Made by a program: the position numbers and the translations under genes. A stretch of 64,000 nucleotides of DNA, from positions 310,001-374,000 of the forward strand of contig JBLDXI010000024.1 in NCBI GenBank assembly GCA_047495785.1, given 5' to 3'. Within the stretch, counting starts at the first letter, position 1, and every line of letters starts with the position of its first letter. Positions 1 through 64,000 of the stretch are shown here, piece by piece. Source of the stretch: Lepidodermella squamata. Taxonomy: Eukaryota; Animalia; Gastrotricha. The notes beneath the pieces are model-generated. The model made no database searches. It saw nothing but the letters and a program-made list of their open reading frames with translations, and was not told where the DNA came from.

Positions 1-3000
1 CGACGCCGATGGTGACGACGCGCCGACAGCTGGCCACACAACCCGCACCGGCTGTGCCGCCTTTTTTTCCGCATGTGCTGGCTCGGGTTGCCGATTTTTT
101 TACGACCGCAGCTATGTAATAAAGCCTAATTATACACGGTCGACTTTTGGCGCGCACAGCTTTTGACGAGCAGGCGGCGCAGATGGCCGATAAAAGCTGC
201 GATGAAGATGACACGAAGCTGCGACTGTAAACCAGGGTAATAGCGGCTAAGTAGAATGAACCGAGAGATGAGCGATACAGGTATTATAGACTGTCGCGCG
301 GCTGATGGCCGTCGGCAGCAGGTATCGCGCACGCATAAATTGGCAACGCAACGCGACACCGCGTCGCAAAAAGAAGCCAATGCAAACGCGCGCTCTTGTG
401 AGACAATAAAAACATCTACATGTCAGAGGCAGGCTTTCAGCGCCAACGACGCCGCATCACTTGAAGGTAATAATAACAAAACAGCCGCGCTTGCGACGTG
501 TTTGAGCGCGCGCTTCTCGTGTTTGTCGCCGTTTTTCGCGCACAAGGCAAAAAGTCGCAACAAAAGTTGCGCGCTCGTGTACTATTTGCCGATCGGCGAA
601 ACTGAGCGCGCGAATAACACGGCTACGGAAGTTTGCCAACGGCGACATACACATGGCGGAAAAAACTTGTCCGACTTGACCGTGGCCAGTGTACTACCTA
701 TATACCTGTGGGTGATGCGACGGCGGCAAACAAGCGCACTTGTCGGAAGTTTTAGTTTCACTTCTTCGCAAAAGTAAACAACGCGGCAAATAAAAAGTGA
801 TACGAAAAACGAGCGCCCTGTAATGGCCAAGCGATGAAGACGTTAATAATTGCAAAAATGGCCATTTCCGCCCAGCCACAAGCGCGTCTCATCGATCCGC
901 AACTCGTTATCCTCTTCGTCGTCGTCTTTTTCGCGCGGCTAATCGCCTGGCTTCCGATCGGCTGGCCGTCGAGCGCCGATACATCGCTTTCTTTTAATGT
1001 AATAATATTCAAGAGCGTCGTTAAGAAATGCAAAAAAATAGCAGAATATCATTGCGCTTATCGTGCGTGTTGATGAAAATAATAGCCAGAAGCGCAGGAA
1101 ACGCGAGTATAATCGCCGTCGCCGTGTTTCCGCAAGTCACCACTGCTTATCATCGAAAGACGGCGCCGCGATGCCCAGCGGCGAAATTTCGACCGCCACG
1201 TTAATAACCGGAAACTTGGTGCGCAGAACTATCAAAATCACGTATGCCGTTCTTAAAAAAAGTGTATGCCTGCGGCGACCTTTGTTTACGCCCTTCACGC
1301 GAAAAACTCGAGTGGCTATTTTTTACGGACGACATGACGCGCGCGCGTAAGAGTTGATTAGAAAATAACAAAACAAGATCGCGAAACTGCTATTTATCCG
1401 CCGATGAGTTGTGTTTAAGTGTAATAGCTTTTTGAAGATGGTCATCAGGCATAAAAACAAGCAGTTAATCGGCGCCGCGCACCGGCCCCACTTTGTTAAA
1501 GCGAAAAAAATATGGAAAAAAACGCGGCCGAAGCCGGAAATGTGTGTGTTATGGTTTTGCAGTAGAGGTAAGTATATATCGCAAAAATATTTGTTTGGTG
1601 AACGGGACACGCACGGTGCCATTTCGCGCGGCTTCAGAGTAGGCGATTAACTGCACCACAGGGTGTTTTCGCCGCCGCAAATGACTCGCGGCCAAAGTTG
1701 TTTAATCAAGACGCTGATGTGTTGTGGCGAAAAACACATGCAAAGTTCTACTACTACTGACTCATACTACTACTACCTGTACGGTTGCTTTTTTTAACTA
1801 CCGGCAATATACGGCGGATGAACGAACTGTACGAGTGCAACTTAGGCTAGTTATTTAGTTGCGAAAATGGCCTGCGGCAAAAATGCGCGCTGCTGCCGTA
1901 AAAAAGAAGACAGGTGCAACTACATGTTGTAGTAATGATGCGCGGAGGACGATAAAAAAAACAGCGTGATGAGGCCTTTAAGGTGGGCGGTGCTGGGTCA
2001 TGTCGTCATAATTCACGGCTGAAGAATGGCGGGCTCGGAAATAGAAACTGTGTACACATCACGCGAAGCAAGACGATGATCGTAATAATAATACATTAGC
2101 GTGTGTTAAGCTAAATAAATTACGAGCCAGGCCAGGCTCGAAGGTTATTCGGTAGTAGTCGGATAAATAATGCGCGTTATCTTACAGACACCCGCACTAG
2201 CCTGATAGTAAGTAGTAGGTAGTAGGTATATAGTGTTGTATAGCCAAAAATCCGAAGTGCGTTGTTGACTTGTTCCCGAGCTGGTTCTTCTTAATGCAAT
2301 CATCATCTACTACTACAGATCATCATCATCATCGTGATCGTAGACAACAAAACATCATGAGCCAAATAAGGTCATTAACAGTCGAGTGCTTGCGAGTAGA
2401 TAATAGTATGATGCCCGCTGCAGACATGAAGCGGAATCTCAACACGCAACATCGTAGTCATTAACATGCTTTTCGTCGGCACAAAAATGGATCCTATAGA
2501 GCTGTCGAGTGAGTAGGTAGTACACTACCGCAGTAGTTATTATTCGGCAAAAGACGATGATAATGATGTTAAAGCGAAGATAATATGCAAATTTACTCAC
2601 AGCGCCGGGTTGATGACAACACGGCGGCTAAAAATAACAGCAGCGCCCGATCAACAATCGAAGAGGTATTTGTTGGATGCTGGGCGCGATTTTGTTTACT
2701 ACGCGGCCCAGGCGAAACACGGCGAAAAGTGTCGGTAGCGCTTGGAAACTGTTTCGATATTAAGGTAGCAGCAGCTGCAGCCGCCATTATTAATAACATT
2801 ATTTTCGGCGAAATTTTCAACATGATATGATAATAAATTGATTGCGCTCGCGCGCCGTTGATGAAATGGTGTGGTGTTAAAAAGGCGAAATATAATTATT
2901 TTGCAGGCGATAAACAGCGCGTTTTTGGCGAGGCAGCAGTAGCAGCTGCAATAACAGTGATTAATGTGGCCCAGCGAAAAATAGCAGCAGTGAAAAAGCA

Positions 3001-5601
3001 GCCCCCGGTGGGAGATAATAGGCATCCGCCGAGAATGCTAATCGACGAGTGTATCATTATATTACGCGGCGCTCTAAGCCAGGGAGCTGGCACCCGGCTG
3101 CCAACGATGGAGGCAGTCAAACAGCGCGCGGCAGTGACAAAGCTGTGAGAGGAATGAATGAATCGCGAGCTATAATGGGCAGCTGGGTGGCGGCGACTAA
3201 GCGCGAAACAAGTGGACAGAAATTACAGCCACAGCGTAATGCCAACCATATTGTCTGTGATCTGGAGCTGCACGCGTGATTCCCGAGGCTAGATCGTCGC
3301 TAGCTCGAGCCGTAATCGACAGCCGTTCAAATTAATCTCGAGCTTCCCCGATTGCGCAATTGCCAGGCGGGCATCTACGAATAAAAGGCGTAACGCACTT
3401 TTGGCCATAAATCGCGCGCGAAACGTCTTCCTGAACTGCCTTCTTATCGATAGTAGACGTGTGCCAAATGAATAAATCGCATCAACGATGATGAATTCCA
3501 GAAAGCCTTATCCTTTTACAAGCAATAAATCGGCACCTTGACACGCCTGCCGTGTATTGCTGCATACGCGAGTAGCATTGTATATGGCGCGAATTTGTAA
3601 TGTGGCCAGGGCGCGCTGGCCGGAATTATTAGTGGTCGATTGACGGCCGTGGGGCGTGCGGAGAAGATGAATGTTTAATGACAGGCCAAGCACCTTGCCA
3701 GGCGAGAAAACACGCATCGAACACACGAAGCCGACGCTTCCCGTCGCGACAACATGTGATCTTCGCGAAAATACAACACTGTTTTGGCGTTTCAAGTGGT
3801 GGCTGATATATATATATATTTGCAACAATGCGATCGGGCCGCAGAATTATAATCTCGGCCTGAAGGTGCCAAGCTGCGGCGATTTTGACATTGTGTATGA
3901 GCGCGCGACAAAAATCGCAATAATAATAAATACTGCGTATATGTAGCGGAAGTGGCCGGGACATAGGGAGAGAGACGCGCCGTTTAGGGCAGTTGAGTGA
4001 AACAATAAAAATATTTCTTCAACTCGACATCTTGATGACGCTACATTGTTTTATTGTTGGCGCGCGCGAAAGAAACAAAACGAAGGCCGCGAGGAAGTGG
4101 CGCGTTCGACAAGCTGCACGCGCGTAGAGAGGCGCGCCACAGCGAGCTGACTGACAGAAAACTGGCAGGCTCAAGTGCTAGGCAAGCAGCGCGAGACGAC
4201 AAGTCACCCGCTGACACGCTGCCAAACTTGGCTCGATTGCAGCTGATAAGACAGTAGTAGTTAGTAAGGCTCTCTCTCACGCTGAGCGACACCTGGTTGT
4301 CGGTTTTCGTCACAGCGTTATCTGCGTTTTATTTACTGCAACTTCGCGCCCAACTTTTCGAGCCGTAAAAATATTAAGTAAATTAACGGCGAGCGTAAAT
4401 TACAAGGCGTCGCTGGCGCGCGGTGTCGTTGATGCGAGGCATCGGCGTGGAAAACTCGCGCATCTGCTGCAAGTTCAAACAAGAGCGCGAAGAAAAATGA
4501 GCGCATTACGCGCAAACCTATATACCTACAGATGCCATGCAATTCTTAAGGTAGAATACAATGGGGCGAGAATGCGTTTAATTTCCGTCGATTAACAGGT
4601 GACGGCGAATTGAGATTGCACGCAAAAAATAAATAAACAAATAAATGAACTAGAATTTAGGTCATCAGCAACGCAACTTGGGCGAATATTTCGGCTAGGG
4701 TACTCAATCAATGAGAAGGTTCTAACGCGTCATGAGTATGCTTAGAATGACATTCGAAGCAGCCTCGGGTTCAGAAATCCAGGTAAATAAATCCACAAAG
4801 GTGGAGTAGAAAGAAAAGGCAGCGGCGGCGGCTTAAGGCGGAACAAACGCCGATAAAAACAATAGGGAGTGAGAAAGGTACTCAATTTCCGGCGATTTAC
4901 AATAAGTATAACACAGTGACGGAATGAAGCGGCACGGCGCGCGAAACCGATAACAAAACCGGCTAATGGTCATGCTTGGCAGCTGTCGTAAAAGGCACGC
5001 CGGGGTCACTTTCAGGGCTCGGCTTGACGAGGACGCCGATTATTGGTTATATCAGCATCAGGTATATTGCAGACAGCGGCGCGGCGGGAAATGTGACGGG
5101 CATTGGTTGTAAAATGTAATGGAATACGGATATGGCGCTTACTTATTCACGGGTTACGAAATCTTTGTTTGCACTCAATCGGCAAAGCATGCGGCGACGA
5201 CGGGTCAGCCGGCGGTTCCTGCCCAGCGTCGGCAGCTGCCTCGGCACACAACAGCCGGCGCAAATACAACAACAACAACAGCGACAAGCGAAGCCAAAAG
5301 TTCCGCGTCTTACATATATAGGGAAGGTGAGCGACGCGCCTCTCCGCGCTGATGATAAAGATGCGCGACTCTAACAGCGTGCTGCTTTAAGGAGGAAGAA
5401 CTTTTTACGCGCTGTTATATGACCTAACCATCATCCTGCACCTAGTATAGGCATCGACTGACACCTGTTCCTCACGGCGGCGCGTGAGAACAAGAATAAA
5501 TTGCATGAATAAAGCATGCCGCGCGCGTCAATCATGCACTATATAACAATCTCTAACAAAATGAACACGGGTAAAGTTAATTTTAAAAAGGCATGACGTA
5601 C

Positions 5602-5847
5602 CTTAAGATGAAGCGGCGGCCCAGCATCAACGTCGTGCGCTTCCATGCTGCTGGCTAACAGATGCAAGTGGCTGCGAATGACCTCGTCGTTGTCCTCCTC
5701 CGACTCGTTGTCGTCGTCGTCTGTCTCATCGGCTGACAACGCGTCCTCGCAGTCATCTTCGTCATGTAGCTCGGCCTCGTGAATCGGCGGTAGTAGCCCG
5801 ATTCCGGTTATCATCAGCTTGTTTTTCGAGTCAGCAATTATACTTAT
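5602..5847 (-). CDS. Isolated internal coding exon (82 codons, phase 0-0) encoding an acidic low-complexity segment; parent gene unidentified
   Basis: Minus-strand acceptor ...ctatacag| and donor AAG|gtacgt; 246 nt, stop-free; ISIIADSKNKLMITGIGLLPPIHEAELHDEDDCEDALSADETDDDDNESEEDNDEVIRSHLHLLASSMEAHDVDAGPPLHLK. Confidence 0.6.
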
Positions 5848-8800
5848 CTGTATAGTAGGAATCGAGTCGGCAATAATTATTGGTGATCATCATTTGTTTA
5901 TTGACTTACTTAATGAAATGCACTTGATCGCCGGCGCTTTGACGCGCGTTGACTACAACAACAATTTTCTGGTGATGTAATGACAATTTTATCTATAAGT
6001 GCAACAAAAATAAACAAGACATGATGATATTGAGGTAACCGCACGCGTCGCAATGTCACATCAGCCGGTGTTTGTTTTATAAATAATAAATAAGATTTGC
6101 AGGAAGACGATCCCGATAGCCCACCAGAGATAAGCATTACTGGTGGTGGTGGTCGAGCAATAACACGACGCGGCCCGATGACCTTCCGCCACTTTGCGGC
6201 GATCTCGATGCGGTCGATGGCGTTCAGCTTTTAATATTTTATCGGCCGTCCGGTTCAACGAGTATCATCGCGATCGAACTACAAACACGCTTTGTTATTG
6301 CTGTTGTCGCCAGTGCATCGCCAAACAGCAGTAGCAGTAGCCCTTTAATGCAATAAAGGCGGGCGTTACGCAACGAGGGCAGCTCGACAAAATTGGTCTC
6401 GCGCGCGCAGTTATTAAGAATCAAATTAATGTTTATTGCTCGGCGCATTGAAATCGAATCGAGATGAACTTCAACTTCGCAGACGAAGCCGGGGTTCTAA
6501 ACGCGATTTGCCATACAAAATTGAATATGCGCGTCATTAAAAACACGACCGGCGCGACAAGTAGCCTTTGGCGACAGTAGTATGGCTATATGCAACTAAG
6601 TTAGTGGAGATGACACCAAACAGGGTCGTAAAATGAAGTGACCAGAGTAAAAACCTGTGATTAAGCCACCATGTTTTGGTGTTGGTTCATATATAGGTGC
6701 AAAGTGGTGGCTGTAGAGAAAAGTTGCACAACGCGCTCATTCACGACCTCGCTCACCAAAACGCTGCTGTAACACATAGCTATTTGATGAATCATCGAAA
6801 CCCTGCAATTCGACATAAGGCTGCCTATAAATGTTGGCAATTATAGCCAGCTTAACCCCGTTTTGCTATTCCCCTATTTCGAGACAAGGCAGATGACAAA
6901 CATGAGATTGGCCGCTGCGAAAAAATCACGCAATCGCCAATTTCATTAAAACGTCTGCATGAGATGGCAATCATGGTGTGGAATCGGTCAAAACATTAAT
7001 CATCTGGGATCTATTTTTTGGCAAAGATTGCACTAACACTGAAAAAAATCTTGTTCCTAGTATCAGACATCAAGATGAACAGAAATTCACAAAAATATTA
7101 AAGTATTTAAATCGAACCGAAAATCCACGTTGGGAAAATGTCCTACTATATGAATGTTTACGCCAAGAAAATGTTCTCGTAGAGTGGGGATAAATCCGGC
7201 GAAAATTGAAAATAAATCCAAACCGGCTATTTTTGTCGCACTATATAGTTAGCTTATATATAATATTTATATATATATATTCTTGGCGCACAATATTATT
7301 TTTCGCATGAATGAGGGCGTGTGGGAAAAAATCGAACCTACGAGTACCGGTTGACACAGGCACACGTGTGCGACCAACGGCCAGCAACGTCGTAAAAAGT
7401 AGGCCGGTGGCGAAGCGTGGCAAATCTTCCAAGGCAAAAACGATAGTAGTAGTCGTAGGTATTAATAATTACGGACGAGCTGTCAGCGGCCGGTTGTGGG
7501 ATTATGTAAAAACAAATCCATAAAACAAATTATTGAGGCATGACAGCGGGGAGTTGGCCTCGGTTTTAAATTAGTTTCGTAAACAAACGATAAATAATAA
7601 TCTAGCAATAGAAATAATAAACGTTTTAAATATGGCCGTATATTATAATGTAATTTTCATTGATAAAACGTTCGAGTCGAGAGATGTTTTTGCGGCCGTT
7701 TATAACATGATTGATCGCTATCATTTACTATAACTTTTCAGCGTGTTACGCATCTCGGCCAGACAAACGGCCGTTGTTTTTGTTGTAAAAGAGAGAGAGA
7801 CGATAAACGCGCAGGTATCATCAACAATTATTTCGGCATAATCTCAACACGTCGCTCGATCGGGCGCCCGCTGCGGCTACAGAGACGCTCGCGTGATAGC
7901 CGTACATTTTTGCGGCGGCGGAGCACACAGGTACCGTACTCGGGCATTGAAAGAAACGCCTCTGATGTGTGTTGTCGCTGCTAGTGAAATCATCGTTTTT
8001 ATAGCATTATACAGCTGTTTCCTAATACCTACACGGGCCAATGTTAAGCCCAGCACGTACGCGTTGTTAACGGTGTTATTGGCGGTACCTCTGTTGCTGT
8101 AACGGGATAAGTCAGTTTAGGGAAGTTACTGTCTCGTTATTGCCGAGCCAGGTTAGTATAGAGGAAGTAGTAGTAAAAACGCAACGCGTTTGTTTTATTA
8201 CCCGGGCTCAGGGTAGTACGGCACCGGAACCGCAGGAGACGCCAAATCGCAGTCTGCAGATGTATAGGAATAGCGTGAAAGGCGGGAGATCAGCGGGCGT
8301 AGCATTGTTTTGCCGTATTTATTTACTCATCGCAACGACTACATGGTCAAAGACAGATTACAGTATGCCAATGCTAGACATTATAACAGGATGAGTCACG
8401 ATAGAAATAACGCGCGCCAGGTAAGGCAGGTAAATGTAGTAGAAGGGTATGTGGTATTAGGTATACAACAAATTAATAAGCCCAGGCGCTGGGTCGGTTC
8501 CTAAACGGTGTAAGCTGTGTGTTGGTATCATTGTTTTAGCGAACCCCATATATCAACAAATTATACCAAGCAGATGACTTGGCGCATATAAGTATGTTGG
8601 GTTTTACCAAACGAAAGTAATAACATCCTTAATTACAAAACAAATATTGCAATGAATAAAATATTAGTAAATAATTCCTATACCATTACTAATCATCAGT
8701 CGATAAATATCGACCAAGCGATTGATTTTAGCTTGATATAGAATTGAGTTCGAGTCGATTCGGATTGTTGGGTTCCATCTGTTGGGACCAAAAATTATAT

Positions 8801-11800
8801 AAAATGATTTTGAAAAGCTAATAAAGGACCGGAGATGCCCTCGCTAGCGTTATCTTCGTACTCGTGGGTTTTTTCGACATCAGCGCACCGATTGAAGCGT
8901 TACAACAGATTTTTTGAAGGACGAACAAGCAAGATAAGGCATCTTTGGCTACTATGCTGCCGCCCCCAACAAAAAATCGACATAGCTTGTTGCCAGGGTA
9001 GTTGTTGTTGTATTTACCTTCTCGGCGCGTGAATATAGGAAGTTATTATGATTCTATATCCACCGAAAGCCCTACCATCATTATCGCATTATTTTGCGCT
9101 ATAAAACTTCCCGATAGTTGTGATTATAGCCAACGATAGGGAAGGGGGAAAAAACGATGCAGTTATTAATAGGTGGCAAAGCCGAATCATTAAGGAAGCG
9201 GTAAAATCATCGAAATATATGCCTTGAAGCGTGTTTGTTGCCCCAGCGATCATCGGTGTATATCGCTCACGTTACACACGAGCGCGGGCGGCGCGTGAAG
9301 AGTGGTGAAAAAAACCCACGGAGAGTGCGGTAAACATTGGTAGGGAAGCGCAGAAAACGCGCTAGTCCGCAGCACTGAACTGAAAATGATATTTTCTAGG
9401 TAAAATTGCCATTATATCGTGTCCATCAGAGCGGCCATAGCGCGCAACACATGGCGAAAAGCGGGTAAATAATGGCAAAACATCTTTTCGATTTTATAGA
9501 GAAGCAAATAATACGCGAGTTATGCATATTACAGGCGGGCTAAGTATCGGAAAAATCGCTCGGCGAGGACAAACATTTTTACAACAAACGCGCCCGAAAT
9601 CTATCTACTCAATCTTCATATTTAACGCGCCACGATTTTGATATTATAACAACGTGTATTTTTTCGGCCTAGCGATGGAAAAAGTACACAAAAATAATGC
9701 GGTCGTCCGCAAAAGGAATTACGCGCAATTTTCGATAATATTTGTAATACACACCCGCGCCCGTTTTTCTGTGTCGTCGCTAAAATAGCAGTAAACAGAC
9801 AACAGAGAGTGGCGCTATGATCAAAAACTCGCGAGAAAGAAGGCTATAATTACAAACCGGCGGAGCGTTATCGCTTGGATTATGTTGTCATGATTCCACA
9901 TCATGACCACCCGCTACTTTTCGGTGTTTTTGCTTACATCGCGATTTTATTAACTAAACCATAAAACAACAAGCCATCTTTTGATAAGCGGTACGTACGA
10001 TCGTCGAACGAAGGTGTTAATTAGTAAAGCATGCGTGTTATCGCAGCGGGTCGAGATGGCAGAACTGCGGCCGGTGTGCCAAAAAGATGAAAACTTTTGG
10101 TGCGATTGGTTTCAATTATACAACACGCAAGATATCAGAGTGAAAAATGCGCGGCAATCGGCGGAAGATAAAGAGCGTTTAGCAGCATATAAAGCGGCTC
10201 GTCGCTTTTGACGTATTAATTACCGCGTCGAGACGGCCAGGGCAGCGGGTTGTTTTGTCGACGGTCAAGAGCGATATAATTATTTAAATAAATTGAAAAT
10301 GGCGGCGCTAAGTGGTGACGATAAGCAACCGTCTTGCGAGGTAGGTATATTATCTAGATAAATTTGACTGCCATTGACATGCACATCACAGGACCGGATT
10401 TCAACCTGATAACGGTAAATGAGCTACTGGAATGAAAACAATGCGGAAGTGGGAAGAAAAATTAGGTCATGTTTACGGGGACAATAATAAGGTCAGGGCA
10501 GAGAGTGGCGAAATTCCATCGCTTTAGATGATGAACTTGAGTTTTTTTGTTATTCAAGATTTGTGCCAAGAATCGATGCTAACTTGATGATGAGTAGCGG
10601 CAGAATTTGCGTGACACGACTATTTTTTCTTGTTTACTATTATATTTTTGCGAGCGCGCGTGCGGATTTTTTCAAAGACTGATGCGCCGGACATGTGGGA
10701 TTTTTCTGTACCGCAAAGCGCGGCGTGTCAAAATTGTCGGTGCCAAGTCATCGAAAACGATAACACAATGGGCACTGATTTAGCGCTGATGAAGTTTGCT
10801 ACATCACATCAGGCTCTTTTTATGCAAAAAGTCGCGCGCTGGTTCCGTCCGATGCGAGTAACAATATGCAAATTAGAACGCGCTGAAATCAGTTGTCTGC
10901 AACCAAACCACACTGCGGATACAAAATTTCGACATGCGCGAATAAAATTATTAATAACGACAGGCTACGCAGTAATAATTATTTTACAGGCACGCATCGA
11001 AATGACACGGAGCCGTGTTCGAGACGACGCGGTCTATTTCGCTCCAACATAGCAGAACGCGCCCGGTCATAGATTAATATAGCGGCGATATTATTACTAG
11101 CACTGGCCATGATTTCGGCCCGGCTGGGGTGCTGATTGATGATGATATTTAAAAGAGCGTCGGTGCGCCTGTCAGTCACGCGACTTGAAGCACTTTTAAC
11201 AACAATTACAACGCAGCCATTAGTCTGGGCAAACAATTTGTAAACACTCTAAACTAGTCCATGAACCGCCCATAACAACAATCACCGCTGTCAATCGCAT
11301 TAACAACAAGCATTTAATGCGCAGTTGTAAAAATAAGTGAAAAATGATTTTACGCGCCAGCCAAAACAATAATTATGGCATTATTCAGCGTAAAAAATAA
11401 AATCGGAGAAATTTCATGCTAAATAGCCGAGGCAGCTCAAACATGGCCACTTGTTGGCCAGTGTTTAAAATTTAATGAATGCCTAATGAAAATCATAAAC
11501 AAGCATTTCTATGCGCGATGCTTTCACCACAAAACAGCGACGTTTTGGAGGTACACTTCGCGAGAGAGTAATTATTTTATTATAAGGTGCCACTGCCATT
11601 TGAAGTATGCACAAAATGTAAATATTAAACCCAAACCGCATACTCACCGTAATTATGGCCTGCTTTTTAATAATTCACGGCCCCATTCTAGAAATTTTTA
11701 GTGGGATGGTGATGTTTGCGCGCATTTTTGTATTGCGCGCGCGTGAGGCACGTGCGAAGCCGTGACATCGCGAAAATAATCAGTCTGCGCCATTCCTACT

Positions 11801-12526
11801 ACAACTATACAATGGTTCGCATTGACACATGTGGTAGGGTATGCATATTTATCGGTAATAAGGATGTCAGTGGCTTCTGAACATGTTGTTTGCTCATATT
11901 GATGGAGCCATACAAAAATCATATATCATTACATCGTTGCCACAAATAACGCCGAGTGAAGACTGAAAAATTTGCTAATTAGTAGCCCAACATCGCGGCG
12001 TATTACATCGATGTGCGATAAACAAATTGATACGGAAGGCAAATATCGCCTGCCTTGAACGAGCTGTGAAATTCGCGAGCTGTAATACATATCATCGCGA
12101 TACATCTTGACGATATTAATTGTTACATTCGCATTTCTTGAGTGTGTACCAAGCTTCTCAAGCGGAATATTGAAATAAAATGCTAAAAATTTTCGCTGCG
12201 TATAAGAATTTTCCAAACCTGCTATACCAGAGTATCAGTAGGAAAGCCCATACCGGGAGTACTCAACTTCCCGGCTCATAAATAAAAAACCGCAGAGTTT
12301 GATGAACATTTTATGGTGCTTTTCAAGGCAACAGAGGGTTAATTGCTGTTATTTCTTGGGAAGATTTTTTTGACCTTGGCCTAGGTCAGAAAACGCAATA
12401 AAAAGACGAATGCATCCGATAAAGAAATGCTCTGTGAACATGAATAACTGAAAAACTTCAATCAAAAATTGAAGAAAAATATTTTTTCCAATTTAGCTGA
12501 GATCGTAAAGAAAGAGCTCCGCTTAC

Positions 12527-12587
12527 ACTTTTTAGTCGGGAAGCGACTAAAAAGTCAAAAGACTAAAAGAGGCAAGTCTTTTTAGCC
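12527..12587. repeat. Inverted-repeat array of a GACTAAAA(A)G motif
   Basis: ACTTTTTAGTCG (12527-12538) and CGACTAAAAAGT (12544-12555) form a perfect 12-bp stem with a 5-nt loop; a second imperfect pair (GACTAAAAGA...TCTTTTTAGCC) follows. Confidence 0.6.
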
Positions 12588-13172
12588 TCAGACTGAAATT
12601 TCCTCAAAAGCGGTCGAATACGCTTACATCAGTGAAAACTATACAGAAACGAGTTTGGGCAGGCTACTACATCGCATCATTCTTAGTATATTTGCACTTT
12701 TTGGAGCATCCCTTTAACAGCGATAATAACATACCGTTCACCCGCAATCGTTGGCTAGGATGTGTTTGTATGGTATCATCAAGTAAAAGTTTGTTCTGTC
12801 AGGTGTATACACGGATCAAACCTTCTGCAAAGCACAAAACACCGAGCGAAAGGAACCGCAACCAGTAAAAAAACATTCTGCACTCCTAATCTGCGTATGA
12901 ACATTAAGGCAATCCATGGTGCTAATGGGCAGACATATCATCATGGCTTAATCAGTGCATACTTCGTGAATATCCGCTTATGTGCAAACCCATTTTTTCT
13001 GCCTTCAAGTACATACTACAGAATGACAGACGGCTGAGTTAATTATTACGCTTGTTACGGGACACTGGAGGTATAAGAGTGCTAAAAATCCAACACGTAG
13101 TTGAAATCGGACTGGATTAATCTTCCATTAGGTCTAGCGATATCCCTCAAAACGATTAGTAATTACAATTTA

Positions 13173-13539
13173 CCGTAAATACTGAAATATAATGCGGGGC
13201 CGCAATAAAGGGCAGGGACTATGAATAGAAGGCAGGGGTTGTAGGACATTCGAAACCTTACAGGGCAGAACCGAAATAAAGGGCAGTTGTCTTTTATGTA
13301 TAACACTAGAGTGATGTTCAAGGAAACGCTCTAAAATCAGGATTTTGGTAATTTTTTTCGAATATTATTATAAAAATAAAGAAAGAGTGTAACTTAGTAG
13401 AGTTTGAGTCAAGCACTCATTGATGCTCATTGGAGCTCGTCTGATTTTGCCAAAGTACCCTTTTTCCTCTCGAGTTTTCATAATGGGTACCGGGCGTTTG
13501 AAAAATAAAAGACAGTGCCTAATGATTTGGTATTTACGG
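13173..13539. mobile_element. Non-autonomous Tc1/mariner-superfamily (Tc2/pogo-like) MITE, about 367 bp
   Basis: TA|CCGTAAATAC at 13171-13182 and GTATTTACGG|TA at 13530-13541: 10-bp perfect TIR plus TA target-site duplication. Internal repeat AATAAAGGGCAG occurs twice; no transposase ORF. Confidence 0.6.
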
Positions 13540-16500
13540 TATTCTTTATTTCTGCATCCTGTTTTCAAGTGAATGGGATAGAAATAAATGGTTACACGCC
13601 CCATATCGCTGAATGATGAGTTTCAGCGCTAATTTCCTACAATAGGTGTTGTGCCTGCGAAAATGGTTCAGGGTCACCGTAATCAAGCGAGATGAAAACA
13701 GTTTGTCCCGAAGTCTCAATCAATTTTGGAAATTGGAAAAACCTCCGTACAATTCTACATAGGTGGTTAAAGAATGAAAGGGCCATTTCGGTCACAGTAA
13801 GGCGAATATAATTAGAATAACGCGCATTACGAGTGCCTGCAAATTATCGCGTACCCGAGGATCGAACCCGGCTGCCCCTCAGAGGAGGCATGGCTCTAAC
13901 AATTGACCCTCCATGGCCGACACATACGAATCAGGAAGGGAGAGATTGCTACCCGTATACCCATTTCTTCGCCGTATATTCTTCGCTCCACACATCAGGA
14001 ATCGAAGAATTTTGTGGGACGAGTGGTAGAATACTTCACTAAAAATCGATTGCTTGAAGTTCCGCTCATGATTTCTTGCGCTAATTATTGGAATTTAATA
14101 AAAATAATCGTGTGGATATAAAATAATTCAACTGAAATCAAGTGTTCGTTTGGGATATTATAGATCTGAGCAGTGCCGAAACCTGAGTGCCTGAGTAAAC
14201 ATTGTGCTCTAAATCTGACACATCCAGGTCGATTCAAGATTAGCGCATAGGTTCGGGATAAAATTCGATTGGTACATAAAAAACTGAAATAAAGGGAAGC
14301 CGAAATGACTAAATTTTCCTAATTCATGGGAGTCAACGAACTCCTGCAAAGCCAACAACGCGGTGCCACACAATTCGTCTCTGCCAACAAACTAAAATCG
14401 GAGGCCACCGGTTATAGAAAGGAGAGGGTATTCGTTGTCATCGCCTGCCTTCACATGCCAAGAACACATTCGTCTGAACTCTTTAACAGCTTAAATTGGA
14501 CCGTGCGGTAACATGGGACTGTTCACACGGGGACGTTGGCTGGCATAAAACTATTCAAAATTTGATATTCTATTCATATGGGCATTCAGCGTTAAAATCC
14601 TCCCCAGTTATGTCGTTTCAAACTCAATTGAAGCAGAGGCAATGACGTCTTGATCTCATCTAGTGATTCAACTCTTGCCCTTTAAAGCTAACGTAACCTA
14701 CAACACCTTCAATTCCTGCTTGATATTGGACAAACCAACTGTTGTTTCATGATTTTCTGCATTTTTACGCAGCCTATTTGGTGCATATACTGCTTCCCTA
14801 TAAATTTAGCATCTGCGGGTACACGAAATGATATTGTCTCGGTCGGGTAATAGCTAGCTAGATGCGTGAAATATGACTATATGTCGATGATGATTTAATT
14901 CTGTGGCGCGATGACACGACAATGACAAGTTGAGACTAATTTGCCGCATAAAAATCAAAACAGGATTTAATTTAATCCGACTTCAATAACTATCATGCCT
15001 GCCCTCATGGTTGACTATGGTTGACACGTAGTTTAACTGGGTTAACAGTGGGGTGTTTGAAATGAGTTAACTAATAAGAAGTGCGAGTTATCATCTGGCG
15101 AAAAATTGGAGCTGGACCTGATGAGCAGAGAGCGCAATCTTTATTACACAATATTCTTCTTGATATGAGCACTTTTTATCTGTTTACATCGCATTGGTCA
15201 AGTGTGCAACGTCACGGCTGTGACAAGTCGGCTCAACGAGCAGGGATCTCATTACACGAACCGGCTCCAGCCGGTTGACATTCAGCTGACAGGTGGGCGA
15301 AAAATAACATCATCATCATTCATCATTTCTTTATTCTGAATATTCCACGTAACTGAAAGCTGAAAAAAGCTAGAAAATATTATACAAGAAATGATAGCAA
15401 AGCAAATATATGAAGGTTGAATGCTGAAGTCAGCCGTCTTTTTCTCGCCTGAATACGTTTGCTCACCTGTTGTGGCAGCAATAGCTGCCATAGAGGTACA
15501 GGTTTGAGCAACGGCTCAGACGCGATCGGAACGGCGACTGAAGGCCACAAGGGCCTCGTCGTTACATTATATTTAAGGTGGATAGTTGGAATGATCAAGT
15601 ATATATATATCAAAATCATGAGTAAAACTTGCCGAATGCCGGGTGAGTTTGATCATCGGCGATGAAGTCAAGTCGAGCACAAGGCGCTTGAAAAGCATGC
15701 GTAATAGGATTTATTTATTTCGCAGAACGAAACTGCATTTTTGGCTACTGGCGTAGTGTTGGGATGTTGGCGCGCGCACCGAGCGAAAATTGCGTGTATT
15801 TGCCGAAAATGTCACAAGAAAAGCCCAATTAACTTTACAATACACATTTTTATGATGTGCGATGGCGAGTTCGCTGTGATATAGAAAACAACAAAACAAG
15901 CCGAGCGCGAAATAGACGAGGCCTCGAGGCAAATATATCTACGAATTTTTGCCATTACCCAAGTTTGTGCACTTTATTATTATTGCCGTCGCCGCGAAAT
16001 AATAATAATAGGCGCCAGTGCAATTTCGCTGCGGCGGAAACGAATCGGGCCTGCCGGGCCGCCGCCTGTGTATTTGCGCGCAGGCATGTCGATTTGATTC
16101 CGATTTCGATGCAGCGTTTCGCGCATGACTACTTGACGAACCAGTCCGGCGCGCGCCAATGGCAATACCGGTCGTCGTTCGTCAGTCCCCAGTGCCATCT
16201 ATCGCCAGCACTCGAGTAATGTATTTATATTCCCCTTACGCGCCGCCGCCGTCGCCGTCGTCGTCGTATCGATGATTTTTGTTTGCTCCAAAACACAGCG
16301 CAAAGGCGATGCAAAATAACGCAGGCCTATATATGTGCGCCGGAATGCGCGCGCGGTTCGCTCGCTCGCCGAAAAAAATCAATGATTGGCCGTTCGTTAA
16401 TTATTCGGCACTGCAATTTAAAAGCTTTTTCTGCTCGCTTGTGCCTGCGACGAGAGCGGTACATGACGCGTAGGCAGGCAATCGTGTGTAATATTATAGA

Positions 16501-19500
16501 GCAAAAATAAAATAATAAATACGCCGCGCCCGCTATTCGTTGTATTATATCGGCTATTATTATTATTATATGCGAGCAAAAAGAAATAAGACGACATGAG
16601 AGCCGGCGGAACCATGACGAAACGACGGATGCGAAGCGCCTATCGAACAGCAGCGCCACCATACAAAATACATCATATAATATATGCATGCGCGGCAAAT
16701 ATTTGCAGCAGCAGCAGCGGCGGCGATAGAAGCTCGTACTGCGAAGTGAGCGAGCGCGCAAAAAGCACGAACGCGCGGGGAAATGAGGCGCCCGATCGAT
16801 CGATGGCTATTATAATTACTATTATTATTATTACCGTGATGGCTATTATTGCAGCTAACAAACACATGCACACACACAAGCATACACGGTGACGTTGTTT
16901 TTGCTGCGGTGACAAGCACACGGCGAGCGCACGCAAAGCAAGCATTTTTAGCGCGCGGCTTGATTTTCTCGATAGAATTTTCAGCCGCGAGTATCATCGC
17001 GCTTGCACGTGAAAATCGCCCGGGGGATCGAATGCGCACCGGGTGCGCGCAAAACAAGCCGCGCGCAGTGACAAGCCACAAGGTGTAGTGGTCGAAACAA
17101 GTGTCGTGATAATAATTTAAGCGAGTAATACCAATTCTGAAGTGCAATTTACTATCGAGTTGACCAGGCGATATAGTCCGAAAATCCCTAGATTATTTTA
17201 TCGCTAATAGGCATCGAAAACCGTTGAGTTCGGCCTAGCCATATGTTCCGCTAGTTTGAACCGAAAAAATAGAGCGAAAAATCGTAGCTATAAATGCTAT
17301 CGATAGAATCTGCGGTTTGTGCATGAAATTTAAATAGCTTAGGATATTGCTGGATAACCGCAAGAGAAACAGCACGAGGCCAAACTGGCAAATCTCGAAC
17401 ATGATTTTCGAAGATCGGCTCATGGTTAGAGGGAGAAAAGAGTGAAATAATGAAGGAATAAAAGAGGAGGCGAGTCGAAAGTTGAAAAATAGAAAATGAC
17501 GAGGCACGACCGACCTTGTTCCGTTTGTGCGCGGAATAAATATACGCGGCTGCTGCTGCGGCTGCAGAGTGCGAGGAAAATAGTTTGAGAGGCCCCGAGA
17601 AAATGGAAGATCGATGCAGCGCGAACAAGCATAAAGCCTGCGCCTGCCTCTCGTCTCGGAACGAAATATTTTATAATAGAAATATTATTATTACGATATT
17701 ACGTGTAATAAAACTGCGCCTTCTCGGCCGCATTTCCCCGAGCAGCTGTCTAAATGCAATTCTTTTTGCTCCGCCTCCGCCCCTTTTTCATTTCCGCATC
17801 TTATTATTCCGTCTTTGAGGCGCGGAGGAATATATATTTATACATGCCTACATGCATATACGTGCACGCGGATAAAAAAATAAGGCGCGTTTACATTCTT
17901 ATGCGGCGCATAATTTAGCCGGCGCCGGGCAGCTCCGCAAGGCAAATATTAGTCGAAAATCGAACGAATAGTTAATGCAATCGGCGGCTGCGAGGATTTA
18001 GGACTGAAAGAAACGACACGCCACGGCGACGATGTGCATCGCTGGCGGCGTTCGAGCTGAGCCGGCGAAAAGCCGCTCGCGAGAAATAATTTAGCTAAGA
18101 CGGTCACACGCAATTGCTGTTATTAGAATTCGCAATAAATTCGCTTTGGGTGCAAAAACAGCGAGAGGGCCTGCGAAATGAGCGAAATTGCATTACGATA
18201 TATCGATTCGCCGCAGCGACCTCGACTGCAATAAGAAGAAGAAGCAGTAGCAGCACAAAAAAATACGCAATAAATGCGAGCAGTACTACTACACATGTGT
18301 TTATAGCGAGCGCAAGACAGTGCCGCCCACCACCGGTCGACTCGCCGGCGTTACCAGTCAGTGCCGGTGCGAAATCGAGCGACTACGGAAGACTTGAGCG
18401 CGGCACTCGCATGTGATAAAAGCCGGGTAGAAACAACGCCCAGTCGAAGCGCGTCGCGTTCGATAAGATAGCGTAACGAATGCGAAGCAGGATTGGCTGT
18501 CTAGGCCAGCGACGAGTCGTAGGCGGCCGTCGAAGAAGCCGGCTGCTGATAGCCGGTCGGCTGGTCGAATGCCGGCCGCTGCTACGACAGCACATCGCGC
18601 GCTGTGCTATGCCTGTGCTGTGACAGGCAATAATTTCAAGTGAGAAAAAAGCTTATCGCGAGCACAACACGACGACGTCAAAGGCGTCGCGAACAGGAAA
18701 AATACGACAAATAAGCATAAGAAGGTTAAGTCGCGCGCGCGCTAAATTTGCGCAGATAGCGAACGTGTGTGACAAGATAATATGGCGATAATATTATTAT
18801 TTTTAAATGCCGGTGGTTGCCTTAATGCACGCATGGCGTAGTGAAACGTTACGAAAAACAACGACGAAGGAAAAAAAGCAGTAAGCACATGTATTATACC
18901 TGCAGGCTCAACAGTACGCGTTGACACGTACCTGGTTCTTGTGTACATACAGGTATAATATCATGCAACACGCAATATATCCATATATATATATATATGC
19001 ATGCGAATGAGTTTATATATATGTATAGGTTTGAGTAAGAAAACGAATAGCAAGCGATAAATAGAAATATTATATTCAAGTAAGAAAAAAGCCGAATAAT
19101 ACGACCTACCCATCATCAGCAAACAAACACTTCATTGATCAAACAAAGGTGAGAACAGCGCTTCGCAACAGCGGCCGGCGTTGAGGCTGGCCGGCACAGC
19201 TGCTTGTCGAGTGAAAGTGAGCGCGCTGAATACGAGAAGAAGCGAGCACAAAAAATATGGCCAAGTAAAAAAAAATGTCTAAGCACACATAAGACGATGA
19301 CGATATGAAAAGCGGCGCTCTCGTCACGAAAGAAGGTCCTCTACATAGCCCTACCTAGCTACCACGCATGACACAAACAAACCGAGCGTATACACTGGCA
19401 TTTAGTAATATTAATAATAATAATAATTTTTCTGGTATTATCATTATTATTAGTATTATATACCATCAGCCTGCCGGTGTTTGCAAACATAAACTAGCTA

Positions 19501-22500
19501 TATTATAGAGGAGCGAGTGAGCAAGCCCAAAAAGGTATGATAAATGCATCAGCTGTGTGTCGCGCGGTCTCCGGTGCAGTTTCTACTACTACTAATACTG
19601 TCACATACGTCTATGCGTGCGACGGGCGAAAAAACACACCACAATACATAGCGCGTGCACACAAGTGTTGAGATAGCGAGCGCCGGCAAATAAAGCCGGC
19701 GGTGACGGTGACGGTGGTAGTGGTGGTTTGTGCAGCAGCAATAGTTTGTGAGAGAGATAGAAAAGTGAGGCAAAAACACATAAAAAATGCGGTGATATTA
19801 TTACAGCGAAAAATGACAAAAATTTGAAATAATTTTTTTGTGTGAGTATAACAATGCAATAACACAAAACACGAGTTGTTGCAATTAAAATCTCACAAGA
19901 TATTTTATTATCGCGTGTAATCACCTTGAGAGGTTTTGTTTTTCACCGGCGCCCCCGGTGTAAAAAAGCGCGCGCCGTCGCTGTTGCGCCGTGAGGGCAT
20001 ATTCGCGATCGGCTCCAGTGCAACTGAACGGCTCATTTGCTGGCGGGTCTCAGCTAAGCGTATGCTGCGCGACCAAGACGTCGTCGACGTGTTGTTTGCT
20101 CGCCTTGCGATGGTAATTTATGAAATGCAAAACCCCTCTTGCTCGCTCGCCTACACTTTACTTTATGATTACTGGCGAAATTGCCAAATAATGCGCGTTA
20201 TGTGGCGGCGGGGCGGCGTGTCGGCGAGCCAGCCGAAATAGCACAGCCGCCAGCCACAAAAACCACATTTTCGGGCCCAGCCAGACTGGCAGCTGTGAGA
20301 TTATACCGCGAATGGGGCTACCTGCTGTTGCGAGAGCGAGAGACAGAAAAATCGACAGTGAAAAAAACGCGCAGTATCTAGCGAGTCGCAAAACCGAACG
20401 ACTGGGTTAGGCCTGTGCAGACCGGAGCGTTTTATATTTCAAAGAAATTGCGATATCGCATGCTCAGAATATGGCGATGATGATGATGGTGATGATGATG
20501 ATGTGGAAAAATTATCGCGTGTAGAAATGGCGCGCCGGCGTCGGATTGACTAGGCCTTATATAGCGAGGCGCGATGGCCGGTGCAAAAAACGGCGCACTT
20601 TTCAGCGGCTGATCGCATGAAAACACGGCATTAAAGTTGTATGATTGCGCTGCGTGAGAAGTTCCGCCGTTGTCAAGGCCGCCGCGCCGTTATTACGCCG
20701 TCAATGAGACGCCGGCGTCTTTTTGCGCTCACGCGTGTTCGGCGATTAAAATGGGATTATGTTGTTTTATGTTATTTTTCATTAGCCGCGTGCCCTGAAA
20801 GACACGTAAAAACGCGTTAAAATTCAGAGACTGAGACTGAAATTCTCGTCTGCGCGCCGCGCTACTGTTATTTGGGTTAGGCTCGAAAATGGGCATGATT
20901 GCAGCGCGGACAAAAAGCGCGCCAATGCGCATCGAGCCGCGCCGCTGCAGCTTTTTTAGGCCCGGCCTGAATAACACGAGCGTGTGCGTGTGTGCGAGTG
21001 TGTTCGTTGATACGACGACGATGGATGCATCCATTTTCTAAGTAAACATCTCACACGAGATCAAACACGAGAAAACGAATCGACGGCGGCGTCTAAGCGC
21101 AGTTTTTGCCGCAACCACGTCCTGCGATCCGTGACGGGTTGTTCGTAAAAACACAATAACAAGAGACGCTTTTAGCACGCGCCAAGAGCATCACCTCTAA
21201 AAGCTTGTCCTTCCGCCGTGGCAAAAACAGCCAGGTGACAAATATCGCGCGTGATCCAAGAGCGAGCGCGCATTTTTGGCGCCGTATGTTTACCCGACCG
21301 GCCCCGTGGCTAATGCGCCGGCGCCGACACGGTACGGCCGTACGCGTGTTTGCGGTCGCGGCAAACAATGAGCGCGCCGAAAATTGTATTATCACGCAAA
21401 AATTACAAGAAAAACACAAGGGCAAGAGTGAAGAAAAGAAGGCGCGACGATTTTTCCAAAGCATCAGCCAAAAACCAACAGCCAGGTACAAGCAACACGG
21501 CCTGCACCTGGTGCGTTCCCAGCGCTGCCGCCGAGGCGTGTTTTTGTTATCGCAACTCATTATACCCGGCGACTACGTGGTCGGCCACTCACTATAGATT
21601 AGCGAGTCGCTGCTATTCATCGACTTGTTTGCGTCGTCGCCGTCGACAAGAGCATGCGCCTATCGTTAGCATTTTTGTCGCCTTCTTATTATGAATACTA
21701 CGCTGCGGTATATACATACGGGCTACGGGCATGAAATATTTTTACGAGCGTGACTCGGCAATCCATTTTTCGAGCAACTCATTATCGCGCCTATGCTGAA
21801 GAAATCGCCCGGCAACGCGTCGCCAGGCGGTGCTGCTGCCTTTTGAATAAAAGGCCATTGCACTTTCGCAACTGGTCAAAAACAAGAGAGTAAGTAATTT
21901 CGCCTGCCTGAGAGTGCACCGAAGGAGAAAAAGGCGGCGACTGAAAAAATTCAGCGCTCAAGTCCGTTATAAATAGTTGGCCAAAATTTCAGATGAGATG
22001 AGCTGAAAAAGATGAGGAAATTATTATGGCGGAACGCGTCGAGCCGGCTTGTATTTATGCGAAGCGCGCCCGGTGCCTCGATATAGCGCGCGGCTCGAGG
22101 CGAAAGCGAACGCACGCTATTCAAGAGGCATCGACATGGATATCGCGTTTTGCCCCGGCAATTACTGCGCGCGGCTCGCCTGAAAAACAATAAACGAAGC
22201 AGAGGCTCGAAGAAAATAACGAAGGGCAACGATAGCGCTGCTTCTCGCCTCCGACACACACACGCAAGGTATGCGCGCGGGGTGAAGCCGCGCTCGAGAA
22301 CACGGGCCGGCGTTTTTGCCTCAGCCTCTAACAAAACAGCTGAGCACCTAGCCGCAATATTAGGGATGATAACAAAAATACGCGGCTTTGAGATTATAGC
22401 GAAAGCTGATCGCGCCGCGATCAAGCCACCTTATTAGAATAATACACTCAGCCGGCTGCTTCGCGCAGGGTGGCGGCTATACGCGGAAAGCCGAGACGCG

Positions 22501-24654
22501 CATAAATACGACGAGGAATATAGGGCAAACAAAAATAAATTGCAAGGTCGTTTGCGAGACGCGAGCACGTGCGATTTAACCGGCAAAAACAGCAGCAGCC
22601 GGCTGCCTTAATTTCGCCGGTGAAGAAAAAACACGCGCGCAAATACAAATAATAGATGCGGATGAGAGCTGATTGCTGCGGCGGCGGTGGCGGCGGCGAG
22701 CTCGTAATTCAATACCATCTTGATTTTCGAGGCGCGTGCTGCTGGATATGCACCTTATTCCCAGCGGTAGCATTTAGTGATGAGCAAACGCAGAAAAAAC
22801 CAACATGGAGAGCAGAGAGAGCCGGTCGGCGATGGATGCATGGATGAGAGGGATGACGTTGTAATCGTGCAAACACGCCGCATTAAGGGGGAGCGAACTA
22901 GCGAGAGCGGGACGAGATGAGATGAGAAAATAAAAACCGGCGTGTGCAGCTCATAGCAGATGTCTGAAGCGTGCGCTTCATTTTACCGACTGCTTTCTCG
23001 TGATGTGTTTTTTAAGCCAACTACTACAACATACACTGATGGATGGATGGATGGATGATGCTATGCCGAGGGCATAGCATCGCGCCCGGCGTGCATTTCA
23101 TCATTACCAGCAGCCGTAGCGTTTGACCACGTGTGCGCGAGCGCATACCGGCCGTCATAGTGTACGCAGCTGTCCCGAGTTTTTTTTCTGCGCCCTCTCT
23201 ACCGGTCTGAGTGGACGGTTGTTCCAACATTGAAAACGCGTTTCGCATTACGATGAGACAACGCTAATTAAGATATGATAATGATATATTATTGCTGCTT
23301 TTCATGGAGAAGATACGGTAGAGCTCAACGCCGTTTCATCTTGAACTGAAAAACGCATGAAACGGTCGCCTCTCAGATATGTCAAAAACAAAAGGAATAT
23401 ACATTGCACCACGACAATCATATCTATAGGCCGAACGAAAGCTGACTAGGTTTCTAGTTCCGAGCAAAGCAAGGTATATCGTTGATAGGGACTACCGGAT
23501 AATAAGATTTCAGAATTTCACTAAAAAGAGTGAAAGCGAGAGAAAAGGTCGATTTAAAGGTGACTGGAACTCAATAGAGCTACGCAACGGCAACAAGCTG
23601 ACTTCTGAAGTTACTAGCTTATAGTTTTTTCATAAATGGTTAAGGAGGTGCGAGCTGATGAGAATTCTAGAGAAGTTATGTTCAAGATTGTTCAAGTTCA
23701 AGAAGCTTCAGGTTGTGTTCAGAACTACTAGCGAAAATCGCTTTAATTAGGTTTCCTTAAGGTCTTAAATTGAGGGCAACGAGTCTACCTTCATCGGTCG
23801 AAGGATGCGAATAGAGGAAACTCGGGAAAGCTCAGTTTCTGAAGCTCTATTACAAGAGGTTGAAAACCAATGACGGCCCGATATTATTAGGCGAATAATT
23901 CCGACGGGTAAAATATGAGAAATAACACCTTCTCGAGCTTTGTTAACGCCATTATAAAGGGCATTTTGCACTTGGAAAGCGATAATTTGTTTTATTCATT
24001 TATTTGTTTTCATGAGCGCCGTTAAATGTATTTGAAGTCAAACATTTCAGGTACAGTCTTGTCATGCAATATTACCCCGGTTTTCATTTCATTCATTGTC
24101 GACGGTTTTTTGCGAATCACTTAATGTAGTATATACGAAGGAGGTGAAATAAATAGTTGCTGGAAATTAAGGTGGAAAATCTTTACCCAGACTAAACATA
24201 TTCCACGGTCTGTTTATTATCACCGCCACCAGCGATTCGTTAATATTATTATCTTCATCAATATACGCCGGACGCTTTAAGATTATCTTCCGCCACCGGC
24301 GCCTTTTCATTTGTTTTACAAAAATCTACATCTGCCGCTGCATTAAACACCGGGTGATCGATCGGCACCTGTAATAGAAGTGTATGTATATTCGGATCTT
24401 TTTTCAGCTTTTGACGTTCCGGTAAACATTTTATGGTAAATAATGCGTGCATAGGCCGCAAGTCAATGCAAAAAGTCATGGCTCTTTAAATGGAGTGTTT
24501 TCTCAGGGCGGTGAATTTCGCGTAATTAAAACCTGGAAGATTTTTTTTGACAAGGGAGCGCCGTGAAAAGACAGCTCGAAATATGTTAATGAGATGATTG
24601 GCGGTGTGGGTTGCCAGGCCGGCACGCGCCACGGTTTTTAATGTCGAGAAAGCT

Positions 24655-24730
24655 GAGTGAGAGAGAGAGAGAGTGAGAGAAGGAGGGAGCGCCTTGGCCT
24701 GACAAGAAAAATAATAATAAAATAATAATA
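24655..24730. repeat. (GA)n tract followed by (AAT)n microsatellite, about 240-310 bp upstream of tetraspanin A
   Basis: gagtgagagagagagagagtgagagaagg... then aataataataa-aataataata. Confidence 0.7.
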
Positions 24731-24968
24731 GCTACTTTTGCGCACTTTGGCGCGGCCTAAAAAGCCCTTCTGTAAAGCGGGCACGCATTTATTTCGGCAA
24801 ATACCGCTGTGCTGCGCGCTTCATACCTGGGCGCAAATCAAATATAGCGACAACAATAAGCCGCCTGTCGCTAGCCGCATCGGCTACTGTGCTTCGCCTG
24901 CTGCTGCTGCTGGCCCGGCGGAATTAACCATAATCCTACAGAAAAAATGCACACTGTATCCTAAAGAC

Positions 24969-26336
24969 ATGTGTTCGGTTATCCTTAGTTGCTTATTCAT
25001 CCTCTTGAACATTCCTGTGGCAGTAAGTTGCAAATTTCGCTCCAAAAGACCAACACCTGTAATTTCTGTCAATATAGATTGTCGGGTACGTATTGTTCCT
25101 CAGTGGATGCTCGCTGCTTATAGACAAAGCTTTAACCTTGGTAAAAAAAAATCGAGCAAAGATTAAACTTGAGATGAATATATTTCATCGAACAGTATTT
25201 ACGACGAGAGCTGGGACCTTTTTTCAACGATTTCCTGATAGAACCAGTAGGTTCCGAAATGCTAGCTTGGAAAAATGTTATTCCTATTTCCTATCATAAT
25301 TTTAAGCATTTCACGAAGACAACGCCACTTGAAGTAACCTCTGCAAGCGTTCCTTTCATCGCTTTCGGAACAGTTTTCTTCATATTCGGCATTTCCGCTA
25401 TAGCAGGCTGCTGTTGTACAGGAAAAATATTCTTCGGGACAGTAGGTTCAGTTTAGCTTTATTATCACTGAAATGAACTTTAATTGTAAACAGTACGCAG
25501 CATGTTTTGGTGCTTTGCTGTTCGCGCTGATTGGTTTTACGGGCTACTTCGCATTGTTCCGAAAACAGGTTAGCCAGAAATATTAATTTATTAGTCATTA
25601 ATTTGTTTGGTCTAGATCGCCGAAGAGTTCCGATTTTATTTAATCGATCACTATACTCGACTGGACTCGACGGAAACTTTTGACCTTTTACTTAACGTCG
25701 TTCAAATGCTATTCGGCTGCTGCGGATCCTATAACGGCGGAGACTTCGCCTTGGCCAGAAAATTCAATCGAACGTGGCTACCGGTGGATGAGGCGATGAA
25801 GGAGCAGGTATGTAAATATATTTCGTAAGATTTTACGAAAATTAACCGTCCTATCTAGGTGCAGCAAAAAATGATAATCCCGCCGTCTTGCTGCACCAGC
25901 GCGGCTCTCCGGACTGTTAACCGTAACTCAATACCTGTCATTAACGATCATCCTGTATTGAAATGCATTTACAACGCATCTTCCCAACATTCGTACTACA
26001 GACATGTAAGTAAAATCAATCGAAATTATTTTCTATTCTACACTCCTCGATTCTTTTAGGGATGCGTCGACAAGTTCGTATTGTACGTTTTGCCAATTGC
26101 CGCTCCTGGGCTCGGGTTTTACCTGGTAAATAACTTCACGTCTGATGATGATTTTAATTCTGAAATCTTGGTTTTAGGCAATTTTAGTCGGTATCGCTAT
26201 TTATTCGATGCGGATCGAGCACCGCTGGACATGCGTTGTGCCACCCTGGTCGAACGATATACCCGTCAGTCAGCCGAGAAAACCGCGGCGAGATCCATAC
26301 CGGCAGACACTAATTACTCGCGAGACAACGGTTTGA
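24969..26336 (+). CDS. Tetraspanin A (9 exons, 313 aa)
   Basis: Exons 24969-25022, 25078-25140, 25196-25246, 25307-25441, 25494-25568, 25616-25807, 25859-26005, 26060-26125, 26178-26336, all GT-AG. Four TM segments; EC2 motifs FGCCG, PPSCC and GCVDK; AATAAA at 26389. Confidence 0.92.
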
Positions 26337-26555
26337 ACACTTTGATCAAGTTTTAGATACAATCCGCAATATGGATTTTCTATTATTTAATAAAAGAAAA
26401 GGATGATTTTAAGCTGGACGAGTAGCGATCTACTCAGACTTCAACTTTCATCTCCATCACAGGGATATAACTTTTTCCATGATTTATCATATTAAAATAA
26501 TCAAAATATGATCCTGATAGATGCTTAGTTCATGGATAATCCTATACATGTCAGT

Positions 26556-29044
<2,489 letters not shown>

Positions 29045-30245
29045 TCTTGATTGTTACCGACTTCCGGACAAAATCTTTTAGTTATCACCGAATTAAACGA
29101 GTATTCGTCTGCTGCGCATTAACACAACAAAGAATGCCGTGTGTACATGCTTAATATTTGACAGTTTTTTTAGGGCCTCATTGAATACACTTGTTCTCTT
29201 ATACTCTAGGTAACAGCCTACGCGTGTAAATGTCAGTCTGTGCCAATTGTGCTTACGGGAACAATTTTACAATCATATCCAGGGAATCTTTTTAGGGAAT
29301 ATTTTTGGCCTATTGGGAATTTTTTATTTTAAAGCAGATTTTATTGATGACAAAAACGCAATCCTTGCTAATTTTCAAAGAACGTGAAAGAGTTTACTTC
29401 TGAACCAGACACTTGAGGAATTGCGGATGTCCGAAATCACAAGTTCTGTGCGCTGCGAATTCACCAAGAATGTTTATCATAATTTAAAATTCGATGACAT
29501 TTTTTTTGCCAAAATGCAATCATGCAACAAATAAACTGAATGACCTATAGCGTTTTCACCTCTTCTACGGGGAATGCTGATGAGCTGAATATTCCTCTCA
29601 GGGTCAATTGTGTTTTTCAGCAGTATGGTGTGAATTTTATCAGCTACCATCTACCATTATGCTCAACGTACCTCGGAGGGATTCGAATTTTTCGAAAAGA
29701 ATACAAATGAAAGGTTAGTCGAGTTTCAAAGAGAAATCATTGATTCACAATGATAGATCAGCACCAAATCTCTGGTGGGTTTCGGGCGATCCTAAATCGT
29801 TTCTGATAACATCTGATCATCCATCGATCATCAAAATGTAAGCTTCTCCACATTTCAAGCCAAGCGAAAAATAGCTAGATCCATATTGCATGAGACATTC
29901 ATTCTACACTGTGAAATTCGTTCCTTTCAAACCAAGTGATTTCTTGCATCCTTGTCTGCTTACTTCATTTTCGAAGCCCATTTGACTAAACTCTTAAACA
30001 CCCGTCTCACCTCTGATCCGAGATGAAAAAATATTAGCTATAAGATAAGGGCGTAAGCGAACAGAAGCGAACAGTGCTGGGCATCGGAGAACTATAGATA
30101 TCATCACGACCTTATCTCATTTTGCAATTTTCGCCGACTACTTATCAGCCAAGGTGTAGCTGTGTAGCGCACTGTCTGCAACGTAAGACGTAGTTCAATC
30201 TGATATTATTCAGGTCAGCATCGGAATAATAAGGAACCGCAGCAA
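29045..30245. promoter_or_regulatory. Divergent intergenic region (protease / tetraspanin B) with clustered GATA-type sites
   Basis: WGATAA/TTATCW matches at about 29082, 29804, 30044, 30112 and 30141. Confidence 0.35.
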
Positions 30246-31606
30246 ATGGGTCCGTCGGCGATGGCGATTTTCAACTGTTTCAAGCTGGCCACGTGGCAAG
30301 CTACTGACAAAAGACTTGTGTTCTTCTTCCTTAATATACCGCTTCTGGTTTGTAAAAAAAACGAGCCAATTAGCTTATTGTTAACCACAAAAACTTTGTA
30401 ATAGGTATTCGGCATTTTCCTAATTGTTCTCGGCTGTGGAAACCTTTTACCGACGGATTTCAACTGGGAATGGCAGGATCATATGGGTCTAATATACCAC
30501 AATAACACGATTGATTGGGTAAAATCAAGTATTTCAAATGAAAGAAATGAGACATTGGTTTCTTTAGCCTGAAATGGTCGGCACACCCCTTCGCGCGCCG
30601 AAAATATTTTTCTTGGTCATTGGCAGCTTGTTCATCGTTCTAACTGGTCTAATTTCACTCACTGCATTTGCCTGCCATAGCCACAGCCGAATTAACAGTT
30701 GCTTCTACATTTGGGTAAGACAATTAGACTTCGCTATATCCAGCTAATCAATGAAGTTTCCTTATCTCCAAGTATTCAGTTCTTCTTTCAATTGTTTTCG
30801 TTTCGAACATGGCTTTTGTATTTGCCGTAGCAGCTTTATTGAGAAAGGTAAGGACTGATACCCGATTGTTCATTACTTTGATTTTTATCCGATATTTAGG
30901 GCGTTGGTTTAATGGAAAGGACAGTAGCGAAAGGATATATTAAGGGAGAAACTTATGACTACGTTGTCAATCTAGCTTGGGACTCAGCCCAGCTATTCCT
31001 TCAATGCTGTGGCTACCACAGTGGCGCCGATTATTTGAGAAACAAGTCGTTCAGCAATGCGAACGCCACCTTCTTTCTAGAAACCACGGTGAGTAGCTAC
31101 CGGTGTTGTTATACTAACCACTGAATCATGTTCGCGTATTTTTATCGCACATCAGGGTCGAGCTGTCATCCCACCGTCCTGCTGCACTTCCGTGACCTTG
31201 AACTCAGCGCGGCGAGGTGATCCTGATTACGAGGATGCAATATCAGGATGCCTAACAAACACTTCTCCGGAATTCTCGAATTACAATGAAGTAGCTTCCG
31301 AACGTCTTAAAAAATTATTAATATTGCAAGTTATTTTTTCAGGGATGTGCAGACAAGTTGTTACCGCATGCCGTTAAACTGTACGTCCTGGTCATCTTAA
31401 TCGGCGTTTATTTGGTAAAAATCAATAACTCCTGAATGTTGCTTCTTCATTTTATTAAACTCATCTAGATTCCTTTGGTGATTGGGGCTTCGGTTTTGGC
31501 GATGAATAGAAAGAAACTGCTCGAGAAAAAGCTGCATCCAACCGACTTGGGCTATGCGACTTGCGAAAAAGTCCACCATCAACTCCTAACCACTGAAGCA
31601 TCTTGA
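30246..31606 (+). CDS. Tetraspanin B (8 exons, 323 aa), paralog of tetraspanin A
   Basis: Exons 30246-30347, 30405-30518, 30568-30714, 30773-30847, 30900-31088, 31156-31290, 31343-31414, 31469-31606. Motifs LQCCG, IPPSCC and GCADK; four TM segments; intron positions shared with tetraspanin A. Confidence 0.92.
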
Positions 31607-32254
31607 TAAAGAGACTTTTCTATAGTTTTTTCTAATTAATATTATTTAGTATCCTATAATAGTATTATTAATCACTCCCGGTGAAATCAATTAAATAACT
31701 CGGTGCTAAAGCACTGATTTTTGTTGTTTTCCTAAACTGAGTCGGATTTATCAAATATTGTACCAGCGCAATGAAAACTAAACACAGGACATTATTCACG
31801 TGCCTGGTTTCATGTTTCACTACCGGCGGGATGCAGAAAAATGAGCGCCAGCTGAAAACAAAGCCGGGTTGATATTTCAATTTAAACCGTTTAAACAAAA
31901 GAGTCGCGCTGCTCGTTCTTGAGGAGAATTATTTCTCGCCGCGGAATAAACAGCGCAATGAAGTCAACATCCAAGAACAGCGCGTGGAGGCATATAAATT
32001 ACTAATGCACACACAAAATGGTGCAGTGCTGAAGAAATAATGCTACATATGCGGAGCTAATAATAAACGGAAAAATTTGCCCATTCGTAGGGCAGGAATT
32101 TTTGTTATCGCTATATTCCTCTCTCTATAAGGTGTTCTCAGCAGTGATATAGCAATGCTTTGTCACTGATAACGCCCATTCACGCTACTCAGTCGCCTAC
32201 TCATTGCAGGCATTATTTGCAATTATTTTCAACGCTGCGACACCTTGCTGAACT

Positions 32255-33199
32255 ATGAAGTTTTTAATAATTTTGACCTTCGTCTTATCATGCCGGGCTT
32301 TCGAAACAACGACAGTGCCGAAGGAAGAAGTTGTGGATGATTTTATGAGATCAGCAAATTTCACGGTCTCCGCAACTGGGTTTCGATGCCCGACCAACAG
32401 TATGGTGATCCTTCCGGACAGTTTGGTCTGCGATGGCGTGGAGAATTGCCCGGATGGTGCTGATGAAGAAGAAAGCACTTGCCTCACTTTTGACACTTGC
32501 CCGCCAACTCACGTGAAATGCCGTAACGAGTCGAGCTGCATAGGCCATGAAAATTTATGCGATGGTATTTCATTACAAATTTCAATTTAGTCTTACCTTA
32601 CAACCTTGTAACAGGCAATAAGGACTGCCGAAATGGTTGGGATGAAAGCGAGGCTGCAGGCTGTATTAGCAGACATGTGATTAAGCACAACGATACCAAC
32701 TTTTGTCCAGAGGGATTCTCCTCCTGCGACTCGATCATAGACCGCTGCATTCCCGATTCAGCCATTTGCGACTTCAAGAAGTGAGTTCCTATCAGCCTAA
32801 ATCTTCCATGCAGGTTATAAACAATTTTTCAGGGACTGCGAAGGAGGTGAGGATGAAGCCAAGTGCCCAAATGGGAGAAAGTGCCCGAAGGGGACATTCC
32901 GTTGCTATAGAACGGGCGAGGAAGAGACAAAATACTATTTCCACTGTATAGAGAAAGAGTTTGTTTGTAACAAGATTCCCAACTGCCCGAGTAAGGAGGA
33001 TGAAACTGATGAAGCATGCCAGGCGTTGACAGACGGCGGCTTCGACAATCGGATAGGACACAGCGAAAACGACGGCCATCATCATCATGCCAACATGCCG
33101 AAAGCCGAAACTCAGAGCAAGGCAAACTCGGCTATCAACTCCTACTCAGTTGCTATAGGAACAGTTTTTCTGTTGTTTGGAATCATTTTAATAGCCTAA
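32255..33199 (+). CDS. Cell-surface LDL-receptor class A repeat protein (4 LDLa modules, His-rich stalk, C-terminal GPI-type hydrophobic tail)
   Basis: Signal peptide MKFLIILTFVLSCRA; modules ending CDGVENCPDGADE, CDGNKDCRNGWDE, CDFKKDCEGGEDE and CNKIPNCPSKEDE; two short introns; ends ...DGHHHH...NSAINSYSVAIGTVFLLFGIILIA*. Confidence 0.88.
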
Positions 33200-33343
33200 T
33201 TTTCTCGTACATAAGTAACTCCAATAATGCTCAACAGGGATGGATACCTGTCGGTTTATCACATTTGATAGCATTAAAAATCGAATTTGTTGAAGCTGCG
33301 TCTGAAATAACTATGTTTTGTACGATATGTGCAATAAATATGT

Positions 33344-34853
33344 CTATGAATTCTCTTCCTCCTCGATTTTATCTTCTGGAGCTTTCTTGGGTTTATCACA
33401 GCAAGAAGAAAATGATAGAAGTTCCAATTGACGTCGGACGGATTTCATTCTATGGACGTAATGGTCAGGATCAATCCTATACAATAAACAAATAACTTAC
33501 CTCCAAGTGTAAAGAATTGGCTCAAACAGCAGATAAAGTATCCGAATACTGTTGAGCAAATCTCGATACCACATACCGCTGTTAGAAGGACCAGGCTTCT
33601 TCGACACTTCGAAAACCGAAATTGGCAGGGTTAGCATGGTCAGTGATGCGTGCAACAGAACAGTTGTTGTTATCAGCTTGCGGACAGAAAGTAGCCCAAC
33701 TGACTGCATCTATGGAATCAGATAATAAATTGTAAAAAATTTAACTTATAAACTAACTGTCTTAAGAATGTGGGCGTATAAAGGTATAAAAAGTAAGGTC
33801 AGAGCTGAAATTAAGACAACTGTGACCAGCTCAAGCCACTTGGCGCTATATTCAGCACAGAAGCGAGGCCAGAAAGAATTTTCTGCTATTGCATATTGAC
33901 GAAATTCGTCATTAGCTGCCCATAGGAATAGGTCATCGTCGCCGTTTTTCAGGTCCCTGTTGAGTATAAGACAGTTCGAGGACTGATTTCATAATCTGTC
34001 GCTTGAGACTCACATTTGCAAGAATTGTTCGATATCTGAAAGGCTATCCTTCTTGGCGGTTCCTACTGAACCGCTGAAGTTGAAAATTAACAGACTACCA
34101 ACGCCGTGAAAGAGACAAGTTAACAGCAACAATATCCAAGCAATCATAAGAGTGAGTCGTATTCTTCGAGGGTTTCCAAAGAGGGTGTGGTAACGTGAAG
34201 GCCAGACTATTCCGAAATAGTGGTCCAAAGTCATTCCAAGCAGCGACAACAGAATTAACAGCAGTCCAGCAAATCTACAGCATTATTTACTTTAGGGTGA
34301 GTAAAATTGAAGTCGTTTAATTTTACCTGAGATCTTGCAAAATACCCTCTATGCAAAGCTGAAGTGATGAATTTTCCACAGCTCGAGCGGCTATTTGAGC
34401 TGTGTAGCCTATAATTGATGCTGCACTTATGAAGACATTGGAGATGCTTTATGAAACAACCAAAATCCCTGAATTTCCAAAGGATCGTAGATTATAAATC
34501 GCCTACCTTATATTTAAAAGAAATATTTTGTATCCCTTGAGCGATGTCCTTATCCTATTAACAGTAAGAATCAAGGCAATGTTGCACAAGAAAGCAACTA
34601 TCAATATCAAGGTGTCGACAGAAATAACCCAAAGACTCGTTGAATCTTCAATTATAGACGTGACATGGTCATTTCTGGACTTGAGTGCTGCCTGTAGCCT
34701 TTCGTGTCTCCTCAACGCTCCCTCAATGCTTGCAAGATAGCTGGTTTGGTCTAACTTGAACGATGACGCCGAAGACCCAGAGAACAACAACTCATCCGAT
34801 CGTATTTCGGCGACTTCTGTTGCCACTTTGATAATGCACGGTGGTTCGGACAT
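33344..34853 (-). CDS. Orphan rhodopsin-like (class A) GPCR, 6 exons
   Basis: Seven hydrophobic segments after splicing: TM1 LCN, TM2 LLNISISN, TM3 MTLDHYFGIVWP, TM4 IAW, TM5 PLY, TM6 LTLP, TM7 FEPILYTW; helix 8 RMKSVR; C-terminal CC. Confidence 0.85.
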
Positions 34854-35260
34854 AATTGTTCAAGCTTGTGTTATTATAGGAATAAAAATGCCTAACTTTT
34901 CAGGACTTTCCTGGAATAGCAACCTCAAGAACCTGAGGCAATATAATTCCTAGTGCTTGTCAAGTGATTTTCCTATACTACATGCCGTTTTACCATGCCG
35001 TACCGATAGCCTCAAAACACAAAACAAAAATAAAAAATCGATGCCATAATTGGTATTATTAGGTCTGCATTTTGATTTCCTGAATGTACATGTGTATGAC
35101 ATTACATAGCAACGTTCTTGATTTTCCGTGCGCGGCTGCTGAGTATTTTTAGACGGTCACCATGTAGCCAGATCCAAGAGGAAAACATAAGGTTAAGGTG
35201 GGTTTACTATTGGTGACAGATTTTGCCTCAATGCAAACACAGGTGACATTTCAAATAAAA

Positions 35261-35269
35261 AAGATGGCG
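35261..35269 (+). promoter_or_regulatory. YY1-like AAGATGGCG element in the divergent GPCR / tail-anchored gene promoter
   Basis: Exact AAGATGGCG about 70 nt upstream of ATG 35330; its own ATG is also in frame with the downstream ORF. Confidence 0.3.
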
Positions 35270-35329
35270 CCCTCTGAAGGATATCAGACTAAAATAGGCT
35301 TGATTTACCCGATTTTTCTCTGCTTAACA

Positions 35330-35874
35330 ATGAACTCATTTGAGGATGATCAACTCAGGCTTGAAGAAACGGACTACGACGTTTTTGAGTCGACTGACGA
35401 TAAGGAGAATGGAGGCGATTATCGAGAAAGTTCCGATTTCCACAATACGGCTGCTGTAATTAGCGATGAATTCACGGATGACGATGACTTGGATGATGGC
35501 CAACTGGACGCCTGTAAAGAATGGCAGCGATACCAGGAAAGTTTAGCCGAGTTGAAGCGAATGGCAGATGAGGTGAAAATGCTGGTTCAAGAAACTCGAC
35601 AGCATTCGCACCTGGTGAAACGCGTTCTTACCAGGGGTAACAAATCGACTGCATCACCGAGGCGGACCCAAGTTACAGAGCTGGAGGCTCCTAATAGCGC
35701 TGTGAAAACGCCGAGAGCAAGGTTATATAATATTGAATTATACAGGTCATCCTTTTTCAAGGTGATATTTTTAGATCGAGACGAAACGGCGATAATGACC
35801 TGATTTCGGCCATTTTCTTTGTCCGGTTTTTCATTCTGCTTGTGGTAATTTTACTATTTTCCACTTTAATTTAA
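35330..35874 (+). CDS. Small tail-anchored protein of unknown family: acidic N-terminus, coiled coil, basic patch, C-terminal TM
   Basis: Exons 35330-35721 and 35775-35874 (53-nt GT-AG intron) give the ending ...PRARSRRNGDNDLISAIFFVRFFILLVVILLFSTLI*; heptad-like YQESLAELKRMADEVKMLVQE. Confidence 0.7.
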
Positions 35875-36607
35875 TCTAATGACTGTAATTATAGATAATC
35901 ACGGTGATTGTTACCTACCAGATTCAGCATTAATTTCGATTTTTGACCAAAGTGTATTCATCGATTGCGTAAAAATAAATCGCGCATTTCCGTGTCTGAG
36001 AGTTTTTTTTACGAGTTATTAAATTGAAGTTACCCGAGGTGTGGGGTAAAAAAAATTGAAGGCGTGAACCTTCAAAAGCATAACCACTTGTAATCTTATA
36101 CACTTGCCTTCGAAGCAATTAACTTAGTTGCTTAGCATTAGCGCCTATTTTACTATAACGGAGAAAGCCATTGTAATATGTTTTATTCACCGTAAAACAC
36201 ACCAATTATTCATTACTAAGAATTGATGAAGTAGTGGCTGGCTGAATTTAATGCTGTTTTTCAACAAACGCGGATGTTTTAAGTATTATAATTGTTTGGT
36301 GGCGCTTTATAATTAGTTCAGATGGATATCTACCTTCAACAGACTACGGTGATATTGCTAAATTGCTAATAAAAAAATTGTCGAGGTTTCCTTGCTCAAT
36401 TCGTCATGCTCCCCAAGGAGTCATGTAATCTTTAACGAAGATGAATTACATTTGATTTGCGTCAGCGTTTTTGATTAATTACCTATGCGCTATCCGCCAA
36501 CGTGTCCTAATATACGTGATATTTTGTAGATTATTGTTCCTAAAAAAGACATCAATTTCTCAAGCAATTTTCCGCTAGATACAAGCACAGATGCATCTGC
36601 GGTAAAG

Positions 36608-37717
36608 ATGCCCATGAAATTCCTTCTGGCGATAATTATATGTTTAAACCTGGTGAACCATGTCTTTCCTGATAACACCGCAACTCAGCCAAGCCGGCGG
36701 ATATCAACATCTAGTCCTGTTGCCGATAAAGCTACGAAAGCGGTGAGAAATGCGTCGACAACTTCGACCCCCAGGCCATCAACTACGAGAACAACTCCTC
36801 GCCGCTCGACTACGACGAGTCCAATGCCTCCAAGATGTGGGGTTGGGAGTGTTCCATTCGCGCCCCTACTTCGACTACCAACCATGGCTAAAGTGCGCGA
36901 GTTCCCATGGCAAGTTTTGATCGAATCTACTCATAAAGAATACGACTCGGTTCAAAGTTGTGCTGGGACAATCATTTCGCCAGAGTGGGTGCTAACATCA
37001 GCAAGCTGCTTTCAATCAGGTCCTGAACAGTAAGTTCCTTACATAACACTTCAATATCGCTATTTTCTATCTCTTTTATCAAGATTCGAAAGTATCGTGA
37101 TTTCAAATATTTGGAACATAACAACAAGATATGGATCAGTTGTTAGAAAGGCGAAAGCAGTTATAACCCATCCTTATTACGACCCGTCTCAGTCGTCCTT
37201 TGACGTTGCACTCATTCTTGTCGATCAACCCTGGCGTTATGATGACGAAAATCAGTACGGAACGCCGGCTTGCTTACCCGAGCAGTGCTTCGAGTCATTC
37301 GCAGATACAAACACTTTGGGTCAAAATAATTGTGTCACGGTTGGTTGGCAGTCGCTGCTGACTGGCGAGTTCAGAGGTCCTCTGATGAAAAGCAACGTAA
37401 AAACGCCTGCGAGTCAAACTTGCAAAACGAAGCTGGACAAACTGAGCGCCTTTCCCTACTCGGAAGATAAGATTTGTGTTACCGATTTATACGGAGGCGG
37501 ACCTAGTTGCCAGGTTGATGTTGGTGGTGGGCTACTTTGTAAGAATCCATCCAATGGAAACTATGTCCTCGGTGGTATCGCTTCCTTTGTTCAAGACCCG
37601 GAAGGCAGCTGTTTACAGAAAGTAACAGCTCCTTATGTTGTTTACACCAAGGTCTGCATTGTTCGAGGCTGGATCGACAGTGTCATTGCCAACCCAAGCT
37701 CCAGCTCCAGCTCATGA
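36608..37717 (+). CDS. Secreted serine protease homolog (pseudoprotease) with Ser/Thr-rich N-terminal stalk
   Basis: Signal peptide; 54-nt intron 37030-37083; FPWQV, CAGTII, TSASC (His lost), FDVAL (Asp kept), VDVGGGL (Ser>Val); no IVGG activation motif; AATAAA at about 37835. Confidence 0.9.
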
Positions 37718-40530
37718 CTTTGAGTCTAGGAATAATCACAGATCGTACCAGCCTGTCGCTTTCAAAAAGCAATCCTGAACCAAGCATTTGCTTTTCCGAT
37801 ATTATATTTGAACCTTGTGGCCATTGATTTCTTAAATAAAATTTAACTTTAAACTTTTTTGATTCTTAAACACATTTTTAATATCAAGCCACCTTAAAGA
37901 TGGGTAAGGTAATTGTGTTATTTTTGCAGCGGTTGTTCATTTTATCATCGTCTTGTGGGGTACAAATCCTGGCTCCTATAACTCATCCTGAACTCTTGCG
38001 TAGAACAATTTTCATCGACAAATAATTACACGCTCTGCGGCATGTTTATTGAGCGCAAAACTGTCGAAGAATAATATTATCATAAGGACTGTGATTTCCT
38101 AATCCTTGCCTTCTGCGACTTTTGCGGGAGGGTATCATTATCAGCCGTCGACAATTGCCACTGTCCGCAAGTTAACAAATGCAGAATAAAATAATATACG
38201 GTCGTAAAACGTGTTGTTATACACATCAGCATATACTATAGCAAGAAATGTAAGACGTGTGCTTCATGTGTCATGCTGCTGAGGCTATGATTGGCGATCG
38301 GCGCGCATGGTGTAACAGCGAATATACATACATACCCGGCATTATCGTTGACTGTCTCAATTCATTGGCGAGGATGACATATGGTGTCAATAAAAGCGAT
38401 GCAACATGTGTCCACAGCGCCGTCGATTGCTGCTATAAAACTATAAGGTGCTATTTTAAGCTGGTGCGTTGTATATCTAACTAAATATCTAATAACACGC
38501 GCATGGAGAGGATGATCGAAACGATGACCTTCTTCGATACAAGGCCGCGTATAATAATAGCCATGGCAGCAGACACGAACTTGTAATGAAATAAATAAAT
38601 GCTGGCGATATTATTCTGTGCGAGATGTGTTCGCGTGTTGACAGCAACAGCAGCAGTCGAAAAATCTCCCTCAGGGCCACAAGACTCTGGTGATACAACA
38701 GCTTCTGAGGTCTGATCCGCCGGGCGCATACGATCGAGCGACCTGTAGTAGACACGCCACGTATATAAATTATCAATTAAACTGTTATTCCCAATAGAGG
38801 CCGGCGCGGCAATATTTGCCGATCACAAAAAAATCTCAATCATATTATTATCGTTCCATGTACTGAAAAACTCGCGAGTATTTTGTTTACGAGGAATTTT
38901 TGAAAATCGAATTACCTACCGAACATTGTTTGTTTGTTTAGAGATTTTTTGGCGAGGAAACTCGGCGCGCGGCATCGCCTTATTCTCGTGTAATTAAATT
39001 CGCGACAAGTCGCCCGCACGCGCGCACCATTTCGCGCGCAGACACGCCGCATTACAACGCATAATTAGTCTTCCATCGGCGTAAAAATTGAATTAAGGGT
39101 CAGCTGAGCTGCGGCGAAACTTTGGAAGATATTTTTACGCGATTACTATGCGCGCGGCGTCTTCGCCGTCTTTTTCGCATATGCCGGCGCCGCCCGGTGG
39201 CAAAAATGCCTGCTGTCATCATCATTGCTTCGTTCGACTATCTTATTATAATCATCCGCGATATGAACATCGTCGACGCACCCGGCTTATCGCTGGCCGT
39301 CCCAATTGGTCGACGGCTATGTGGCGCCACGGGCGCCGGGATGGCTCTTAGCGTGGAATTAGCGCGCTCGCATATGCCGCTAATCGACTGCATTTAGTGT
39401 CACCCCGGCTAATCGAATCGTCCCGGGCGACACGGTGGCTTTTTGGCGTCGCCGACGCTGGCGCTTTACGTGCGCAAGGCAATAACACTTTGCCGTTGAC
39501 CGTTTACGCCAGGCGTAATCAGCTCACGACATGCAATCGCCGCGGCACGGGAGCCGTAAAACGGCAACTCCCGACGCCAATTACACATGTTTTATTCATG
39601 ACCAGCTTCATATCTATCACTGGCACTTGGGATGATTTTTTGATCTGGCCTTACTATCATTCATAAATCAACTCGGAAGTTACGTTAAAGGTTGCTAGTC
39701 GTTTGAACTTTCTGCCTCATCCGGTATAACAACTTATTAATTGCTCATGTAAATAGACCAGCCGGAAGTTCGTCTTGATTATAGCTTTTAGTATGAAGTT
39801 TACATAGCATTTATACAGCGCAGTGCCTTTTCTATTTTTCGCCGTCTTGCGACCTCGCAGTATTTGATTAGCGTTGACAAAAATCGAATTTGACATTTTT
39901 TCGATTGTTATTTCGTAATCAGGTGGTTACGCGGCGCACTGGCCGCAAAAAATTCCCGCGATTTTTTGTGAGCGAGAGGCGGCGCATAGTCCTTGGAGGC
40001 GTTCAAGACGCCAGGGAGTTTCGGCCGCTTCTAATACTTATCGTAATGCACCGAAAAATTTCTCATTATAGACCCATTTCTACCTCAACGCCGTCTCTTT
40101 TTATCGACGCCGCTTTGTCATTATTAATTTTTTACATTTTTACACATAGAGATGTTGACTTTTTATCATAATATTATTACACTGCGATCGGGGCGCTTCG
40201 AAAACAACGCTAGAACCTGCGTGTAATAGATGGGTACATATTGCTGCATTATTTTTACTAAACAACAAATAATATTATTTGTTTGAATATTTGAAACTTG
40301 AATTTTTTTCAATGCCCTCAAGTATCGTGTATTGCTATATTGTCACCTCTCGTCTAAGTCATTGATTGCGCATCCGGAGCTAACCAGGAAAAAAAGCCGC
40401 GCAAGTTTTGTTTATTCGCGTTCGATCGAAGCGGGCGCGAATGTGAGCCTAGATTTCTGGCGTATTTAAAATAAATATTCTGTGATGATGCCGACTTCCT
40501 ATGAACATAAGCACAAACAAATTATACAAA

Positions 40531-40547
40531 CGCGCGCGCGCGCGCGC
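40531..40547. repeat. (CG)8 alternating tract (Z-DNA-prone)
   Basis: cgcgcgcgcgcgcgcgc. Confidence 0.8.
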
Positions 40548-43500
40548 ATCGGCAGCAGGTGCGCGTGCATAAATTTCGCATGGCTTTTACTACTTCGACG
40601 GCTGCGCGGCTGCTGAAAAAATCAATGGCCACAAGCGCGCCTTTTCTCTCGCTCGTCGTCATTATCAATCAGCATCGTCGCGAGCGCACATACCTCCCGC
40701 TATGATGTTGCTGCTTAATAACATTTTTGCACAACAAAACAATTTCATCGTCAGCCGCCATCGTCGTCGTCGTCATCATCATCATCTAATAACTACAGTC
40801 AATATTGATGCTCTGAGCTAGTTAGTATACCTATCGGTAAATTGTTTATATATTTTATTTCAAATACCTGTGCGTGTATTACAAGTTTTCAACGACTTCT
40901 CGTGCTAGGTACCTGTTGTTATTATTTATTATTATTGTTTACGCAGTTGTTGATGATATGCTATTTGAAATTAGTGATTGTCGATAAGTTCATTAACGAT
41001 ATTACTTATATTTACGCAATTATATTACTCCCGTTCGTCGCATCAGTGGCACGCGCGTTCTCGGAAGGAAACGCCGGTATAGCTAGTATACCGGCATCTA
41101 CAGTTGATACTTGAATCAAATAAATGAATCGCCTCACGCAATACACGCGCGCTTTCATTATCGCATGGTTTGGCGCGCTTTTTTTAAGAGAGGCAGAGCG
41201 GCGGTCTCACAAACCTGTATCAATTGCTCGATCTCTGACCTTGCGATGGCCGTGAACGGCGGGGATGACAATATAATGTTATTCTTTACTGCGCCGCGTT
41301 CGAAATGCAATTTCCGTTCGTAAAACAAACCTCTGCGCGGTACTTGTTTTTTTATCATTATTTTTCGCATGCACCCGCGCCGATTTCAACGCGCTTCACT
41401 GCGCTGAGATTAAGGCGGCGGTCGGTGCATAAATGGCCTGTATTCTTCAGCCAATCGAATTTTTTAGGCGTCTCGCCTCCAGTCGCCTCCATGATACATG
41501 TTGTATCTTTGACTAATTTGCATTGTGTTAGCGATAGTATTACCAGCGTCTCGTCATCGAACACAAGCAAATATTAGAATAATACTATTATACTGGCGTC
41601 CGTTTTGAAAACAGAAGCCATCCTATTATTACACTATTATTATCAAGATTCGGCCTGTTCAATGTCACTTGTCGATGCATGCGAATAGTCATTGGGTAAA
41701 ATCAGCAGCTGGCGTGCCTCTGCGCACCCGGCTCGTCCCGATACAACGCTGGCTATTCATCGGCTCTACAAAAATCGTCGGCGCCACCAAATTGTTCATT
41801 ATTTTACATTTGTCAACGGCGAAAACAAGTCTTACTTAAATTTCGTTAATTCCAATACTTATTACTCCGCGCTTCTATTTTCTATCAGGCAAACGGGCGG
41901 AATAAATGTAACAAATTATAATATAGCTATTACATCGTTGCTTTTTATACGACATTCGTGATGGCTCTTCTTAAAAATTCAATCTTTTTACATATATAAG
42001 CGACACCACTCGTTTGTGTACAAAGTTATTATCGTCCTATTAGGCCAGCAGTAATAAGGCGCCGGACCCAAGTGCTGTCCACAAGCGGAGACGGCGATTG
42101 TGTCGTCGAATTTTTTCTCCGCTGCTGTTCTTGCGATTGGCACTCGCCCAATAGTAAAAAGTCTTGCGATACGCTGGCAACAAATAAAATAATAGATTTC
42201 TGCGTGTCTTCACCGTGATCGCGGGTGTTTGTTGTGGCGACTCGGCCGACTGCTCCTCGGCCGAATGATCAGTAATATTATATAAAAATAATATTATCAT
42301 TACAATTTAGACTTCTCGATTCCGGCGCATCTTTTTCTGTTGGCGCGCGCGCCCGACAAAATAACAATAATAATAGCCGCGCGCAGTAGTAAAAAGTGCG
42401 CCATGCGTGAAGAGACACACGCGTGCTACCGTAAAACGTATAAAGCACGGCTATTACCATGCGAAAATATGCTGATATAAATCCATTTTGTTTCCGCCCT
42501 TTTTCGGACCTTCGTCGCCGCCGCAATATTTTCTTCGGTCGTGGCGTCGCAAAAACTAGGCGCGCAACATACACATAAAAAGCAGCTACCCGCGGCTCAA
42601 CAAACAAAATTTCGGCCTCTTATCGCCCATCGCGCGGCTCGCTTCGCTGAGCTGTGACAGTCCATCGGCGCCTTCCTATGCACAATATATTATCCCGAGC
42701 CTAATGCATCATTATACTATTATCGACACCGATGGCCTCTTTGTACGCGCGCAAAAAGTGCCAGCGCGCAACCCGATTTCTCGTCGGCTATCACTTCAGC
42801 GTCATTATTTCATTACCTACAACATATTGTCTTTTCTTTTGCATCAACCTCGGTGCGTTCGGTATCTGATGATGATAAACTTATGTCAAAAAACTAGAAT
42901 AGAAATTTATTTCATTTCACATATATTACTAGGTGCCAATCAGTTCAGCTTTTTCTGCGTGCTCCAAAAATAAACCGTCGAATTATCATGTTTAGGTGTA
43001 CGGTTCCGACCTGGCGAAAAATACGCCCCCTCGATTTATCGCCTATATATTTACTATCGGCTCTCGATAATATTATTATGTAATATTGACCGGACTATCT
43101 AGAAATTAATACCGGCTTTCGTACAATAACACGGCTGTAAAAGTGATGGTGGACAAGCGTTTTTCGGCGCCCCTCCATCGAGTAATGACCTCAATATAAT
43201 ATTTTTACAATCGCTTTTTATTATTATTGCGGGGTTAGGTGTAGATCGCTCGCGTGTCTTATACACGCTCGTGCGTATCATTTTTGGAAGCCAACTGCGC
43301 GCCACTCGGCAGGTAATATACGCGTATGGCCAACCGGCCAAATTTGCTCGCCATAAAAACGAGTTGTTATTTTTCAACACAACATTTTTATATTCAACCG
43401 ATAAATACGTGCAAAACGCTGTGCGTACTGCCCAGAGCTCTGTATAATTGCCGCAGGCGCCCTCCGTCGCGCCCAACTCCGTTATAACATATATATATAC

Positions 43501-46500
43501 CATGTAGCATTTTAATAAAGCACCGGGCCTCGATGAGTGTTCGAACCAAGAATACGTGTGTGAATAATCACCACTTTTCTGTGCAAACTTGCGTTTCAAC
43601 ATCGTTGTATATAAGTGGTACGTGTATCGCAACAACAAAAAATTAACCCCCTTTTTATCGGATTTACTACTATTTTGTAACATCTGTTTCAAGGTGCGCG
43701 TTTTTTAGGCTGCGCGGCAAAGTCTGCTGGCTTATATCCCAAACGCGTTTAGCTTGTTTTCATCGCCTTTTGTTGCCTATTTGGCGCCACTAATAATCAT
43801 CGTGTCTCGGCGAGATATATTAAGGCTTTTAATAATAGGCGGGGTAGCTACATATTTTATTATGAAGCGCTCTCTCAGGCTGCTGCTTTCAGTGGTGGGG
43901 TACCCATTTCAACAGCATGTATGCACCGGCTTCGAACTATTACACTTCAGCGTTGGCATCATTATTTTATTATTAAAACATGTGTTCTTCGCTGATCCCG
44001 TCTTAATTTATTGGCGCTCCTCGTCGGGTGTCTTATCGCTCGATGCCTCTTCTCTATTGCTGAGTGATTATCATGCTGTTGATGATATATACAAAGCGCC
44101 CACGCGCCCATGCCGATATATTATTTTTTCACCAGATCACGATCGCTATCACAAGCCACCGCAAAGCGTATACTAACGTAGCCTCGTTATACATCATAAT
44201 CGCAAATATCAAGTAGAAGTCATCATTATTTTCTAATATTTAAATCGGAATAATAATTAATCCACAAGGCCTGTTAAAAATAGTGCAAAACAAACAGCTG
44301 CTTTATAAATCTCTCTATAGTCAATTTCAACCTCACTACCTACAATAATACTGCTTTTTTGCTGTCGATATTTGTTTTCCTTCGATCTGTGCGCGGTTTA
44401 TTAATCCGCCGGTGTCTATCATATCAGGTGTAAAAAGCTGCTGCAGATCAGATTCGTCGTTTTCGTTATAGCAAAACTTGAAGCAATTTAAGCGCATGAT
44501 TATTTTCTGTAAATACACGAGTTTCAGTGTCGCGAGACGGGCGCGCATTTCTCAAGATTGTTGTTCGGGTGTTAATAAATAACTAATACACAAGCGTTCG
44601 ATTTGTGGCGACGGGTTTTATTCACTTGTGTAAACGCTATCGTCGTCTTCATTACGATCTGCTCTCTCGGCGGCAACCGCACAGTCGCGCGCCACAAGAA
44701 GTGACTTCTGTATATATATATTCGCAATATTCTCCATTCTTTATTATTCAGAAAATTTACAACTTTTAACACGCGCGCGCCTGTCGCCAGCAGTCGATAC
44801 CCGATATGTATATTGCTATTATTGCCACTGCTACTACTACTGTTATTTGTCGTGAGCGGTTGGTGGCAGGCGAAGAAAAACGCGCCTCATTATGACACGA
44901 AGCTGCCGCTGCCGTCGGCTATTTAAGCCCGCGCCCGCTTTGGCGCCTCTTTTTCGCGCATCGACACGCAAAATAAACTGCGCGCTTACAGGGTCCTAAT
45001 TTTACGCCAGCTTATCGTTATTCTACATGTTTTAAGAAACGCGCTACTGGTGTTGCTGCTGCTACTGCATTATTTTGCAGTGCCAATGATGTTTGATGAT
45101 TGATGATGTTCTTTCTAATACAAATAGAGCAGCAATAGGCATATAGTCTTGAATTTTCAATCGGCACGCATTTTTGCCCGTCGGCTATATGCGACATATT
45201 AACGAAGTGTCATCGCAGCGGCGTGAGGCGAGCATTTCCCCAAAATGAAGCAGCCGCCCAGCCCATAATAACAATAACAACAATAACCAGCAATCATCAG
45301 CCAGATAGATATACACCGGCGATTACTCGATGATTTTTATTGTTCGTATTACTTATTCATGCCGTTGTTTACACTTGATTTTGTTTGATATAGATTTTTA
45401 AAAACCGGGCGTGGATTCCAGCGATGATGACAATGCCGTTTGCCGAGCGTGCTGCTGCCCCGCTGTCATCAGGTGATGATGCAACTGCGGACTGACTGGC
45501 ATCGATCGTGCACCCGCCACGCCTCGCCGTCATCTGCCCCGGATCGTGCGCGCTCGGTCAATACCGACGTCGGGTCGGTTCGCCTTCTTGACATCGCTGC
45601 TGCTGCTGCTGCTGCTTTCAGCAACGACAATAAAACGGTGCAATATATAACCGATTCGGTTCTGTCAACAGTGAAATAGCGCGCCGCCAACTTCCGGCGC
45701 AACTACTGCGTGTGCGCGTCTCTCGCGCGCGCAAGGTGTGCAGCAGGTACCCGCCCACCCCCACCACCGTGCACCATCTGGCGGCAGTTTGCCTAGCCCG
45801 AAATGGCGACGACGACAACGATGAACCCGAAGTAAAACCCGATGCGTGTGTGCCGTGTCTCTCCTAGTCTCCCGCTCTATGTACCAGTCTTATGCAAACG
45901 AGAAATGCATCGGTAAACACTTGTTCGGCGGCCATCCATGCCCATCTCATCGAGCTCTTGTCGTTGCCAAGTCCTGCTGTACGCCTGCTACTTGTCGCGC
46001 TGTTATTTATACTTTACAGCAGAAGCAGCCTGGCCTTAATACTGCTGTACACTACCATGTCAGCTGTTGCGCCTTTTGTACGATTTTATTTGCTGTTAGA
46101 TAAGCCATCGACTCGGTGTTTACGGCCCACCCCGGGCTCGTCGACGATTACCGCCGTTGCTATTATTACTGCCCCACCCCATCGCCATCATCATCATCAT
46201 CGTCATCGGTTGTGTTATTTACGGCTGGTGACACCGTTGCCAGCCGCGCTTCGTCGCCGGTCGTTTGCGCACGTAGTAAAAAGCGCGTGCGCATCCACAA
46301 CATAGCAGCAGGCGCGTCGCCAAAATTGCCGCCAGATTCCTATACTACGCGACTCGAGTGCGCCGCTCCACGTCTAATGCCTCGAACAATAACAAGTGCC
46401 ATTGCACTGATATTATATACCTGATGCGCGCAAATAAGAGAGATATTATTTATTATGGCTTCTAGAGATACCTTCTAGACACCGTGTCCTGGGCCGCGAC

Positions 46501-48654
46501 AATTTATGGCCCCGGAAAGGCCGTGGCCGAACGCCACTCTGCTTCGTCGCGTTTCTATAACGCCTGGGTTTTTTAGCCCCGTCTCCGTCACCGGTAGCGT
46601 ATCGCCAAACAATAGGAATTTCTACTTTGTTTTATCAGCCGTCCGTTAACATCCGTCGCGCCTTCTTGAAAAGCGAGTGAGCGCGTTTTTTGCACTTTAG
46701 CCACACGTATAATCGCTGGAATTTATCGCCGCCACCGCCGACGACGCCCCGCCTCCGAAAATGGTAACTATGGCTTTGACACGCCGCACGAGTGTCTCGC
46801 GCGACGTGCCGCAAAGCGCGTAAATATACCTCATTGACAACAGCTTTTTTACATTATAGCATGATGTTGATTTTTTGTCGATCTCTATATCGTGTAAACA
46901 ATCGACTTGCTTTTGTGCTAAAATGCTTAATTTGACAAAATATCTTCATAAGTATTCTGTTTTTGTGCGCCTCATTTATCTCTGTACGCCCCAGTAATAC
47001 GAGGCTACATGATATACCTCTTCGATTTTTTACCATTTTTTTATGGCGAAAAATTCCGGAAGCGCCATTGATCGCATGGTATCGCTTTCGCTCGTTATAA
47101 ATTCAACGGTATATTATGACAATACCCTACTATTTATTATTCCAAATCCCATTCGATATCGCTTCTTTCGAATGCATTTTTAATTCAATTTGCCGCTTTG
47201 ACCACTTTTGCTGTCTAGGTGTAATCAATTTAATGCCTCCTCAATACCCACTCAATAATGTGCACTAAATTCTACAAGAGGAATAGTAGGTAAGTTCAGG
47301 ACAGCCCGGCAGACTGCAACTGGTAGGATGGATGCCAGGTCTTTTGACCAAGTCACGACCCTTGCCGGCCGGTTCTATTGGCGAGTGTGCATAATTTCAT
47401 TAGGAAATAAACCGTGAACAAGCGTCTAAATTTAGTGCCGCGATATAACGGAGTCCTTAAAGTAGGCGCCCGGGTTGTAGTAATAATTGGTAGTCTGAGT
47501 GCTAAAACAAAAAAAAGCGCAACCAGGGTGGGTAATATAATACCGATGTATACAAGTTTATATACGACTTGTATCGTTTATCCATGTCGAGCACTGTCAA
47601 CAAGGCGCGTATTTATTGTTCTGAAAAATAATTTTCTGCTCATCTCGCCGTGCACAACAAATTGCGGCTCTTTTGTTCGAGCGCGCATTTATTAATGATT
47701 TAAATAGATATGACTACTCCCGTTTATGATTACGCATATGCATCTTCACAGTATATAAAACGTACGAGTTTTAAGATGAAAGATGTAATCCATTCGGCTC
47801 ATCATCCTCTCTATTAAGGTTGTTGTACTAGGCAATTTCTTTCGATGGTTCTAAAAAAATGTGTGCGTATATGATAGCAATAGTAGTTGCATCGCTCTTG
47901 GCGTGCCCAACGCAGGATTACGCATGTCGCAATTATTGCGTGTAAGTATTTCAGCGACCTGCCTTATACACGAGCCGCCAACAAACAACATGATTATTAA
48001 CATAGATACATTTCAAAAACTTGTATTTAACGAGCCAATGATGCAGTTTTACGATAGCTTCGCGAGGTGACATGCTCTTAATAATTCTTAAAAAAAAAAC
48101 TGGCGATAAATTACTGTAAATTATATTTTATTTCGCTACTACTTGACGTCGGTACGCACACCTTTTCGCCCTTGTGGCACAAATCGCTAACCGCATTTCA
48201 CACGGGCCTGTCATCACGAGAAGAGTATAGTTGTAATTGCGCTAGTTATGTTTTTTACATGGATCAACTTGGCAATAGGTGCGCGCTTGTATGTTACCAC
48301 CGCTATCTTGTTGTCGGCGGTTGCGGAACAAAGCAAATTACACCGTGTTATTTGATATCCTTACTGGTAATAACACGCAGCTTTTCACGTGTTTTTGACA
48401 AATGTTAATATGATCTCCTCATCGTCTTCTTCAATTTATTTATAGACAATTATCTTAATTTTTTAATTATTATTGGCGAATTATCGACGGATTATCGAAC
48501 GAACCAGCGGCTTGATATGATTATTTCGCCTTCAAATTTGTGCGAATCTTGCCGGCGGAAAGATACTCAGTCGGAAGATTGCTCTGAAAATCGACTCATC
48601 GCCTCTGCTGAACCTTCGTCTAAATCTTCGTCATCATCACCAGCATCGCCTTCG

Positions 48655-51600
48655 ATGAAGCCTAAATCAGTACGGTGGCCTCTGACGTCCGCCGCTGTCG
48701 TCGCGCTTCTCCTCTTCGCTCTTGCCGATGCCCAATCGATGCCGCCCGGCCCCGTTCTCGTCTACCCCTCGCCTTTCGTCCTCGACTCATCTCGCGGGCC
48801 GCTATCGGTGGAGTGCAAAATCGACTACGCGGAGGCCGAGTCAGAGTTCAACGTCGACATGTCGATAGACAAAGTTATCTGGGACGCGAATAACAAGGTG
48901 ACATTGAACAAACCGATTTGCAACGGCGACACCTCCGCAGTAGCCGGCATCAAGTGCGAGCAAACGCTGCTCGGCGACGATGAGTTGGTGGTGAAAAGCC
49001 TGAAAGTTACCTTCCCGGAATCTACATCCCTCTACACTTATTTCGCCGGCAATTACGTGTGCAAACGCCGCGCTCGGCGGAAGGGCGTCAAGGCCGATAT
49101 TCAACAGGTCAAATTCCAAGTACTCGATTGCTGTAAGTTGACCTTTTTTTATTTTCAAGTCGCACGCGAAAATTACTCCGAATTGAGGCTAATAAAAATT
49201 CTGATTAGTCATGGGAATTCCCATTAAAATTTATGCTAATTTTCATTGATCCTGAGGCATGCGCCGCTTGATTATTTCATCTTAAAGTGATTCATAAAAA
49301 CGATATTTTTTTGCAGTGACCAATAGCGTTACCGACCTGTCGATTGATGGTCAACGCAGCGAGCAGCAGGTTGATGCGATCGTGTTGCATTTGACGAAGG
49401 ATTCGCCTTCGAAAGAGATATCTGTCGCTTGCACTGGGCGTTCGCTTAACCCGGGCGAGACCACCAATGCCGTGCTAACGTACCAGGCAGCAACTGATGC
49501 CGAGCGGCGCCAACCGCAGGGCCAGAGTGTTGTCGAGGCACTCAGCATCGTGCCAACGGACAGCAATTACGCTATTCTGGCTGAGGAGCGTAATGTGACG
49601 ATTTCAACGAATTTGCGGTTCGGTGTAGCTGATGTTGGCACGTGGGTTGTCAACTGCGCCATGGAGCAGACGCCCATGTGCGAGAGCGTTAAGACCGATA
49701 AGCAGATGCGAATTGATGTCGCGATTCCGAAGCCGATCGTCGACTGCCCGAAGAAAGTTACGCCCGAAGCTATTCCGGCCGGCGAGCGGAAGGCGGCCGC
49801 GCCCGGTGCGCCCGCCCCACTCCGCGCGACGATCCAGTGCACGGTTACGGATGGTAAAATCTACGATGGCGACTCTGCCAAGCCTCGCATTGAATGGACG
49901 TGGGACGACAGGGATCCGAACATTGTCAGCCCGAACGACTTGTCGGCGCCTGTCAGCGACCCGGCCATCTCGACTTCGGTCGAAACGCAATCAGGCCCGG
50001 CTCGCGGCTTTTTGGCCACCTTAAAAATCGACTCAGTCAGCGATAAGCATTATCGGCAGTACAAGCTCAAGGTGTATACTCCGCAGGTCGATGGCACCGA
50101 CTCTGAACTACTAGGCGAAGATTCGTCGGATCTAACAGCAGGTACGTGTCATGTGACTAATCAAAAAAACCTCCTTGCTACTCTGGATAATTTTAAGTTG
50201 GAAATTTTGAGCCAAATAACTAACTTTGCTTTGCTACGGATTTAATTTTAATTTTTTTGTACTTTGGAAAGCTGCTAAATTTCCAAGGCAAAGCATTGTG
50301 GCAATAATTCATTTTCCTGAAAAATTCTATAACATAGTAGCCGATATAGTCAACTCTCGATTATGTTTTGGCTTTCCTTGTTTAATTTTATGATGATAAT
50401 TATTATTTTGACACCTTCACATTCACCTGTGCAGGAAGTTCAGGTAAGACGAGAATCACCCAAATTGTTCAACTCTAATTTATTAAAAATGTGCCTAATT
50501 TAAGTTGCTGGATTCTTTTTATGTTAATTTTTTATCTATTATTTCAAACACCGTTTCTTGAAATGACTTTTCCTAATAATAATAATTACCAAATCGATGG
50601 TGATCACTGCGCTGTTTTTTTACCGGCGGATGAAATCGTAGTAGAACTTTGTCAGATTACACATATATTATGCCAAATGTCTCTGCACAAAGTTTCTCTG
50701 TCGTTTTTCCGCTAATTAAACGCAGCTTGTTCTATTTTTCGCGCAAATGGCGCAAAACTGAAATTAACAAATCACTTGGTAGAAAATGCAACATGATAGA
50801 TTGTACATAGCTATTCTCTGCTGAAATATCGCTGCTCCGCTATGAAATAACTTGACGTGGAGTGGTTTTGGACCTATCTGCAATAAGAAAACAGGCTTGC
50901 TTTGTTCTATTTTTTTCGAGCAAATTATATGAGTTTCTTTGCTGCATATTGATTGGTTATAAGCTTATTTCAAGCATGGCAGGGGTATGGTTTTGATCAG
51001 ATCATAACGGTTGTGTATATAGGGGAAATGCAGAGAAATTTAGTTTCATATAGCTGATTGATTTTTTTCCTATATTATCACTTGATTTTAACTGCCTTGT
51101 ATTTGTTGTCTTTCTTCTCTACACTTGCGGCTGCTGCTCTCACTGCTGCTGACTTCGTGCATCTCTGGTTTGGGAAATTTGACCGCGCATTCTGAAAAAA
51201 GGAAGAGCTAATGAAGAAGATTACTTAGATGGTATGAAATAATTTCGGCGCCACCCATATTTTAAAATTGTTTACTGCACGAAGTTTATGAGTTATATTT
51301 TTTGGTTAATGGGACGTTTTTTATTGAGTTGGTGTATCTAAAAAAATCCATTCCTAAGCTGCTTTGAAACGCGTTTTAGATCACTCGAAATTTAGACATC
51401 TTCATCTTTCCTTAAATATTTGGCCCTGGATGAACCAGTATTAGTAAACCTGAAAAGTCTGTCTATAATTATTGAGGACAAAATTGTAGTTTGACCTAGT
51501 TGGTATTATCAAAATCATTTGTAATTGTTTCCTGCCAGATATTAAATTCCTTTATTATAATTTTTCATGAATTTTTGTTCTTGCTGATATTTATGTGTAC

Positions 51601-52359
51601 ATGACAGAACCCCTGACAACCCCTGCTAGTTCTGATAGCTCTGGCTACCTTTTGAATTCTGAATCAAACCAGTCGGTGCCTTTGCCGACAGACATGAATG
51701 GTAAAATAATTATTCTTTTGAAGAATAAACGCCTGGTGTGCGAGTTTTATCCAACAAAAAATTCATCTCCCCTGGCTGATATTGCTTAGCGTCACGATTT
51801 GCTTAGACATATAATAGGAAAATCCAGCTTCCAATGCGAAACTTTGAAAGATTTAATCTAACATTGAATGTGTTTTCAAACTGCTTTTTGTGTCAAATCG
51901 CTTTAAAGAATCACTACGTTGTTGTTGGCTGCTGGTGTATATAAATTCAAATCTAAGCTGGCTGAGCATTCAATTCAATGTTATAATTATATCAATAGTT
52001 GTCGCTGCACTTACCTTCATTACCTTCAATCACCTCGCTTTTGTGATTAAATATTCAGCAATATTTTTTTGCTGCGATTATTTTTTCAACAAAAAATATG
52101 CATTTTGTCAGTATTATATTATTCAATTTTTCATACACTTTAATCACATTTTTATAATTCTACAAATGTTATCATTTTATTGCTTACACAGACGATTCGA
52201 CACTTGTTTCTATTGCCAGCAGTATAGGTTAAAATTTGCGTTTCAATTTCAGGCAACTTCGTGCAGTCACCAGCGTCGGCCGCCGTTCGAATCGGCGCTT
52301 GCCTGCTGTTGGTACTCGGCGCTATTTCGTTACAACAACTGGCTCCGTCTTCGGCGTAA
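48655..52359 (+). CDS. GPI-anchored immunoglobulin-superfamily cell-surface protein with 3 Ig-like domains (IgLON/Lachesin/DIP-like architecture)
   Basis: Signal peptide (MKPKSVRWPLTSAAVVALLLFALADA). Core exons 48655-49132, 49317-50141 and 52253-52359; candidate cassettes 50435-50443, 51202-51231 and 51608-51700. Ig motifs SVEC...AGNYVC, SVAC...DVGTWVVNC and TIQC...IEWTW...TLKIDSV. Terminal GNFVQSPASAAVRIGACLLLVLGAISLQQLAPSSA*. Confidence 0.8.
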
Positions 52360-53968
52360 CGGATAACAACGAACGATACGACAACAACAACAACTCAAAG
52401 TGTGATCCGTTTATCTATCTCTCGTCTTATTGACCCTCTTCTCTATGACGAAAATAATTTTAAAGACAAAGCTGGGAAATTTTTCGCATCTTATTTTGTC
52501 GGCAAGCCGTGGCTATTCTTGATCCACTGTGATCTGAGCTCATATTTCGCATTTTATGCATAGCGACACGAAACTGTATGCTGTTATACTAGATGAAAAA
52601 AATACCTATAATAATCAAACTTCCAAGCACCTCGTCTCATGCATGCTCCACACGTGAATTTATCGTAAAAATTGAAAGAGAAAGCCACCAATGTCAGTCA
52701 GATAGGATGCCGAAAGATTTCCTTAGCTGCGCCGTTGCGAGATCAGCTTCGCCATGAGACCGACACAGAGCCGTCGTGAAACGCCCGGTTATAGTCTTTT
52801 ATCGTTGTTATAACTAATTCTTTATACTATGATTAATAATAATTTGTTAATTTTGTTATCGTTTCTCAAATTTTGTCGCGCGCTCCCTTCTTCATCGATC
52901 ATTCATTGTCCCTTATTTCCGTCCAGTCCGTTGAACCGACAGAAACGCAGCATTTCAAATTCCTACTACGATTGCTTTAAACTGTTGTTTTCTTGTCTCA
53001 TTAGCTAGTTTAAGTTTTGTCTCCTCTTTCTCTCATGTCGTTTTTATACTTTGAAATATCTTGCGATGCCTTAATATCGAAAACGTGTCTTTACGTGTCT
53101 CGTTTCTAGCCGCTAAAACAATGAAAAACATGATCTCTCCTGAACATGAAGACATCGACTCGAGTCGCCTTAATAGAGGAGGAAAAATCGGAAGTTGATG
53201 AGTATTATTTTCTTAATCAGCGATCTTCCCTTATTTGCTATTTGTTTAAAGTTCGAAATACCATGAATTACCTTGAACTGAACACTGCTTTTTACGTGTT
53301 TCTGACCTTAAATTTAGATCCTCGCATTCCTGCCAACTGGATGTTAATTAATTTCGAAAATAAAACAACGATTTCACTCTTAAATGCCTATCAACAACGA
53401 AAAATGCCTCGTCGCTTTTTGCAGCTATAATGAAAACCGGAATTTATATATACCTTGAAACCGTAATCTTATTTCGAAACGAATTTTTCTGTGCATTTCT
53501 TACCAAAAAACCTTTCGATTGAAATAAGAATTATAAATCAGATTTATTGGTCGCCCCAGAGAGCGAATTTTTAACTTTGTGCATATAGTAATTTTATTTC
53601 ACTATTCGTCGTCGTTCTCTGTACAAAAAGCAGTTCATGTCGTTTTCATCATCATCTCCTATGCGTAAAAACGAAAGAAGCATTCATCAGCATATGTAAA
53701 ATAAAAGATCGCGAAAATGTAAAATGTTGAACATCATAGTATTATGAAATTTAATTGTTTATACTTTATTGAACTTATTAAATATCATCGATCATCTATT
53801 ATATACAAAACATTATATTGTTATTGAATTATTAATTTGGACATCGTTTGAGAAATGTGTGTGTGCGCTTGTCGCGTCGCTAAAACAGAAACGCTAAAAC
53901 GCGACTTCTCGATTAAAAAAATAAACGATTTTTGACTCAGGACAGTCGTTATTTTTGTTTTACTCCGC

Positions 53969-55986
53969 TCAGCACCGGACTTGGTTTCCATATATGTCGT
54001 AGAACCTCGCGTTACAACCGCCGCAGTAATCACTGACGCACCTTGCCGTCGGGTAAGCTGCGCATCTCGTAACACTGCAGGGTTCCGCGAAGCAGTTGAA
54101 GGTAGTAACACCTGGAGGGCAGCCGCCCATACTCGGTGCTAACGATCGAACTGAATTTTCTGTACAGCTGACCTCGACGCCATTGACGTAGTACCTAGCT
54201 CTACAACCGCCACAGAAGTCACGTGAACATTTCGCACTAGGCCAAAGTGGGCATCTATTACAGAGATAAGTTGGAGGTGATTCAAGAAATGAGTCAAATT
54301 TCTTACGAATTTGTTAAGCAAGGATCAACATTGCAGTTCCATAGTTTCACCCCTGGTTGGCAAATGCTTCCAACCGATGGGGTCGTAACTGCTCTATCGT
54401 TGCAGTCAACTTGACGGCCGTTGACGTAGAATTTAGCGTAACATCCGCCGCAATAATTGCTTTCACAAGTTGCTGTTGGGTAGGCCGGGCATTTGTTAAC
54501 TACGCACGGGTTGGCGTAGCACCGGACAGTTGGAACGCCAGGCGCGCAGCCCGTGCTCGGATCGGTTTGTTCGACGAGCGTTTGCGGTATCGTAACTGGC
54601 GCCGTGCAGTTTACTCGACGGCCGTTGACGAAAAAATTGGCAATGCAACCGCCGCAATAGCTTGCCTCGCACGTTGCGGTTGGGTAGGCCGGGCATTTGT
54701 TAACTACGCACGGGTTGGCGTAGCATCGCACTGTTGGCACGCCAGGTGGGCAGCCAGTATTGGAATCGAGCGTTTGCGGCATCGTAGCTGGTGCGGTACA
54801 GTCAACTTTACGGCCGTTGACGAAAAAATTTGCTATACAACCGCCGCAATAGCTTGCCTCGCATGTTGCGGTTGGGTAGGCGGCGCATTTGTTAACCTGG
54901 CAAGGGTCGGCGTAGCAACGGGCGACCCCAACACCGGGTGGGCAGGGTGAGTCGTTCGTTAGCGGTGGGGGTGCGACTGTAACAGCTTCTTCTACGACGC
55001 CCAAGCAAACTTGCTTACACTCAGCTTCGGTCGCGAACATGTTGACAATCGGCATTTGATCACTGAAATTACGACGAAGTTTGCATGTGCTACAACGCGG
55101 CTGAAATTTCACTTGAACCGACCTGCAACCGGTGTAACTGAATGGAACGCAGCGTCCGAAGCTGAACTGGAACCTGACAGATGAGAACTAAAGTATCGAA
55201 TTAGCCAATAGAAAAATTGGAGGAAGTATATAGGACCTACCCAAGAACATTGGCGGTTGCCATAAACCGAGACGTATGAATTGCCACTACATCCTATTAA
55301 AACAGTGGTTTATAGGATAATTTATCAACTGTATCACTTACTATTAGACGAGACATTTGGCCTAGTTGGCCGATCGATGGGTGGATTGGGTTTTTGACCA
55401 CCTGAAATACCTTGGTTCTCACAAGTTTGTTGGCACTCAGATTGAGTCTTGAATCGATTCGAGTTGCTAAAATGAGAGAAGCTGTTTCTGTGGGATTTCT
55501 AACATGTTATGATATTTACCCCTGGCAACCGCTGTAGGTGAAAGGAACACATTTTCTCAAGCCGGTATCGTAGCCGTAAACTGAATTTAGGGCAGCTCGG
55601 CAAATTCCGGGAACTATTGGCTGATTGCATCTAGTTTGCGGATTCTCGAGGTCGAAATTGTCGGACGGTCTGACTGGGCTAACACTTTCAAGTGTAGCCA
55701 TGCACGCTGATTGGCATTCGCTTTCCGAATCAAAAGAGTTATCAGTTGGCGTCATGCAGCCGTAAATCTGAGTGGACCGAGAGCCAATTGTTACCGCCTG
55801 ATACGCCTGGCAACCTGAGGTAGCGTTGTAGAAATACTTGGTTTGGAAACCTTGGCGGCCGGTAACGTAATAGGGGCAACCGATGAATTGAGGATACCGG
55901 CCCATGCATGCCGATCGAAGTGGGACAGCTTCTATTGCTGAGATAGCAATGATGGAGAAAATTATCAACTTGAAGCTGGTATTCAT
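53969..55986 (-). CDS. Secreted protease-inhibitor-like protein: 3 Kunitz/BPTI-like domains + 5 eight-cysteine repeats
   Basis: Signal peptide MNTSFKLIIFSIIAISAIEA. Canonical Kunitz CNQPIVPGICRAAL...CVPFTYSGCQGNSNRFKTQSECQQTC (P1 Arg), flanked by two divergent Kunitz domains. Repeat consensus CPPGVxxVRCYANPCxVNKCxAYPTATCExxYCGGCxAxFxVNGRxVxC. Splicing within the third Kunitz domain is not fully resolved. Confidence 0.88.
54400..54950 (-). repeat. Three highly similar coding tandem repeats of about 190-200 bp
   Basis: Long shared blocks such as gttgggtaggccgggcatttgttaactacgcacgggttggcgtagca recur at about 54475 and 54680, with a variant at about 54870. Confidence 0.85.
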
Positions 55987-57029
55987 TTTTATTCTGCGCT
56001 TTTATGAATAAAAATACTGGAAAAGATAATTGCATAACTTTTTCTCACACCTTTATAGCTTTCAGGCCATCATGATTGTCATATAGCGAACCGCCCGTGT
56101 GTTTACCCATCTGTTGAATATAATACACACCTGAATTCGTTGCATTTTTACGTTGCATTATTATTTACACGACAGCTTGAGTACACGAAACCCGGAGCCA
56201 CTCAGAGACGCCTACCAGCTAATATGTATCGTCGTCATGGATTCACTTGGTAAAAGAAAAAATTGCCGTGTTCAACGGTGGCTACAAAACCATGCCGATC
56301 TCTATTTTGCTCCACAGCGTTTATACATGTTGAGCACGTAAAGGCGATAAACCTGCGTCATATGAATGAATCCAATCTTGTCCGGATAAACTATAAACAC
56401 GAGGAAAAAATTATTCCTTCGAAGAACAGGTCGAAAACACTGCTAGACACAGACATTATTTTGCCCCGGGTTTAAAGACAAAAATGCCGGTTTCAAGCAC
56501 GTTTTCAGCGAGTAGCCGGGAACCGCCAGCCTAATATCCGGTATTACTAGAATATGATCAATTTTGTTGATTAGAAGGGAGCCGTCGATGGACCTCTATA
56601 AAGAGCTGTTGGAGACTTTACATTGCCCTAATTTCCGAGACAAATAAAATGTGGAATAAACTATTTTTTTTTAATTCAGAGGTCAATTTAGCTTTTTCTG
56701 TGAAAACGAAAGTACACTCCTGAATTTTTGTTACATATATGTACGTCGCCCTGATACACGAATAAACAACGCTGAAGCTCGGCCTAATTGAAGCGTAACG
56801 CAAGGGCAAAATGATTAGCTTAAAAACCGGCGGCGTCACTTCCGCGCCGCATATATGCACCCTCGCTACCGACCCATTGGATTCTGTATTATATTTCGAT
56901 GCTAATGACCAGTCGGTGTTTCAATAGCTAAAAAGTACCCGAAGTCTTGCTGACATTATTTGTCGACTATTGTTTCAATAGGGCACGTTAAAATATATCA
57001 AATATTTCGATTTTAAATCGAATAAAAAA

Positions 57030-57635
57030 ATGAGGGCTCTAAGCTGCCTGGTGTTAGCTATGATAACGGCTGGCTCGTCTTATTCGGCTAAGTTTATAGA
57101 GACAATTGATGAAGCATCTAGCGGAGCAGAGCCGGTGATTAGAGGCGTATTCGCTGCATCTTTACTCGACGGTATTTTTTTATCCATTGTAGCCTTTTTG
57201 ATGATTTCATTATTAACAGCTGAGATCGATTCAACCACCTTTGCAGTTGAAACTTCAACTACAATAGATCCTTTGAGCTTGTTCCCCGCGGCGGAAGACG
57301 ATGAGAGTGAACAAGACACCGCTGATCGCATGTTTAGGGAGCATCGAACAACGGACCCATTAGTGTATGGGCCAACAACTCCCTCAACGACAGCCAGTAA
57401 GCCATCTACCACAACAAACGTCCCAGTCATTGACAATACAGCACGCAATCTCGCCGGGAATATTGAGCAGAAATTCGACGGCATCGTCGCCACTGCGAAA
57501 ATCGAGGCGAAACGAGTCGTATCATCGGCGGTCAGAAACGTTGTGAACTCAAGCGTGAAGGTTCATAGCTCGACATCATTATTGGCTAGTCTATGCGTCG
57601 CGATAGCTGTTGTTTCTTCATTGCGATCATTCTGA
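57030..57635 (+). CDS. Small mucin/proteoglycan-like surface protein with GPI-type C-terminus
   Basis: Signal peptide; acidic DEASSG (possible GAG site); Ser/Thr-rich middle; ends SLLASLCVAIAVVSSLRSF*; probable in-frame 48-nt intron 57172-57219; AATAAA at about 57763. Confidence 0.75.
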   Translation: MRALSCLVLAMITAGSSYSAKFIETIDEASSGAEPVIRGVFAASLLDGIFLSIVAFLMISLLTAEIDSTTFAVETSTTIDPLSLFPAAEDDESEQDTADRMFREHRTTDPLVYGPTTPSTTASKPSTTTNVPVIDNTARNLAGNIEQKFDGIVATAKIEAKRVVSSAVRNVVNSSVKVHSSTSLLASLCVAIAVVSSLRSF

Positions 57636-57906
57636 ATTTCCCATCGCTTAGGACGGTGAAAATCACAACCTTTTGAAAAGCTGTTAAATCTTTCTGAGAA
57701 AGCATAAATACGTAGATTAATTGTAATTAGTAGGTCATATGTGCTGCGCTGAAATTGAAGTAAATAAAAACTGATTGATTTGTCATTATTTCACACGTTT
57801 GATTGGTTTGATGTGTACCGTGAACCGTGAGATTTGAAAATTGATCTCTAAGAGGAGAAGATATATCTATATACTACACATATCTTTTGAAATCTATCGA
57901 ACATAA

Positions 57907-58182
57907 ATGCCTAATTTGGTAAGTTGTGATACCATTGACTTGACGAAATTTTGTCGAATTTTCCAGAAGTTTCCGGCTATTTTGGGAGTCACTATGCCGC
58001 TACTCACGGCGATTTACGCTGACTATCGATCGCCTGGATTCTGGGTAGTTTGCCTCTTTGCTGGATTGATGATCGCTATTTCCGTCCGTCGGCATCTCTT
58101 CGACGAAAACGACGAAATTCCAGTGCGTATAACACGCCGAACACAGGAATTGAAGTCTAGTGAAACTAAGAAAACTGATTGA
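57907..58182 (+). CDS. Small (about 75 aa) membrane microprotein of unknown family
   Basis: ATG CCT AAT TTG|gtaagt...ccag| (48-nt intron 57919-57966); two hydrophobic segments, then a charged tail; AATAAA at about 58246. Confidence 0.6.
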   Translation: MPNLVSCDTIDLTKFCRIFQKFPAILGVTMPLLTAIYADYRSPGFWVVCLFAGLMIAISVRRHLFDENDEIPVRITRRTQELKSSETKKTD

Positions 58183-58356
58183 ACATGTTTTCTAATTCTT
58201 GTTTTCTGCACCGAAAAGTTGTGTTGTAACCTATGACTCGCTGGCAATAAAAAGTAATAATTGATATGAATTATTGCGTTCCTTTACTTATACATCGGGC
58301 CCAAAAAATAGACGTTATTGGCACGGCTGAAGCCGGCGCCCCCAAACTGCGCCTGG

Positions 58357-58457
58357 GGCCATAAAAGCGCGCGCCCACCTGTCAGCGCGTCACGTTCACA
58401 GCCGTAATAACTTATACTAGCTGCGCCATAAATTTTGACCGCGAGAAGTTTTATGGG
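58357..58457. promoter_or_regulatory. Cluster of Cdx/posterior-Hox-type TTTATGG sites upstream of the collagen gene
   Basis: GGCCATAAAA 58357-58366, CGCCATAAA 58424-58432, TTTTATGGG 58449-58457. Confidence 0.35.
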
Positions 58458-58648
58458 CCCTAGCGGTGCCGCTCGCCATACCGTTGGCTACAACGGAATG
58501 ATGTAGCCGCCCGAAATGTTGTGGTATTATTAGCCGCAATACTTGATAATATATCAACCCTAGAGCGCAACGCATCGCGGTAGATGGTTGCCGATTGCGA
58601 GTGAGTAAACGAGTTCAATCAGCGTAAATTTTTGTGACGCGGTGCACA

Positions 58649-61600
58649 ATGAATTTGATTTGTGCACTCAGCTACCTTAATGCTATCATCATTCTTTCTT
58701 CCGGCCAAAGTTTAGTCACGCCATCAGTTGGTAAGTCCCAAACCGCGATGCGTCATTTTGATTCCGAGACTTTCTTTAATTATAGAAGTGAGCTATTTCA
58801 GCCGCCCTATAGCTGACACTTGCAGCATTACCGGCTGTCCAGCTGACCTTTCGTTTCCTCCATGTGGCAACAGTACCCACAAGGGCGAGAAGGGCGACAG
58901 AGGTGATCCCGGTGATAGAGGAGCCGGTGGCGAGCGGGGAGCGGATGGACCAGTTGGTGAACAAGGCGAAAAGGGTGAAATAGGCAACCCTGGACCTCAG
59001 GGTGAACAAGGCGCCAAAGGAGACGATGGAGAACGAGGCGATGCTGGCGAGCTAGGATTCGCTGTAAATTTATTTTCGCACATATCACCGAATCTTTACA
59101 TATGCTATTTTTCAGGGAGACAACGGACGGGCACTTCAAGGTGATCCGGGTGAACCTGGTGACGTTGGTGTTCCGGGAGAGCGTGGTCCTCAAGGCCCGG
59201 CTGGATGTCAGGGCGAGCAAGGTGACCAAGGCGAACGAGGTCCGAAAGGCAGTATCGGCAGTGTCGGGTTGAATGGGGAGCGCGGTCCGAAAGGCGACCA
59301 AGGACCGCAAGGTGACCAAGGCGGTATTGGTCGGCCCGGTGAGTCATTTTTCTCAAGACCTAACCTTGACAATGAATATAAATTTAGGCCCACGAGGACC
59401 AGCTGGGCCGAAAGGGCAGCGAGGTGAGGAAGGGGAAGTTGGCGTCAAAGGTGAGAAAGGAACCCCAGGCGCCCGCGGATCCTTAGGCCTCCGAGGCCCT
59501 AAAGGCCCCCGAGCCAAAGTGGTCAACGGCAAGAATCTGGAAGGCGATAAAGGAGACCAGGGTGATTCAGCCGTATGCAATAAAATACCTGATCGTGAGG
59601 GTGAGAAGGGCGATAAAGGCGATCACGGTCCGCCCGGGCTCAAGGGCCATAAAGGCCAGTCAGGAAGACCCGGTAAGCAAGGCACGTGCCTTTACAGCCA
59701 AGTTACATTCGCCGACATTATCTACCCTCCGCATGCGTATGGCGATCGAGGAGCGCCAGGTCCACTTGGTCGGGGTGCGAAAGGACCGAAAGGAGAGCCC
59801 GTATGTTACTTCGAGTACTCTCATCGCCAATAACTTATTTTGAGCACATAGGGTACATGTGACGATTCGACCTGCCACTGCAAGAAAAATTGTGCTGACG
59901 AAACTGAACGTAAGTTAAAACTAGTTTTATATCTGGCCAAATTACGGCTTATTTTTGTGCAGCCATTTACGAGGAATGCAGAGATAATTTCAATTGTCTG
60001 AACTCGCCGCCCGAAATCGGTGACAACATCGGCAAGCGAGGTCACCCAGGTCGCCCTGGTTCGAAGGGTGACACCGGCCCGCCTGGCCAAGGCTTGAGAG
60101 GTCCCAAGGGTGAGCGTGGCCCTGTTGGAAACCCGTGGCCCGAAGGAAAGCTGTGCGAATGCTGCCCTGATTGTCTGAGATTCGCCAATACCGAAACTTA
60201 CGCTGTTCATTCGTAATTATCTAAATCCCTACCTTAAAAATGTAATGGCCTACTCGTTATTTTTAGGGTGACACCTACGGAAACCCCTAAATGTTACGAC
60301 AGTGATATGGAGCTGTATCGTGGCTACAGTCTCATGCACTACGCTTCATACACACCTTCGCCAACAGTCTCGCAAGACTTGGGTAAGTGATTCTGCCAAA
60401 TAACTATTTCTTTGATGTTTTTTATCTTTCAGGGGACATCGGATCTTGCGTTCCAAATGGCAAGGAAAACGACTTCGCTGCTGTCCCTTTCCAAAGCTGT
60501 TCATCTAGCGAAGAAAAGTGTCGCTTTGCCGAGCGTCGACCGGTGGTTTTATGGCTTTCGAACAGCACAGGAAGTAAGACTCCGAGCATGACGAAATCTT
60601 CACATTTCTAATGCGTCTTTTTTAGGCGAGGGCGTGGGTATGCTCAATGCCGCAGATACCGAGAAGCATGTCAGTCGATGCGTTGCCTGCCGTAGTCGAG
60701 GGGGCGTATTCTTTGTCAATCACACCTTGTCTAAGGAGGAACCAACATGCCCAGACATCACCGAACTTTGGAAAGATCGTTACGGCGGCTTGACTCGCTG
60801 GGAATGGAAGTTGCGTTACACTGGACTTACTTGGGTTATGGTGAGGATCAAGCTTTAAGAAATATCCTGAAACTTGGAATATGTTTATTTTGAGTTTAGT
60901 ATCAATCAAACGATGTCCACGGTGGTAACATGCTTCAGAGCCCTGGATCTTGCTTCCCTGGCGCGTTTAGCAGCACGTTATTTTACGAATGTCAGGGGCC
61001 TGATCGTTGCTACAACCGATTCGGTGAATTCAAAAAGTTTGTTAACCGAAGACATTGAAAAATCTCGAATTGAAGGCATTTCGTTTACGATTAGCTTTTG
61101 GATGATGAATGCAGATGAGGCGAACCGCAGGTTTTACGCCATGAATACCTCAACACCGACCTCACCTACGGGTAAATATCGACGTGAAGACGTATCTCCC
61201 CTCAAAGATTCAGGAATCCTCGCTCGATGCGCTGTTTGGTAAGGATTTAGGTTAAGACAATTGATTATAACTGATGGATTTAAATGCAGTGAACTTGTGC
61301 CTCCGGTTTGTACCAGCTGCAAGATGCCTCATTCTACTGGTTAGTTTATCCATCGATCCGAATCTTATCACCTTAGTCGTTGATAACTTATAGATCACCA
61401 GCTGGATACTTCAGCTGTCAAGTACGTGATGCATTCTCAACGTGCTGGTGGCGACGAGAGCGTGCCAAAATGTTCTGACGAAGCCGACCCGTCCGAGGAA
61501 ACGAAGCCTTTGTGGAGCGGTTACAGTCTTCTCCAAGTTGGCGACAAAATAACGTCGGATCTCGGCGTAACCAGCTCTTGCGTGGCTGATTTCGATAGCG

Positions 61601-62186
61601 CCTCTAATGCCCGATCGGCGAGCAGTGCCGTTAAGGAAAGCACATGGCTAGCTGGTCGCAGCGTTAACGATGAAGATATCAGCATGGACGATGCGCCGAA
61701 ATCAGCCGTGAGCCGCTGTGCCGTCTGTGTATCCCGCTACCCGGTCATCGTGCTACACTCGACTGCTGAAGACGTTGAATCAAAGGGGCCTGACTGCCCG
61801 GATGTCACCGACATAGTGCTGTGGCAGGGTTTCTCGCTGTTGAGCGTCTCTCGTCAGAATAATACCAAACAGGTTGCGTTTTCGACAAGCACTGGTTCGT
61901 GTCTTCGCGACATCACTGACGGGGCTTGTGCTTTGGAATGCTCTGCCGATGGCAAAATTTGCAAGGCCTCGAACTCCACAAAATGGTACGTGAACTTTTA
62001 GCTTCAAAATTTGTTATATATTTGATCGATTTCAGCCACTGGTCACTGCGGCGAAACCATCCGATGTTCGATTCTATAATTCGCACCGGGAAACTGCCGG
62101 AGAATCCTGGCGAGCGGTTAACTTACGATTGGACCCCATTTATGGGTCGGTGTACAGTATGCGCTATCAAATCGGCTGCAATTTAG
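58649..62186 (+). CDS. Short-chain collagen IV/spongin-related protein with about 90 Gly-X-Y triplets and four C4 repeats (two tandem NC1 domains)
   Basis: Signal peptide; N-terminal Cys segment; interrupted Gly-X-Y region. C4 repeats: VHS...LYRGYSLM...QDLGDIGSC...VSRCVAC; VNH...QSPGSC...LARCAVC; MHSQ...LWSGYSLL...VSRCAVC; LHS...LWQGFSLL...STGSC...MGRCTVC. All joined in one frame by short GT-AG introns; AATAAA at about 62325. Confidence 0.88.
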
Positions 62187-62790
62187 ATGGGTGTGTCGCG
62201 TCTTAGGAATGATTTCATGCATATCGCCTGTTTTTTGCTACAAATTGTATGTACCTCTCTGTCGTTGTTTTTTTTTGTCACTTCCGTCGAGTTTCCACAT
62301 ATAGGCCCAGTAAATTTACACTCAAATAAAAGTAACCAACATTTATCAAAATTCTCATCCGATTTATTCAACGACCGAGATGTCAAGCAGTAGAAAATTG
62401 GCAGGTTCCAAATCATTACCGATGTTGTCGATAATGTCAACTTTCGAATATTATATTCACATGCGAAACTCAAAAAACGAGAATAGTAATGTAAATTATC
62501 AATATTTATTATATCGATGTGCTGCCGAGCAAGAGAGAGATAGGTAGAGAGAGACACGGGGATGGCATCGACAAGAATTACAAATGTAAATAAAACAGGA
62601 TTACGCACCGTTTCCTAGAAGAGAAACCGATAATACTTACAGGGCAGAAGAATTCGAGAAGGAAGATTGGCGCATAACAACAATTCAACAATTTATAGTA
62701 GCAAAGCGAACACACATATTACGCGGGTCAATTTTGTGACTTGATTTTTTGTCCAATAAAACGAATTATAGGTATATAAACAACCATATT

Positions 62791-64000
62791 TCAGCTAACA
62801 TTAGTTGTAGCAGCGATAGCCTGGTTGCCACCTGTTGCCGATGAATTGCCAGTCGCGCTCGACGACGCATTAGCCCCAGACGCGTTGTCCTGGTTGCGAC
62901 GCCGGCGACAGAAGCGTTTGTGTTCGTGGTACCAGTGTTCCTGTTGGCAATGCTGGCTGCAATACGCCGTGTTCCAGCAGCACGGGAAAAACGCTTCTTG
63001 GGAGCAATTGACGCACCACTGCTTCTTCTTGACCGCCGCAATCTCTTCAACCTGCTGCCGCTGTAATTTAGCGGTTTCTTCCGCCATTCTCCGCTCAGCC
63101 GTTGCCTGGTCGTTCCGCCTCTCGGCATCGAACTTCTCCTGCATTTGCTTCATTTTACTCTCGAATTCACGCTTCACCTCAACTAGTTTCCGTTCATACG
63201 CTTCGGCACACAAACTACCAGGTGGGCAAGGACCTGTTGATTTGGGCGGTGCAAGCGGAGGAGGGGACGAATGGGCGATCGGCTCGTTTTTCCCTAAATT
63301 GTGGTTTGAGTGGCGAGTCGTTGAGGAAATCGATCGTGCGATAGGTTCGGGTTTAGTCTCCGCTTTCGAGGCTACAGGTGCGTGCGATATACTACGATTA
63401 GTCACCGGCATGATCGGCGAAAGACTTGCGGGAGGTGCCACAACAACTGGGTCAGGTTTTGAGCGAATTTGAGGTGAATGATGCTTTTTTGAAGGCGGTG
63501 CTTCGGCGGCAGAGGAAGGCAGACTTGAACGCTGAGATGATCGAGTCGGCTTTTCATCGCCGTTTTGCGGCTGTTTCGAAGGTTTCACAGCAGTAGCAGG
63601 CTTTTCGGGTAATACAACAGGCTTCTCTGATTCAGCTGGTTTTAATGATCTCCGAGCTGAGGAACTAGTTTTTGGCATCGAGATTTCTTTTGTTAGAACA
63701 GGCAACGCGGGGCTACTAGCAATTATAGCCTCACTGACACTGGCGTCGCGAGAATCGTCGGCGGCCATCGAATTGCTGTTGGTTGGGGTCGGAGTGGATC
63801 GCACCGAAGTCGTAGAAATGCTCTTCCCACGAGCTTTTTTCGCCTTTCCATTACCGCTTGGCACCATCAACGCTGCTTTCTTCGACTTCTCTGTTTCAAT
63901 AGCCGCTCTCCAGTCGGAAACTGCCCACAACGCGTCAACAATTGGTGAAAATTTAGCCGGTCCATCGGAGAGAAATTTTTGCAGCACAGCTAACTCGTCC
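62791..64000 (-). CDS. ZMYND11: ZMYND11/BS69-like chromatin reader, 3' terminal part (5' end outside window)
   Basis: Coiled coil followed by [45 protein letters not shown], matching the ZMYND11-type MYND finger. The frame is open to the window edge. Confidence 0.85.

Follow-up and report, generated by a model that had tools for sequence, protein, structure and literature searches.

Whether one natural collagen chain can carry two NC1 domains in tandem behind a short triple helix is the question raised by a gene in the window, the 64,000-nucleotide stretch of DNA analyzed here. A canonical collagen IV chain has an interrupted collagenous domain of about 1400 residues and a single C-terminal NC1 domain made of two C4 repeats. 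This domain serves as recognition module in chain selection, triple helix nucleation, and the end-to-end joining of collagen IV protomers. The original prediction, made from the letters alone, was of a collagen with about 90 Gly-X-Y triplets followed by four C4 repeats on one chain. Our analysis indicates that the locus is very probably a single expressed gene whose product is a short, secreted, collagen-IV-like chain with two complete tandem NC1 domains and a conserved 27-residue CxxC linker between them.

The coordinates first proposed for the gene were exact, with the start ATG at 58649 and the stop codon ending at 62186 in our gene model (Table 1). The chain begins with a signal peptide and continues through an interrupted Gly-X-Y helix, a Cys knot, NC1-A, the 27-aa CxxC linker, and NC1-B. 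The helix covers approximately 350 residues and, when runs of 3 or more were counted, contained 89 Gly-X-Y triplets, very close to the predicted number. The knot at the junction of helix and NC1-A (KLCECCPDC) is encoded in exon 6, within 60136-60201. An intron inside 59690-59740 was considered; this segment was assigned as a coding interruption because the RNA contig is unbroken across it. Spliced RNA contigs contained 11 of the 13 introns as joints, and the 2 introns lacking RNA support are those that flank the 50-nt linker exon. At the joint 60212>60268 the RNA has one extra T, explained by a G/T difference at 60267 that is synonymous. Within the window, no further collagen or C4 gene was found, an Rfam scan of the window gave no match, and the upstream neighbor (57030-57635, + strand) is unrelated to the collagen gene.

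Table 1. Features of the tandem-NC1 collagen gene (positions in the window; L001 is the syntenic ortholog).
Feature	Positions	Strand	Content and evidence
Coding span	58649..62186	+	14 exons, 949 aa, 13 GT..AG introns of 49-59 nt; open frame
Exon 1	58649..58730	+	Start codon and signal peptide; RNA joint 58729>58785
Exon 2	58786..59063	+	N-terminal Cys region (15 aa, conserved in L001), triple helix begins; Pfam Collagen E 1e-9
Exon 3	59116..59338	+	Collagenous; RNA joints 59063>59116, 59337>59387
Exon 4	59388..59800	+	Collagenous, 19-aa interruption at 59684-59740; Pfam Collagen match; RNA contig unbroken 59505-59800
Exon 5	59852..59909	+	First half of Cys-rich helix interruption; RNA joints 59800>59852, 59909>59963; conserved in L001
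Exon 6	59963..60212	+	Remainder of Cys-rich interruption, final triplets, knot, NC1-A start (YAVHS)
Exon 7	60267..60382	+	N-terminal part of C4 repeat 1; RNA joint 60212>60268; Pfam C4 E 0.0025
Exon 8	60433..60573	+	Middle part of C4 repeat 1; RNA joints; orthologous L001 exon Pfam C4 E 4e-10
Exon 9	60626..60840	+	End of C4 repeat 1 (SRCVAC), start of C4 repeat 2; RNA joints; alignments
Exon 10	60900..61036	+	Middle part of C4 repeat 2; RNA joints; Pfam C4 E 7e-4
Exon 11	61095..61238	+	End of C4 repeat 2, stops on TG; RNA contig over 61095-61219
Exon 12	61290..61339	+	50-nt linker exon with CxxC motif; no RNA contig coverage; placed by splice sites; coding conserved in L001
Exon 13	61394..61985	+	Linker remainder, C4 repeat 3, most of C4 repeat 4 (NC1-B); Pfam C4 E 4e-19 in 2 stretches; PDB matches by phmmer
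Exon 14	62036..62186	+	End of C4 repeat 4 (GRCTVC), tail AIKSAAI, stop; RNA joint 61984>62035
NC1-A	60202..61290	+	aa 432-686, 12 Cys, canonical 6+6 pattern
NC1-B	61426..62162	+	aa 714-942, 12 Cys, 4+8 pattern
AATAAA signal (62325) and poly(A) addition site (62345)	62325..62345	+	Poly(A) and SMART-oligo loose end

All four predicted C4 repeats were present, and each closes on an RCxxC motif (in order, SRCVAC, ARCAVC, SRCAVC, and GRCTVC). The linker with its CxxC motif joins repeats 2 and 3 as claimed, in a spliced frame that stays open. The TG on which exon 11 ends supplies the first two bases of the final Cys codon of ARCAVC, so that this last codon of C4 repeat 2 is split by the intron (TG/gt...ag/T). 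At Z=1e6, a local HMM of 22 single-NC1 homologs matched both domains over their full length, NC1-A at aa 432-686 (i-E 2e-29) and NC1-B at aa 714-942 (i-E 3e-25). Judged from sequence, the two-NC1 layout is far beyond chance. The Pfam C4 (PF01413) scan, for which four hits had been expected, likewise matched all four repeats, with weak scores on the exon pieces of repeats 1 and 2 (for the repeat 2 pieces, E 7e-4 and 0.036). Repeat 2 also carries an insert of approximately 15-25 aa after LWK in exon 9 (60760-60834). The NC1 starts YVMHSQ, YAVHS, and IVLHS were found. An AF2 model of NC1-B had a pLDDT of 83, and its 42 matches in the PDB were all collagen IV NC1 crystals (TMq 0.71-0.74).

The sulfilimine bond of collagen IV NC1 joins the pair Met93/Lys211. 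At the corresponding columns, hmmalign placed V/E and S in NC1-A and neither Met nor Lys in NC1-B. In NC1-A a conserved Met is two columns away.

The same layout was found in relatives, for which a search had been proposed. The syntenic ortholog L001 shares this architecture and keeps all Cys, and its linker and NC1-B are fused in one exon. NC1-A is 71-81% identical between the two orthologs and NC1-B 44-48%, again with every Cys retained. A metagenome paralog, P0002/P0064, is an uninterrupted ORF of 770 aa with collagen and 4 Pfam C4 stretches (E 2e-69); in its head-to-head partner a single ORF covers NC1, linker, and third C4. Head-to-head arrangement of the paralog pair was seen in L002. 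Among the exonic strain differences listed, 33 of 35 were synonymous, as were all 17 in NC1-B. To see whether the duplication arose once or several times, a maximum-likelihood tree of the NC1 units was built; its branches were long and its forks mostly open, with 2 changes for the A-units and 2 changes for the B-units. In database searches the two-NC1 collagen architecture appeared only in the metagenome relatives. The JGI metagenome scan yielded no further relatives, a word search with P0002 no additional tandem protein, and the ESM Atlas short C4 clusters only, with scores below 0.9. Chains of this kind, short, collagen-IV-like, and with the NC1 doubled, form a real and conserved family, small and lineage-specific, with at least 3 paralogs in one relative, two of them head-to-head.

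The proposal that a single chain carries two NC1 domains in tandem behind a short helix was thus upheld by the HMM matches, the open frame, and the paralog ORFs, but the linker junction itself is absent from the RNA contigs. Contig coverage breaks off at 61219 and begins again at approximately 61394-61421, with zero depth between and no contig over 61220-61360, and a word search of sequencing runs for the linker exon, which sampled only 2 words, listed no RNA run. The locus could accordingly be read as two products, a short collagen ending in RCAVW and an independent NC1-only gene or operon cistron starting from the linker or the NC1-B exon. When the sequence is read unspliced, an in-frame TAA (61240-61242) does follow just past RCAVW and the exon 11 donor site, and ctenophores have standalone NC1-only secreted proteins (Fidler et al. 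2017, PMC5395295). However, the AATAAA at 62325 is the sole one downstream of 59579, and 62345 is the only poly(A) loose end seen in the RNA contigs. Therefore, no AATAAA lies in 61238-61394, the interval in which transcripts that end or restart had been named as the sign of two genes; the contigs miss 61220-61360 and for that reason do not speak directly against such an end or restart at the linker. A protein starting at the linker or NC1-B would also lack a signal peptide despite its 12-14 Cys, and stopping after the W would leave C4 repeat 2 without its sixth Cys. Splicing restores this Cys here (TG+T) and in L001 (TG+C), the T/C difference being synonymous, and the exon 11 donor TG/GTAAGG is conserved in L001. 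Moreover, the linker exon is conserved as protein, the preceding intron is not conserved, and in two paralogs one ORF spans the NC1-NC1 junction. Word depth in the RNA contigs, a poor measure of expression, was alike on both halves. Taken together, these data make two separate products highly improbable. Because the TAA follows the donor in frame, an intron-retaining isoform with a single NC1 may be made in addition.

With a single chain as the preferred reading, its mode of assembly can be considered. Three chains would come into register through NC1-A and form the usual trimeric cap, and the three NC1-B domains, carried on disulfide-capable linkers, would make a second cap, giving each protomer end two NC1 interaction surfaces, not one, which could engage multiple partners or an alternative one. 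NC1-A, the proposed register unit, adjoins the helix, is the slow-evolving domain, and follows the CxCCxxC knot. From the difference in identity to the ortholog between the two domains, we infer that NC1-A nucleates the trimer and that NC1-B serves as an additional junction module. It is a tentative proposal, possible but doubtful as a whole, that in a lineage of small invertebrates the collagen-IV-type matrix has been rebuilt on short protomers with two trimeric NC1 caps per end, either stacked or adjacent, allowing two junctions or a self-contained hexamer.

In one alternative to two junctions, the six NC1 units of one trimer would fold into a self-closed, intramolecular A3:B3 hexamer, and the protomer would end or regulate networks instead of extending them. 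The original prediction named such a cap first and bridging between networks second, as possible outcomes in a putative matrix, cuticle, or adhesive structure. Three tandem chains do supply six NC1 units, the number in the collagen IV hexamer, and the engineered proteins 6wku, 6mpx, and 8txn show that NC1 tolerates covalent head-to-tail linkage. We nevertheless consider this closure unlikely, since NC1-A and NC1-B differ strongly in evolutionary rate and the linkers, at 17-27 residues, appear short for a face-to-face fold-back given the geometry of the hexamer. Nor did the AF2 tandem model (paralog P0002:352-770) offer a credible packing of the domains. Its first NC1 half was unreliable (pLDDT 25-50), and superposition on the single-chain trimers gave an rmsd of approximately 19 Å. 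In the alignment for this model, MAFFT had matched every single-NC1 homolog to the second NC1; the first NC1 was therefore without alignment depth, which accounts for its poor fold. The chain could also be a precursor that is cleaved at the linker to release NC1-B. Vertebrate collagen IV gives rise to NC1-derived fragments that act as free matrix fragments, free NC1 domains exist in ctenophores, the linker is distinct, conserved, and proline-containing, and NC1-B evolves faster than NC1-A. Against this, no protease motif was identified in the linker, and its conserved CxxC suggests a disulfide role and not a cleavage site. Release of NC1-B is accordingly more doubtful still than self-closure and seems improbable.

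Compared with collagen IV alpha chains, the chain described here shares two C4 repeats per NC1, HS(Q)-type starts, LWxGYS, GSC, the RCxxC ends, and interruptions of the helix; the 6+6 Cys pattern is common to collagen IV and NC1-A. Collagen IV NC1 structures (1li1, 1m3d, 5nax, 8tys) are the family matched by the NC1-B model. In contrast, collagen IV has one NC1 per chain where this chain has two (four C4 repeats), and a helix of about 1400 residues against 89 triplets. The CECCPDC knot at the helix/NC1 junction, the 4+8 Cys pattern of NC1-B, and the insert in C4 repeat 2 are its own, and it shows no clear sulfilimine Met/Lys at the aligned columns. Canonical chains have an N-terminal Cys/Lys-rich domain of 7S type; at its N-terminus the present chain has the 15-aa Cys region that is conserved in L001. 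COL4 genes stand in head-to-head pairs; such a pair is absent at this locus but was seen for the L002 paralogs.

Other known proteins share part of the layout. The engineered single-chain NC1 trimers also have NC1 domains head-to-tail on one polypeptide and were the top sequence and fold matches because several NC1 units align. Those proteins are artificial, with three NC1 domains joined almost directly and without a helix, whereas the natural chain has two, a Cys-containing linker of 17-27 aa, and a triple helix in front. Spongin short-chain collagens (Aouacheria et al. 2006, as cited in PMC5395295 and PMC12749355) are also invertebrate and combine a short helix with a C-terminal NC1-related globule; they are described as having one C-terminal domain, versus two here. 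The NC1 regions of spongins have been reported to be without HSQ motifs (PMC5395295) and to be unmatched by PF01413 (PMC12749355). By these published descriptions spongins are set apart from the present chain, in which PF01413 matches and MHSQ is present. Ctenophore NC1 genes likewise use NC1 outside the setting of one domain per long chain; here, however, the extra NC1 is fused behind the first on a collagen chain.

In the literature searched, the collagen IV and spongin chains described have one NC1 each, and we found no description of a collagen chain with two NC1 domains and no known family with this layout. The view that the architecture is undescribed therefore holds within that literature. 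A natural, conserved, and selected two-NC1 chain would be a ready-made experiment on the assembly of covalently tethered NC1 rings, and it offers structural work a natural equivalent of its engineered single-chain NC1 constructs. If the proposed assembly is true, protomers with two caps would build networks in a manner unlike the one-cap, end-to-end hexamer of described collagen IV. Such a chain would also bear on whether one protomer end can make more than one junction, and how far miniature animals remodel the basement-membrane toolkit.

The short collagen chain with two NC1 domains is real, and its conservation extends over at least two species and at least three paralogs. Gene structure was determined by three-frame translation of 58500-62400, where very short introns split a + strand gene, and from contigs of two public runs, X1 and X2, aligned to 58400-62600. 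Run X1 behaves as RNA: 11 segments of 49-59 nt, each with GT..AG ends, are missing from its contigs, and one contig leaves the window sequence at 62345 with a poly(A) run and then a SMART cDNA oligo. The X2 contigs are unspliced and come from the DNA of a close strain. The 11 RNA joints and two predicted introns of 51 nt (GTAAGG..TGCAG) and 54 nt (GTTAGT..TTATAG) gave a 14-exon model that is open over 949 aa, with all 13 introns in the range of 49-59 nt. The first base of exon 7 (60267) is G in the window and T in the RNA run, a synonymous change (TCG to TCT), and an apparent GT..GG joint with one extra letter at this exon was due to that difference.

Features of the collagen gene (14-exon model) and its neighbors, with amino acid identity to the syntenic ortholog on metagenome contig L001
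Feature	Nucleotides	Strand	Residues	Identity	Remark
Exon 1	58649-58730	+
Exon 2	58786-59063	+
Exon 3	59116-59338	+
Exon 4	59388-59800	+
Exon 5	59852-59909	+
Exon 6	59963-60212	+
Exon 7	60267-60382	+
Exon 8	60433-60573	+
Exon 9	60626-60840	+
Exon 10	60900-61036	+
Exon 11	61095-61238	+			3' intron predicted
Exon 12 (linker exon)	61290-61339	+			both flanking introns predicted
Exon 13	61394-61985	+			5' intron predicted
Exon 14	62036-62186	+
Helix				52%
Cys-rich interruption	59855-60030	+	334-374		exons 5 and 6
Junction Cys cluster	60136-60201	+	410-431
NC1-A			432-686		full-length HMM match
C4 repeat 1				71%
C4 repeat 2				81%
Trp-rich insert	60760-60834	+	566-590		C4 repeat 2
Linker			27 aa	50%	between NC1-A and NC1-B
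NC1-B			714-942		full-length HMM match
C4 repeat 3				48%
C4 repeat 4				44%
Tail			7 aa		after NC1-B
201-aa ORF	57030-57635	+
MYND gene	62791-63987	-
Trypsin-matching ORF	28226-28822	-
Trypsin-matching ORF	37097-37717	+

The original prediction was of four C4 repeats, forming two tandem NC1 domains, after a short helix. An NC1 HMM from 22 single-NC1 homologs (218 positions, Z=1e6) matched the 949-aa model twice (i-E 2e-29 and 3e-25), each time across its entire length, and repeats 1 to 4 end, in order, in SRCVAC, ARCAVC, SRCAVC and GRCTVC. The Pfam C4 scan that had been proposed gave E 4e-19 on the NC1-B exon and partial matches on the NC1-A exon pieces. A phmmer search of the PDB returned collagen IV NC1 chains only. 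When the NC1-B exon was modeled with AF2 (mean pLDDT 83, pTM 0.83), the structure had 42 significant hits in the PDB, every one a collagen IV NC1 (TMq 0.71-0.74). Because HMM, Pfam, PDB and AF2 results all indicate two NC1 domains, the earlier observation was correct in every detail; the linker between repeats 2 and 3, with its predicted flanking introns, also continues the open frame without a stop.

The chain comprises, in order, a signal peptide, an N-terminal Cys region, the helix, a junction knot, NC1-A, the linker, NC1-B and a tail. The helix has 89 Gly-X-Y triplets spread over eight runs and is interrupted twice, by a 19-aa segment and a 41-aa Cys-rich segment. The latter, with eight cysteines within the triple helix, is kept in the L001 ortholog and may be a mini-domain or a disulfide knot between chains. 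Between the last triplet and NC1-A lies the cluster KLCECCPDC, kept in L001 as ICECCPDC and with CC or CxxC equivalents in two paralogs on L002, a contig of a related metagenome organism; canonical collagen IV is not known to have such a junction knot. NC1-A has the canonical 6+6 cysteines and NC1-B has 4+8, repeat 3 lacking the middle pair and repeat 4 having an extra one. Repeat 2 carries a Trp-rich insert after LWK, almost identical in L001, where canonical collagen IV chains have LWxGYS. No clear sulfilimine Met/Lys pair was seen at the aligned columns that probably correspond to it.

When the NC1-B exon was compared by HMMER with 1.84 billion representatives, the search recovered a protein, P0001 (47% identity), whose ORF has ELVPPQCTQCNMPKST fused directly to NC1-B. 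Its source contig, the 75.6-kb ENA metagenome scaffold L001, is syntenic with the window. A minus-strand ZMYND11-type MYND gene lies downstream in both; in the window this ZMYND11/BS69-type zinc-finger gene is tail-to-tail with the collagen gene, and its L001 counterpart has PWWP and MYND Pfam matches. The L001 ortholog is complete and open, with 8 exons, the same architecture and every Cys kept. A search for relatives had been suggested, and the architecture recurred both here and in the L002 protein P0002/P0064. Regional identities between the window and L001 place the strongest constraint on NC1-A and the weakest on NC1-B, in which all cysteines and the core motifs are nonetheless kept. The NC1-unit tree gave no decision on a single duplication before the paralogs split; A and B of the same protein were not sisters, and the NC1 duplication is therefore not recent. 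Directly upstream of the collagen gene in the window, an ORF encodes a product that starts with a signal-like segment, is rich in Ser, Thr and Pro in its middle, is hydrophobic at its C-terminus and resembles a small surface protein of the GPI-anchored or mucin-like kind. Pfam Trypsin matches in two further ORFs indicate serine protease genes elsewhere in the window.

On L002 (240-5524), two collagen genes with tandem NC1 domains face each other head-to-head across about 450 bp, as COL4 alpha1/alpha2 pairs typically do. P0002/P0064 is an uninterrupted ORF of 770 aa in which Pfam detects four C4 stretches (E 2e-69) besides the collagen repeats; its last exon ends ISRCIVCKLLINN-stop. In its neighbor, a single ORF runs from an NC1 through an 18-aa linker into a third C4, and the remainder of the gene lies beyond an intron. 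This pair brings the tandem-NC1 genes of the related metagenome organism to three.

The two NC1 domains could instead belong to two genes or an operon. The weak point of a single chain is the RNA: X1 depth is zero over 61220-61360, a contig ending at 61219 and coverage resuming from about 61394-61421, so the joins of exons 11, 12 and 13 are predicted rather than observed. A run search limited to the linker exon sampled only two words and was uninformative. However, unspliced repeat 2 would end in RCAVW-stop and lose its sixth Cys, which splicing (TG/gt...ag/T) restores. This junction is preserved in L001, where the exon before the linker ends in TG followed by GTAAGA and the linker exon opens with C, giving a split Cys codon of TGC (TGT in the window); 13 of the first 16 linker residues are identical, and the intron before the linker is unconserved. 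Both L002 paralogs cross the NC1 junction without splicing. There is also no room for a transcript end: after 59579 no AATAAA occurs until 62325, where it precedes the observed poly(A) site by 20 nt. Translation begun in the linker or in NC1-B would yield a product with 12-14 cysteines but lacking a signal peptide. Finally, among the 40 of 119 differences from X1/X2 that were listed, 33 of 35 exonic ones were synonymous in the frame of the model, including 17 of 17 in NC1-B; judged from these substitutions, the frame is under purifying selection. Given these five independent lines (Cys codon, ortholog junction, paralogs, transcript end and start, and selection), a single chain with both NC1 domains is very probable, and separate genes or an operon would be quite surprising.

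The chain is homologous to collagen IV, and its putative function is alike. It departs from the canonical collagen IV definition in helix length and NC1 number, and gene pairing is absent at the window locus. Spongin short-chain collagens are similar in size; their NC1 is reported to lack HSQ motifs (PMC5395295) and a PF01413 match (PMC12749355), whereas PF01413 recognizes the NC1 domains of the window chain, which begin with HSQ-type motifs. No chain with more than one NC1 or four C4 domains was described in the full-text literature searched, which lies mostly outside subscription journals, and none with a doubled NC1 appeared in Fidler 2017 (PMC5395295), the Halisarca genome paper or the COL4A-origins preprint.

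The helix would tie three NC1-A domains, as in any collagen IV, and because of this tie and the conserved Cys knot directly before it, NC1-A is likely the nucleating and registering cap. A tether of 17-27 residues would join NC1-B to each NC1-A, and disulfides of the conserved CxxC in this tether could lock the three linkers together. Engineered single-chain NC1 trimers (6wku, 6mpx, 8txn) tolerate head-to-tail NC1 fusion. Modeling of the tandem pair gave no usable model, the first NC1 being short of alignment depth. Three NC1-B domains could make a second cap, giving two NC1 surfaces per protomer end. Such a doubled end could self-close as an A3:B3 hexamer, could release NC1-B, or could make two junctions, allowing branching or daisy-chaining in a short-protomer matrix.
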